Below are positions 1 through 64,000 of a stretch of 64,000 nt of DNA, in pieces. The stretch is from an uncultured Muribaculaceae bacterium (lineage in GTDB: Bacteria; Bacillota_I; Bacilli_A; RF39; UBA660). The notes below the pieces were generated by a model. The model was given only the letters and a program-made list of their open reading frames with translations, was not told where the DNA came from and ran no database searches. The position numbers were made by a program, and so were the translations under genes. The stretch is taken from positions 135,448 to 199,447 of the forward strand of contig CAYNFP010000001.1 of the NCBI GenBank assembly GCA_964396655.1. Direction: 5' to 3'. Positions within the stretch are counted from its first letter, which is position 1, and every line of letters starts with the position of its first letter.

Positions 1-1
1 T

Positions 2-234
2 TGTGATGCTATTATATTTACAGCCGGAGTTGGAGAAAATTCAATTCATACTAGAAAAGAAGTAATTGACGGATTAAAAGTTTTAGGTATTAAAATAGAT
101 GAAGAAGCTAACAACTCAAGAGGAAAAGAAGTTAAAATTTCAAGTGAAGATTCAAGTGTTTTAGTTTATGTAATACCTACTAATGAAGAACTAATGATAG
201 CAAGAGATACTCTTAATTTAATAGAAATGGAATA
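2..234 (+). CDS. ackA: acetate kinase, C-terminal fragment (5' end lies outside the window)
   Basis: The frame-2 translation ...GVGENSIHTRKEVIDGLKVLGIKIDEEANN...VIPTNEELMIARDT matches the conserved acetate kinase C-terminus. Stop codon TAA at 232-234. Confidence 0.7.
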
Positions 235-240
235 AAAAAA

Positions 241-1206
241 ATGAATAGTATTTATAAGAAAATATATTATGAAATAAAAAAATACAAAACAATTTATGTT
301 GCAAGACATATAGGACCAGATCCTGATTGTGTTAGTAGTCAAATAGCATTAAGAGATTCTATTATTGCTACTTTTCCAGATAAAAAAGTATATGCAGTTG
401 GAAGTGGACTTGCAAGATTTAAATATTTTGGGAAACTAGATAAAATAGATGAATATGAATATGAAAATTCACTTTTAATATGTGTTGATGTACCAGATTT
501 GAAAAGAGTTGAAGTTCCTAATTTTGATAGATTTAAAAATGTTATTAAAATAGATCATCATCCATTTGTAGAAAAGTTTGGTGAATTAGAGTTGATAGAT
601 TTAACTTCTGCTAGTGCTGCTGAAATTGTTTTAACTCTTATTAATAATACTAAATTAAAAATGACAAAATCTATAGCTGAGAATCTTTTTATAGGTATTA
701 TTTCTGATTCAAACAGACTATTATTTGAACCAGTTGGATACAAACAATTTGATATTGTGGCCAAATTAATATGTTCTTATAAATTAGATGTTCAATCTTT
801 ATACAAAAAATTATATTCTAAACCTTTAGCAGAAGTAAGGCTTATGGGCTATATTGCTTCTAACTTAAAAGTAACAAAAAATAAATTTGCTTATATTTTA
901 CTTGAAGATGACATTATCAAGTCTTTAGGAGCTGATGCTGCTAGTTCATCAAATATGATAAATGAATTTAATAACATAGATGAAATTCTTGTATGGATGT
1001 TTATTACAAGAGATGAAAAAAATGATATGTTTAGAATAAATATTAGAAGTAGAGGCCCATTTATTAATGAAGTTGCTAGCAAATATAATGGTGGGGGTCA
1101 TAAATATGCCAGTGGAGTCAGAACTAAAAACAAAGATATATTAGAAGATTTAAAATTTGATTTAGATGAATTATGTAAAGATTACATAAAAAGTAATGAA
1201 CAATAA
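241..1206 (+). CDS. nrnA: DHH-family phosphoesterase (NrnA-like oligoribonuclease/pAp phosphatase)
   Basis: DHH motif (IKIDHHP) and DHHA1 GGGH motif (NGGGHKYASG); 321 aa. Confidence 0.65.
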   Translation: MNSIYKKIYYEIKKYKTIYVARHIGPDPDCVSSQIALRDSIIATFPDKKVYAVGSGLARFKYFGKLDKIDEYEYENSLLICVDVPDLKRVEVPNFDRFKNVIKIDHHPFVEKFGELELIDLTSASAAEIVLTLINNTKLKMTKSIAENLFIGIISDSNRLLFEPVGYKQFDIVAKLICSYKLDVQSLYKKLYSKPLAEVRLMGYIASNLKVTKNKFAYILLEDDIIKSLGADAASSSNMINEFNNIDEILVWMFITRDEKNDMFRINIRSRGPFINEVASKYNGGGHKYASGVRTKNKDILEDLKFDLDELCKDYIKSNEQ

Positions 1207-1261
1207 TTAAAATCATACTTGTATTAAGTATGATTTTTTGTTAACATAAAGGTGATAAAAT

Positions 1262-2911
1262 ATGAGAAATAAAAAAGGATTTACATTAATTGAATTATTA
1301 GCTGTAATAGCAGTATTAGGAATATTGATTGTTTTTGTTGTCCCTAAAGTAATAGATATATTTAATAATTCTAAGAGGCAATCATTTTTGGCTGATGTAA
1401 AGAGTGTATACAAAGCAGTAAATTTAAAAGTTCTAGAAAATGAAATAGATAACTCTGAATCCGAAATTTATGATTCAATTAATGAACCAATAGATATAAA
1501 TACTAAACTAGAATATAAAGCTATAATAACTGATAAAAAAGTTACTTATATTTGTGTGTCAAACGGAAAATATAAATTATATTCAAACACAATAGACTCT
1601 GCTGATGATATTACTATGAATGGTGTAGAAGAGGGAACCACTTGTGGAGTAACAGAAAACAGTTTTACAGTTGCTTATGATTGCAATGGTGGAACAGGTA
1701 CAACAGAATCAAGTACTCACTTATTTCATAAAGCTTCACCATTAACTGCCAATGCATGTTCTAATGTTCAGTCAGATAATTATTCTTTAGCTTTTAGAGG
1801 TTGGTCAACATCATCAACAGCTACAGATCCAACATATGATAATGAAGAGAATGTAGTTGATTTAACAAGCACTGTTAATGGTGTAATTAATCTTTATGCA
1901 GTATGGGAATATTCATATACTTATACAGTTGCTTATAGCTGTAACGGCGGAACAGGAACTGTTTCGAGTACAGCTCATAGATATAATGTATCAAAAGCTT
2001 TAGCAAATAATAATTGTTATAAAATTACCGAAGGTACTTCAGGTAATATAGGAGCATTCAAAGGTTGGTCAACATCATCAACCGCAACAAATCCAACGTA
2101 TACAGGAGGACAATCTGTAACTAATTTAACAAGCACAGAAAATGGAACAGTAACTCTTTATGCAGTGTGGGGTAATTTATTTGCTTATGCTGGAAGTTAT
2201 AATGTAATAGCAGATCCAAGCGGTTCTTCTAATTGGAAAATTAAAATATTATCCGGAAGTAACACAAGTTTCACTTTATCTGCTGCTGTTAATATAGAAG
2301 CTTTCTTAGTTGGTGGTGGAGGTGGCGGAGCAGATAATTATAGTTGGATAGGCGGCGGAGGCGGCGGAGGCGGTTATACCACATATGCTTCTTCGATAAA
2401 TTTAAGCGCTACAAGTTATTCAATTACTATAGGCTCTGGTGGAGGAGTTGCTTCAAATGGGGTAACAACCTCTGGTTTTGGCTATAGTGCATTAGGGGGA
2501 TATGGGGCAACGGGTCAACCCGGAGCAAACGGAGGCTCTGGTGGAGGTGCCGGAGGGCACAATGGTTCTCCTTCTACTGGAGGAAACGGAGGTTCTTATG
2601 GCGGAAACGGATATAATAATGCAAGAGGTAATTCTTCTGGTGGAACTGGTCAAGGAGCCACAGTATCAACAAATTCAACTTGTGAATTTAATCAAGGGAC
2701 TACTTCTGGATGTAATGCTGGAGTGACCGCTTATGCAGGCGGAGGCGGTGGCGGTGCCGGAATGTCTGGAGGAGAAGCTGGAACATCTGGGTCTGCTGGA
2801 GCTGGATGTGGCGGAACAAATACAGGTTGCGGTGGTCGAGGCGGAATTGGTGGAACTGGTGGAACTCAAAGTGGTATTGCAGGAATTATTGTAATTAGAA
2901 ATAAAAGGTAA
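1262..2911 (+). CDS. prepilin-type N-terminal cleavage/methylation protein with two Listeria-Bacteroides (Flg_new) repeats and a Gly-rich C-terminal tail
   Basis: N-terminus MRNKKGFTLIELLAVIAVLGILI is a class III signal peptide (G|FTLIE). There are two roughly 90-aa repeats (AYDCNGGTGT...F.GWSTSSTAT.PTY...LYAVW). The C-terminal 230 aa are dominated by G/S/N/T runs (GGGGGGxxxYSWIGGGGGGGG). Confidence 0.6.
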   Translation: MRNKKGFTLIELLAVIAVLGILIVFVVPKVIDIFNNSKRQSFLADVKSVYKAVNLKVLENEIDNSESEIYDSINEPIDINTKLEYKAIITDKKVTYICVSNGKYKLYSNTIDSADDITMNGVEEGTTCGVTENSFTVAYDCNGGTGTTESSTHLFHKASPLTANACSNVQSDNYSLAFRGWSTSSTATDPTYDNEENVVDLTSTVNGVINLYAVWEYSYTYTVAYSCNGGTGTVSSTAHRYNVSKALANNNCYKITEGTSGNIGAFKGWSTSSTATNPTYTGGQSVTNLTSTENGTVTLYAVWGNLFAYAGSYNVIADPSGSSNWKIKILSGSNTSFTLSAAVNIEAFLVGGGGGGADNYSWIGGGGGGGGYTTYASSINLSATSYSITIGSGGGVASNGVTTSGFGYSALGGYGATGQPGANGGSGGGAGGHNGSPSTGGNGGSYGGNGYNNARGNSSGGTGQGATVSTNSTCEFNQGTTSGCNAGVTAYAGGGGGGAGMSGGEAGTSGSAGAGCGGTNTGCGGRGGIGGTGGTQSGIAGIIVIRNKR

Positions 2912-2968
2912 ATATTTGCCTTTTGTTTTTTAATTGTATATAATATTAAATGAAGGTGAGAAATATAA

Positions 2969-3556
2969 ATGGAAATTACAAAAGTAGAAGAACCTATTAC
3001 TGCGGTTAGAATAACTCAATATCCCTTAGATAATAAAAATGAATTTTTAATTATAGGGAAAAGTAATGTAGGTAAAAGTAGTTTTATAAATACTTTATTA
3101 AATAGAAAGAATTTTGCAAGAACAAGTTCTAAACCGGGAAAAACTCAAACATTAAATTTTTATCATTGTAATGATAAATTTTATTTAATAGATGTTCCTG
3201 GATATGGTTTTTCTTCAGTATCTCATAAGTTACAGGAAAAATTTGGATTAATGATTGAAGAATATTTAAAAAACAGACCAAACTTAAAACATGTATTTTT
3301 ACTAGTTGATTATAGACATAAACCAGCAGAAAATGATTTATTAATGTATAATTTTCTAAAATATTATAATTTACCAGTTACCATAATATGTACTAAATAT
3401 GATAAAATTCAAAAGATGGGAAGAGAAAAGCAAGATAAGGTAATTAAAAGTATATTTGATATAGCTTTAGGAGATGAGATAGTTAATTTCTCTAGTGTAA
3501 CTAAAGTTGGAAAAGAAAGAGTATACGAAATAATAGATAGTTACCAAAATAATTAA
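2969..3556 (+). CDS. engB: ribosome biogenesis GTPase EngB/YsxC
   Basis: G1 motif GKSNVGKSSFINTLL, DVPGYGF and the KYDK G4 motif; 195 aa. Confidence 0.8.
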   Translation: MEITKVEEPITAVRITQYPLDNKNEFLIIGKSNVGKSSFINTLLNRKNFARTSSKPGKTQTLNFYHCNDKFYLIDVPGYGFSSVSHKLQEKFGLMIEEYLKNRPNLKHVFLLVDYRHKPAENDLLMYNFLKYYNLPVTIICTKYDKIQKMGREKQDKVIKSIFDIALGDEIVNFSSVTKVGKERVYEIIDSYQNN

Positions 3557-3611
3557 AGTGGGTTTATAAATTCACTTTTTTTTGTTATAATATCTTTGAA
3601 ACGAGGAATGT

Positions 3612-4925
3612 ATGAAACAAACAGTATGTTTAGTTGGAAGACCAAATGTAGGGAAAAGCAGTTTATTTAATAGAATAGTTGGTAAAAAGATATCTATAAT
3701 AGAAGATACTCCAGGTGTTACTAGAGACAGAATATGTGCTAATACCAGTTATAATGAAAAAGATTTTTATTTAATAGATACTGGAGGACTTAATTATTCT
3801 CCAGATGATTTTAGTGATGAAATAAAAATGCAAGTTGAAGTTGCTATCGATGAAAGTGATGTAATAATATTTATAGTTGATGGAAAAGAAGGTTTAACTT
3901 CTAATGACATATTTATTAGAGATTTATTAAAAAAGAGTGGTAAAAAAGTAGTGGTTGCTATAAATAAAGTTGATAGTAGAAAAAGTGATGATAATATATA
4001 TGATTTTTATGCTTTAGGTTTTGAAGATTATGTACCAGTAAGTGCAGAGCATGGAAGTGGTGTAAATGATTTACTTAATATTGTAGTTGCTAATTTTAAA
4101 GAAGATATTGTTATAGAAGATGAAAGTTTATTAAAATTTTGTTTGGTTGGAAGACCAAATGTAGGAAAAAGCAGTTTGGTTAATGCTTTATTAAATGAAG
4201 AAAGAGTGATAGTTTCTGAAATTCCCGGCACTACCAGAGATGCTATTGATACAAAATTTGTATATGAAAAAAATGAATATATTCTTATAGATACAGCGGG
4301 TTTAAGAAAAAAAGGAAAAATATTTGAATCAGTAGAAAAATATAGTCTACTCAGAAGTTTAAAAGCAATTGATAGGAGTGATGTATGCATGTTAGTTATA
4401 GATGCATCAACCGGAATTGTAGAACATGATAAACACATTGCTTCATATATTTTAGATGCAGGCAAAGCTTTAGTAATTGTTGTAAATAAATGGGATACAG
4501 TTGAAAGTAAAGATGAGGAAATGAAAAAATGGAAAAAAGATATTGAATATAATTTCCAATTTATTCCTTATGCTAGAATAGTATTTTTAAGTGCACTTAC
4601 TAAAAAAAGAATACATACATTAATGCCTGAAATATTAACCGCTTATCAAAACACAATGAAAACAATAGATGATAACCTTATTAACGATATAATAAGAGAT
4701 GCTTATATTGAAAATCCACCAGCAGTAAGAAATGGTAAAAGATTAAAAATATATTATGCTAGTCAAGTAAGCACTAAACCTCCTAGAATAGATATTGAGG
4801 TTAACTCTAAGAATCTAGTTCACTTCTCATACAAAAGATATCTTGAAAATAAAATTAGGGAGAATATTGATTTTACTGGAACACCAATTCATATAGAATT
4901 TAAAAATAAAGGCGAATATAACTAA
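3612..4925 (+). CDS. der: GTPase Der/EngA (tandem GTPase domains plus KH-like domain)
   Basis: Two G domains (GRPNVGKSSLFN and GRPNVGKSSLVN) with DTGG/DTAG and NKVD/NKWD motifs; 437 aa. Confidence 0.85.
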   Translation: MKQTVCLVGRPNVGKSSLFNRIVGKKISIIEDTPGVTRDRICANTSYNEKDFYLIDTGGLNYSPDDFSDEIKMQVEVAIDESDVIIFIVDGKEGLTSNDIFIRDLLKKSGKKVVVAINKVDSRKSDDNIYDFYALGFEDYVPVSAEHGSGVNDLLNIVVANFKEDIVIEDESLLKFCLVGRPNVGKSSLVNALLNEERVIVSEIPGTTRDAIDTKFVYEKNEYILIDTAGLRKKGKIFESVEKYSLLRSLKAIDRSDVCMLVIDASTGIVEHDKHIASYILDAGKALVIVVNKWDTVESKDEEMKKWKKDIEYNFQFIPYARIVFLSALTKKRIHTLMPEILTAYQNTMKTIDDNLINDIIRDAYIENPPAVRNGKRLKIYYASQVSTKPPRIDIEVNSKNLVHFSYKRYLENKIRENIDFTGTPIHIEFKNKGEYN

Positions 4926-4962
4926 AATAAAAGTCTTTCATATAATACTCTAGGAGGAAAAT

Positions 4963-5202
4963 ATGAAAGACGATTTTTTTGATAAAATAGAAGAAAAAAC
5001 TAATATAAAGAAAGATACAATATTGGATTTAGCAAAAAAGTTACAAGAGGGTAATTTTAAAGATGATAATACTTTAAAAGAAATAATACATGAAATTAGT
5101 GATTTAACGGGTAAAGAAGTAAGTGAAGAAAAAGAAAAAAGGATTATAGATATGATTAAAAAGGATCAAGTGCCTTTAGATCCAGAAAAATATAAACTTT
5201 AA
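4963..5202 (+). CDS. SpoVIF (YjcC)-like small sporulation protein
   Basis: 79 aa; the pattern FFDKIEEKT..K.DILDLAK....NFKDD.T....I..IS.L.GK.VS.EKE..I matches the SpoVIF family. Confidence 0.4.
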   Translation: MKDDFFDKIEEKTNIKKDTILDLAKKLQEGNFKDDNTLKEIIHEISDLTGKEVSEEKEKRIIDMIKKDQVPLDPEKYKL

Positions 5203-6437
5203 TTTTTAAATTCTTTTTCTAACTTTCCAGTATTCCATAATATATTGTAATAAGTATTATTTATTACTAAATCAAATTCTCCAATATATTCATATACATT
5301 TGGATTAAAACTAAATTTAAAATCATTTAGTTTTTTATATGGGCTTTTTTCAGAAACATTTCCACTAACCGCATTTAAATCAATGAAACTATAACCCATC
5401 TTTTTATAATATTCAATAAATCTGTAATGTAAAAAATAATTTATATTTTGTTTGTTAAATTCAGAGTTTACTCCACTAATTATTAAATTTACTCTAGAAT
5501 TTTGTTTAATCATTAAAGCACCACCAATTATTTCACTTTTATTTCCGCTTTTTAATTTAGTATTTAATAAGTCAATTGAATGTTTTATTTCCGCTAATTT
5601 ATTATCTGAATTCATTTTATTTTGAAATAATATTTCATCTTGAGAATTATTATTAAATTCTTCATTTAATTCTTCATTTTCTATAATCATAGTTTCATAT
5701 TTTTTATTATATACTTCTAAATATTTATAATAATCAACTTCCACTAATAATAAATCAACCATATCACTGTCTTTAAATACTTTATAGAAATCCCCGTAAT
5801 ATGATTTTGTTTTATTAGATTTATCTTTTATTAAATCATAAAAAATATTAATATCTTTTTCGTTTCCAATTTTTAAAGATAAAGAAGAAGTTAAAAAAGA
5901 ATGAGATTTTTTATAACATTTTTCACTAACAGTATTTTTATCAAATTCTTTTAAATTTATAATTGCGTTATATTTAGGTAACATAGATTCAAAATATAAA
6001 TTGTTTTTTAACTTTTCATAACCAAATTTTCTCATTAATGATATTAAATTTTTATTATTAACATTTACAATTTTCTTTTTATTTTCATAATCTATTTTAG
6101 AATAAATAACTTCTGGATTTATTTTTATAAAAGCAAAATTTTTAAGCAAGAAAAATGCTTTTATTTTAGATGTGAATTCATTTAATAAATCTTCATCTAA
6201 ATAATTTATTAAAAAACCTCTAGGAGCATAACCATATTTAATAGTTGGTGCGATAGTTTTATATAATATTAAAGAAGCTCCTACTAATTTATTATATTTA
6301 TAGGCCCCTATATACATAATTTGATATTTAAAGTTTTGCATTAAAACACCATAATTTTCTGTTTGATAATAATTACTTAAAATATGATTGTTTGCAAATT
6401 CCATAAATGTTTTTGAATCAATTTCTTTAATAATCAT
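5199..6437 (-). CDS. FemAB-family peptidoglycan interpeptide-bridge aminoacyltransferase; start corrected to MIIKEIDSKTF
   Basis: Length and motifs (APRGFLI..., ...KINPEV) are consistent with the FemA/FemX fold. The corrected start at 6437 has a GGAGGT Shine-Dalgarno and removes the overlap with the divergent gene at 6530. Confidence 0.55.
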   Translation of the reverse strand: MIIKEIDSKTFMEFANNHILSNYYQTENYGVLMQNFKYQIMYIGAYKYNKLVGASLILYKTIAPTIKYGYAPRGFLINYLDEDLLNEFTSKIKAFFLLKNFAFIKINPEVIYSKIDYENKKKIVNVNNKNLISLMRKFGYEKLKNNLYFESMLPKYNAIINLKEFDKNTVSEKCYKKSHSFLTSSLSLKIGNEKDINIFYDLIKDKSNKTKSYYGDFYKVFKDSDMVDLLLVEVDYYKYLEVYNKKYETMIIENEELNEEFNNNSQDEILFQNKMNSDNKLAEIKHSIDLLNTKLKSGNKSEIIGGALMIKQNSRVNLIISGVNSEFNKQNINYFLHYRFIEYYKKMGYSFIDLNAVSGNVSEKSPYKKLNDFKFSFNPNVYEYIGEFDLVINNTYYNILWNTGKLEKEFKN

Positions 6438-6529
6438 GGCTACCTCCAAAACATAGGAAATATTATAACATATTTGACATATAAAATAAACAAAATTAGT
6501 AGTATAATTAAAATAGGATAGGTGATTGT

Positions 6530-7132
6530 ATGAAAGATATTTTAGATAAAATAAAATTAGAATCAAAAATTATTAATAAAAAGGATCTTTATATATTATT
6601 TGATAAACTTTTAAATAAAACAAAAAAATCATTTAATAAATTAGAAATCGAACAATATTATAAATGTGATATGGATGAAAATTATGAAAATTATATAAAT
6701 GGGAATTACGACGCATTAATAAAAGTATTTGACAATTTTTCTAAAGATTGGGCTTACACTATTAAAGATAATATAGAATTTAAAAGATTGCATTTAATAA
6801 ATAAACCAATTACCCAATATATAAATTATGAAATGTATTTTTATATGATAAATGAAAAAGCAGGAGAAAAAATAAAATGTTTAGATTTTGATAAATCAGG
6901 GATTAGATATGAAGAAGTATCTGATTTCATAATTTTTGATGATAACGAATTAATAATAAATTGCCATAATAAAGGAGAATATTTAAAATCATATTATTGT
7001 AATGATAAAGTTATGATAAGAAAATTATTAAAAGAATATGAAACCCTTTATTCAAAAGCTATAGATTATAAAAAAATAGTAAATTTAGATAAAAATTTAA
7101 TAACAAAAATGAAAGAAAATGGTTTGATTTAA
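6530..7132 (+). CDS. hypothetical protein
   Basis: 200-aa ORF in a coding-dense context, with AT-rich codon usage like its neighbours. Confidence 0.4.
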   Translation: MKDILDKIKLESKIINKKDLYILFDKLLNKTKKSFNKLEIEQYYKCDMDENYENYINGNYDALIKVFDNFSKDWAYTIKDNIEFKRLHLINKPITQYINYEMYFYMINEKAGEKIKCLDFDKSGIRYEEVSDFIIFDDNELIINCHNKGEYLKSYYCNDKVMIRKLLKEYETLYSKAIDYKKIVNLDKNLITKMKENGLI

Positions 7133-7194
7133 ATTGTACAAATATACAATTTAAATTAGTTGTAGTATAATTAAGATAGAATAGGTGATTGTTT

Positions 7195-8436
7195 ATGAGT
7201 AAAATAAAAAATATAATAGCAAGAGAAATATTGGATTCTAGAGGTATTCCTACAATAGAAACAAAAGTATATACAGAAAACGGAACTATAGGAATGTTTT
7301 CGGTGCCTTCTGGAGCCTCTAAAGGTGAAAGAGAAGCTTTGGAGTTAAGAGATGGAGATAAGAATAGGTATAATGGTAATGGTGTTTTAAATGCTGTTAA
7401 AAACGTTAATACAATAATAAAATACGGTTTATTAGGAATTGAAGTAAGTAGTCAAAAAGAAATAGATTCTATGTTAACTGAAATAGACGGTACAAGCAAT
7501 AAATCTAATTTAGGAGCAAATGCATTATTGTCAGTTAGTATAGCATGTCTTAGAGCAGCAGCTTCAGAACACAATGAAACTTTATATAATTATTTAAATA
7601 AGAAAGAAAAGAAACTACCTTATGGAATGTTTAATATTGTAAATGGAGGAAAACACGCATTTAATAACTTAGATATACAAGAATTTATGATAGTTCCTAA
7701 ATTCCCTAAATTTAGTAAAACAATAGAGTGTGTAAGTGAAGTATTCTATGCGTTAAAGAAAATATTAGAAGAAAAAGAATTATCTACTTCGGTTGGAGAT
7801 GAAGGAGGCTTTGCACCTAATCTAAAAAGCAATAAAGAAGCGTTAGATGTAATAGTTGAAGCTATAAAAAAAGCAAATTATATTCCAGGTAAAGAAGTAT
7901 TCTTAGCAATGGATGTCGCAGCCTCATCATTTTATGATAAAAAAGAAAAAAAATATAATTTGGATAACAAATTAATTACAAGAGAAGAATTACTTGATTA
8001 CTATACAGAATTATTACAAGATTATCCAATAATAAGTATAGAAGATCCTTTTGATGAAAATGATTATGAAGGATTTAAATTAATAACAGAAAAACTTGGT
8101 AAAAAAATAAGTATAGTTGGGGATGACTTATTTGTTACAAATAAAGAATTACTTAAAAAAGGTATAGAAAAAGGATTATGTAATGCAATACTTATTAAAC
8201 CTAATCAAATTGGAACATTCTATGAAATGTTAGAAACAATAGTATTAGCTAAACAAAACAAATATATAACAATACTATCTCATAGAAGTGGAGAAACAAC
8301 AGATCCTTTTATAGCAGAAGCAGTAGTAGCTTTAAACATGCCATTTATAAAAGCTGGTTCAATTACCAGAGGAGAAAGAATTGCAAAATACAATAAATTA
8401 TTAGAAATAGAAGAGGAATTAGAGCAATATAAATAA
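7195..8436 (+). CDS. eno: enolase
   Basis: MSKIKNIIAREILDSRGIPTIE..., SGASKGEREA, and Mg/substrate residues in IKPNQIGT and SHRSGETTD; start taken at ATG 7195. Confidence 0.9.
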   Translation: MSKIKNIIAREILDSRGIPTIETKVYTENGTIGMFSVPSGASKGEREALELRDGDKNRYNGNGVLNAVKNVNTIIKYGLLGIEVSSQKEIDSMLTEIDGTSNKSNLGANALLSVSIACLRAAASEHNETLYNYLNKKEKKLPYGMFNIVNGGKHAFNNLDIQEFMIVPKFPKFSKTIECVSEVFYALKKILEEKELSTSVGDEGGFAPNLKSNKEALDVIVEAIKKANYIPGKEVFLAMDVAASSFYDKKEKKYNLDNKLITREELLDYYTELLQDYPIISIEDPFDENDYEGFKLITEKLGKKISIVGDDLFVTNKELLKKGIEKGLCNAILIKPNQIGTFYEMLETIVLAKQNKYITILSHRSGETTDPFIAEAVVALNMPFIKAGSITRGERIAKYNKLLEIEEELEQYK

Positions 8437-8496
8437 ACTATATTGCTTTTTAATGAATTATATTAGTATAATATTAATTGAAGGGAGTTTTATAAA

Positions 8497-9060
8497 ATGG
8501 TAGATATAACAAGATTTAATAGTTTTAAAAAATTAATCGAATATAACAATAGTATTCGTGAGGAATTTGACAAAGTAGATCAACAAGTACAAAAAATTGT
8601 TAAGAAAATTGTTTCTGATAATTCATACAAAGAAGAGCTTTGGAGGAATACAAAGTATATTGAAAAATTGGAAAAATTAAAAGGATTAGGGCTTACAGGG
8701 ACAATAGGTTATACTATTGATTCTGTTGTAAATGATCATAATAATTATTTAATCGAAGAATTTCATAATACTGATTTATATGAATTATATTGCTCATTAG
8801 GATATGAATGTGAAGAATTAGAACAAGTTTTAGTAGTTTTCGCAAGAATTGAAGCAAATTTAAAAACTTTGAATTTATCAGAAGAAACTATTGATGTAAT
8901 AATTGAGAATATATTTCAAGAATATAAAAGAAGTTTATTGGAAAGACTTCAATATGAAAAAAGTGCTGAGGCATATCGAAAAACAGCTGGAGAAGAAACA
9001 TATAAAACTGATCTTATGACTCTTGGTTTAAAAAATATGCCATCTCAAAATGAAGGCTAA
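8497..9060 (+). CDS. hypothetical acidic protein, paralog A1 (EEFHN motif)
   Basis: Paralogous to 10511-10927; shares the N-terminus and an identical YLIEEFHN motif. Confidence 0.5.
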   Translation: MVDITRFNSFKKLIEYNNSIREEFDKVDQQVQKIVKKIVSDNSYKEELWRNTKYIEKLEKLKGLGLTGTIGYTIDSVVNDHNNYLIEEFHNTDLYELYCSLGYECEELEQVLVVFARIEANLKTLNLSEETIDVIIENIFQEYKRSLLERLQYEKSAEAYRKTAGEETYKTDLMTLGLKNMPSQNEG

Positions 9061-9142
9061 TAAATAAAAAAATATTATAAGAGAATTGTTCTTATAATAT
9101 TTTGTGATAATATAATTGTCAATAGAAAGAGAGAAATAAAAA

Positions 9143-9934
9143 ATGAGTGAAATTTTAAAGTTTAGTACATATAAAGAAATGGATGCATTTTATGGAGAAA
9201 TCAAGTCTTTAGATATTGTGCTTAATTCCTTTAGCTATGGAAGGGATCATATGACAGAAATGTCATATATTTTAGAGGATTATTATGAAAAAATTGCAAA
9301 TAAAGCAATTAAAAACAGCAAAATCGGAGAATCAACACTTAAAATAAAAGAACGTTATAAAGAATATTATAAATATCTATTGAATGAATTTAAAAAATTA
9401 TTAACAGAAGAAGCAAAAGAATTAATTCCTTGGGTAGCTTATGAAATGAATAGTTTTTCAAAAATAAAAGAAGCATTTAGTTTAGAAATAGAAAAAATAG
9501 TTACAAGTGGTGAATTTATAGAAATATTAAAAGAAGCATTATTAAAAGTAACAGGAAGAACTTATTCTTATCATAAAATTTTTGGAAGAATAGTATATGG
9601 TGAAATAGATGGGGATTCAGATAAAATTTTAAGTAATAATCCTTTGGGTAAAAAAGAATATGAAATCTTAGTGGCAGATGATTTCCCTTTAACAAAATTA
9701 CCATTTTCAGAGTTTGAAAAACCTCTTGAAATAGAAATAGAAGAACTGATAAAAGCAAATTTTGTAATATTAGATAATCCTTTTCATAGTGATTTTTCAT
9801 ATTGGGAAAGTCATTTTTGGGAATATGAATTTATTGGTATGCCAAAAGGAGCATATGAAATAATAAATGAAGAAATATTTAAAAGGGTAAAAGAAAATTT
9901 AGAAAATAGTGTTAAATTAACTAGAGAAAAATAA
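9143..9934 (+). CDS. hypothetical acidic protein, paralog B1
   Basis: Paralogous to 10987-11736 (shared ELIPW/ELLPW, DDFPL.KLPF/DDYDI.KVPF and GMP motifs). Confidence 0.5.
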   Translation: MSEILKFSTYKEMDAFYGEIKSLDIVLNSFSYGRDHMTEMSYILEDYYEKIANKAIKNSKIGESTLKIKERYKEYYKYLLNEFKKLLTEEAKELIPWVAYEMNSFSKIKEAFSLEIEKIVTSGEFIEILKEALLKVTGRTYSYHKIFGRIVYGEIDGDSDKILSNNPLGKKEYEILVADDFPLTKLPFSEFEKPLEIEIEELIKANFVILDNPFHSDFSYWESHFWEYEFIGMPKGAYEIINEEIFKRVKENLENSVKLTREK

Positions 9935-10022
9935 AATAATTAAAATTAGATATTTAAATATCTAATTTTTTATGATTTGACATTTATTTATTAATATAAT
10001 ATTCTATATTTAAGAGGTAATT

Positions 10023-10499
10023 ATGATAAGAGGATACAAGGTTTTTAATAAAGATTTTACTAATAGGTATGGTAAGAAGTTTGAAGTTGGTCAAACTTAC
10101 TCTGCTGATGGTCAAGTTAAGTTTGCTGCTGCTCATGGAATCCATTTCTGTACAAATTTAGAAGATGTTTTTAGATATTTTGATGCTGTTGAAGATGAAG
10201 TTACAGTAGCGGAAGTTTCAACAGAAGATTGTGGTGAAAATCTTGTAAAATATGATGAAGAATATAATGGTTATTATGATATGTATGCTTGCAAAACTAT
10301 AAAAATAGAAAGAGTGTTAACAAGAGAAGAAATATTTGAGATGATTATGAAAAAGGGGGAAATTTCAATAAGAAAATTTTTAGCTACTTATAAATTAAAT
10401 GAAGAAGAGAGAGAAAAATTTTTAAGAATGAACACTAATAAATTTTTAAATGGAATATTTGAATATTATCAAAATAAAAATACTTCATATTTTAAATAA
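10023..10499 (+). CDS. hypothetical protein (spacer gene between the paralog pairs)
   Basis: 158-aa ORF with unusually GC-rich codon choice at its 5' end (gct gct gct cat gga atc cat ttc tgt). Confidence 0.4.
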   Translation: MIRGYKVFNKDFTNRYGKKFEVGQTYSADGQVKFAAAHGIHFCTNLEDVFRYFDAVEDEVTVAEVSTEDCGENLVKYDEEYNGYYDMYACKTIKIERVLTREEIFEMIMKKGEISIRKFLATYKLNEEEREKFLRMNTNKFLNGIFEYYQNKNTSYFK

Positions 10500-10510
10500 A
10501 GGAGATATAA

Positions 10511-19853: not shown

Positions 19854-20597
19854 ATGAAAGATAAAATAGCTTTAGTAACTGGAGGAACATCTGGAATTGG
19901 CAAAGAAATAGTAAAAGAATTATTAAATGAAGGTTTAAAAATAATTATTGTTTATGGTCATAATGTGGATCAAATGAACAGTACAAAAAATGAATTTAAA
20001 GAATTTGAAAATAGCTTATTCTTTATACAAGGTGATGTTTCAAAAGAAAATGAAGTAAAAGAATTATTTGAAGAAGTTTCTAAAAGATATAATTGTTTAG
20101 ATTTTTTAATAAACAATGCTGGAACAAATGTGGATGAAGATATAGAAAATGCAAGTTTAGAAACTTATATGAAAGTTGTAAATACAAATTATATAGGAAA
20201 AATGTTATGTATAAAATATGCTACACCATTATTAAAAAAGTCATCATATGCTAGTATTATTAACATTGCTTCAAGTTTAGGAATAAAAGCAGATACAGAG
20301 TGTAGTGCTTATTGTTGCTCAGCCGCAGCAATTATAAAATTAACTGAGTGTGCTGCATTAGAATTATCTAAATACAATATAAGAGTAAATACTGTAAGCC
20401 CAGCATTTACACCAACACCACTTTCTTTAGCTGGTTGGACAGAAGAAGAAATAAAAGCAAAAAAAGAAAGAAATTCAAGGCACAGACTAGGAAAAGTAGA
20501 AGATATAGCAAATGTAGTATTATTTTTAATTTCTGATAAAGCAGATTATATAAATGGGGAAAACATAAGAGTAAATGGCGGTAGTCTTTTAAAATAG
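19854..20597 (+). CDS. short-chain dehydrogenase/reductase (SDR)
   Basis: TGGTSGIGKEI Rossmann motif, NNAG, and catalytic S...Y..xK (SAYCCSAAAIIK). Confidence 0.75.
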   Translation: MKDKIALVTGGTSGIGKEIVKELLNEGLKIIIVYGHNVDQMNSTKNEFKEFENSLFFIQGDVSKENEVKELFEEVSKRYNCLDFLINNAGTNVDEDIENASLETYMKVVNTNYIGKMLCIKYATPLLKKSSYASIINIASSLGIKADTECSAYCCSAAAIIKLTECAALELSKYNIRVNTVSPAFTPTPLSLAGWTEEEIKAKKERNSRHRLGKVEDIANVVLFLISDKADYINGENIRVNGGSLLK

Positions 20598-20606
20598 GAG
20601 GTTTAT

Positions 20607-21002
20607 ATGAAAATATCTACTAAAGGAAGATATGCTTTAAGAGTTATGATTGATTTAGCTATGAATAATAATGATGAATTTATATCTATTAAAGAGATAT
20701 CTGAAAGACAAGAAATATCTAATAAGTATTTAGAACAAATAATATCAAAATTAAATAAAGCTGGGTATTTAAAAACTGCTAGAGGTAATACTGGCGGATA
20801 TATGTTAGCAAAATCTCCTAAAGAATATAAGATAGGAGATATATTAAGAGTAACAGAAGGAAATTTATCTCCAATTAAATGTATATCAGAAATTACTTGT
20901 AATAGAAAATATAATTGTAAATCATATATTTTTTGGAAAGAGTTAGATGACATAATTGAAAATTATGTAGATAGTAAAACATTAGAAGATTTAATTAAAT
21001 AA
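20607..21002 (+). CDS. iscR: Rrf2-family transcriptional regulator, IscR-like (CX5CX5C cluster ligands)
   Basis: MKISTKGRYALRVMIDLA N-terminus and wHTH; cysteines KCISEITCNRKYNC have the CX5CX5C spacing of the IscR Fe-S cluster ligands. Confidence 0.7.
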   Translation: MKISTKGRYALRVMIDLAMNNNDEFISIKEISERQEISNKYLEQIISKLNKAGYLKTARGNTGGYMLAKSPKEYKIGDILRVTEGNLSPIKCISEITCNRKYNCKSYIFWKELDDIIENYVDSKTLEDLIK

Positions 21003-21014
21003 GGGAGGTTTATT

Positions 21015-21518
21015 ATGAAATTACAAAGAGGAAAATTTACAATTGATAATATTAAAGATTTAGACAAAGCAGAACTTGATCCTAAAGATGGTATAAGAAA
21101 AGTTATAGATTTAGATTATATGGGGCAATTTGAATATGAAGGAAATACTATTCCAATTTTAAGAATGTGGATGCAATATTATGGAGATAATTATGTATAT
21201 CAACCATTAAATGTATTTTCAAAAAATGGAAAGCAAATGTATGTTTTTTATGATTCTAATTCTATTACAGAAGAAGAAATAGAAAAGATAATTCAAAGAA
21301 AAATAGAGATAAATTATTCATTATATAGCTATATTAATTATCCAGATGAAGAATTTTATAGTGATTTTTGGTGGGATATTAATAGTGCTTATATGATTTT
21401 CTTTGGCGAAGAAAAGAAAGATTTAATTGAATATTTTCTAAATACCACTTTAGAACGAGATGGTGGTAAAGAAGGAATAAAAAGAAAATTAATTTCTAGC
21501 GGAATAAAATTAAAATAA
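21015..21518 (+). CDS. hypothetical protein
   Basis: 167-aa ORF with a GGGAGG Shine-Dalgarno, sitting between iscR and the nifS/iscU remnant. Confidence 0.4.
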   Translation: MKLQRGKFTIDNIKDLDKAELDPKDGIRKVIDLDYMGQFEYEGNTIPILRMWMQYYGDNYVYQPLNVFSKNGKQMYVFYDSNSITEEEIEKIIQRKIEINYSLYSYINYPDEEFYSDFWWDINSAYMIFFGEEKKDLIEYFLNTTLERDGGKEGIKRKLISSGIKLK

Positions 21519-21608
21519 AAGAATCCCAAAAGCGGATTTTTTTATTTGACTTAATAATAAACTAATTTTACAAGTCCTATTAGATTAGTATGAATTGGAG
21601 TGGCGATT

Positions 21609-21990
21609 ATGAATGACATATATTTAGACAATGCTGCGACTACAAAATTAGATTCAAAAGTATTAGAAGAAATGATGCCTTATTTAACAAAATGAATATG
21701 GTAATGCTTCTTCTATATGTAAACTTGGAAGGAATAATAGAAAATGCTTCAGGAGTAGGAGAGGTCGGAAATCCTGTTTGTTGAGATATATTAAAAATAT
21801 ATTTAAAAGTAGAAAATAATGTTATAACAGATGTTAAATTTAAAACGTTTGGTTGTGGAGTTGCAATTGCATCAAGCAGTATATCAACACAATTGATTAA
21901 AGGAAAAACAATAGAAGAAGCATTAAAAATAACTAATAAAGATGTTGTTGACTTTGTTGGGAAAAATAATATAATAATAGTTATTAATTA
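21609..21990 (+). pseudogene. cysteine desulfurase (iscS/nifS) N-terminus fused to an iscU C-terminal remnant; disrupted by stops and frameshifts
   Basis: Begins MNDIYLDNAATTKLDSKVLEEMMPYLTK then a stop; in another frame ...YGNASSI... (NifS-like). Further on, GNPVC*DILKIYLKVENNVITDVKFKTFGCGVAIASSSISTQLIKGKTIEEALKITNKDVVDFVG is IscU-like, with TGA replacing the conserved Gly of CGD. No intact ORF remains. Confidence 0.7.
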
Positions 21991-22010
21991 CGAAAGAAGG
22001 ATTTTAAATT

Positions 22011-23123
22011 ATGGTGCCAATAATAGTACCTTTTGTCCCATTTTCAAATACAACAATTGTTAACAAAACAATTGTTTATAGTGATACGGTTTTAAATATA
22101 AAAGAATTAGGGCAAAATTTAAGAGTTACAACAATTTCTGATGTTGGAGAATATTCTTTTGAAAGGTGTTTAAAAATAATTTTTGAAAGTAACCCAAATG
22201 TAATATTTAATACAATACAATATTCTAGAAGTGAAAATAAAGTATATTTTTATACAAATTCTGAGATTTCTACAAAAGCTTGGAATGATACAAAAATCAC
22301 AAAAACGGAATATTCAGCTCTTAATACTGAAGTGTTAGAAGATTTAAAACAATTATTTTTAAGTACTCCTAAAATAGGAGAAGATTATATATCAATATAT
22401 TCTTTAGGAGTGTTTTTAAAAGATAAATATTCTGAAATTCAAGGGGAAATAGATGAATTTAAATCGATTCTGGATGATAAAGCAAAAGAATTTATAGGAA
22501 AAGATTATACTTTTTTGATTAGTTTTGATTGGTCAACCCATGAACTATGTATTACCTTTGTTGATCATTATAGCTATAAAGATAAATCTTTAGACAGAGA
22601 TCATAAATATAGATTTAGTAAAAAAGATGGTGATTTATATATAACTCAATCAGAAAACGGATGGCTCTATAAAGATAAAATTATTCCTTATTTTGGAAAA
22701 GAATTATCTGATTTATATGATTTATTTATAAAAAACAAATACTTTTATACTGTAGATAAAAGCAGAATAAAATTAATTAATTCTGGATTTGCATTAATAA
22801 TTAATGATAGTTTTGTTTCTATATATATATCAAAGTCTGGTTATTTTTATAATGTTGAATTTTCATTATCTAAACATTATTGTTTTGATGAAGAAAGGTA
22901 TAATTGTGAATGTAATTCATACAATATATCTTCTTTATTAGCGGGGAAAGAAAAAGAATTATTAAGAAGGATATATGTAAAAATTGATGATTGTCCTGAA
23001 TGGATGAAACAAAGTTTACACGAAAGAAACCAAAAATATTTAGAACAAGAAAGAATATTAGCAGAGAAACAAGCAAAAAAAGAAAGAGTAAAAGTACGGG
23101 TAAGAAAGTTTTTCCATTTATAA
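22011..23123 (+). CDS. hypothetical protein
   Basis: 370-aa ORF with a basic C-terminal tail; no recognisable motif. Confidence 0.4.
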   Translation: MVPIIVPFVPFSNTTIVNKTIVYSDTVLNIKELGQNLRVTTISDVGEYSFERCLKIIFESNPNVIFNTIQYSRSENKVYFYTNSEISTKAWNDTKITKTEYSALNTEVLEDLKQLFLSTPKIGEDYISIYSLGVFLKDKYSEIQGEIDEFKSILDDKAKEFIGKDYTFLISFDWSTHELCITFVDHYSYKDKSLDRDHKYRFSKKDGDLYITQSENGWLYKDKIIPYFGKELSDLYDLFIKNKYFYTVDKSRIKLINSGFALIINDSFVSIYISKSGYFYNVEFSLSKHYCFDEERYNCECNSYNISSLLAGKEKELLRRIYVKIDDCPEWMKQSLHERNQKYLEQERILAEKQAKKERVKVRVRKFFHL

Positions 23124-23220
23124 AAAAATAAAACTTGTAATATATTTACAAGTTTTTTTATAAAGTTTGTTTTTATATTAATATTTGTTATAATGAGTAT
23201 ACTTAAAAAAGGAGAACTTT

Positions 23221-23922
23221 ATGAATTATAAAAATTTAAATATTCCAAATCATATAGCAATAATATTAGATGGTAATGGTAGATGGGCTTTATCAAGAGG
23301 ATTAACTCGTTTAGAAGGTCATGATGAAGGATTTAAAAGAGCAGAAGAAATAGCAGAATATGCTTTTGATAAAGGTGTTAAGGTTTTAAGTTTATTTGCA
23401 TTTTCTACAGAAAACTTTAAAAGAACAGAAAAAGAAGTCAATCATTTAATGGATATTTTTGCAAATATGTTTACAACTAGATTTAAAAAAATAGCTGAAA
23501 AAGGTATAAAAATTGTTGTATCAGGAAGTAAAGAAAATCTTTCGGATAACGTAATAAATGCAATAGATGAAATGACTCAAAAAACTAAAGAAAATAAAAA
23601 AGGCATTTTAAATATATGTATTAATTATGGAGGACGTTTAGAAATAGTTGATACATATAAAAAGATAATGAAAATGAATGTCAAAGAAGAAGATATTACT
23701 GAAGAATTTATAAGAAAAAACTTATATAATGATCTTCCTAATATAGATTTAATGATTCGTACTAGTGGAGAAGAAAGAATAAGTAATTTTATGTTATATT
23801 TACTTGCTTATGCAGAATTTTATTTTCCCGAAATTCATTGGCCAGATTTCACAAAAAAAGAATTTTATAAAGCAATATGTATTTATAATAAAAGAAATAG
23901 AAGATTTGGTAAAGAAAAATAA
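23221..23922 (+). CDS. uppS: undecaprenyl diphosphate synthase
   Basis: HIAIILDGNGRWA, FAFSTENFKR and other cis-prenyltransferase signatures. Confidence 0.9.
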   Translation: MNYKNLNIPNHIAIILDGNGRWALSRGLTRLEGHDEGFKRAEEIAEYAFDKGVKVLSLFAFSTENFKRTEKEVNHLMDIFANMFTTRFKKIAEKGIKIVVSGSKENLSDNVINAIDEMTQKTKENKKGILNICINYGGRLEIVDTYKKIMKMNVKEEDITEEFIRKNLYNDLPNIDLMIRTSGEERISNFMLYLLAYAEFYFPEIHWPDFTKKEFYKAICIYNKRNRRFGKEK

Positions 23923-23947
23923 GTGATATTTTCAATATCGTTTATAA

Positions 23948-24021
23948 GCCGAATTAGTTAAATGGTATAACAGGGCCATGGTAAGGCTCAGTTGGCAGTC
24001 CGATTCTGCCATTTGGCACCA
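23948..24021 (+). tRNA. tRNA-Thr (anticodon GGU), CCA encoded
   Basis: Acceptor gccgaat/atttggc (one G-U pair), D-arm gtta-aatggta-taac, anticodon arm gggcc-atGGTaa-ggctc, T-arm ggcag-tccgatt-ctgcc, then a-cca. Confidence 0.75.
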
Positions 24022-24157
24022 TAAAATCAAAGAGAATCATTCATTATATTTGGATGATTTTTTAATTTTAAAATATACTTGATTAAAATCAATGTTTTTT
24101 TTATATAAAAATAATGTATAATTTAATTAGTGTAATATATTGGAGGTATTTAAAATT

Positions 24158-25156
24158 ATGAATGAATCTCAAAAGAAAATTATAACCGAATTAATTAAAA
24201 TATATTCCCAAAAAGCAAATATTACTTCTCAAGATGTAATAGATAAAACTATTTTCGATTTAACCTCTAAAAGTCCAGATGAAGCTATAGATTCTATTTT
24301 GATTTCTTTGAATGAATTGATGCAAAAAGGTCTTATTAAACAAGAAGATATTTTTTCTCAAGCGGATTTAATATTTCAATTAAATCCTGAAAAGTATAAA
24401 ACAGTTGATGATTTAATAGATAGATTTAATTGGATTAGATCTATGAATTTAGAATATCCCATTATGTCATTATCACAAAATCATGAATTAATTTTAAGAG
24501 TTTTTCATAATTTTAATTTATTACTTCAAAATCAATTTGATTGTTATTATTTAGGTGGAGTAATGGGATATATAGCAACTAATAATAAATTAGAAAGATA
24601 TCACAATGATTTGGACTTATTTATAAACGAAGAGCAATTGCTTGCTTTAAAACAATTAGTAGATTCAAGTGAAGATTTTGAATTTGTGAGCGGAATGAAT
24701 GGCAAAAAAGGTTCTGGGCATGAGTATAAAATAATTTACAAAGGCACAGAGATGAGTATAGGGCTTTTCCTTTTTGAAAGAGGACCGGATCAAAGCATAA
24801 TTACCAAAGAATATTATTACGATGAAGATGGGGCTTTGTGTGTGGATGAACATCACTGTTCTAAAGAATATACTGAAATGACCTTTTCTAACCAAACAAG
24901 AGAATATAATGGCGCACCTTATAAGATGATGAGTTTAGAAAGTATATACAATTCAAAAAAATGTTCAAGGTTAAAAGACAAACGTGATGCAGAACTTTTA
25001 AAAGACTATGTTGATATGTTAAAAGATTATCAAATTGATGTTGAAAGAAGAAATAATTATGATGTTAAACATAAAAAATTAGATTCTTCAATAATTCATA
25101 CGATTGAAACTGAAATGGCTAGTCAATTATTACCTTCTAAAAATAGTATTTTATGA
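24158..25156 (+). CDS. nucleotidyltransferase-fold protein, lincosamide/aminoglycoside nucleotidyltransferase (Lnu/ANT)-like C-terminal domain with a roughly 120-aa N-terminal extension
   Basis: YYLGGVMGY...HNDLDLFI resembles the GG..G.....R..D.D NTase motif of Lnu(A). The start is moved to ATG 24158 because the ORF-track TTG at 24140 is actually the GGAGG Shine-Dalgarno. Confidence 0.45.
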   Translation: MNESQKKIITELIKIYSQKANITSQDVIDKTIFDLTSKSPDEAIDSILISLNELMQKGLIKQEDIFSQADLIFQLNPEKYKTVDDLIDRFNWIRSMNLEYPIMSLSQNHELILRVFHNFNLLLQNQFDCYYLGGVMGYIATNNKLERYHNDLDLFINEEQLLALKQLVDSSEDFEFVSGMNGKKGSGHEYKIIYKGTEMSIGLFLFERGPDQSIITKEYYYDEDGALCVDEHHCSKEYTEMTFSNQTREYNGAPYKMMSLESIYNSKKCSRLKDKRDAELLKDYVDMLKDYQIDVERRNNYDVKHKKLDSSIIHTIETEMASQLLPSKNSIL

Positions 25157-25207
25157 GTATTAAATAAAATAAAAATAATGTATAATTTATATTAAGGAGA
25201 ATAAAAA

Positions 25208-25771
25208 ATGAATAACAAATATGTAAAAGTAATGTTTGGAGATATGTCAGCAGCTAAAAATGGGTTTAAATACAAAGTAGATGAAGTAAATATTTCTGAA
25301 TATTGGAATCCAAAAGGAACTAACGCTAAAGAAATGGGAGGATTTAACTTTTCTACTGAAGATAAAATAATAAGATGGCTTGTAAGAGGCGATACAATGT
25401 ATGATGTTGTAATTCCTGAAGTTGCTGAAGTTGTGGAGTTAAAAGGACTTGATGTACCACCGGGTATATTTAGATCAAATAAAATAATCATTACAAATCC
25501 AAAACCAATAAATGATAATTTTGCTATGGAATTATATGAAAAATCAGATTTACCAGAAGATGTTTGCTTTAAAACAATCGCGGGTTGTGCAGTAAGAGGT
25601 TATATAAACACAGCAAAAAAAATTATAAGAGATAAAATTAACAAAAATAATATAGATATGGCTTTATCTGAATATAATGAATTTGTAACAAGATATGCAA
25701 AAGTTGATAATCGTGGAGTGGGAATTATACAAAGCATTTTAAATTCAATTAAAAATAATGAAAATCTGTAA
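25208..25771 (+). CDS. hypothetical protein
   Basis: 187-aa ORF preceded by an AGGAGA Shine-Dalgarno and the same aaaaataatgtataattta element that precedes 24158. Confidence 0.4.
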   Translation: MNNKYVKVMFGDMSAAKNGFKYKVDEVNISEYWNPKGTNAKEMGGFNFSTEDKIIRWLVRGDTMYDVVIPEVAEVVELKGLDVPPGIFRSNKIIITNPKPINDNFAMELYEKSDLPEDVCFKTIAGCAVRGYINTAKKIIRDKINKNNIDMALSEYNEFVTRYAKVDNRGVGIIQSILNSIKNNENL

Positions 25772-25830
25772 TCTATTTTACAGTTTTTTTATTTATAATA
25801 ATATGTTAAAATTTATATAGAGGAAAATAT

Positions 25831-26829
25831 ATGTTAATAAATAAAAACTTAATATCTAATTGCTTTCCTAATATTAGACTAATTGATATAACTCATAAAG
25901 ATGGTATAACTTCTCACTTATTGGTAGTTGAAGCCTGTCTGGAAAAAGGATTTAATTTCGGATATATGTTATACTTACCAAATGAAATTTATAATAATAG
26001 TAGCATTTATGTTAAATGTGCAAATAGTGGAATTAATAAAAATAATTTAGAGGAATCAAAAAAGGCTATTTTTGATAGTTCGTTTGATATTGATGCATTT
26101 GTTTATAATTTTTCAAGAGAATATTGTTTTCCAGTATTAAGGCCTTTGATTCCTAGAATTTGTAAAGATTCTAAATCTTTATATACTCATGCATTAAGTA
26201 GTGCAACTTATTTTACTGACGATGAATTATTTAAAAATTTAGATATTCAGTTAATTAATATGATAAAAGACGCTAAAGAAAAACTTGAATTATTGGGTTT
26301 ATTAATAGATTATAAAATAATAATAGAAGGATTTTCTGCAGCAGGAGTATTTGCAAATATATTTACTGTTTTGCATCCGGAGTTAATAAAGTTATGTATA
26401 GCTGGGGGAACTAATGGTAAGTTGATGCTTCCAATTAGTGAGTTAAATGGAAAAAAATTAATTTATCCAGTAGGGACTTATAATATTCCTTATTATAACG
26501 ATGAATATTTTGAAGAGTTTAAATCAGTTAGGCAGCTCTATTATTTAGGAAGTGAAGATCAAAGTGATTCTTTGGCTACCAAAGAAATAAATGGAGAATT
26601 ATTCCCTTTATATGGAGATGCATATACAAAAGAAGAAATGGATTTATTCTTTGAAATATACGGAAGAAAAATTAGTGATAGATGGTTAAAAACAATGCAA
26701 ATATATAATGGACTTGGAATAAATGCTGTATTTAAAACTTATGATGGATATTCACATACTGATGAACCAGCTATAGAAGATATAAAAGTAGAGTTATCAG
26801 ATTTAATTTCTAACATAAAGAGAATTTAG
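25831..26829 (+). CDS. alpha/beta-hydrolase-fold protein (putative esterase)
   Basis: GxSxG-type nucleophile elbow GFSAAG, followed by ...GGTNG... and a C-terminal H. Confidence 0.45.
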   Translation: MLINKNLISNCFPNIRLIDITHKDGITSHLLVVEACLEKGFNFGYMLYLPNEIYNNSSIYVKCANSGINKNNLEESKKAIFDSSFDIDAFVYNFSREYCFPVLRPLIPRICKDSKSLYTHALSSATYFTDDELFKNLDIQLINMIKDAKEKLELLGLLIDYKIIIEGFSAAGVFANIFTVLHPELIKLCIAGGTNGKLMLPISELNGKKLIYPVGTYNIPYYNDEYFEEFKSVRQLYYLGSEDQSDSLATKEINGELFPLYGDAYTKEEMDLFFEIYGRKISDRWLKTMQIYNGLGINAVFKTYDGYSHTDEPAIEDIKVELSDLISNIKRI

Positions 26830-26848
26830 ATAAGAAAGGAGTGAAAAT

Positions 26849-27304
26849 ATGGAAGATAAACCAAAGGTAATATCAGAATATGCTTATAATATTATGAGAA
26901 TATGTAAGTTAAATGGTTGTGATAGAATAAAAAATTTGCAAGAATATATAAAAGAAATATATTGGAATTCTTCTTACCTTACATATCCAGAATTATATAG
27001 TAATCTACTTGGTGTTGTATTAGAAATTTGTTCTGAACATGAAATAAAATGTATTTTGCAATATGACATACCAGAACGCTTTAGAAATAAAGTATATGAA
27101 AGTGGTAAATTTGATAGTTTACCAATTGATTATGAAGATTTATGTAAGGTTTTGATTACTAAGTTAACTTTTATACGTGTAAAAGAAAATGATGAATATT
27201 TGTTTTCTGTTAAAACAAAAAATTCTATTATGACAATTGATGATTATGAAAACAGCTCAAATAACGAAGTTGTGATAAGAAAGAGATTAAAATATAATGA
27301 ATAG
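26849..27304 (+). CDS. hypothetical protein
   Basis: 151-aa ORF overlapping the next gene by 8 nt (operon). Confidence 0.4.
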   Translation: MEDKPKVISEYAYNIMRICKLNGCDRIKNLQEYIKEIYWNSSYLTYPELYSNLLGVVLEICSEHEIKCILQYDIPERFRNKVYESGKFDSLPIDYEDLCKVLITKLTFIRVKENDEYLFSVKTKNSIMTIDDYENSSNNEVVIRKRLKYNE

Positions 27305-28325
27305 TTTTAGTAAAAAAGTAGGAAATATAACAATTACAATAGATTATAGAATTGAACTTCTTGGTATAATTATGCATATAAGCGACTATTCAAAAGAACT
27401 TCCTCATTTGTTTGTAGAGCATGAAAATAAATTTTATATGGATAGAATTAAAGAGAAATTTTTGAAATATAAAAATGAAGAGGTTGTAAAAATATTTGAT
27501 TCGCTTCTTATAAAACATAGTTTTTCATATGATGCTCCTTATGCTTTATTTTATGAATTAAATGAAGATTTTGAATGTAATAAATTGAGTGATTATGTAT
27601 TCAAAAGTAGGTTAGGCTCAGATGAATTAGTATATGAATTCATATCTAAATTAAAACCATTTGCTGAAAAAATAAATTTTGAAGAGTATTATAATTCTAA
27701 TAAAGAAGAATATTTAAAATATATAAATTCAATTGCGTCAGCTTTTGAGATGTATGATATATCAAAATTCCTTTTTTCTTATTATGGCTATGGTGAAGAT
27801 AAAAAGTTTTTTGTTAATCCGATTGCTTTTGCTAGTGATGGGGCTTTTGGAGTAATGCTAGAAGATGGAGCTATTTATTCTTCTATTCCGGTTTATAAAA
27901 ACAGTAAAAGAGAGAATTTATTTGATTATACTAGCAGAGAAAAATCAATAGTTAAAACATCAGTTCATGAATTTAGTCACGGATTTGTAAATAAAATTAA
28001 CGAAAAATATGGTTTAATAGATAATGATTCAAATATTTTTAGCAATATATTTGAAGTAATGAAAAAGAATGCTTATGGTAGTAATTACTCTATATTAAAT
28101 GAATTCATAATCAGAGCAATAGTTGCTAGATATATTTTAATTACATATAAAGATGAAGAGCATTATAAAAAAGAAATTGAAAGAACAAAAGAGTGGGGAT
28201 TCATTTATATAGATAATATAATTGAATCATTAATTGAGTATGAAAATAATAGAGACAAATATAAAACTCTTGATGAGTATTTTCCTATCATGGTTAATAA
28301 CTTAATAAATTATATTAAAAAGTAA
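27297..28325 (+). CDS. hypothetical protein with HExxH motif (putative zinc-dependent peptidase)
   Basis: SVHEFSHGF contains HEFSH (HExxH). Confidence 0.35.
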   Translation: MNSFSKKVGNITITIDYRIELLGIIMHISDYSKELPHLFVEHENKFYMDRIKEKFLKYKNEEVVKIFDSLLIKHSFSYDAPYALFYELNEDFECNKLSDYVFKSRLGSDELVYEFISKLKPFAEKINFEEYYNSNKEEYLKYINSIASAFEMYDISKFLFSYYGYGEDKKFFVNPIAFASDGAFGVMLEDGAIYSSIPVYKNSKRENLFDYTSREKSIVKTSVHEFSHGFVNKINEKYGLIDNDSNIFSNIFEVMKKNAYGSNYSILNEFIIRAIVARYILITYKDEEHYKKEIERTKEWGFIYIDNIIESLIEYENNRDKYKTLDEYFPIMVNNLINYIKK

Positions 28326-28457
28326 ATTATTTATAAATATAAAATAGTTTACTTTTTTTATTAATGAGTTATAATATTATGCTATTAAAGGGAGTTTTAA
28401 ATATAGATAAAAATTATAATTTGATGATATAATATATTTTAATGGAGGTTTTAGTTT

Positions 28458-29789
28458 ATGGGAAATAAATTTATCACTTATGCTGATTTAATAGAGATAT
28501 TAAATGATTTGATAGATGGTTTAAATAATGGCGATATAAAATTTTTGAACAGAAATGTTTTTGATTCTATTATAAAAGGGAATAATTTTAATCGTTTCAT
28601 ATTTTATAAACTTCAACAATATAAATGCATTGAAAATAATAATGCTGTTTTAAGACTTTTGAATGATCCGGATTTGTCTTCGCATAGTTGTATATATGAA
28701 ATTATGAATTTTATTAATGAAATTGGTCAGGAAACTGAATTAACTTTAGAGCAAAAGAATAAATTGGAGAGGTTAATTAAGGAAAATAATAATTTAGGTA
28801 ATTCATATAAAAAAATAGAGGAATTAAAATCTTTTATTGGAAACTATTTATTTGAGGAAATAAAACATGATATAGATTTAAATAATTATAGTGGAATAAT
28901 AAATTTATATAAATTAATGGTTGATAGAAATGGATTTTTAGATAATAAAGAAGTATTTAAAAAAATAGTTTCTTTAAAGGGTGATTATTTTAAATTGTGT
29001 TATAACATGGTTTATTTAGCTAGATTTGTAATAGGAGAGGAAGGCAAAAAGAATATAATTTATAAACAAATATTAGATGAACAATACGAAACATTATCTA
29101 TATTCTATGAACTATGTTTAGAAAATAATCCTTTTTTATCAAAGGTAAATAATTTACTTAAAGCCTATGAATCTGGTGAACTTGAATATGATTATGATTT
29201 ATTAAGTTCTTTGGTTTTAATATCAACAGAAGATTCTGAAGAAATAGATTATTATTCATATGAATATAATAGTAGTTATAATCAAAAATTTAATCTATTT
29301 TTAATAAGTAAAAAAGTGGAATTTAAAAATAAATTTAATATAATTAATTATGGAGAAATAAGATATAAAGAATTGCCAAATTATGTTTCTATGCCTACAA
29401 GAAGTCATGAAGAAGACGCTGGAGCGGATGTATATGCAACAAAAGATATTGTTTTGAATCCGGGAGATAGATATAAAATGCCTCTTGGTATTGCTATTGA
29501 AATTCCCGTTGGTTCTATGGCGGTAATATATACTAAAAGTGGGACATTCATAAAAGGATTAATTTCTTATGAACCACCTATTGATGCTGGTTATACTGGT
29601 GAAATTCATGCTTTACTTCATAATATAAATAATGAACCAATTATAATAAAAAAAGGTGATAAAGTGGGACAGTTAATATTGTTGCCGATATATTTGCCGA
29701 AATTTAAAAAAACAGAAGAAGAATTAATATCAGGAGAAAGAGGAACTGGAGGTTTTGGTTCTACCGGTGCATCTTTGATTAAGAAATAG
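28458..29789 (+). CDS. fusion protein: unknown N-terminal domain of about 290 aa plus a C-terminal dUTPase domain
   Basis: C-terminal dUTPase motifs AGADVYA, GxxDAGYTGEI and RGTGGFGSTG (motif V). The N-terminal 290 aa have no recognisable motif. Confidence 0.6.
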   Translation: MGNKFITYADLIEILNDLIDGLNNGDIKFLNRNVFDSIIKGNNFNRFIFYKLQQYKCIENNNAVLRLLNDPDLSSHSCIYEIMNFINEIGQETELTLEQKNKLERLIKENNNLGNSYKKIEELKSFIGNYLFEEIKHDIDLNNYSGIINLYKLMVDRNGFLDNKEVFKKIVSLKGDYFKLCYNMVYLARFVIGEEGKKNIIYKQILDEQYETLSIFYELCLENNPFLSKVNNLLKAYESGELEYDYDLLSSLVLISTEDSEEIDYYSYEYNSSYNQKFNLFLISKKVEFKNKFNIINYGEIRYKELPNYVSMPTRSHEEDAGADVYATKDIVLNPGDRYKMPLGIAIEIPVGSMAVIYTKSGTFIKGLISYEPPIDAGYTGEIHALLHNINNEPIIIKKGDKVGQLILLPIYLPKFKKTEEELISGERGTGGFGSTGASLIKK

Positions 29790-29845
29790 TAATAATTACT
29801 ATTTTTTTGTATGTTAAATATGTTAAAATTGTTTAGGAGACTATT

Positions 29846-30736
29846 ATGATAGATTTACATGTTCATACAAATTATTCTGATGGTTCTGATACATTATTAG
29901 AAGTATTAAAAAAAGCTAATGATATTGGATTAGAAGTGTTATCTATAACAGATCACAATTCTTGCGATGCATACTTAGAATTAAATAATATTAACAATTA
30001 TTATAATGGTAAAATAATCATTGGTTGTGAAATTACAACTTCTTATAAAGGTGAAACAATAGAAGTGTTAGGATATGGTTTTGATTTAAATAAAATGGTA
30101 GATTTATTAAATGAGAATGTTCTTAAAGATGAAGAAAAGAAAATTAAAGAATTTGAATTAATAAAGAAAAGATTTAATGAAATTGGTGTTAAATATGATA
30201 TAAATAATATTAAATTTGATCCTAAGATTGGATCTAGTAGGATTTTATTTTGTAATGAAATTAAAAAATATAAAGAAAATGATGAATTCTTTTATGATAA
30301 AAATTCAATAACTAGTAAAATGGGATTTACTAGAAATGAAATATATAATCCTAAAAGTCCTTTATATGTTGATGAAACTCTTTTATATCCAACATTAGAT
30401 AAAACTATTTCAATAATTCATGAAACTGGAGGTAAAACATTTTTAGCTCATACATTTGCATATTCAAAGACTATTGCTGAAAGTCTTGATGATATTTATG
30501 ATAATTATGAATTTGATGGTATAGAATGCTTTTACACAACATTTAGTGATGAACAAAGTGAGTATTTATTAGAATTTGCTAAAAAAAGAAATTTACTTAT
30601 TTCTGGTGGTTCTGATTATCATGGAACAAATAAGATAAACCATGAATTAGGAATTGGAAGAGGGAATTTAAATATAAATAAAAATATATTAAATAACTGG
30701 AACATAAATTATTTTAATTGTGAGGATAAAAAATGA
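29846..30736 (+). CDS. PHP-domain phosphoesterase
   Basis: MIDLHVHTNYSDGS and ITDHN (PHP motifs I and II), with later H/D residues. Confidence 0.65.
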   Translation: MIDLHVHTNYSDGSDTLLEVLKKANDIGLEVLSITDHNSCDAYLELNNINNYYNGKIIIGCEITTSYKGETIEVLGYGFDLNKMVDLLNENVLKDEEKKIKEFELIKKRFNEIGVKYDINNIKFDPKIGSSRILFCNEIKKYKENDEFFYDKNSITSKMGFTRNEIYNPKSPLYVDETLLYPTLDKTISIIHETGGKTFLAHTFAYSKTIAESLDDIYDNYEFDGIECFYTTFSDEQSEYLLEFAKKRNLLISGGSDYHGTNKINHELGIGRGNLNINKNILNNWNINYFNCEDKK

Positions 30737-31392
30737 AAATAAAATTATTAAAAATATTACCATACTTTTTATACTTAATATCTTTTGTTATATTAGGATA
30801 TTATATTTCATTAGAAATAGGTTCTTCTTTTAAAGTACCAACTATTTTTAAATTATTATGTATAGTAGGCAGTAGTATATATATATTCTTTGATAGTTTT
30901 ATATTAAGTAAAACTCATAAAAATAAAACCAAAAAAATAAAAATCATATCTGTATGGATAATCTTTGTTGAATATATTATTTTATTAATAATTTTAATTT
31001 TACTTGATCCTTCATATGGAAGGGGAATATCAAGTATATTTTCAAAAAAATCAGATATTTTAATATATTTAAATGAAAACAGTAATTTTATTCCATTTAA
31101 AACAATTATAGATTATATAAAAACTCAAAATATAAGCTTTATTATTATTAATGTTTTTGGAAATATATTTGCTTTTATGCCATTTGGAATATTTTTACCT
31201 TTAATATTTAAAAAAATTAATTTTTTTAAATTTATAATTTTAATGCTAACAATTGTATTTATTATAGAAATTATGCAAGTTATATTATTAACTGGATCAA
31301 TAGATATAGATGATTTAATATTAAATGTTGGTGGGTCTTTAATAATATACAAGTTATATAAAAAAATAAGGAGTAATCATGGAAAAATATAA
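30733..31392 (+). CDS. VanZ-like membrane protein
   Basis: Multi-TM protein; NVFGNIFAFMPFGIFLPL resembles the VanZ core motif. Confidence 0.4.
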   Translation: MKIKLLKILPYFLYLISFVILGYYISLEIGSSFKVPTIFKLLCIVGSSIYIFFDSFILSKTHKNKTKKIKIISVWIIFVEYIILLIILILLDPSYGRGISSIFSKKSDILIYLNENSNFIPFKTIIDYIKTQNISFIIINVFGNIFAFMPFGIFLPLIFKKINFFKFIILMLTIVFIIEIMQVILLTGSIDIDDLILNVGGSLIIYKLYKKIRSNHGKI

Positions 31393-32212
31393 AGAAATTG
31401 AAAGAAGTATTATAACTAAGTTTCGTAAAGAAATTTATAGTAAAGTTATTAAAGCTATCAAAGATTATAAATTAATAGAAGAAAATGATAATGTAATGGT
31501 TTGCATTTCTGGAGGAAAAGATTCATTTTTAATGGCAAAATGTATAGAAGAAGTTAGAAAACATGGTAATGTTAAATTTGATGCTCATTATGTTATGATG
31601 AATCCAGGATATAATAAATATAATTTAAATATGATTTTAGAAAACGCTAAAACTTTAAATGTAGAATTAGAGATATTTAATACTGATATATTCGATATAG
31701 TTGCTAGCGATAAAGGAAAAAGTCCATGTTATTTATGCGCTAGAATGAGGAGGGGTCATTTATATAACAGAGCTCAAGAACTGGGATGTAATAAAATTGC
31801 TCTTGGGCATCATATGGATGATTTTATTGAAACAACTCTTTTATCTATGTTTTATGGAGCGGAAATAAAAACAATGTTACCAAAACTTCATAGTGATAAT
31901 TTTAAAGGAATAGATTTAATTAGACCTGTGTGCTTAGTAAAAGAAGAGTATATATTAGCTTGGAAAAAATATAATGAATTAGAGTTTATTAATTGTGCTT
32001 GTAGATTTACTGAAAATATTTGTTTAACAGATGATGGAACAAGTAAAAGAAGAGAAATGAAAAAATTAATACAAAGATTAAAAGAAACAAATTCTAAAGT
32101 GGATGAGAATATATACAAAGCTATGGAAAATGTTAATTTAAATGGTATTTTAGGTGGTCATAAAGATGAAAAAATTTATTCTTTTCTAGATGATTTTGAT
32201 AATAAAAAGTAG
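31379..32212 (+). CDS. ttcA: tRNA 2-thiocytidine synthetase TtcA-family PP-loop ATPase
   Basis: PP-loop CISGGKDS and Fe-S cysteines CYLCARMRRG ... C..C. Confidence 0.7.
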   Translation: MEKYKEIERSIITKFRKEIYSKVIKAIKDYKLIEENDNVMVCISGGKDSFLMAKCIEEVRKHGNVKFDAHYVMMNPGYNKYNLNMILENAKTLNVELEIFNTDIFDIVASDKGKSPCYLCARMRRGHLYNRAQELGCNKIALGHHMDDFIETTLLSMFYGAEIKTMLPKLHSDNFKGIDLIRPVCLVKEEYILAWKKYNELEFINCACRFTENICLTDDGTSKRREMKKLIQRLKETNSKVDENIYKAMENVNLNGILGGHKDEKIYSFLDDFDNKK

Positions 32213-32237
32213 TATTATATTAAGTGAGGTAGATAAA

Positions 32238-32951
32238 ATGATAGAAATAAAAAATTTAACTAAAAAATATGGAAACAAAAAAGTTGTCGATAATCTTTCT
32301 TTAAAGATTGATAAAGGCGATATATTTGCATTTATAGGTCATAACGGAGCAGGTAAAACAACAACTATAAAAAGTATGACAGATATTATTGAATTTGATG
32401 AAGGAGACATTTTATATGATGGAGTATCTATTAAAGATAATCCTATAGAATGTAAAAGGAATATGGCATATATTCCAGATAATCCAGATATTTATGAATT
32501 TTTAAAGGGAATAGATTATCTAAATTTTATAGCAGATGTATATGGTATGGGAAAAGAAAGAGTAAAATATATTAATAAATACTCTGAAGCTTTTGAATTA
32601 AAAGAATTTTTGGGTAATCCAATTGGATCTTATTCACATGGTATGAAGCAAAAATTAGTTATAATAAGTGCATTAATTCATCAACCAAAATATTTGATAT
32701 TAGATGAGCCTTTTGTTGGTTTAGATCCAAGTGCAAGTCATACTTTAAAAGAATTTATGAGAGAATTAACTGAAAGCGGAGGATGTATTTTCTTTTCAAC
32801 TCATGTTCTTGAGGTGGCAGAAAAATTATGTAATAAAGTTGCTATTATTAAATCTGGTAAATTAGTAGAAACCGGAGATATGAAAAGTGTGCTAAATAAT
32901 AAATCATTAGAAGATATATTTTTGGAGTTAGAAAATGAAAAATCTAATTAG
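32238..32951 (+). CDS. ABC transporter ATP-binding protein
   Basis: Walker A GHNGAGKTT, signature SHGMKQK, Walker B LILDEPFVGLDP. Start moved to ATG 32238 (MIEIKNLTKKYG). Confidence 0.85.
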   Translation: MIEIKNLTKKYGNKKVVDNLSLKIDKGDIFAFIGHNGAGKTTTIKSMTDIIEFDEGDILYDGVSIKDNPIECKRNMAYIPDNPDIYEFLKGIDYLNFIADVYGMGKERVKYINKYSEAFELKEFLGNPIGSYSHGMKQKLVIISALIHQPKYLILDEPFVGLDPSASHTLKEFMRELTESGGCIFFSTHVLEVAEKLCNKVAIIKSGKLVETGDMKSVLNNKSLEDIFLELENEKSN

Positions 32952-34530
32952 ATTAGTTAAAATAAATCTTTTAACTTTTTTTGATTTTAATAAAATATTA
33001 AAAGCTAAAAACAAAAAAGAAGCAATAAGGGCTATACCTAAAGCTGGTTTAATATTATTTGCATTTGGTTATTTTGGATATATGATTTATTCAATGGCCA
33101 AATTTATTTTACAGGGATTATTAATGATGAATATTGCGAATCTGTTGCTTCCTTTATTTATGGCAATATTAAGTATATATTTATTATTTACAACTATTTT
33201 TAGAGTCAATAAAACTATATTTAATGCTAAAGATTATAATATATTATTAAGTTTACCAATAAGAAAAACCACTATTATTTCAAGTAAATTAATTGTTTTA
33301 TATACATCTAATTTAATATATAGTTTAGTATTTATGATACCTAGTTATATTGCATATATAAATTATGTGGATGTAAATATTATATTTCATGTATTTTACT
33401 TTATATCACTTTTATTTATACCTATTGTGCCTACAGTTATTGGTTCATTAATTGGAACAGCTTTAACAGGGGTTAGTAGTAGATTTAAACACAAAAATAT
33501 AGTAAGTATGATTTTTAGTTTCATATTAATATTTGGAGTAATGATTTTATCTTATCAAACAAATAACATAAACTTTGAGGTGGTTGCAAATATTAGTAAT
33601 AAAGTGATGGGGTATTTTAATAGCTATTATCCATTAACTAAAATATATTTTGGTGTAATTGAAAACAAAATCTTATCTTTAATAATTTTTATATCAATTT
33701 CAATTCTTTTATTTGAAGGATATAAATATTTAATAGTAAACTTTTTTGATAAAATAAATAGTAATTTAAAGTCAGTTACAATAATTAATAAATATAATGA
33801 TTCAAAAGTTAATATAAGTAGTGGATTTATATCTTTATATAAAAAAGAAATAAAAAAATATTTTTCTAATCCCATGTATGTTTTAAATACTGGAATTGGC
33901 AGTATGCTTCTTATTATTATGGTTATTGCTTATGCAGTCATGGGGGGCGAAAAAGTAGAAGTACTTTTAGAAATGAAAGGCTTATCAGATGCTGTTGCTT
34001 TATATGGCCCAGTTGTATTTGGGGCATTTTGTGCTCTTAGTTGTACAACATATCCATCAATTTCATTAGAAGGAAAAAATCTTTGGATTCTTAAAAGTTT
34101 ACCAATTAATATAAAAGAAATATTTATGTCAAAAATATTTGTTAATTTGACTATTTTATTTCCTATGATAATTATTAGTAGTATTGTACTTACAATTACT
34201 CTTCACTTAAAATTAATAACTTTTCTTTTGTTGTTATTTACTCCTTTGATGTATTCAATTTTTATAGCTGCTTTAGGTTTATTAATTAATTTAATATTTC
34301 CGGATTTTAATTGGAATAATGAAATTAAAGTTATAAAACAAAGTGTAGCATCTTTTATAACAGTCTTTTTAGGAATGATAATAGCAATTGTGCCTGTAAC
34401 AATAAGCAGTAATTATAATCCAACCTTATTTTCATTTATAGTAGGACTTATTATGATGTTATTAAATGTTATTTTATATTTTATATTATTTACTTATGGA
34501 AAATCCAAATTTGAAAAATTATTGATTTAA
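32935..34530 (+). CDS. ABC transporter permease (multi-TM, ABC-2-like)
   Basis: 531 aa with many hydrophobic helices; translationally coupled to the upstream ATPase. Confidence 0.6.
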   Translation: MKNLIRLVKINLLTFFDFNKILKAKNKKEAIRAIPKAGLILFAFGYFGYMIYSMAKFILQGLLMMNIANLLLPLFMAILSIYLLFTTIFRVNKTIFNAKDYNILLSLPIRKTTIISSKLIVLYTSNLIYSLVFMIPSYIAYINYVDVNIIFHVFYFISLLFIPIVPTVIGSLIGTALTGVSSRFKHKNIVSMIFSFILIFGVMILSYQTNNINFEVVANISNKVMGYFNSYYPLTKIYFGVIENKILSLIIFISISILLFEGYKYLIVNFFDKINSNLKSVTIINKYNDSKVNISSGFISLYKKEIKKYFSNPMYVLNTGIGSMLLIIMVIAYAVMGGEKVEVLLEMKGLSDAVALYGPVVFGAFCALSCTTYPSISLEGKNLWILKSLPINIKEIFMSKIFVNLTILFPMIIISSIVLTITLHLKLITFLLLLFTPLMYSIFIAALGLLINLIFPDFNWNNEIKVIKQSVASFITVFLGMIIAIVPVTISSNYNPTLFSFIVGLIMMLLNVILYFILFTYGKSKFEKLLI

Positions 34531-34629
34531 ATTTGAATCAACGCAATAATAAAGAGTAGGAGGGTGTTAATATGAAAAAAGATTTATAAGAAAATTATTT
34601 AATAAACTAATGAAACGATAAAAATAAGC

Positions 34630-34660
34630 TTTAACTTTTTTGTTAAAGTTTTTTAATATT
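34630..34660 (+). terminator. intrinsic terminator
   Basis: aagctttaac-tttttt-gttaaag followed by a T-run. Confidence 0.5.
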
Positions 34661-34754
34661 GCTATTTTTTGATTTTTTGGTATAATATAAGCCATAAAAG
34701 AGGGATTTTATTAATAAATAAAAAAATTAATAAAATTGACAAAGGTGAAAAAAT

Positions 34755-35522
34755 ATGGAATATAGTGCTAATAGATATTTTTTAGTAATGTTTTTAAGAA
34801 AAGAAAGTCAAACTTTTTTAAGTGAAGAAGAGGCTAAAACTTTTATAGAAAGGTATAACAAAAGAAATAGAGATTCCGAGAATCCAGAGGTTGGAGGAAA
34901 ATTAAAAACAGTTCATAAATCTAAACCAAAAACTTGGATAATTAGTTACAATATATACAGAAAAATAACTAAGAAAACTTCATTAGAAACAATTGATTAT
35001 AATACATCAGAAAAATATGATAATGAAAAATCTCTTAAAACTAGATACGTTAATGATGTAAGAGGCAGTAAGGGGAAACTTTATGTTGGGTATATGGATG
35101 ATGGAGAAGTAAAATTAATACCAGTGGCTTATAAAAAAGATAGATTATTTGTAGATTATGAAGAATTAATAAATTTTATGATAGAAAATTCAAGTAATCA
35201 AGAGTTTGTTTCTGCTTTTTGGTCAAGACCAAAATTAACAGAAAAAATAAAATATAAAAAGAATTCAAAATTTTATATGGGTAAAATCCATGAAGCCTAT
35301 GGTGAATATTGGATGACTCAAAATAATTTAGAAGAAATAAAAGAATTAATTAAAGATTTTGTAAGAGTTTGGTGTACTTCTGATGGTAAAATAAATCAAA
35401 GATTAGTTAGAGAACTTGGTTCTATAGTTAAAGTGAGTTTGAGTATTGTTAAAAAAGAAGATAAAGGAAAAAAAGAACCTTTAAAAATAGATACTAAAAA
35501 ATTAGGTTTAACATTGTTCTAA
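34755..35522 (+). CDS. hypothetical protein
   Basis: 255-aa basic protein immediately upstream of spoIIGA, where ftsZ is usually found. Confidence 0.4.
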   Translation: MEYSANRYFLVMFLRKESQTFLSEEEAKTFIERYNKRNRDSENPEVGGKLKTVHKSKPKTWIISYNIYRKITKKTSLETIDYNTSEKYDNEKSLKTRYVNDVRGSKGKLYVGYMDDGEVKLIPVAYKKDRLFVDYEELINFMIENSSNQEFVSAFWSRPKLTEKIKYKKNSKFYMGKIHEAYGEYWMTQNNLEEIKELIKDFVRVWCTSDGKINQRLVRELGSIVKVSLSIVKKEDKGKKEPLKIDTKKLGLTLF

Positions 35523-35573
35523 AAACGACAAATTATGTTTGTTGTTTTTTTTATAATTAAAAAAGGTGAAAAT

Positions 35574-36344
35574 ATGAAAATATATTTAGATTTATTATTT
35601 TTAATAAATTTTATATGTGACAGTTTAATTTTATTATCTGTTTCTATTATTTTAAGAAGAAATATTAAATTAAAAAGAATATTTTTGAGTGCTTTAATTG
35701 GATCTTTTAGTTTTTTTGTAATATTGATAAATATTAATCCAATTTTATTGTTTTTATTAAAATTAATTTTAGCTAGTATTATAGTTATAGTTTGTTTTAA
35801 ATATAAAAATATTAGATATTTTTTAAATAATTTATTATATTTTTTTATTAACAGTTTAATATTGGGGGGCTCTATTTATTTAATAAATTTAAAATTAGAT
35901 AATTTTGCTATTAAAAATGAATTATTATTTAATTTTATTATTTTAGTAATATTTAGTCCAGTTATTATATATATTTATATAAGGACATGTTTGAAACTTA
36001 AGAATGAATATTCATTAAGATACAAAGTAGATGTATATATAAATAGTAAAATAATTAATTTAAATGGATTTTATGATACCGGAAACACTTTAATTGACCC
36101 ATATAAAAGAAGAAGTGTTATCATAGTAGATAAAAAATATTTTGAAGGCATGAAATTAAATATATTATTAGTGCCTATTAATACAGTTAATGGAATATAT
36201 TTATTAGAATGTTTTAAGCCAGATGCTGTATATATTAAAGGAGTAGGTATTAAATATAATTTATTAATTGGAATGAGTGAGGATGAAATATGTATTGAAG
36301 GAATAGACTGTCTATTAAATAAAAGAATATTGGAGGATTTATGA
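35574..36344 (+). CDS. spoIIGA: sigma-E processing peptidase SpoIIGA
   Basis: N-terminus MKIYLDLLFLINFICDSLILL, five TM helices, and the aspartic-protease motif FYDTGNTLIDP. The position immediately upstream of sigE is the conserved one. Confidence 0.8.
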   Translation: MKIYLDLLFLINFICDSLILLSVSIILRRNIKLKRIFLSALIGSFSFFVILININPILLFLLKLILASIIVIVCFKYKNIRYFLNNLLYFFINSLILGGSIYLINLKLDNFAIKNELLFNFIILVIFSPVIIYIYIRTCLKLKNEYSLRYKVDVYINSKIINLNGFYDTGNTLIDPYKRRSVIIVDKKYFEGMKLNILLVPINTVNGIYLLECFKPDAVYIKGVGIKYNLLIGMSEDEICIEGIDCLLNKRILEDL

Positions 36345-37021
36345 ATATAAAGGATTTGTTTAGAAAATTAATAGGAAATAATATATATTACGTTGGAAGT
36401 TCAGATATTTTGCCTCCTCCTTTACCAAAAGCTGAAGAAGAAGCACTTGTTTTGTTGAGTGAAAAAGGTGATAAAAAAGCTAGAAATAAATTAGTTGAAC
36501 ACAATCTTAGATTAGTAGTATTTTTATCAAAGAAATATGATAATACCGGTTATGATTTAGAAGATTTAGTAAGTATTGGAACCATAGGTTTAATTAAGGG
36601 AGTAAACACATATAAATTAGATAAAAATATAAAACTTGCTACATATGCATCAAGGTGTATTGATAATGAAATATTAATGTTTTTAAGAAAAAATAAAAGA
36701 AAAAAAATAGAAGTTAGTTTTGAAGATTCAATAAATTTTGATGGAGAAGGAAATGAGTTACATTTAGAGGATGTTTTGGGAACTGAGAGTGATATGATTG
36801 AGAAAGAATATGAGTTTATTGTTGATAAAAGTATACTACTTGGTGAAATAAATAAATTAAATGACAGAGATAAAGAAATAATAATTATGAGATATGGTTT
36901 AATGAACGCTAAAGAATATACTCAAAAAGAAGTAGCAGAAAAATTAGGGATAAGCCAGTCATATATATCGAGAATTGAAAAAAAAGTTATAAAGAGATTA
37001 TCTAACTTATTAAAAGTATAA
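36341..37021 (+). CDS. sigE: sporulation sigma factor SigE (pro-sigma-E)
   Basis: Pro-sequence plus YYVGSSDILPPPL, sigma-70 regions 2 and 4 (TYASRCIDNEI, KEVAEKLGISQSYISRIEKK). Confidence 0.85.
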   Translation: MNIKDLFRKLIGNNIYYVGSSDILPPPLPKAEEEALVLLSEKGDKKARNKLVEHNLRLVVFLSKKYDNTGYDLEDLVSIGTIGLIKGVNTYKLDKNIKLATYASRCIDNEILMFLRKNKRKKIEVSFEDSINFDGEGNELHLEDVLGTESDMIEKEYEFIVDKSILLGEINKLNDRDKEIIIMRYGLMNAKEYTQKEVAEKLGISQSYISRIEKKVIKRLSNLLKV

Positions 37022-37038
37022 ATTTATACTTTTTTTTT
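37013..37038 (+). terminator. intrinsic terminator overlapping the sigE stop codon
   Basis: Palindrome agtata-aatt-tatact followed by T9. Confidence 0.55.
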
Positions 37039-37094
37039 AATGCCTTGTATGCTAAAATATATATGTATACTAGAAAAGTAATCGGAGGCATTTT

Positions 37095-38789
37095 ATGAAA
37101 AATAAAGATATAGATAATGAAGAATATAGAGATTTAGAAGAACATAGATTATCAGTATTAAAAAGAACAGGAATTATAATTTTAGTTATTTTAGGTATAA
37201 TGATTATTTTCTTGTTTTTAAAAAGTTGTACTAAAACAGAGGATAATGATTTAAGTAAAACATTATTAGAAGCTGGTAAAGAATATTATGAATATAATGA
37301 GCATTTACTTCCGACAGCGGTAGGAGATTGCAAAAATGTTACTTTAACAACATTATCACAAGAAGGATTAATAAATAAAGCTAAGTATGCTGATTGTGGT
37401 AATGATAGTACATATGTAAAAGTTTGTAAGTTAGAAAGTGGTAAATATCATTTTGTAGCAATAATGGATTGTGTTAATGAAAAAACAGATGATTTATATG
37501 GAAGTTGGAAAGAAGGAACTGAAAAAGATATTATTTCTGATTCTTCTGATATAAAATTTTTCTTCCAAGTTCAATATTTGGATACAACTAATGCAAATGT
37601 AGGAAATAGTGAAGAATATTGGGAAGATGAGATTCCATATTCAAAATATAAAACAGAAGCTGTAACTAAGTATTATAGATATAAAGATTTGCAATATATT
37701 TGGAATATTACATCTAAAAGATATTATCCAGGGGATGCTACAAGCATAGCGAATATAAAAGAATATTATATAACTTCACCAAGTGCTGATTATAAATATA
37801 AAGATAATGAAAATACTAAAGTATCAAAATATTTTAGTACAACAGAAGGAAAAATATATTGGGTAGATGAAAGTGGAAACCGTAACTTTGCTTTAACAGC
37901 CCCAGATAACGTTTATATTTATCCAGATAATCCTGTTTATCAAACAGGATATGCAACCAGAGTATGGACTGAAACATCTAAGCCTGTAACAGCGGATTCC
38001 ACTCAATTTTGGTATTGTTCAAGCCCAAATGATGAGAATCAAATAAGATCAACTGTGCCATGTGAAAATAACGTTAATAATTACACAATAACAGAAAGAA
38101 TGATATATTCTTGTGATGGAGGCCTTACTGAAGTAGGCCAAAATGGCGTATGTTATCAATGTACTGATGGCAAAGGTTTAAGAACTGATAGAAGTTCTTG
38201 TGGATATTATAGTGATTATGGGAATTATAGTAAAACTCCTTGTGATACTTCATCTGATTTATGTACAACTAAAATATTTACTGCATATCAATGGTATAAA
38301 TTAGTTGATGGTGAAAGGAAGTATTATCCAAGTAATTCTACTACTGCTTCAGGTGAGAAAACATATTATGGAGAATCTCCAGTAACAAGTCTTATTAAAG
38401 ATGTAACAACCACAACTACCGGATGGAAATGGTATAAAAAGTTGGATACTGAGACTACAAGTTATTATTCAACATCTCCTCAAACAGGAGCAACTAAAAC
38501 AGATACAAGTAGATGGACTGACTTCACAAAATGGTCAACTGCGGTACCTCAAAGTTTGGGTTCTGAAGGGACAAGGATGATTGAAACAAGAAATAAAATT
38601 AAATTGAAACAAATAACAGGAGATACTGATAGTTGGTTAAATTATAATGAAAAATATATGGAGTTAGATTCAATATTAACTTCACTTCAAGCTAAAGGTT
38701 ACAAAGTTTATTCACTTGATGATATAACATCTAGTGGCGAATTAAAATATAAAGTAAAGTTATTTGTTAGAAACAAGGAAGTGGAATAA
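37095..38789 (+). CDS. membrane-anchored protein with a large Cys/Tyr/Trp/Thr-rich extracytoplasmic domain
   Basis: N-in TM (GIIILVILGIMIIFLFL), then about 520 aa with at least 20 Cys and abundant Y/W/T. Overlaps the next gene by 1 nt (TAATG). Confidence 0.5.
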   Translation: MKNKDIDNEEYRDLEEHRLSVLKRTGIIILVILGIMIIFLFLKSCTKTEDNDLSKTLLEAGKEYYEYNEHLLPTAVGDCKNVTLTTLSQEGLINKAKYADCGNDSTYVKVCKLESGKYHFVAIMDCVNEKTDDLYGSWKEGTEKDIISDSSDIKFFFQVQYLDTTNANVGNSEEYWEDEIPYSKYKTEAVTKYYRYKDLQYIWNITSKRYYPGDATSIANIKEYYITSPSADYKYKDNENTKVSKYFSTTEGKIYWVDESGNRNFALTAPDNVYIYPDNPVYQTGYATRVWTETSKPVTADSTQFWYCSSPNDENQIRSTVPCENNVNNYTITERMIYSCDGGLTEVGQNGVCYQCTDGKGLRTDRSSCGYYSDYGNYSKTPCDTSSDLCTTKIFTAYQWYKLVDGERKYYPSNSTTASGEKTYYGESPVTSLIKDVTTTTTGWKWYKKLDTETTSYYSTSPQTGATKTDTSRWTDFTKWSTAVPQSLGSEGTRMIETRNKIKLKQITGDTDSWLNYNEKYMELDSILTSLQAKGYKVYSLDDITSSGELKYKVKLFVRNKEVE

Positions 38790-48839: not shown

Positions 48840-49469
48840 TTATAATTCTCTATATAATGCGATAGCTTTACCTAATATAGTTACTTCTTTTAATATTATT
48901 GGTGGCATAAAATCATTTTCTGGTTGTAATCTAAAATATCCATCTTCTTTATAAAAAGTTTTTAAAGTTGCTTCATTATTTTCATTTAACGCCACAATTA
49001 AATCTCCATTTTTTGCTGTGTTAGTTCTTTCAACTATAACTGTATCCCCACTGTAAATTCCAATATTAATCATACTTTCACCTTGTACTAGTAAAGAAAA
49101 TACTTCTTTGTTTCTTGGTATCATATGAGCTGGAATAGTTAGATATTCATCAGGATGTTCAATTGCTTCGATAGGGTTACCAGCAGCAACTTTACCTAAT
49201 AAAGGAATAGTTGCAATTTCATCATTCTTTTCCACAAATTCATTAGGAACTTTTATTTCTAATGTTCTAAATTTAGAATTTGTTTGTGATATATAACCTT
49301 TATTAATTAAATGTTTTAAATGAACAAATACAGTGGCTGGACTATGTAAATCTAATTCTTCACATAATTCTCTTACAGTAGGAGCATAACCTTTTTTTGC
49401 AAAATATTTTTTTATTGATGTTAATACTTCTTCTTGTTTATTAGTTAATTTTTCCACTAAATTCACCAA
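48840..49469 (-). CDS. lexA: LexA repressor
   Basis: LTNKQEEVL..GYAPTVRELCEEL wHTH, AAG cleavage site (GKVAAGNPIEA), and S24 peptidase Ser/Lys (GESM...KTF). Confidence 0.9.
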   Translation of the reverse strand: MVNLVEKLTNKQEEVLTSIKKYFAKKGYAPTVRELCEELDLHSPATVFVHLKHLINKGYISQTNSKFRTLEIKVPNEFVEKNDEIATIPLLGKVAAGNPIEAIEHPDEYLTIPAHMIPRNKEVFSLLVQGESMINIGIYSGDTVIVERTNTAKNGDLIVALNENNEATLKTFYKEDGYFRLQPENDFMPPIILKEVTILGKAIALYREL

Positions 49470-49586
49470 CTTTCATTTTAATATTAACACAATAGTGTAA
49501 AATTGTCAAACAAATGTTTTATTATATATTGACACGAACAATTATTTGTATTAATATTAAATTGTAAAAGAAAGGAGAGTTATGCA

Positions 49587-49739
49587 ATGGAAAAATTATT
49601 TGAAGACTATAAAGGAATTATATTATTTTATATAATTATCGCTTTATTAGCATTTGTTTGTACTTTAAGACTTAACTCATTAAATTCTGTAGGATCTAAT
49701 AATAATGATAATCAAGTAGAAGTTACACATTTTGCTTAA
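49587..49739 (+). CDS. small membrane peptide (50 aa) divergent from lexA, candidate SOS-induced cell-division inhibitor
   Basis: MEKLFEDYKGIILFYIIIALLAFVCTLRLNSLNSVGSNNNDNQVEVTHFA. An AGGAGAG Shine-Dalgarno lies 7 nt upstream; not in the ORF track because it is under 60 aa. Confidence 0.4.
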   Translation: MEKLFEDYKGIILFYIIIALLAFVCTLRLNSLNSVGSNNNDNQVEVTHFA

Positions 49740-49790
49740 TACTTGATACTAATATTATAAAAGTGTATAATTGTTTGAGTGGAGGATATT

Positions 49791-50279
49791 ATGAAAATAG
49801 ATTTAACATCACTTATAAATAACGTTGAAGATATAATAAATATAAATGAAAAAATAGTTGTACCCGAAGAAATATATAAAGGAACTGATATTAGAAAATT
49901 AAACGAATTAACAGTAGTTGGAAATATATCAGATCTTGGAGATAAAATTTATAATATTAGTGTTTTGGTTAGTGGTGTTATGATATTGCCATGTGCTTTA
50001 TCATTAGAAGATGTAGAATATCCTTTTGAAGTTATGATAAATCAAAATGTAGGCGAAACCGAAGATTTTGAACAAAATTACAAAATAATTTCAAATACAC
50101 TTGATATTTTACCAATTTTGTGGGAAAATATTGTACTGGAAATCCCAAACAAAGTTGTAAAGGAAAATGCCAATATAAAAACTAAAGGGGATGGCTGGAG
50201 TTTGGTTAATAATGGTGAAATAAAAAATAACCAGTTAAGCGAATTAAAAGAACTATTAGATATGGAGGAAGAAAAATGA
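49791..50279 (+). CDS. yceD: YceD/DUF177 protein (precedes rpmF)
   Basis: Conserved position upstream of rpmF; CxxC-like ...LPCALS... pattern. Start moved to ATG 49791. Confidence 0.55.
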   Translation: MKIDLTSLINNVEDIININEKIVVPEEIYKGTDIRKLNELTVVGNISDLGDKIYNISVLVSGVMILPCALSLEDVEYPFEVMINQNVGETEDFEQNYKIISNTLDILPILWENIVLEIPNKVVKENANIKTKGDGWSLVNNGEIKNNQLSELKELLDMEEEK

Positions 50280-50563
50280 AATTAGATATTCAATTATTTG
50301 GTGCACTACCTGCTAGAAGGATTAGTAAAACAAGAAAAAGATTAAGAAGAACTCATTTAAAGAAAGAGGCTCCAACAGTTGTATCTTGTCCTAATTGCAA
50401 AAGCCCAATAGCACCTCATAGAGCTTGTACAAAATGTGGCTATTATAAAGGTAAAGATGTTCTAGGAAAAGAAACTAAAGAAGCAGCACTAGAAAAAGTT
50501 GTTAAGACTAAAAAGGAAGCTAAAAAGAAAATTGCACCTAAAAAGAAAATTGATTTAAATTAA
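50276..50563 (+). CDS. rpmF: 50S ribosomal protein L32 with a Lys-rich C-terminal extension
   Basis: ALPARRISKTRKRLRRTH...CPNCKSP...HRACTKCGYYKGK. The true start may be internal to the annotated ORF. Confidence 0.75.
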   Translation: MKLDIQLFGALPARRISKTRKRLRRTHLKKEAPTVVSCPNCKSPIAPHRACTKCGYYKGKDVLGKETKEAALEKVVKTKKEAKKKIAPKKKIDLN

Positions 50564-50626
50564 TGTAAAATTTTCAAGAAAAAATGTAAAAATATATTTA
50601 CATTTTTTTTTATGTGTAGTAATATA

Positions 50627-50660
50627 GTGGTAGACAGTGGAATAATGTGGAAGAAAGTGG
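50627..50660 (+). promoter_or_regulatory. MraZ-binding repeats: four GTGG boxes at exact 10-nt periodicity between the putative -10 and the mraZ start
   Basis: aGTGGtagacaGTGGaataatGTGGaagaaaGTGGggg. The putative promoter is TTTACA (50598-50603), N17, TAATAT (50621-50626). Confidence 0.55.
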
Positions 50661-50668
50661 GGGATTTT

Positions 50669-51109
50669 ATGCTTATTGGAGAATTTCACCACAATATTGA
50701 TGATAAAGGTCGTTTGATAGTTCCTTCTAAGTTTAGAAGTGAGTTAGGAGAAAGATTTATCATAACAAGAGGGTTAGATAAATGTATATTTGTTTATTCT
50801 CTTGGTGAATGGAATACAATAGTCAAAAAATTAACTTCATTATCTTTTACTAAAAAAGACGCCAGAAATTTCATGAGATTTTTCTTAAGTGGAGCCACTG
50901 AATGTGAATTCGATAAACAAGGTCGAATCAATATTACCTCACCGTTAGTTCATTACGCCGATTTAAATCGTGAATGCGTGATAATTGGCGTAAATGAACG
51001 AATAGAAATATGGAGTAAAGAAAATTTTGATAGTTTCTTCGAAGAAAACGAATCAAAGTTCTCAGAGATTTCAGAACACTTATTTGATATGGAAGATGTA
51101 AATGCATAA
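50669..51109 (+). CDS. mraZ: transcriptional regulator MraZ
   Basis: [19 protein letters not shown]... with duplicated MraZ domains. Start corrected to ATG 50669. Confidence 0.85.
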
Positions 51110-52004
51110 AAGTGTGTTATATGATGAGGTATTAGAAGGATTAAATATAAAGCCTTCTGGAAAATATATTGATGCAACTCTTGGTTATGGAGGTCATTCT
51201 AGCGGGGTATTGGGTTTATTGAATGAGAAGGGGTTCTTATTCGCCTTAGATCAAGATGAGGAAGCTATTAAATATAGTAGTGAACGTCTTGGTAAAATTT
51301 CTAAAAATTTTAAAATCATTAAATCAAACTTTAAAGATATGAAAAATGTTATATCAGAAAAAGTAGATGGAATAATGTTTGATTTAGGAGTTAGTAGTCC
51401 ACAACTGGATAATCCGCAAAGAGGATTCAGTTATCATTATGATGCTCTTTTAGACATGAGAATGGATAGAGATAATGAGTTAACAGCTTATGAAGTTGTA
51501 AATAGTTATCCTATAGAGAAATTAATAGAAATATTTTTTATTTATGGAGAAGAAAAATATGCTAAAAGTATTGCAAAAGCTATAATTGACAAACGCCCTA
51601 TAAAAACAACATTAGAATTAGCTGAAGTAATTAAAAATAGTGTGCCACAAAGTTATAGAAATGAATCTCATCCAGCAAGAAAAGTATTTCAAGCAATTAG
51701 GATAGAAGTTAATAATGAATTAAAAATTTTAGAAAATTCAATACTTAGTGCATTTGATTTACTTAATAGTAAAGGAAGAATGTGTATAATTACATTTCAT
51801 TCTTTAGAAGATAGAATAGTAAAAAGAGTATTTAATAATTTATGTAAAGATGATGTTCTAGCTAAAGATTTGCCTTTTGTTCCAGAAGATATGAAACCTA
51901 AAGCAAATTTAATAAATAGAAAGCCAATAATACCAAATGAAAAAGAATTAAAAGAAAATAATAGGAGTAGAAGTGCTAAACTTCGAATTATAGAAAAAAT
52001 ATAA
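51102..52004 (+). CDS. rsmH: 16S rRNA (cytosine1402-N4)-methyltransferase RsmH
   Basis: [21 protein letters not shown] and ITFHSLEDR. Confidence 0.9.
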
Positions 52005-52016
52005 TAGGTGATATTT

Positions 52017-52301
52017 ATGAAGAAAAAAATTAGTTTGTTAAAGGGAGAAAAATTTCTATATTTCATGATAGGTTTACTTATTGTTGGAAATTTATTAGGA
52101 CAAGCTTTTTCTTCAGCAATGTTATCTAAAACTAATATAGAGGTAGAAAGTATAAAAAATAAAATATCTACACAAGAAAACATGAATGAAAGTTTAACAA
52201 TGAAAATTAATGAATTATCTTCATTTGAAAAAGTTGAGAGTGTTGCAACTCTATATGGTTTGGGGTATAATAATAGTAATATTAAAATCATATCAGAGTA
52301 G
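52017..52301 (+). CDS. ftsL: cell division protein FtsL-like (single TM plus coiled coil)
   Basis: Sits between rsmH and the PBP gene; one TM helix and a short coiled-coil segment. Confidence 0.55.
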   Translation: MKKKISLLKGEKFLYFMIGLLIVGNLLGQAFSSAMLSKTNIEVESIKNKISTQENMNESLTMKINELSSFEKVESVATLYGLGYNNSNIKIISE

Positions 52302-52313
52302 GAGTAATATATT

Positions 52314-54461
52314 ATGAATAAATATAGAACAGTTAGAATAAATTTAGCGTTTGTTATAATTGTTTTTCTTTTATTTGCTTTAATATTATTCAAATTATTT
52401 TATGTATGTTTAAGTAAAAATGTAGATGGTATAAACTTAACTGAATTTGCTAATGGAAGGAATACTAAAAAAGAAACAATTGTAGCTCAAAGAGGAACTA
52501 TATATGATTCAACTGGAGAGATTTTAGCTCAAGATGTTAATAGTTATACTGTAATAGCATACTTAAGTGAATCAAGAACAACAGACCCATCAAAACCTTA
52601 TCATGTTGTTGATAAAGAATATACTGCTGAAACATTAGCGCCTTTAATAAATATGACTAAAGAAAGAATATTAACTCTTTTGAATTATGATGCTTATCAA
52701 GTGGAATTGGGCCCTGGTGGAAGAGGAATTAGTGAATTATTAAAAGAACAAATAGAAGATTTAGGATTACCTGGAATAGATTTTATAAAAAGTGTAAAAA
52801 GATATTATCCTAATACCGATTTCTTATCTTATACAATTGGATATGCTAAGACTAATGAAGAAACCAATAATATTGCTGGTGAAATGGGCATAGAACTTGA
52901 GTACAATGATATTTTGACTGGTAAAAATGGTTATAAAGAATATCAACAGGATATGTATGGATATAAAATAGCAAATACACCAGAAAATGTTGAGAAGTCT
53001 GAAAATGGAAGTGATATTTATTTAACTGTTGATACCAATATTCAGATGTTTGCAGAACAAGCTGTAACAACCATTGAAAGTGTTGGAGTTGAATGGGCAA
53101 CAGTAAGTGTTGTTAATGCTAAAACAGGTGCAATATTAGCAGTAGCGTCATCTCCTGGTTTTGATCCAAATACAAAAGAAATAACTTCATACTATGATCC
53201 ATTTGTGTCATATGTATATGAACCCGGATCAGTTATGAAAATATTTAGTTTTTTAGCTACTATGGAAAATGGATTATATGATGGGAATGCAACTTATCCA
53301 TCAGGAACAATAAAAGTAGATGATGCAACTATAAAAGATTGGAATGATCATGGATGGGGAACAATAACTTTTAACCAAGGATTTATGGCTTCTTCAAATA
53401 CAGCAGCAACAAGACTAGCACAAAAATTAGGAAGACAAAAATTATATGAATTTTATAATAAATTGGGTTTTGGAACTCCTACTGGAATAACCCTACCTAA
53501 TGAACAAAATGGTGTAATTAATTTCAAGTATAATACTGAAATAGCATCAGCAGCCTTCGGACAAGGAATAAGTGTTACTGCTATTCAAATGATTAGAGCT
53601 TTAACTGCAATAGCAAATGATGGAACTACTTTAGAGCCCTATATTGTTTCCAAAATAGTTGATAAAAATACAGAAAAAATAACATATGAAGGTAAGAGAA
53701 CAGTAGTAACCAAGGTTGCTTCAAAGAAAAATGTAGATGCTATAAAAGATTTAATGCGTGGAGTAATAGATGGAAGAGTAACAATGTCTACAGGTAAATC
53801 TTATTATGTTGAAGGGTTAGATGTAATAGGCAAAACCGGTACTGCTCAGATAGCATCTCCAACTGGAGGTTATTTAAAGGGAAGCACTAATTATATAAGA
53901 AGTTTTGCGGGGTTATTTCCTGGAGATGATCCAGAAGTTATTATATATGCTGCAGTAAGTAAAATTAAGAATTCCACAACTTTACCAAAAGCAATTAAAA
54001 CATTAATGGAAGACACTAGTTCATATTTAGGTATTCATGATAAATCAGAAGAAAGTGAAATAAACCAAGTAACTTTGGATAGTTATAAAAATAAACTAGC
54101 GGTTGATGCTAAAAAGACACTAGAAGATAATAAAATTGATGCTGTTGTAATAGGAGATGGAACTAAAGTAATTGATCAATATCCAAAAAGTGGAAGTATA
54201 GTTAGTCAAAATGATAAAGTATTTTTATTAACTAATGGAACAAACTTTGTTATGCCTAATATGATAGGTTGGTCAAGAAGTGATGTTAATATATTTGGAG
54301 GTTTTACTAATATAAGATTTAATTATACTAATTATGGATATGTTATTTCTACAAGTAAAAATAAAAATGAAAGAATATCTTCTTCGGACTCTATTGATGT
54401 TGTTTTAAAGCCAAAATATGAGACTTTGGAAGAAGCAATTAAAGAAGAAGGAAGTGTATAA
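52314..54461 (+). CDS. class B penicillin-binding protein (FtsI/SpoVD/PBP2B-type) with C-terminal PASTA domain
   Basis: Transpeptidase motifs SVMK (SxxK), SSN and KTGTA, plus a C-terminal PASTA-like domain. Confidence 0.85.
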   Translation: MNKYRTVRINLAFVIIVFLLFALILFKLFYVCLSKNVDGINLTEFANGRNTKKETIVAQRGTIYDSTGEILAQDVNSYTVIAYLSESRTTDPSKPYHVVDKEYTAETLAPLINMTKERILTLLNYDAYQVELGPGGRGISELLKEQIEDLGLPGIDFIKSVKRYYPNTDFLSYTIGYAKTNEETNNIAGEMGIELEYNDILTGKNGYKEYQQDMYGYKIANTPENVEKSENGSDIYLTVDTNIQMFAEQAVTTIESVGVEWATVSVVNAKTGAILAVASSPGFDPNTKEITSYYDPFVSYVYEPGSVMKIFSFLATMENGLYDGNATYPSGTIKVDDATIKDWNDHGWGTITFNQGFMASSNTAATRLAQKLGRQKLYEFYNKLGFGTPTGITLPNEQNGVINFKYNTEIASAAFGQGISVTAIQMIRALTAIANDGTTLEPYIVSKIVDKNTEKITYEGKRTVVTKVASKKNVDAIKDLMRGVIDGRVTMSTGKSYYVEGLDVIGKTGTAQIASPTGGYLKGSTNYIRSFAGLFPGDDPEVIIYAAVSKIKNSTTLPKAIKTLMEDTSSYLGIHDKSEESEINQVTLDSYKNKLAVDAKKTLEDNKIDAVVIGDGTKVIDQYPKSGSIVSQNDKVFLLTNGTNFVMPNMIGWSRSDVNIFGGFTNIRFNYTNYGYVISTSKNKNERISSSDSIDVVLKPKYETLEEAIKEEGSV

Positions 54462-54520
54462 TTTTATTCGACAAAATATATAAGATAATTAATATAAAAT
54501 ATAATAAAGGAGATTTATAT

Positions 54521-54955
54521 ATGAGACTTTATTATATTTTTTCTATTAAGGAAGATATATATCGAATAACAGAAAGTAATCCTGGGAAGCTTTATAATAT
54601 ATTAGAAAATATTTATAAGTTAAAGAAAGAAGATGCTAATATTGGTTTTAAGCTATTTGAAAAAACCTGTAACTTTTTAGATAAAAAAAATATAAATCTC
54701 CTAATAAAAAATTTAAATTATGATAATTATAGTTATACTTGTTTTAGAAATTCTCATTTAATAAATGATTTTTATAAAAACGAAACAACAAAACTAACTA
54801 TAAATTATTCTCATATGTTTATGAAAACTAATGTTATGTATCCTAAATTTTTCAATGAAATAAAGAATTTAAAAAACATATTTGTATGTGATTTTGTTAA
54901 CGAAGATTATTTCTTTTTAAAGAAAATAAATTTAAAAGAATACAGTTATTTATAA
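54521..54955 (+). CDS. hypothetical protein
   Basis: 144-aa ORF. Confidence 0.35.
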   Translation: MRLYYIFSIKEDIYRITESNPGKLYNILENIYKLKKEDANIGFKLFEKTCNFLDKKNINLLIKNLNYDNYSYTCFRNSHLINDFYKNETTKLTINYSHMFMKTNVMYPKFFNEIKNLKNIFVCDFVNEDYFFLKKINLKEYSYL

Positions 54956-55053
54956 ACAAGTTTAATTGAAATAAAAAATTTTAAAATTTTAATAGAAAAT
55001 AGATTTAAAATTAAAATATTATAATGTATAATTAATATGGAGGTAAGATATTT

Positions 55054-55263
55054 ATGATATGGGACATTTTATATGTAGTATTTGGACTTATTGGGGGAAT
55101 TGTTATTGGATTTTTAATTGCTAAAGCAGTTTTTAAAAAACAATTAAAAGATAACCCTCCAATTAATGAAGAAATGATAAAAACTTTAATGAGAGGAATG
55201 GGAAGAAATCCTAGTCAAAAACAAGTAAATCAATTGATGAAACAAATGGGGAAATATAACTAA
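55054..55263 (+). CDS. yneF: UPF0154/YneF-family small membrane protein
   Basis: [24 protein letters not shown]...[29 protein letters not shown] matches the YneF family. Confidence 0.7.
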
Positions 55264-55264
55264 A

Positions 55265-55729
55265 ATGGCAAGAAGAATTTCAAGAAATAAAAATTATTCT
55301 AAAAGTAAACCAAAAAGTCATGATAAAAAGCCTATGCCTAAAAAAGTTCCGGAACCTGTAACTGAGAAAACTCGTGAAGAAGATAATATTTTATATAAAG
55401 TAAAAGATTTGTATCTTGGATATGTGGGTTATTACGATAATAATGGAGTTGATATTGAAGATATTCATGTATTTACAAATGTTAGTGAAGAACAGGCATT
55501 TGATTTAAATTCAAATAGTATTATTTTTTCTAAAGGCACCGGAAGAGTATTTTTCTATAAATCATTAATTTCATTTGAATTTTTAACTATGAAATCAAGA
55601 ATTAACTATGTGGCTTTTCATAGGAAAAATGCTTTAACATCATCATATTATTATAAAGATTTATATAAAAAATTTTTAAGTATTAAAAACATAACTCCAT
55701 ACACTTTAGAATTAGGATTAAAAAGGTAG
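55265..55729 (+). CDS. hypothetical protein with a basic N-terminus
   Basis: 154-aa ORF 1 nt after yneF. Confidence 0.35.
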   Translation: MARRISRNKNYSKSKPKSHDKKPMPKKVPEPVTEKTREEDNILYKVKDLYLGYVGYYDNNGVDIEDIHVFTNVSEEQAFDLNSNSIIFSKGTGRVFFYKSLISFEFLTMKSRINYVAFHRKNALTSSYYYKDLYKKFLSIKNITPYTLELGLKR

Positions 55730-56627
55730 TACTAATAACCGTGGCTATTAATCTATATTTAAATATAAGCTTAAAATTTATATTGTAATCACTTAATATT
55801 GACATAATTTGTGAGTGAATAGATAAACCACAAAATGTTAGGGCAGATACACATAAGGTAAACTTTATACTAAAATCAGTAGATAAACTACTGATTTTAT
55901 TTATTCCAGTAGTTAACTCAAATATAGATGATAATATACTATCTATAATTGGATTTATATGAATATAATTATTAAATAAATTTATAATTATAGTAAAAAT
56001 AATTATATTTCCTAATATAATCATTAAAGTTTTGAAAGAATTAATAAATGAATCTTTTAATATAATAGTTAAATTTTGATTGTTTTTTATTTCTATTTTT
56101 TTATTTAATTCATTAACTATAATTTTATTTCTAATAAATAATCCTAAAATAAAGTTAATTAAATAAATAGTAAGAAGCATTATAATTCCTATAAAAATAT
56201 CATTAAATAAAATATATCCTATTATAGTTATAACAAAAAATGGGTTAGGTAAATATGTAATTATAAGTAATTTAGTTGCTTCTTCTACAGAAATAATTTT
56301 CTTATCTAGAAAATCCTTTATGTATTTAGCATTAGATGGATGGCCCGTTAATAATGATAAAATTATTATTGATAAAGATATATTACTTATCTTTAATATT
56401 TTAGCTAATATATTTTTACCAATAATTGAAATATAATACTGAAAATTATATTCAAGTAAAATACTATTTAAAACAAAAAACGGAAATAATGTTACAAATA
56501 GTTTATTCATAAATAGTTCTATAGATTCTTTAACACTTGTTATTAATATACTAGGATTTATTAATAGTAAAATTTCTAATATAACTATAGTTAATATAAA
56601 AAATATATTGTTTTTTTCTTTTGTCAT
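55683..56627 (-). CDS. polytopic membrane protein (YlbJ/nucleoside-recognition-like; tentative)
   Basis: 314 aa with 8 or more TM helices; divergent from the ylbL-like gene. Confidence 0.35.
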   Translation of the reverse strand: MTKEKNNIFFILTIVILEILLLINPSILITSVKESIELFMNKLFVTLFPFFVLNSILLEYNFQYYISIIGKNILAKILKISNISLSIIILSLLTGHPSNAKYIKDFLDKKIISVEEATKLLIITYLPNPFFVITIIGYILFNDIFIGIIMLLTIYLINFILGLFIRNKIIVNELNKKIEIKNNQNLTIILKDSFINSFKTLMIILGNIIIFTIIINLFNNYIHINPIIDSILSSIFELTTGINKISSLSTDFSIKFTLCVSALTFCGLSIHSQIMSILSDYNINFKLIFKYRLIATVISTTFLILILKCMELCF

Positions 56628-56668
56628 ATATTCCTCTATTTATGTTATAATATTTGATAGAGGATTTT

Positions 56669-57676
56669 ATGATAGAAAAGATAAAAAAATTCTTTAAGAA
56701 TTTTATAAAAAACAATTATAAGTTATTAATATTTTATATAATATTAATACTTTTATTTACAGTTAAATTAGATTATCAAATATATTCTCCAGGAGGTTTA
56801 GTTAATTTAAATAATAGAATAGAAATAGATGGATCGTACAAAAGTAAGGGAAGTTTTAATTTAACGTATGTAAGTGGAAAGAATGGTATTATTCCCCTTA
56901 TATTAGCTTCTTATATAATTCCTTCATGGGATTTAGTATCTTTGAATGATAATAGAATAGATAATGAACCTACAGAGGAAATTGATATTAGAAATAAAAT
57001 CTATTTAGAAGAAGTAAATCAAAATGCCATTATTGTTGCTTTTGATGCTTTAAAAAAGAATTACATAGTAAAAGAAAAAGGAGTAGTCGTATTACATCTT
57101 ACTGATTATGCTAAAACCAATTTAAAAGTAAAAGATACAATATTAAGCATAGAAAATATTAAAATAAAAAATATAGAAGCCTTAATAAATATTATTGATA
57201 ATTTAAATATTGAAGATAAAGTAAATATCAAAGTAAAAAGAAATGATAAAGAAATAGACTGTTATGCATATGTTAAAGAAGAAGATAATAAAAAAGTTTT
57301 AGGATTATATTTAATAAACAATAAAGAAATTATTACTGATCCAGAAGTAAAATTTAAATTTAAAAGTAATGAATTAGGTCCTTCTGGAGGATTAATGACA
57401 ACTCTTAAAATATATGATATGTTAACAAAAGAAGATATAACTAATGGTAAAGTAATATCGGGTACTGGAACGATTGCATCTGATGGCACAGTGGGTGAAA
57501 TAGATGGAGTGAAATACAAGTTAGCGGGTGCTGTTAAAAATAAAGCTGATATATTTTTATGCCCTACAGGAAACTATAAAGAAGCTTTAAATTTGAAAAC
57601 TAAAAATAAATACGATATTAAAATAATTGAAGCAGATAATTTTAAAAGCATATTAAAAAAATTATCTGAAATTTAA
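56669..57676 (+). CDS. YlbL-like membrane-anchored PDZ plus Lon-like (S16) peptidase
   Basis: N-terminal TM, PDZ segment, and GPSGGLMTTL resembling the Lon catalytic-Ser motif GPSAG. Confidence 0.55.
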   Translation: MIEKIKKFFKNFIKNNYKLLIFYIILILLFTVKLDYQIYSPGGLVNLNNRIEIDGSYKSKGSFNLTYVSGKNGIIPLILASYIIPSWDLVSLNDNRIDNEPTEEIDIRNKIYLEEVNQNAIIVAFDALKKNYIVKEKGVVVLHLTDYAKTNLKVKDTILSIENIKIKNIEALINIIDNLNIEDKVNIKVKRNDKEIDCYAYVKEEDNKKVLGLYLINNKEIITDPEVKFKFKSNELGPSGGLMTTLKIYDMLTKEDITNGKVISGTGTIASDGTVGEIDGVKYKLAGAVKNKADIFLCPTGNYKEALNLKTKNKYDIKIIEADNFKSILKKLSEI

Positions 57677-57739
57677 ACCATATTCTGACAAATAATATGG
57701 TTTTTATTTTGTATACTTTTTTAAATGAAATGAGGGAAT

Positions 57740-58201
57740 ATGAAAAAGATAATTATAATTTCAGTTATATTTGGAATATTATTTTCAATTATTTTATATA
57801 TAAATTATAAAAGTAATTCAAATAAAGAAGATACTTTAACAAATGTATATTTTTTACAAATAGGTGCTTATAAAAATTATGAAAATGTTAGTATAGCAAC
57901 TAAATTAATTCCATCATATTTAGTAATTAAAGAAAATGATTTATATCATATTTATATAGGAATTACTAAAAATAGTAAAAATGTTGAAAAAATAAAAGAG
58001 TTTTATACTAAAAATGGCAACAATATATATGTAAGTAATAAAAATATAATTGGAAATGACTTTGTTAAAAAATTGGAAACATATGATTATCTACTTAGTG
58101 AAGCAAAAGATGAAGAAGTTATTTATACAATAAATAAAGAAATATTAAATAGTTATGAGGAGTATTACAAAAATGAAAATAAATCAAATGCAGGTATATG
58201 A
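57740..58201 (+). CDS. SPOR-domain membrane protein
   Basis: N-terminal TM helix; C-terminal VYFLQIGAYKNYENVSIATKL...LYHIYIGITKN resembles a SPOR domain. Confidence 0.45.
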   Translation: MKKIIIISVIFGILFSIILYINYKSNSNKEDTLTNVYFLQIGAYKNYENVSIATKLIPSYLVIKENDLYHIYIGITKNSKNVEKIKEFYTKNGNNIYVSNKNIIGNDFVKKLETYDYLLSEAKDEEVIYTINKEILNSYEEYYKNENKSNAGI

Positions 58202-58853
58202 AAGACCTAGAGAAAGATTAATAAGTTATGGGGTAGAGTATTTATCTAATGAAGAATTAATTGCTATTATATTGAAGTGTGGCACAAAAAATATTTCATC
58301 TAAAGAGTTAGGAAATATTATAATAAAAGAAATGAATGGATTAGAAAATTTAAAATATGCTAGCATAAATAAACTAAGTGAAATAAAAGGAATTGGCAAA
58401 GCAAAAGCTTCCCAAATACTCGCATCTATTGAGCTTGGAAAAAGAGTTTATTATATAAAAAATAAAAATAATTTGAAGGTGAATTCTACAACTGAAATTT
58501 ATGAAAAATATAAATGTGAATTTGATGAATTAAAACAAGAAAAATTTTGTGCTTTATATTTGGATACTAAAAAAAATATTATTGAATTTAAAACATTATT
58601 TAAAGGTACTTTAGATAAAACAACTGTCCATCCAAGAGAAGTATTTAAAGAGGCATTACTAGTAAGTGCTAGTGCTATTATATGTATGCATAATCATCCT
58701 TCAGGAGACATTACTCCCAGTATTGAAGATATTGAAATAACAAATTCTTTAATAAATTCTGGTAATATGATGGGTATAAAATTATTAGATCATATGATAT
58801 TTGGAAATAATAAATATTATAGTTTCTATGAAAATATGAATAAAATAAAATAA
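58155..58853 (+). CDS. radC: RadC-family JAB/MPN-domain protein
   Basis: HhH segment and the JAMM motif HNHPSGDITPS. Confidence 0.85.
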   Translation: MRSITKMKINQMQVYERPRERLISYGVEYLSNEELIAIILKCGTKNISSKELGNIIIKEMNGLENLKYASINKLSEIKGIGKAKASQILASIELGKRVYYIKNKNNLKVNSTTEIYEKYKCEFDELKQEKFCALYLDTKKNIIEFKTLFKGTLDKTTVHPREVFKEALLVSASAIICMHNHPSGDITPSIEDIEITNSLINSGNMMGIKLLDHMIFGNNKYYSFYENMNKIK

Positions 58854-58881
58854 ATCTCATATGTTGTTTTAGGGTGATTGA

Positions 58882-59445
58882 ATGACTTTAGAAGATTATA
58901 AAAAAAATAAGAATGGACATACTGGTTTAAAGTTTCTAAAAAAATTATTTACCAGAGTATTTATATGTGGAATATTAGTATTAACAGTACTTATTATTTG
59001 TAATTTAAGTGATACTACTAAAGCTTTAATAAAAAAAGAATTATTTCAAACTGATTTTAATTTCTCTAAAATAACAAAACTTTATAATAATCTTTTCAAT
59101 AAAAAAGATGATAGTGAAAAAGTCAGTTTAAATAATGGAATAACTTATGAAGGCTATGAAGACTATTTAGATGGAGTTTCTCTAAATACTACAGAAGGAG
59201 ATTCAATATCATTATTAGAAAGTGGTATAGTGGTTTATATTGGTCAAAAAGATGGTTATGGTAATACTATTATAGTACAACAAAGTAATGGAGTAGATGT
59301 TTGGTATGGAAATGTAGATAATGTAAGTATTAATTTATATGATTATGTTAATAAAGGAACAGCAGTGGCGACTTCCAAAGATAACTTATATTTATTATTT
59401 CAAAAAGATGGAGAATATTTAGATTATAAAGAATTTATTAAATAA
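58882..59445 (+). CDS. SpoIVFA-like protein (degenerate LytM/M23 domain)
   Basis: N-terminal TM; degenerate C-terminal M23 fold (GIVVYIGQKDGYGNTIIVQ...VWYGNVDNVS); immediately upstream of an S2P-family protease, as in spoIVFA-spoIVFB. Confidence 0.45.
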   Translation: MTLEDYKKNKNGHTGLKFLKKLFTRVFICGILVLTVLIICNLSDTTKALIKKELFQTDFNFSKITKLYNNLFNKKDDSEKVSLNNGITYEGYEDYLDGVSLNTTEGDSISLLESGIVVYIGQKDGYGNTIIVQQSNGVDVWYGNVDNVSINLYDYVNKGTAVATSKDNLYLLFQKDGEYLDYKEFIK

Positions 59446-59476
59446 TATACATATAAGTGATACTACTTATATAGTA

Positions 59477-64000: not shown

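Follow-up and report, generated by a model that had tools for sequence, protein, structure and literature searches.

The open reading frame at positions 1262..2911 (+) of the window, the whole 64,000-nucleotide stretch of DNA analysed here, raises the question of what a protein does that starts like a type IV prepilin and ends in glycine-rich sequence. It encodes 549 amino acids, with the N-terminus MRNKKGFTLIELLAVIAVLG / MRNKKGFTLIELLAVIAVLGILIVFVVPK, and closes with a TAA stop codon (2909..2911, +). The initial annotation described an orphan prepilin-like protein with two repeats and a low-complexity tail, and left its role between a minor pilin adapted as an adhesin, a competence pseudopilin, and a use of the prepilin leader outside any pilus. 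We established the domain architecture, its conservation, and its fold relationships computationally, and we consider it reasonably probable that the protein is a modular type IV pilin, probably a pilus-borne adhesin, which would be incorporated into a filament and bind a ligand.

Results

The glycine-rich end of the gene is a genuine part of a native, low-GC gene. GC content reaches 0.48–0.51 at positions 2250–2850 against a background of ~0.25 (0.247 for the whole window), so the GC-rich island noticed earlier is real, and it exists because of 100 GGN codons. GGA and GGT make up 78 of these 100 Gly codons, AT-ending as expected of the host, and this native usage extends to the codons outside Gly, which are low-GC. 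Tandem Repeats Finder (TRF) found no long tandem array in the DNA of the gene, where the GGN runs are short (≤27 nt). The identical 549-aa protein is present on three contigs from independent assemblies (NCBI and Logan), and an orthologue at 62% identity carries the same Gly-rich tail. Given this reproducibility, the conservation in the orthologue, and the short GGN runs, the concern that the tail is an assembly artefact can be set aside; an origin by tandem-repeat expansion is likewise rejected, as the DNA has no long tandem repeat.

The signals around the gene were located by sequence inspection and folding of the 5' intergenic region (1207..1261, +). An AU-rich, 12-bp, terminator-like hairpin with a U-run (~1210–1240) follows the upstream DHH/DHHA1 gene and folds at −12 kcal/mol (z −2.69). 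The −35/−10 match at 1207–1234 is weak (9/12), and shuffled sequences score equally. The Shine-Dalgarno sequence AAGGTGA (1249–1255, +) lies 6 nt 5' of the ATG and was rated strong. On the 3' side, a 57-nt spacer contains a TTGCCT-17-TATAAT match and leads into an engB/ysxC-like gene (2969–3556).

The N-terminal part of the protein is a type IV pilin module. The leader MRNKKG (1262..1279, +) is short and basic with Gly at −1, as in class III signals, and a six-frame scan of the 64 kb gave no second class III-like motif. Two models of the pilin N-terminus exceed their curated cut-offs, namely PF07963 (32.9 bits vs 21.2) and TIGR02532 (30.6 vs 16.3), in agreement with the earlier reading of a G|FTLIE prepilin signal. 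Judged from the sequence, cleavage is predicted after Gly6, which would leave Phe as the new N-terminus. Phe +1, Glu +5, and the hydrophobic stretch of ~20 residues (FTLIELLAVIAVLGILIVFVV) are those of a type IV pilin, and the motif KGFTLIELL is conserved among the homologues. Glu +5 of type IV pilins is tied to filament assembly. The α1 helix (residues 7–63; 1280..1450, +), whose N-terminal half is hydrophobic and which has Glu as residue 5 of the mature protein, was modelled by AlphaFold2 at residues 9–63 with a pLDDT of ~84–88. It is followed by a globular head (residues 64–132; 1451..1657, +), in which a low-confidence loop (64–74) precedes a small antiparallel β-sheet with strands at residues 84–90, 93–100, 104–108, and 122–124. 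The pilin fold is an extended α1 helix of ~50 residues packed on a β-sheet head, and the model shows this arrangement, with a helix of ~55 residues.

The module cannot be assigned to a particular subunit. The equivalog models for GspG, ComGC, PilA, and others align to the N-terminal helix only, and the scores are far below the cut-offs for GspG (40.7 vs 88.85), ComGC (30.4 vs 75), ComGE (23.1 vs 49), and ComGD (21.3 vs 70). We therefore regard it as a generic type IV pilin module with no identifiable Com or type II secretion (T2SS) subunit, and the suggested assignment to a competence pseudopilin is unsupported, the ComGF model faring no better.

The pilin head is followed by two B-repeats of the InlB, or Listeria-Bacteroides, type. 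Repeat 1 (residues 133–218; 1658..1915, +) contains two Cys (CNGG...C), and repeat 2 (residues 219–305; 1916..2176, +) was modelled with a pLDDT of 93–98. They form a tandem duplication, 52% identical (E 1e-27), and both adopt the B-repeat fold in the model, so the two repeats of the initial annotation stand, with a Pfam score (PF09479, PF18998; 19.0 vs 27 bits over two stretches) that is under the gathering threshold. The solved InlB B-repeat has 72 residues; the repeats here are ~15 residues longer and bear a conserved Cys pair in addition.

The C-terminal segment (residues 306–549; 2177..2908, +) coincides with the GC-rich island, comprises 32% Gly, and includes GGGGGGADNYSWIGGGGGGGGYT. Its local sequence entropy drops to 2.2–2.9 bits. 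This composition, together with the short GGN runs in the DNA, is what a disordered low-complexity Gly/Ser/Asn tail would show, such as a spacer through the cell wall whose length changes easily. However, Gly_rich_2 (PF21722) covers residues 337–546 over almost its full length (profile 8–224 of 226; 32.5 vs 24.3 bits), and the precomputed annotation of the identical protein carries the same match. In alignments of 78 full-length homologues and 33 excised Gly-rich domains, conservation is position-specific, with 19 invariant and ~33 nearly invariant columns that include non-Gly positions (W325, F348, V350, T373, Y386, S426, T473-x-E475-F476, Y491, N520, and the terminal G-I-x-x-I-R); the end strand GIIVIRNKR is conserved. 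AlphaFold2, run on the homologue alignment, gave a mean pLDDT of 86 for the whole protein and 93–98 (~95) for most of the Gly-rich region, with a dip to ~71–84 around residues 461–490. Domain length is near-constant, mostly ~226–260 aa among homologues, and the DNA lacks a long tandem repeat. A disordered tail is contradicted on all these counts and is extremely improbable. The segment is a defined and conserved domain, folded according to the model, and the term "low-complexity" fits its composition only, so that of the tail first described the Gly-rich character survives and the low-complexity, variable-length nature does not. A comparison of tail length and repeat number across strains, as once proposed, is thus misdirected where the tail is concerned; the quantities that vary are the B-repeat count, the copies of the Gly-rich domain (1–6), and the loops between its motifs.

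The modelled fold of this domain is that of phage receptor-recognising domains. In the model, a TNF-like β-sandwich extends its Gly-rich strands into a polyglycine bundle. A search of PDB sequences with the single tail sequence gave no match, and the domain profile gave marginal ones (Pam3 gp24, E ~1.2, with shared VGGGGxG...GGGGGxG motifs) that became convincing only once folds were compared. Foldseek ranked two phage proteins at the top, Bxb1 gp33 and Pam3 gp24, and the predicted fold is that of their distal receptor-recognising domains, the one common to solved Gly-rich phage proteins; S16 gp38 is absent among the matches listed. Among predicted viral structures, the domain has 161 matches at E≤1e-3; most of these are tail proteins or "glycine-rich domain-containing" proteins from gut sipho- and myoviruses, cyanophages, and prasinoviruses. 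In addition, PHROG 2295, of unknown function, matches residues 303–546.

Polyglycine bundles are rare among solved structures and have so far been discussed in two settings, host recognition by phages and ligand binding by ALK/LTK. The latter are animal receptor kinases, whose ligands are protein cytokines. The likeness of the ALK/LTK Gly-rich domain (7LRZ, 7LIR, 7NX1) to the domain here is one of fold only, and PF12810, the model for that domain, found no match at E≤1. A phage relative has been described as a lattice of 12 stacked Gly-rich motifs in which the stem is conserved and the distal tip varies, resembling S16 gp38 and the ALK domain (PMC9608196), and the Pam3 and Bxb1 gp33/gp29 domains as polyproline-II/polyglycine helical bundles (2026, PMC13243192). 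T-even gp38 adhesins alternate conserved Gly motifs with variable loops (PMC3157838), and the family of the domain here shares this pattern, its conserved Gly motifs alternating with variable, indel-rich loops (337–344, 357–364, 395–399, 430–439, 451–459, 468–472, 482–488, 499–506, and 528–537). The carriers differ. The mycobacteriophage Bxb1 gp33 "tail wing brush" (9D93), Pam3 gp24 (7YPX/7YFW), and Salmonella phage S16 / T-even gp38 are virion parts on N-terminal helices, and the Pam3 fibre is trimeric, whereas here the domain is carried by a pilin and B-repeats encoded in a cellular chromosome.

With phage proteins as the best structural and many of the sequence relatives of the C-terminal domain, the gene could be a phage or prophage tail-fibre (receptor-binding protein) gene residing in the chromosome. 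Short stand-alone forms (210–340 aa) in the high-GC Christensenellales and Oscillospiraceae also resemble viral-contig proteins, and they are probably prophage proteins, as their N-termini recur on viral contigs. The present gene, however, has flanks without phage genes (its neighbours include nrnA-like, engB, der, ackA, and rnhB), as do the homologous loci; it encodes a pilin N-terminus where a fibre-attachment helix bundle would be expected; and its codon usage outside Gly is native. We give a prophage origin of the gene hardly any credence.

The pilin signature is retained across distant homologues. A database search returned 389 homologues, the best 120 of which are mostly from low-GC Bacilli gut MAGs. 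Among these 120, a class III-like N-terminus ([KR]G[FL]TLIEL...) is present in 72, several further members of this type have truncated start calls, and some that bear the G−1/E+5 signature are only ~30–35% identical overall to the query. This retention suggests that processing by the peptidase and assembly into a filament are under selection, and it speaks against the concern raised in the initial annotation that homologues might have a plain transmembrane anchor lacking the signature. Other relatives, among them close paralogue-like proteins in related MAGs, carry the B-repeat and Gly-rich cargo behind TasA/SipW-like "..AYF.." sequences, ordinary signal sequences, or signal anchors, so the cargo would not depend on a pilus. 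Among species-representative genomes, the gut MAGs that carry long fused forms are low in GC (0.25–0.31), bear the labels Bacilli, "Tenericutes", or Clostridium, and often have several such loci. The Gly-rich domain alone retrieved 698 representative clusters in an exhaustive phmmer search at E≤1e-3, and in these it is almost always C-terminal, in 1–6 copies.

No pilus machinery was found around the gene, as the initial annotation had stated. The span searched runs from 7.6 kb 5' of the gene to the window end, ~61 kb downstream. Within the window, Pfam searches of all non-nested ORFs of at least 100 aa revealed no T2SSE, T2SSF, or A24 peptidase, and phmmer with E. coli GspE/HofB/GspF/HofC/GspO detected no pilus machinery; for the 7.6 kb upstream, precomputed Pfam annotations list none of these three families either. 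This upstream region encodes rplS, signal peptidase I, a GNAT protein, a HIT protein, a YlqF-like GTPase, RNase HII (rnhB), acetate kinase (ackA), and a DHH protein (nrnA-like). Downstream lie engB, der, a FemAB protein, enolase, dnaE, cdsA, rseP, and others. The window also contains sporulation genes, namely spoIIGA-sigE (35.5–37.0 kb), sigG (41.6–42.3 kb), and SpoVIF (4963–5202), and the source organism is a low-GC endospore former of the Bacillota, probably of the class Bacilli.

The homologous loci examined have housekeeping neighbours and no synteny. One (P0011) is flanked by efp and an ABC transporter and has two further small orphan pilin genes 2 kb off; another (P0094) lies between thymidine kinase and ppdK, and a third (P0110) comes after trigger factor and is followed by a 962-aa paralogue. 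In two related MAGs (L041 and L046), a PilB/GspE-type ATPase (PF00437, 408–414 bits; 450–505 aa; match to E. coli GspE at E ~1e-103 to 1e-107) is encoded by a lone gene amid housekeeping genes, in L041 4.2 kb from the modular pilin. No platform protein or prepilin peptidase was found in the related loci by phmmer with E. coli GspF/HofC/GspO, which are distant queries. Scattered pilus genes appear to be the rule in these genomes, and missing neighbours thus say little about the presence of a pilus. The term "orphan" accordingly holds in that no pilus genes are near; it marks no peculiarity, since isolated pilin genes are to be expected in a genome with dispersed pilus genes.

This genomic setting bears on the main rival of the modular-pilin reading, a pilus-independent surface protein in which the prepilin N-terminus, cleaved or not, is a pseudopilin-like stub that provides the export signal and membrane anchor for a stalk and binding domain. 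The lack of machinery in the region searched and the scattering of the genes amid housekeeping genes outside pilus operons are consistent with it, and the occurrence of the same cargo on other signals and anchors makes the N-terminus look interchangeable. However, a mere anchor would hardly require G−1, F/L+1, and E+5 to be so strictly conserved among distant homologues, a complete pilin head is retained beyond the transmembrane helix, and the related MAGs retain a PilB-type ATPase. We judge pilus-independent anchoring somewhat unlikely.

The filament could also be a competence pilus, with the protein as a minor Com pilin whose Gly-rich module aids DNA capture or docking on donor cells. The ComGC, ComGD, ComGE, and ComGF models do match the N-terminus weakly, and of all type IV filaments in monoderm bacteria, Com pili are described as the most widespread (PMC7212644). 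Yet all Com models stay far under their cut-offs and recognise a generic α1 helix, no comG operon is adjacent, the ATPases of the related MAGs are PilB/GspE-like in size, and the proteins that share the fold of the cargo domain bind receptors on cell surfaces and not DNA. A Com pilin is distinctly improbable.

Discussion

Modular pilins, a class defined from Streptococcus sanguinis PilB and numbering >1,200 proteins in 264 catalogued architectures, consist of a small pilin module and a grafted functional module that is presented by the filament, probably at its tip (PMC8179133). An adhesin role has been demonstrated for PilB, which carries a vWA module, and S. sanguinis PilC, with a lectin module, and CofB of enterotoxigenic E. 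coli (ETEC) are further members (Raynaud et al. 2021, PMC8179133). The architecture IPR012902-IPR013378-IPR013378, a pilin with two Listeria-Bacteroides repeats, is represented by nine proteins in Dataset S1 of that survey (PMC8179133). The protein here combines PF07963 with B-repeats and PF21722, so it is a modular pilin by architecture and part of that architecture matches the Dataset S1 entry. Like PilB, PilC, and CofB, it joins a pilin module bearing a class III signal to bulky non-pilus domains and is predicted to be a filament-presented adhesin. Unlike the modular pilins surveyed, it ends in a Gly_rich_2 / polyglycine-bundle module, a domain without a signature in that survey. We found no paper on PF21722/Gly_rich_2, nor any on a polyglycine domain joined to a pilin. 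The kind of protein is therefore known and partly catalogued, and the novelty is the Gly_rich_2 cargo on a pilin, an undescribed variant. The genetic setting differs too, as S. sanguinis pilB and pilC sit in a pil locus whereas the gene here lies outside any such locus.

In the mechanism that we propose for the modular pilin, the hydrophobic N-terminal half of α1 would insert the protein in the membrane, and a prepilin peptidase encoded elsewhere would cut after Gly6 and methylate the Phe. ATPase/platform machinery, which we assume to be encoded elsewhere, would then build the pilin module into a type IV filament. With ~420 residues of cargo on a pilin of ~125 residues, the protein would most likely be placed at the tip, or sparsely along the filament, with the cargo facing outward. 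The B-repeats may serve as a spacer stalk, and the Gly-rich domain could bind a ligand via the variable loops between its conserved Gly motifs. This ligand would most likely be a glycan or protein on the surface of other microbes or of the host mucosa. Adhesion via a pilus would result, whether the filament is a type IV pilus or Com-like. Among the roles first considered, the minor pilin adapted as an adhesin thus seems the most plausible, a pilin module being joined to a C-terminal phage-type domain of putative binding function.

Two observations were counted against the modular-pilin reading, namely the lack of machinery in the span searched and the presence of the cargo on non-pilin N-termini as well. 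Phage versions of the Gly-rich domain act in trimeric fibres, and a single copy on a pilin may not bind with useful affinity, which likewise weighs against the reading.

With the polyglycine bundle, modular pilins would gain a new class of cargo. The finding overturns no expectation about type IV filaments. Dozens of protein clusters share the combination of pilin and Gly-rich domain; most come from low-GC gut Bacilli that are uncultured, often with several paralogues per genome. This recurrence suggests that domains have moved between the receptor-binding proteins of phages and the adhesins of bacteria. A bolder proposal is that uncultured low-GC gut Bacilli possess a multigene family of pilins tipped with phage-type receptor-binding domains, exchanged with phages, that recognise the surfaces of other bacteria and do not serve host-tissue adhesion. 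We consider this quite unlikely; if true, such pilins may mediate cell–cell attachment, targeted DNA capture, or decoy activity and competition against phages for receptors.

The domain at residues 306–549 is an expressible candidate for learning what uncultured gut bacteria attach to. The locus also holds a lesson for annotation: before a Gly-rich, GC-skewed "tail" in an AT-rich genome is called low complexity, it should be compared with PF21722 and PF12810.

Pilus genes and Gly-rich relatives in other genomes

Stand-alone genes for PilB/GspE-type ATPases lie on the minus strand in two low-GC Bacilli MAGs carrying homologues of the pilin protein, at 14926-16446 of locus L041 and at 6144-7499 of locus L046 (PF00437, 408-414 bits across the two). 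Both were detected by phmmer, the Walker-A regular expression having overlooked them, and their neighbours are housekeeping genes, namely a P-type ATPase gene, DUF1846, recD2, and gap. Pilin genes are likewise dispersed among housekeeping genes in the homologue-bearing locus L002, where gyrA and a gene for an AP endonuclease flank two small N_methyl pilin genes (148 and 157 aa; 7032-7968). The gene for the homologous protein P0011 follows ~2 kb downstream of this pair. Fic/DOC-domain proteins are encoded both near the L046 ATPase gene (9816-10343) and in the window (18820-19707), a co-occurrence that is probably coincidental.

In locus L006, the gene for trigger factor is followed by a tandem pair of paralogous genes combining the pilin module, B-repeats, and Gly_rich_2 (660 and 962 aa; 10001-15104). 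Together with the 2-3 loci per genome in several other MAGs, this arrangement suggests a multigene family. Additionally, the same Gly-rich C-terminus is found behind signal sequences in family members from six loci (L033, L043, L049, L056, L030, and L044) and in the homologous proteins P0015, P0053, and P0058. These signal sequences end in motifs such as GYSLSFF, SYATFT, TYAYFT, and SLAYYNW, which resemble TasA/camelysin (SipW-type) signals and would give the same Gly-rich cargo another route to a fibre or anchor. Short high-GC forms of about 310-360 aa (loci L021, L047, L059, L060, and L063; proteins P0107 and P0109) share an N-terminus of the pattern GG(T/S)GGTLTVTAP.G..VTV.KDGKT.TK with a protein from a viral contig, and they are probably tail proteins from prophages in Oscillospiraceae and other Clostridia.

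Other features of the window

Directly 3' of the DHH/DHHA1 gene and just upstream of the pilin gene, a 12-bp AU-rich hairpin is followed by a U-run (1210-1240; z -2.69 vs shuffles). The element is terminator-like, and the pilin gene would therefore need its own promoter or read-through.

Further along the window, spoIIGA-sigE (35535-37021) and a sigG-like gene (41552-42325) are separated by two large ORFs of 564 and 811 aa (37095-41224), neither of which has a Pfam match at E<=0.01; in Bacillus subtilis, these sporulation genes adjoin each other. The 738-aa ORF at 60216-62432 contains repeated '...NTTINGG/F.NL...' units and may encode another repeat-built surface protein, its one match being a weak pentapeptide-repeat match (E 1.3e-3). 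As mechanical ORFs, the FemAB-family gene (5199-6566, minus strand) and the DUF6879 gene (6530-7132, plus strand) overlap head-to-head by 37 nt. The real start of the FemAB-family gene probably lies further in than the ORF start, because the FemAB Pfam match begins at residue 49 of the mechanical ORF.

Follow-up and report, generated by a model that had tools for sequence, protein, structure and literature searches.

The locus examined here, in a 64-kb stretch of DNA that we call the window, is very probably an iscS-iscU operon of the NifS/NifU type that was recently inactivated and whose IscR-like Rrf2 regulator remains intact. What is left of the two biosynthetic genes is a wreck of 344 nt (21609–21952), and its agreement with the intact operon of a close relative, L033 (88–91% DNA identity), is far beyond chance. 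All lesions arose on the window lineage, once it had separated from that of L033. Two copies of AATAGAAAA mark the ends of a 1.1-kb deletion that removed iscS codons 46–393 together with iscU codons 1–19, an extra A in an A-run put the leftover iscS out of frame, and the glycine codon of the iscU CGD motif became TGA. In addition, a cassette bearing a 370-aa gene (p370) took over the 3' third of iscU, the -10 element of the iscS promoter changed from TATAAT to TACAAG along with an alteration in the left half-site of its operator, a 167-aa gene (p167) entered downstream of the Rrf2 stop codon, ahead of the T-run of the Rrf2 terminator, and an SDR gene pushed out the regulator's own upstream promoter region.

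The window, which has a G+C content of 22–33% (mostly 21–29%) and also carries dnaE, cdsA, rseP, enolase, der, spoIIGA, sigE, sigG, lexA, mraZ/mraW and a PBP gene, is ordinary chromosome of a low-GC, spore-forming gut bacterium of the Clostridia type. A regulator scan of species-representative genomes yielded 23 loci, mostly from gut MAGs labelled Clostridia or Clostridium with 25–30% G+C, and a protein search, after which the contigs were fetched, supplied four closer relatives (L030–L033). The L033 regulator is 92% identical to that of the window, and those of L030–L032 are 83–84% identical. All four of these relatives have, at the same chromosomal position, intact genes for Rrf2, iscS (392–393 aa), iscU (138 aa) and uppS. 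Upstream, cdsA, rseP, a 121-aa gene and an HD-domain gene are common to the window, L030 and L031; the L032 contig begins within the tRNA-Arg gene, and L033 has a tRNA-Arg-like stretch. On the 3' side of uppS, genes of 187, 332 and about 150 aa and a DUF4932 gene are common to the window, L030 and L033, and in part to L031 and L032. Because L030–L033 hold the intact operon at the syntenic position, the window represents the derived state, and the original prediction of a decayed isc operon, made from the sequence alone, is borne out by their intact Rrf2-iscS-iscU-uppS arrangement and the lesions in the window. Comparison of these loci shows an ancestral order of tRNA-Arg, Rrf2, terminator, operator-controlled promoter, iscS, iscU, terminator and uppS, against which the features of the window are set out in Table 1.

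Table 1. Features of the Rrf2-isc locus in the window.
Feature	Position	Strand	Basis
SDR-family gene, island cargo, abutting the Rrf2 ribosome-binding site	19854–20597	+	Pfam adh_short_C2, E=4e-52
Rrf2-family IscR-like regulator, 131 aa, intact	20607–21002	+	PF02082; 16-orthologue alignment
p167, inserted gene, 167 aa	21015–21518	+	Open reading frame; homologues
Weak terminator after p167 (stem AATCC/GGATT, then T7)	21522–21543	+	Read from sequence; alignment to L033 and L014
Decayed iscS promoter	21546–21574	+	Alignment to L033 and L030–L032
Remnant Rrf2 operator, AGTCCTATTAGATTAGTATGAAT	21573–21595	+	Motif scan, at most 2 mismatches
iscS remnant, codons 1–45	21609–21744	+	Alignment to relatives; Aminotran_5, E=6e-7 on the repaired N-terminus
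Deletion junction, AATAGAAAA	21736–21744	+	Alignment to L033 and L032
iscU remnant, codons ~20–95 of 138	21737–21952	+	NifU_N, E=8e-28; alignments
Promoter-like site (TTGACT, 16 nt, TATAAT), putative p370 promoter	21948–21975	+	Consensus match only, 11/12
p370, 370 aa	22011–23123	+	Absent between iscU and uppS in L030–L033
Hairpin ACTTGTAA-TATAT-TTACAAGT, then T-run	23133–23160	+	Aligns with the L032 iscU terminator
uppS (undecaprenyl diphosphate synthase), conserved downstream neighbour of iscU	23221–23922	+	PF01255

The iscS remnant opens at an ATG (21609) and runs for 28 codons to a TGA (21693–21695), after which another frame reads EYGNASSICKLGRNNRK. The A-run at 21689–21692 holds four A residues as against three in all relatives, which gives the frameshift after codon 27 and the TGA, and a Tyr that is otherwise invariant is replaced by Cys. 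These observations, together with the Aminotran_5 match, agree with the earlier description of the first 28 codons of a cysteine desulfurase followed by a frameshifted stretch. That match covers only model positions 1–38 of 371, well short of a complete class-V aminotransferase domain; codons 46–393 are deleted relative to L033, and with them the PLP-binding and catalytic regions are gone. The 9-nt AATAGAAAA is found twice in L033, at iscS codons 43–45 and at iscU codons 19–21. In the window, the junction fuses iscS codon 45 to iscU codon 20, and the absent stretch is 1,115 nt long when measured on L033 and 1,114 nt on L032. This is the signature of a deletion mediated by microhomology, here a direct repeat of 9 nt.

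Past the junction, the third frame of the remnant reads IENASGVGEVGNPVC, a stop, and then DILKIYLKVENNVITDVKFKTFGCGVAIASSS and onwards, and with the stop masked it matches NifU_N positions 20–96 of 127. The stop is the TGA at 21782–21784 (GGA in L033), where all relatives carry the Gly of the IscU CGD motif, right after the first Cys. Two further positions that are otherwise invariant are changed, Ala to Val (in GCGAAIA) and Glu to Gln (in STE). The original prediction was right that a piece of IscU is present with TGA at the CGD glycine, but it took the piece for the C-terminal half of the protein, and what remains is the middle (residues ~20–95 of 138). The N-terminal 19 and C-terminal 43 residues are missing, as is the third Cys ligand (HCS segment), and no uninterrupted NifU_N domain with three Cys ligands remains. 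Homology to iscU ends at ~21952 and picks up again at ~23116–23160 in the iscU-uppS spacer, and about 1.17 kb with p370 stands in place of roughly the last 43 iscU codons. The iscS and iscU parts lie in different frames, and the remnant presumably yields no functional protein.

Damage extends to the DNA ahead of iscS. The -35 element of the iscS promoter, TTGACT (21546–21551), is kept, and the -10 element reads TACAAG (21569–21574) against TATAAT in L033 and L030–L032. At the iscS promoters of eight relatives (L003, L005, L009, L012, L014, L030, L032 and L033) there is a palindrome, ATTCCTA-N9-TAGGAAT, with zero to two mismatches, which overlaps the -35 element and/or the start region of the promoter. 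Its counterpart in L033 is ATTCCTATTAGATTAGTATGAAT; in the window the left half-site is mutated, and a single T to G change alters both this half-site and the -10 element. Throughout the 64 kb, the remnant operator at the dead iscS promoter is the sole site with at most two mismatches to the palindrome, and when up to three mismatches are allowed, 13 sites are found elsewhere in the 64 kb against 11.3 expected, which is chance level. The motif is, to our knowledge, neither the type 1 nor the type 2 motif of E. coli IscR, and its GGAAT-containing palindrome resembles the CymR box. The decayed iscS promoter does not figure in the list of promoter-like sites from a consensus scan, and Rfam gave no RNA family match in or near the locus. 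Promoter decay, the replacement by p370, the microhomology at the junction and the loss of the regulator's upstream promoter region are features beyond those of the original prediction.

The p167 gene starts 12 nt past the Rrf2 stop codon with its own GGGAGG ribosome-binding site. Its family has 24 homologues at 42–55% identity, which marks it as a real conserved gene and, with the synteny of the four intact relatives, confirms that the 167-aa gene is an insertion. The T-run of the p167 terminator aligns with that of the ancestral Rrf2 terminator, whose stem has been replaced by p167 and its ribosome-binding site. The neighbourhoods of the p167 homologues are variable and include Bro-N, HamA/DEAD, amidase and HTH genes; p167 itself gave no family match, and its model is confident (pLDDT 88.8) and has no PDB fold match. 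The p370 family comprises 359 cluster representatives at E<=1e-3, and p370 had no match in Pfam, NCBIfam, PHROG or PADLOC. The flanks of p167 and p370 contain neither mobile-element genes nor convincing repeats, direct or inverted. The interval that separates Rrf2 from the iscS or suf promoter is a recurrent site of insertion, with 580 additional nt in L005, two additional ORFs in L011 and one (antitoxin-like, as judged by eye) in L013, and p167 therefore need not be tied to the decay.

Several lines of evidence indicate that the decay is young. Between the window and L033, Rrf2 is 93.1% identical in DNA, uppS 91.8%, the iscU fragment 91.0% and the promoter with the 5' end of iscS 88.2%, values high enough to argue for recent events. 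With L030–L032 as outgroups, the iscU fragment has 13 window-derived and 2 L033-derived substitutions (two-sided binomial p ~0.007), and the same polarisation rule gives 9 window- and 13 L033-derived substitutions for Rrf2 and 21 and 25 for uppS. The iscU fragment has evolved faster on the window branch alone, as expected of a young pseudogene, and Rrf2 and uppS have not. Compared with more distant relatives, the fragment still shows the codon-position pattern of a gene under selection, and so selection acted on it for most of its history. The event itself postdates the divergence from a relative ~92% identical (the L033 lineage). A seeming excess of nonsynonymous changes in Rrf2 and uppS on the window branch had raised the prospect of lineage-wide relaxed selection; we rejected this, as the branches proved equal under strict polarisation (five genes, 41 synonymous and 55 nonsynonymous changes vs 41 and 60, Fisher p=0.77). 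Microhomology deletion, homopolymer slippage, nonsense change and promoter decay are the standard repertoire of bacterial pseudogene formation, from which the window shows no difference in kind and is unusual only in its victim, an Fe-S biogenesis operon. It is a clear and well documented instance of gene decay, ordinary in kind, which offers a base-by-base view of an operon of an essential pathway being dismantled while its regulator survives.

Within this decayed locus the regulator is intact. Its match to Pfam PF02082 (E=3e-38, 131.3 bits against a cut-off of 30) spans the full length of the Rrf2 winged helix-turn-helix domain, and its score against TIGR00738 (139.8 bits, cut-off 73.3) places it in the Rrf2 family. 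The cysteines C92-x5-C98-x5-C104, which correspond to the three cluster-ligand Cys of IscR in E. coli numbering, are invariant across 16 orthologues, and all 30 of the 30 invariant columns of that alignment, these Cys included, are kept; the earlier claim of an intact Rrf2 protein with CX5CX5C next to an iscS-iscU remnant is thus upheld. Position 107 is Tyr rather than the His107 ligand of E. coli IscR, within a clade consensus of C-K-T-Y-x-F-W, and another ligand may serve in its place, as in other Rrf2 proteins. The regulator scores below the NCBIfam cut-offs for the IscR equivalog (TIGR02010, 125.4 bits vs 207.55; NF008110, 95.6 bits vs 275) and below that for CymR (123.4 bits vs 195), and the presence of the Cys ligands also sets it apart from CymR. 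Because it falls under the cut-offs of both equivalogs and has Tyr at position 107, we label it "IscR-like Rrf2" and do not count it among the equivalogs of E. coli IscR.

Among solved structures, the best match to the regulator is 4CIC (BadM/Rrf2 family, E=5e-29 over the full length), followed by CymR and E. coli IscR. 4CIC, which we take to be the IscR of the Gram-positive Thermincola potens, likewise has the Rrf2 winged helix and three Cys in its C-terminal part, and differs from the C-x5-C-x5-C of the window regulator in Cys spacing; Santos et al. are said to have linked T. potens IscR to a suf operon in 2014. E. coli IscR (4HF0/4HF1) shares the Rrf2 fold, the positions of Cys92, Cys98 and Cys104 and a conserved Glu43, differing at His107, and in the relatives, too, the regulator gene is the first of the isc locus. 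Unlike in E. coli, however, the relatives' regulator has its own terminator, and iscSU are served by a separate operator-controlled promoter. CymR of B. subtilis and S. aureus (2Y75, 3T8R) supplies the second-best structural relatives (E=1e-24); in the B. subtilis protein (2Y75) the segment that would bear the Cys is absent or does not align, and the window regulator keeps three Cys there. Upstream of the regulator gene, homology to L033 and L030–L032 begins only at 20594–20604, that is, 3–13 nt before the ATG, and between tRNA-Arg and Rrf2 the relatives have different cargo or none. The SDR gene has taken the place of the regulator's ancestral upstream promoter region, and we infer that SDR, Rrf2 and p167 are now co-transcribed.

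Two alternatives would deny that the operon is dead at all. An assembly or sequencing artefact would mean that the true genome has an intact iscS-iscU and that the remnant is collapsed or chimeric; MAG-type assemblies can collapse repeats, and the deletion junction does lie within a repeat, though at 9 nt this is far too short for assembly collapse. Logan assemblies of the runs SRR8925775 and SRR8925805 cover 9,257 and 6,915 bases with 100% identity to the window, the whole locus included, and, the two being neighbouring accessions and perhaps from one study, this agreement shows reproducible assembly and not fixation in the species. An artefact is further opposed by at least six separate lesions of diverse type (a deletion, a single inserted nucleotide, a nonsense mutation, two inserted genes and substitutions in the promoter), by the excess of substitutions in the fragment, and by the lack of an intact orthologous IscS of this organism in the protein collection. 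Assembly error, against which the original prediction had advised a check, can be considered excluded by the identical run assemblies, and we hold an artefact of any sort to be extremely improbable. Recoding, in which TGA would specify an amino acid (under code 4, or as selenocysteine) or a programmed frameshift would yield a fused IscS-IscU, has the attraction that both in-frame stops are TGA. In the window, however, TGA ends 7 of the 61 ORFs and Trp is encoded by TGG 94 times, and the iscU TGA takes the place of Gly, not of Trp or Cys, which disposes of TGA as Trp under code 4, a proviso of the original prediction. As domains are missing besides (iscS codons 46–393, the IscU N-terminus and the third Cys ligand) and the parts lie in different frames, recoding has next to no probability.

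Two further readings concern not whether the operon was inactivated but what becomes of its parts. The remnant might be kept by co-option, its 3' end serving as the -35 element of a p370 promoter and perhaps as a leader, a reading compatible with recent inactivation. The promoter-like match at 21948–21975 is the best in 3.7 kb, straddles the iscU breakpoint and lies 36 nt upstream of the p370 start, and the ancestral iscU terminator, recognised by alignment to L032, now stands 3' of p370 and is re-used by it; p370 is probably driven by this new promoter with its -35 at the breakpoint. Promoter-like matches in the region are nevertheless no commoner than in shuffled sequence (31 found vs 29.6 expected in this AT-rich DNA), only a few bases at the end of the fragment would be required, and recency explains its low divergence equally well, so that we treat retention by co-option as possible but doubtful. 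The regulator, for its part, could itself be on the way out, an orphan whose only target is gone and which has not yet been hit. Its native promoter region is gone and the only recognisable operator in the window is mutated; moreover, strictly polarised changes in Rrf2 number 4 nonsynonymous and 0 synonymous on the window branch against 1 and 5 on the L033 branch, very small counts that give a weak hint of altered or relaxed constraint. Against this stand the 30 invariant positions, all of them kept, a good ribosome-binding site and the setting of the gene in an operon, as well as the intact orthologues of L006 and L008, which have no adjacent iscSU or suf genes within the stretch fetched, so that the family does not depend on a single neighbouring target. 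Loss of the regulator in progress is accordingly an unlikely reading.

If recent inactivation is correct, a different system encoded elsewhere in the genome should provide Fe-S assembly; SUF is the most plausible one, and either SUF or a foreign iscSU is by far the most likely source. Apart from the remnant, a tblastn search of the window with SufC, SufB, SufD, SufS, IscS, IscU and MnmA hit just a PP-loop protein and an unrelated ABC ATPase, and Pfam annotation of the other window ORFs of at least 100 aa gave no suf, isc or nif assembly genes in the 64 kb. A search with the L033 IscS found no protein 85–100% identical in a collection of 5.8 billion proteins, this genome included, and therefore there is no displaced orthologous copy. 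The closest described counterpart of the ancestral state is the cpe1786 (Rrf2)-iscS-iscU-trmU cluster of C. perfringens (André et al. 2010, PMC2940859). It has the same gene order and types as L030–L033, L003, L005, L009 and L014, each with a candidate Rrf2 repressor ahead of genes for a cysteine desulfurase (NifS type) and a scaffold (NifU type). That cluster is intact, whereas in the window both biosynthetic genes are wrecked and the locus has gained two unrelated genes. In C. perfringens, which lacks suf, the cluster is regarded as the sole Fe-S system (PMC2940859), and a backup is therefore not to be assumed in this class of bacteria. Should ISC have been its only canonical Fe-S machinery, the lineage would need an unrecognised replacement or a partner organism, a prospect that we consider very unlikely; in that event the regulator, p167 and p370, inserted at exactly this locus, would be the first candidates to examine. 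The importance of the case would rise only if the complete genome had no other Fe-S assembly system.

A role for the retained regulator is suggested by its orthologues, which lie next to Fe-S assembly genes with operators ahead of them, where the window keeps only the wreck. The 64 kb yielded no functional operator and thus no direct sign of a remaining target, so that the window lends no support to the retargeting raised in the original prediction. Rrf2 adjoins iscSU in L003, L005, L009, L012, L014, L023 and L030–L033, and sufCBDS in L004, L013 and L017. A double-operator promoter of the same type as that of iscS precedes sufC in L013, and L004 and L017 have related sites between the -35 and -10 elements of the promoter ahead of Rrf2-sufCBDS. 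These arrangements show a single Rrf2-operator-promoter module that some lineages couple to ISC and others to SUF, and recognition of such an ISC/SUF-interchangeable module should help to annotate Fe-S regulation in uncultured gut Clostridia of low GC content. Because orthologous Rrf2 genes with the same type of operator precede sufCBDS (L004, L013 and L017), control of SUF by the window regulator is plausible, and by analogy the retained protein would control the compensating system through the ATTCCTA-N9-TAGGAAT operators used in the relatives. In L009 and L023, mnmA/trmU is also found downstream.

Across the clade, the same orthologue of the intact IscR-like regulator Rrf2, together with the same operator and promoter architecture, stands upstream of either sufCBDS or iscSU, depending on the relative. 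This comparison drew on three numbered loci from relatives' genomes on the sufCBDS side (see table) and on L003, L005, L009, L014 and L030-L033 on the iscSU side. That either system can lie behind one regulator and operator suggests that the Fe-S system has been exchanged at the level of the locus. The gap that separates the stop codon of Rrf2 from the operator-controlled promoter is a recurrent insertion site; at least four lineages have acquired extra DNA or genes there, and these differ from one another. L007 and L010 have a different, partial arrangement of the Rrf2-isc locus, in which Rrf2 overlaps iscS and iscU was not found within the fetched flank.

A 116-aa antisense ORF within the Rrf2 gene gave tblastn matches in all relatives; we rejected it as a gene because these matches arise only from its mirroring of the conserved sense gene.

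Features of the window and of the numbered loci
Feature	Position	Strand	Remark
tRNA-Arg(CCT) partial repeat copies	window 17729-17860 and 19753-19832		
Antisense ORF, 116 aa	window 20603-20953	-	within Rrf2 gene
Extra DNA/genes after Rrf2	L005 6397-6974; L011 6588-7645; L013 4903-5208; window 21003-21540		
sufCBDS side of comparison	L004 6001-10875; L013 4351-5987; L017 5756-9336		
Rrf2 overlapping iscS	L007 6001-7555; L010 6001-7555		
Unmatched ORFs	window 8497-11736, 24140-27304, 54521-56627		140-340 aa
Large ORFs (564 aa; 811 aa)	window 37095-41224	+	between sigE-like and sigG-like genes
OLE RNA	window 42406-42969	+	RF01071, 356 bits
ORF overlapping OLE RNA	window 42891-43547		downstream

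The 3' half of tRNA-Arg(CCT) and its downstream hairpin recur 2 kb on at ~80% identity, with genes for an Asp/Glu racemase and a Fic protein between the two copies, and the region looks like an island that integrated at tRNA-Arg but has no integrase. At the same tRNA-Arg, L033 carries a phage-type integrase, and L030 and L031 an unrelated gene of ~400 aa.

Many ORFs in three stretches of the window had no match in Pfam, NCBIfam or PHROG. Several are kept in L030-L033, the loci of four close relatives, including two genes of 187 and 332 aa that follow uppS.

The genome is of a low-GC, gut type, and in it an OLE (ornate large extremophilic) RNA, full-length (model positions 1-616 of 616), closely follows a gene that encodes a sigma factor and is probably sigG. 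Pfam gave no match for the ORF overlapping its end or for the two large ORFs, at which G+C is locally higher (0.27-0.31).

Follow-up and report, generated by a model that had tools for sequence, protein, structure and literature searches.

Two variable slots in a largely conserved interval next to tRNA-Thr: comparison of a six-gene locus with two relatives

Six genes, here named A to F, lie directly 3' of the tRNA-Thr(GGU) gene of an AT-rich spore-former. Do they form one accessory islet? The original prediction described the roughly 5.7 kb as such an islet, typical of resistance or defence islands and carrying a duplicated regulatory cassette. We analysed the locus within the whole 64 kb stretch of DNA (the window, with a GC content of 24%), and all features described below are on the + strand. 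The tRNA gene, the six open reading frames, the overlap between D and E, the HExxH motif and the dUTPase fusion were all found where they had been predicted.

Gene order in the window and in two relatives

We compared the locus with two metagenomic contigs, L027 and L028. Both contigs are short (12.4 and 19.4 kb), and the absence of a gene refers to the locus and the contigs, as copies may be present elsewhere in those genomes. Our searches of genome, JGI metagenome and viral collections found no close relative. Both contigs have the gene order UppS, tRNA-Thr, slot 1, B, C, D, E, slot 2, PHP/VanZ, which in the three genomes is part of the wider order Rrf2, (IscS, NifU), UppS, tRNA-Thr ... PHP/VanZ, TilS; the window genome retains remnants of iscS and nifU, that is, the locus has decayed there. 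The tRNA-Thr gene (23948-24021; ARAGORN, Rfam 56 bits) is identical in L027 and differs by one base in L028. We observed that both relatives keep genes B to E in synteny with 59-90% identity, which is on par with the flanking UppS, Rrf2, PHP and TilS: UppS is 94% (L027) and 81% (L028) identical to the window, PHP 87.5% (L027; the gene is absent in L028) and TilS 89% (L028; it is not on the L027 contig). A and F had no tblastn match on either contig. The comparison of presence and absence that had been proposed for this locus thus separates A and F, missing in both relatives, from B to E, present in both.

Since four of the six genes keep their place in both relatives, the cluster is not a single accessory islet. 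With moderate confidence, we regard the region as ordinary chromosome that contains two single-gene slots of variable content. Slot 1 extends from the 3' end of tRNA-Thr to the promoter of B. It contains A in the window, a Bro-N/PDC-S13 defence-candidate gene in L027 (match to PDC-S13, E 1.6e-96), and Nmad3 together with a frameshifted Bro-N in L028. Slot 2 is located between E and the next gene and contains F in the window and a 184-aa ORF and an AAA ATPase in L028. Of the predicted islet, the variability next to the tRNA stands, whereas B to E are conserved.

That A to F were nevertheless acquired horizontally as one resistance or defence islet, bringing its own duplicated promoter cassette, would fit the position of the cluster at the tRNA 3' end, the five of six proteins without functional annotation, and the defence-candidate gene at the tRNA-adjacent position of the relatives. 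However, in addition to the synteny of B to E and the absence of A and F in both relatives, all six genes resemble the core in GC content and codon usage (A deviates by just +1.8 sd in GC3), and A and F bear no compositional trace of recent import. Neither an integrase nor a repeat of the tRNA 3' end was found at the locus, and PADLOC gave no defence model for any of the six proteins. Elsewhere, A and C have homologues in unrelated neighbourhoods which, with the exception of one pair of A with a C-like domain, never occur together with other genes of the cluster. Lastly, L027 has no A and yet already carries the promoter. Given L027 and L028, a single six-gene islet is largely refuted, and we consider it very improbable; of the predicted accessory islet, only a part is borne out. 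Slot 1 itself behaves as a small swap site, in which we detected neither an integrase nor an att repeat, nor any contrast in GC or codon usage.

Slot 1 and the repeat upstream of A and B

Directly past the tRNA end (...CACCAT), the alignment to L027 and L028 becomes weak and ambiguous. A terminator-like hairpin followed by a T run (24031-24069; ViennaRNA -13.2 kcal/mol) differs in sequence from the hairpin of the relatives at the equivalent place. A clear match to L027 resumes at a 21-mer upstream of B, which is one of the two copies of the predicted repeat. The predicted 19-mer AAAAATAATGTATAATTTA has two exact occurrences in the 64 kb (24107 and 25171) and no further copy in the window even at two mismatches; the exact repeat is 21 nt long (ATAAAAATAATGTATAATTTA). 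Copy 1 (24105-24125) is the putative promoter of A, and copy 2 (25169-25189) that of B. Their TATAAT is located at 24117-24122 and 25181-25186, which is 35 and 21 nt upstream of the ATG of A and B, respectively. The element had also been described as an extended -10. We find instead that TGTATAAT is a perfect TATAAT directly preceded by TG, and not the canonical TGnTATAAT.

The copy upstream of B has counterparts in both relatives: AAAATAATGTATAATTT at 8065 in L027, with 17 of 19 bases kept, and a degenerate AAATAAGGTATAATTA at the equivalent place upstream of B in L028. This suggests that the 21-mer before B is the ancestral promoter of B and the copy before A a local duplicate, although its role as a promoter is putative and based on a short A/T-rich string. 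As the copy before A would be a duplicate of the B promoter, identical -10 regions would drive A and B. A regulatory cassette brought along by an islet does not agree with this, as the B promoter is present in L027 and was probably duplicated before A.

Alternatively, the two 21-mers might be independent instances of a strong A/T-rich promoter consensus of the host, or a chance repeat. From Markov simulations at 24% GC, one would expect about 0.9-1.5 repeated 19-mers in a window of this size, and the window does contain several further chance repeats made up of A and T only; the repeat alone is thus not rare. Moreover, TGTATAAT occurs 11 times in the window, and a consensus promoter scan yields no excess of sites over shuffled sequence, its sole TG-type flag in the region being the site that ends at 28433 upstream of F. 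Chance, however, leaves the placement of the two copies unexplained. Both are intergenic, co-oriented and 1064 nt apart, and each is located just upstream of the RBS of one of two adjacent genes; they are identical at 21 of 21 positions, at these two sites only. Furthermore, one of the copies has its orthologue in the B promoter of L027, and homologues of A elsewhere lack the 21-mer and carry their own unrelated TGnTATAAT. We therefore think it rather improbable that the two copies arose independently, and retain the duplication of the B promoter.

Between copy 1 and A, the 16-mer TGTAATATATTGGAGG (24131-24146) is likely a remnant of the Bro-N promoter and leader, which reads TATAATATATTGAAGG in the relatives; in pairwise alignments, its -10 element is spoiled by an A-to-G change at the second base. 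It is the sole match to the Bro-N leader in the window at up to two mismatches, with 0.61 expected window-wide. As a short, low-complexity A/T-rich string it is only suggestive of a surviving leader. We propose that A took the place of the Bro-N ORF in slot 1, apparently leaving a fragment of the Bro-N leader before A, and that A would now be transcribed from the 21-nt duplicate of the B promoter, set just upstream of this fragment.

The opposite direction of change is that A and F are ancestral here and that the relatives lost both, with A replaced by Bro-N and F deleted, such that nothing was inserted in the window genome. The core-like GC and codon usage of both genes would agree with this, as would the other decay in the same region of the window genome (the iscS/nifU remnants); moreover, only two relatives were compared, without an outgroup that would polarise gain versus loss. 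On the other hand, the Bro-N arrangement is common to both relatives and a remnant of its leader seems to be kept before A, the N-terminal domain of F has no homologue anywhere we searched, and the nearest homologue of A is just 62% identical and located in an unrelated context. We thus regard an ancestral A and F as quite unlikely, and favour the replacement of Bro-N by A.

Predicted products of the six genes

Gene A (24158-25156) encodes 332 aa if translation starts at the ATG, or 338 aa with the upstream TTG at 24140 as the start codon. In the structural model (pLDDT 90), residues 1-125 form an all-helical N-terminal domain, and residues ~126-325 an ANT(2'')-Ia/LnuA-like nucleotidyltransferase domain with the motif G133-G134...D151-x-D153, whose GG...DxD is invariant across 275 full-length homologues. 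There is no sequence match to nucleotidyltransferases in Pfam, NCBIfam or PDB (best NTP_transf_5, E 0.035), so that the functional call is based on the predicted fold, at 11-14% identity. At this level, the prediction of a Lnu/ANT-like protein with an extra N-terminal domain is supported, and A appears to be an uncharacterised fold relative of antibiotic-adenylylating enzymes. Its homologues are singletons beside GNAT acetyltransferases, NUDIX or an AraC/GyrI-like regulator; one is carried by a mobile element, together with a serine recombinase and Mob_Pre, and A was not found in the plasmid and phage records searched. Judging from fold, motif and neighbours, A would be a Mg2+-dependent nucleotidyltransferase that most probably moves AMP (or another NMP) from an NTP onto the hydroxyl of a small molecule, e.g. 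an antibiotic-like compound, and its N-terminal domain may serve in substrate binding or oligomerisation.

A different role would be that of a MenT/AbiEii-like toxin or anti-phage effector acting on tRNA or some other target in the cell, and located in a small defence hotspot at tRNA-Thr. We consider this unlikely. In the fold comparison, ANT(2'')-Ia and LnuA score clearly higher than the toxins MenT1, MenT3/TglT and MenT4, and both align over nearly the whole of their own length. Furthermore, A has no PADLOC match, no antitoxin-like partner is conserved across six different contexts, or adjacent in any of them, and the GNAT, NUDIX and GyrI-like neighbours are typical companions in small-molecule detoxification. 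The modification of a small molecule is thus the role that we prefer for A. A homologue of A adjoins a C-like domain in L020/L021, which hints at a functional link between A and C; our main explanation takes this pairing as coincidence.

Gene B (25208-25771, 187 aa; 90% identity in L027, 79% in L028) represents an unnamed domain of ~160 aa (GGFNFS...RGDT.YDV.IP.DAE...NKII..NP) in stand-alone form. The domain has 191 cluster representatives, some of them fused to GNAT, APH, HD, Metallophos_2, HAD_SAK_2, PASTA, YgjV or DUF1919. A hairpin that reads like an intrinsic terminator (CTGTAA-TCTATT-TTACAG followed by T7; 25766-25790) spans its stop codon and is kept in both relatives. B appears to be monocistronic, with its own putative promoter and terminator.

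Genes C, D and E seem to form a single operon, and promoter activity may reside in an extended -10-like TGtTAAAAT at 25804-25812 (TGaTAAAAT in both relatives). C (25831-26829, 332 aa; 81% identity in L027, 59% in L028) is a cytoplasmic alpha/beta hydrolase of the esterase D/S-formylglutathione hydrolase/PHB-depolymerase type; the alpha/beta hydrolase had been predicted and is supported at the fold level (pLDDT 93; Foldseek matches to PDB from 2e-10 to 1e-7). Its catalytic triad would be S169 (in G-F-S-A-A), D243 and H309; the nucleophile-elbow serine, the acid and the histidine are conserved across the family. D (26849-27304, 151 aa; 73% identity in L027, 70% in L028) overlaps E by 8 nt, and profile searches detected no family for it. 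E (27297-28325, 342 aa; 86% identity in L027, 76% in L028, with long invariant blocks) belongs to DUF4932 (Pfam E 1.3e-37), and its HExxH motif is HEFSH at residues 224-228.

Gene F (28458-29789, 443 aa) has its own putative promoter, the canonical extended -10 TGATATAAT at 28425-28433 flagged by the promoter scan, which lies within the segment missing from L027. A hairpin (ATAGTA-ataat-TACTAT followed by a T run; 29786-29808) spans its stop codon, and past F, at ~29797, the sequence again matches the spacer between E and PHP in L027 (CTATTTTTTTGTATGTTAAATATG...). The first 300 residues form an orphan N-terminal domain with no Pfam or viral match. The remainder (~301-443) contains a dUTPase domain (residues 309-437 in Pfam/NCBIfam) that matches PDB dUTPases at 1e-22. 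Full-length searches returned F itself alone, such that F is known from the host organism only. From these matches, F is most probably an active dUTPase.

Comparison with known systems

ANT(2'')-Ia (AadB) and LnuA (PDB 4xje and 4wh5) are small antibiotic nucleotidyltransferases that lack the conserved all-helical domain of ~125 aa at the N-terminus of A, and no sequence or profile match connects them to A. C shares its fold with esterase D/S-formylglutathione hydrolase and PHB-depolymerase-like hydrolases, but it is only 9-15% identical to them, has no Pfam match, and belongs to a very small family (just 21 homologues were found) in which the elbow of C reads G-F-S-A-A. F resembles N-terminally extended or fused dUTPases (ThyX-dUTPase and AAA-dUTPase are among the matches) in that its C-terminal part is a complete dUTPase of the trimeric type, with the RGxxGFGSTG motif at the C-terminus. 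Its 300-aa N-terminal domain, by contrast, has no match among them, and the similarity of F to P0124 is essentially carried by the dUTPase part.

The locus as a whole resembles tRNA-adjacent islands and defence hotspots, as the site 3' of tRNA-Thr varies between close relatives and the slot of the relatives holds a PADLOC candidate (the PDC-S13-like Bro-N) and an Nmad3 gene. It differs from them in that slot 1 holds a single gene, with no integrase, att-type repeat or compositional contrast, and in that the four adjoining genes are a conserved backbone.

A conserved gene block with two variable positions beside tRNA-Thr

Six ORFs follow tRNA-Thr(GGT) (23948-24021, called by ARAGORN and Rfam), all co-oriented and 3' of it on the + strand. 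These are gene A (24158-25156, 332 aa), gene B (25208-25771, 187 aa), gene C (25831-26829, 332 aa), gene D (26849-27304, 151 aa), gene E (27297-28325, 342 aa) and gene F (28458-29789, 443 aa). The original prediction described these features and interpreted them as an accessory islet; the features are confirmed, and the interpretation is partly supported.

To compare the locus among relatives, we used two metagenomic contigs, L027 (12.4 kb) and L028 (19.4 kb), found via the two closest homologues of C (81 and 59% identical, respectively). Both contain Rrf2, IscS, NifU, UppS and tRNA-Thr in this order. The tRNA is followed in L027 by Bro-N, B, C, D, E and PHP, and in L028 by Nmad3 (on the opposite strand), a frameshifted Bro-N, B, C, D, E, a 184-aa ORF, AAA ATPase, VanZ and TilS. 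The identity to the window in L027 and L028 is 92 and 84% for Rrf2, 94 and 81% for UppS, 90 and 79% for B, 73 and 70% for D, and 86 and 76% for E. PHP is 87.5% identical in L027 and absent from L028; TilS is 89% identical in L028 and not on the L027 contig. No match to A or F was found on either contig. Presence and absence in these two relatives, both represented by short contigs, thus separates B to E, which occur in both, from A and F, which are missing at the locus. Given these identities and absences, B to E resemble the backbone around them, and of the six genes it is A and F alone that vary among the three genomes. A gain of A and F here and a loss in the relatives both fit the two-relative comparison. 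A scan of genome contigs with UppS found no close relative, the best match being 51% identical in a non-syntenic Erysipelotrichaceae MAG.

The window clearly matches the two relatives as far as the end of the tRNA, and then again from a 21-nt repeat before B. A second interruption lies downstream of E, where a segment of about 1.47 kb that contains F and its own TGATATAAT interrupts the E-PHP spacer of L027; the match is back at about 29797. The locus is therefore a conserved backbone with two positions whose content differs among relatives, which we call slot 1 (from the tRNA 3' end to the B promoter) and slot 2 (between E and the next gene). The site adjoining tRNA-Thr is a real variable slot, but most of the 5.7 kb proposed as an islet is conserved chromosome. 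The original prediction called for a comparison of presence and absence at tRNA-Thr and named universal conservation with core-like composition as evidence against it. Absence from both relatives holds for A and F, whereas B to E are present in both. In GC and codon usage, all six genes are core-like (gene GC 0.23-0.28 compared to a window mean of 0.242; codon-usage residuals within about 1 sd).

No recombinase domain was detected in any ORF of 23948-29789 with Pfam and NCBIfam. The 3'-terminal 15-22 nt of tRNA-Thr have a single occurrence in the window, even when 2-3 mismatches are allowed, so that no att repeat is found. With neither an integrase nor an att repeat, A is not a classical integrative island. 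We consider the locus as a compact case of single-gene swapping in fixed tRNA-adjacent chromosomal slots without a visible recombinase. A known defence system, as suggested for this gene combination, was not recovered among the six genes, as neither A to F nor the flanking ORFs match PADLOC at E <= 0.1. The only slot 1 gene with such a match is that of L027, where the Bro-N gene in A's position (7210-8040) matches the PADLOC candidate PDC-S13 (E 1.6e-96). In L028 (7544-9322), Bro-N is frameshifted into two ORFs, with the Nmad3-domain gene 5' of it on the opposite strand. Nothing useful on PDC-S13 or DUF4932, the family of E, was found in the literature.

We made several further observations in the window and its relatives. 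At 21609-21961, iscS (aa 1-58) and nifU (aa 19-95) survive only as remnants, so that the Fe-S cluster genes are pseudogenised here; they are intact within Rrf2-IscS-NifU-UppS of the relatives. Two orphan ORFs with no counterpart in the relatives flank the remnants (21015-21518, 167 aa; 22011-23123, 370 aa). A second tRNA-adjacent variable slot (17729-20597) contains an Asp/Glu racemase, a Fic-domain protein and an SDR after tRNA-Arg(CCT), and in L028 this slot contains a single 405-aa ORF. In L027, genes for a phage-type integrase, HTH_17 and DapB_N lie before Rrf2 instead. At 42406-42969 (+), an OLE (ornate, large, extremophilic) RNA is present in full length (Rfam RF01071, 356 bits), which places the organism among the OLE-bearing anaerobic Firmicutes. 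Just 3' of spoIIGA and a sporulation-type sigma factor gene, a stretch with GC up to 0.30-0.35 (37095-41224) encodes two adjacent large proteins (564 and 811 aa) with no Pfam match at E <= 0.001. Lastly, dense long exact DNA repeats of up to about 50 nt in two to four copies (61556-62176) lie inside a 738-aa ORF (60216-62432) and indicate a repeat-containing protein.

A repeated promoter-like element before A and B

The original prediction reported an identical 19-mer before A and B. It has exactly two copies in the window (24107 and 25171), and the exact repeat reaches 21 nt, ATAAAAATAATGTATAATTTA, at 24105-24125 (copy 1, before A) and 25169-25189 (copy 2, before B). As roughly one exact repeated 19-mer per window is expected by chance at 24% GC, the identity of the 21-mers alone is weak evidence. 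The two copies lie in intergenic sequence in the same orientation, in each case just 5' of the ribosome-binding site of the adjacent gene; it is the placement and not the identity that carries the weight. The motif is a perfect TATAAT with TG directly abutting. The repeat thus stands and is longer than first reported, but it is not a canonical extended -10 (TGnTATAAT).

At the same position upstream of B, L027 has AAAATAATGTATAATTT and L028 has AAATAAGGTATAATTA. These counterparts suggest that copy 2 is the ancestral B promoter. In other genomes, the genes homologous to A are preceded by different TGnTATAAT promoters of their own, and copy 1 is thus best read as a local duplicate of the B promoter. 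Instead of an imported regulatory cassette that was duplicated, the element would be a duplicated resident promoter. A would then be transcribed from the duplicated copy of the putative B promoter, that is, the newcomer appears to be wired to a copy of its neighbour's promoter.

Five bases 3' of copy 1 we find TGTAATATATTGGAGG (24131-24146), which is the only match in the window, with at most two mismatches, to the Bro-N promoter/leader of the relatives, TATAATATATTGAAGG. This suggests that A may have taken the place of the Bro-N reading frame, with decay of the old -10; we give this suggestion low weight because the strings are short and A/T-rich. A multiple alignment of the A upstream region with the B and Bro-N promoters of the relatives is ambiguous in the A/T-rich sequence. 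Further downstream, the 3' end of B contains a conserved hairpin followed by a T run, and C is preceded by a conserved TGnTAAAAT element. On this reading of the sequence, B would be monocistronic and C, D and E would form one operon.

The resident genes B to E and the dUTPase fusion F

Only two of the six proteins match curated families in Pfam, NCBIfam, PHROGs and PADLOC scans, namely E (DUF4932) and F (dUTPase). B represents, in stand-alone form, an unnamed domain of about 160 aa with 191 cluster representatives. In other organisms (including the retrieved proteins P0160-P0181), this domain is fused to GNAT, APH kinase, HD, Metallophos_2 (calcineurin-like phosphoesterase), HAD_SAK_2, PASTA, YgjV or DUF1919, and it may deserve its own family definition. 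We tested for a B-C linkage beyond the close relatives by searching all retrieved loci with a B-domain profile, and found no further matches.

C had been proposed to be an alpha/beta hydrolase, which agrees with its predicted structure. The model (pLDDT 93) has an alpha/beta hydrolase fold that is closest to esterase D, S-formylglutathione hydrolases and PHB depolymerase-like enzymes. Furthermore, in 19 sequences S169 and D243 of the Ser-acid-His triad are invariant and H309 nearly so. C is thus predicted to be an esterase D-like alpha/beta hydrolase by fold and triad. The family is tiny (21 matches). Some of its distant members adjoin APH, GNAT-AAA and ABC-F genes; others adjoin a 407-aa protein that exists as a fusion with a C-like domain at two other loci, L020 and L021. 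Comparisons of A, C and E to PDB sequences gave no informative match.

The overlap of D with an HExxH protein holds: D and E share 8 nt, and E has the motif HEFSH. No relatives of D were detected other than its counterparts on L027 and L028. E matches DUF4932 over profile positions 1-330 of 332 (E 1.3e-37; 130.3 bits compared to a Pfam cut-off of 28.7). A look-up of identical E proteins found only a 1.5-kb contig of the same strain, and scans of JGI metagenomes with E and the E alignment found nothing.

F is a dUTPase fusion, as predicted. Its C-terminal 140 residues are a complete dUTPase (PF00692, 2.4e-23, profile positions 2-129 of 129) that aligns to PDB 8xhm through the C-terminal motif V (...RGtGGFGStG); the score against the NCBIfam dUTPase equivalog, 99.4 bits, is just below the cut-off of 102.55. 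Residues 1-300 have no match, and a scan of viral contigs with this N-terminal domain was also empty. F would thus be an active dUTPase with an added domain. Apart from A and the slots, the locus is ordinary chromosomal backbone with lineage-specific hydrolases.

Gene A, a nucleotidyltransferase-fold family of scattered single genes

A has 275 homologues, nearly all of full length (about 330 aa), with 48-62% identity in the 120 that are listed. Across 50 sequences of the family, G133, D151 and D153 are invariant and G134 nearly so; A carries the catalytic G-[GS]...D-x-[DE] metal-binding motif. In the AlphaFold model, which is based on 50 homologues (pLDDT 90, pTM 0.82), residues 1-125 form an all-helical N-terminal domain, and an alpha/beta domain comes after it. 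The nucleotidyltransferase alpha/beta core and the helical C-terminal subdomain superpose on solved ANT(2'')/Lnu-type enzymes. At the level of sequence models, nothing in Pfam or NCBIfam matches A at curated thresholds; the sole weak match is NTP_transf_5 (E 0.035, 14 bits compared to a cut-off of 31), and a profile of 50 family members found no nucleotidyltransferase among PDB sequences. The assignment of A as a Lnu/ANT-like nucleotidyltransferase thus holds for the fold of the predicted model but not for sequence models, where A is not a member of the ANT(2'')/Lnu family. We regard A as a real enzyme with a predicted ANT/Lnu fold that belongs to an undescribed family.

In other genomes, the homologues of A are single genes in unrelated neighbourhoods. 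They occur between NUDIX and an AraC/GyrI-like regulator, beside GNAT acetyltransferases or flanked by them, between the genes for ribosomal protein L33 and a PBP, and in an element that interrupts spoIVA and encodes a serine recombinase and Mob_Pre. A scan of viral contigs with the family found nothing, and neither did tblastn searches with A and B in phage and plasmid records. The ANT(2'')/LnuA fold, the GG...DxD motif and this occurrence as single genes near GNAT, NUDIX and GyrI-like genes, in one case on a mobile element, together suggest that A is a Mg2+-dependent nucleotidyltransferase that would act on a small molecule. The main rival is that A is a MenT-like toxin or a defence effector. 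Lower-ranked fold matches point to this alternative, and slot 1 of the relatives holds the defence candidates Nmad3 and PDC-S13-like Bro-N; however, A has no conserved partner gene and no PADLOC match.

If A is a small-molecule nucleotidyltransferase, its family might be an unrecognised class of drug- or metabolite-adenylylating resistance enzymes, although we consider this rather unlikely. Such a class would comprise at least 275 members with a helical N-terminal and an ANT(2'')/LnuA-like domain, scattered as single genes in anaerobic spore-forming Firmicutes, with at least one of them on a mobilisable element. It would be invisible to current resistance-gene catalogues because no existing sequence model matches the family; with no Pfam, NCBIfam or PADLOC model, A would be missed by resistome screens that rely on such models. 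Should A modify an antibiotic, the resistance-enzyme reservoir would gain an unannotated family that is mobilisable in at least one case. We see the most useful lead of the locus in the A family, possibly an unannotated group of modifying enzymes.

At L020 and L021, a homologue of A is directly followed by a protein with a C-like domain. In the window A also lies near C, but it apparently arrived beside a pre-existing C, and we treat the resemblance as coincidence. The protein is membrane-anchored and 869 aa long; its N-terminal 400 aa are 61% identical to the separate 407-aa protein near a C homologue at a further locus (L031), and residues 413-726 are C-like. Both genes lie on an element of about 15 kb (L020 4524-20644; the same element in L021) that interrupts spoIVA, as a skin-type intervening element would, and also encodes a serine recombinase, a Mob_Pre relaxase and RhuM.
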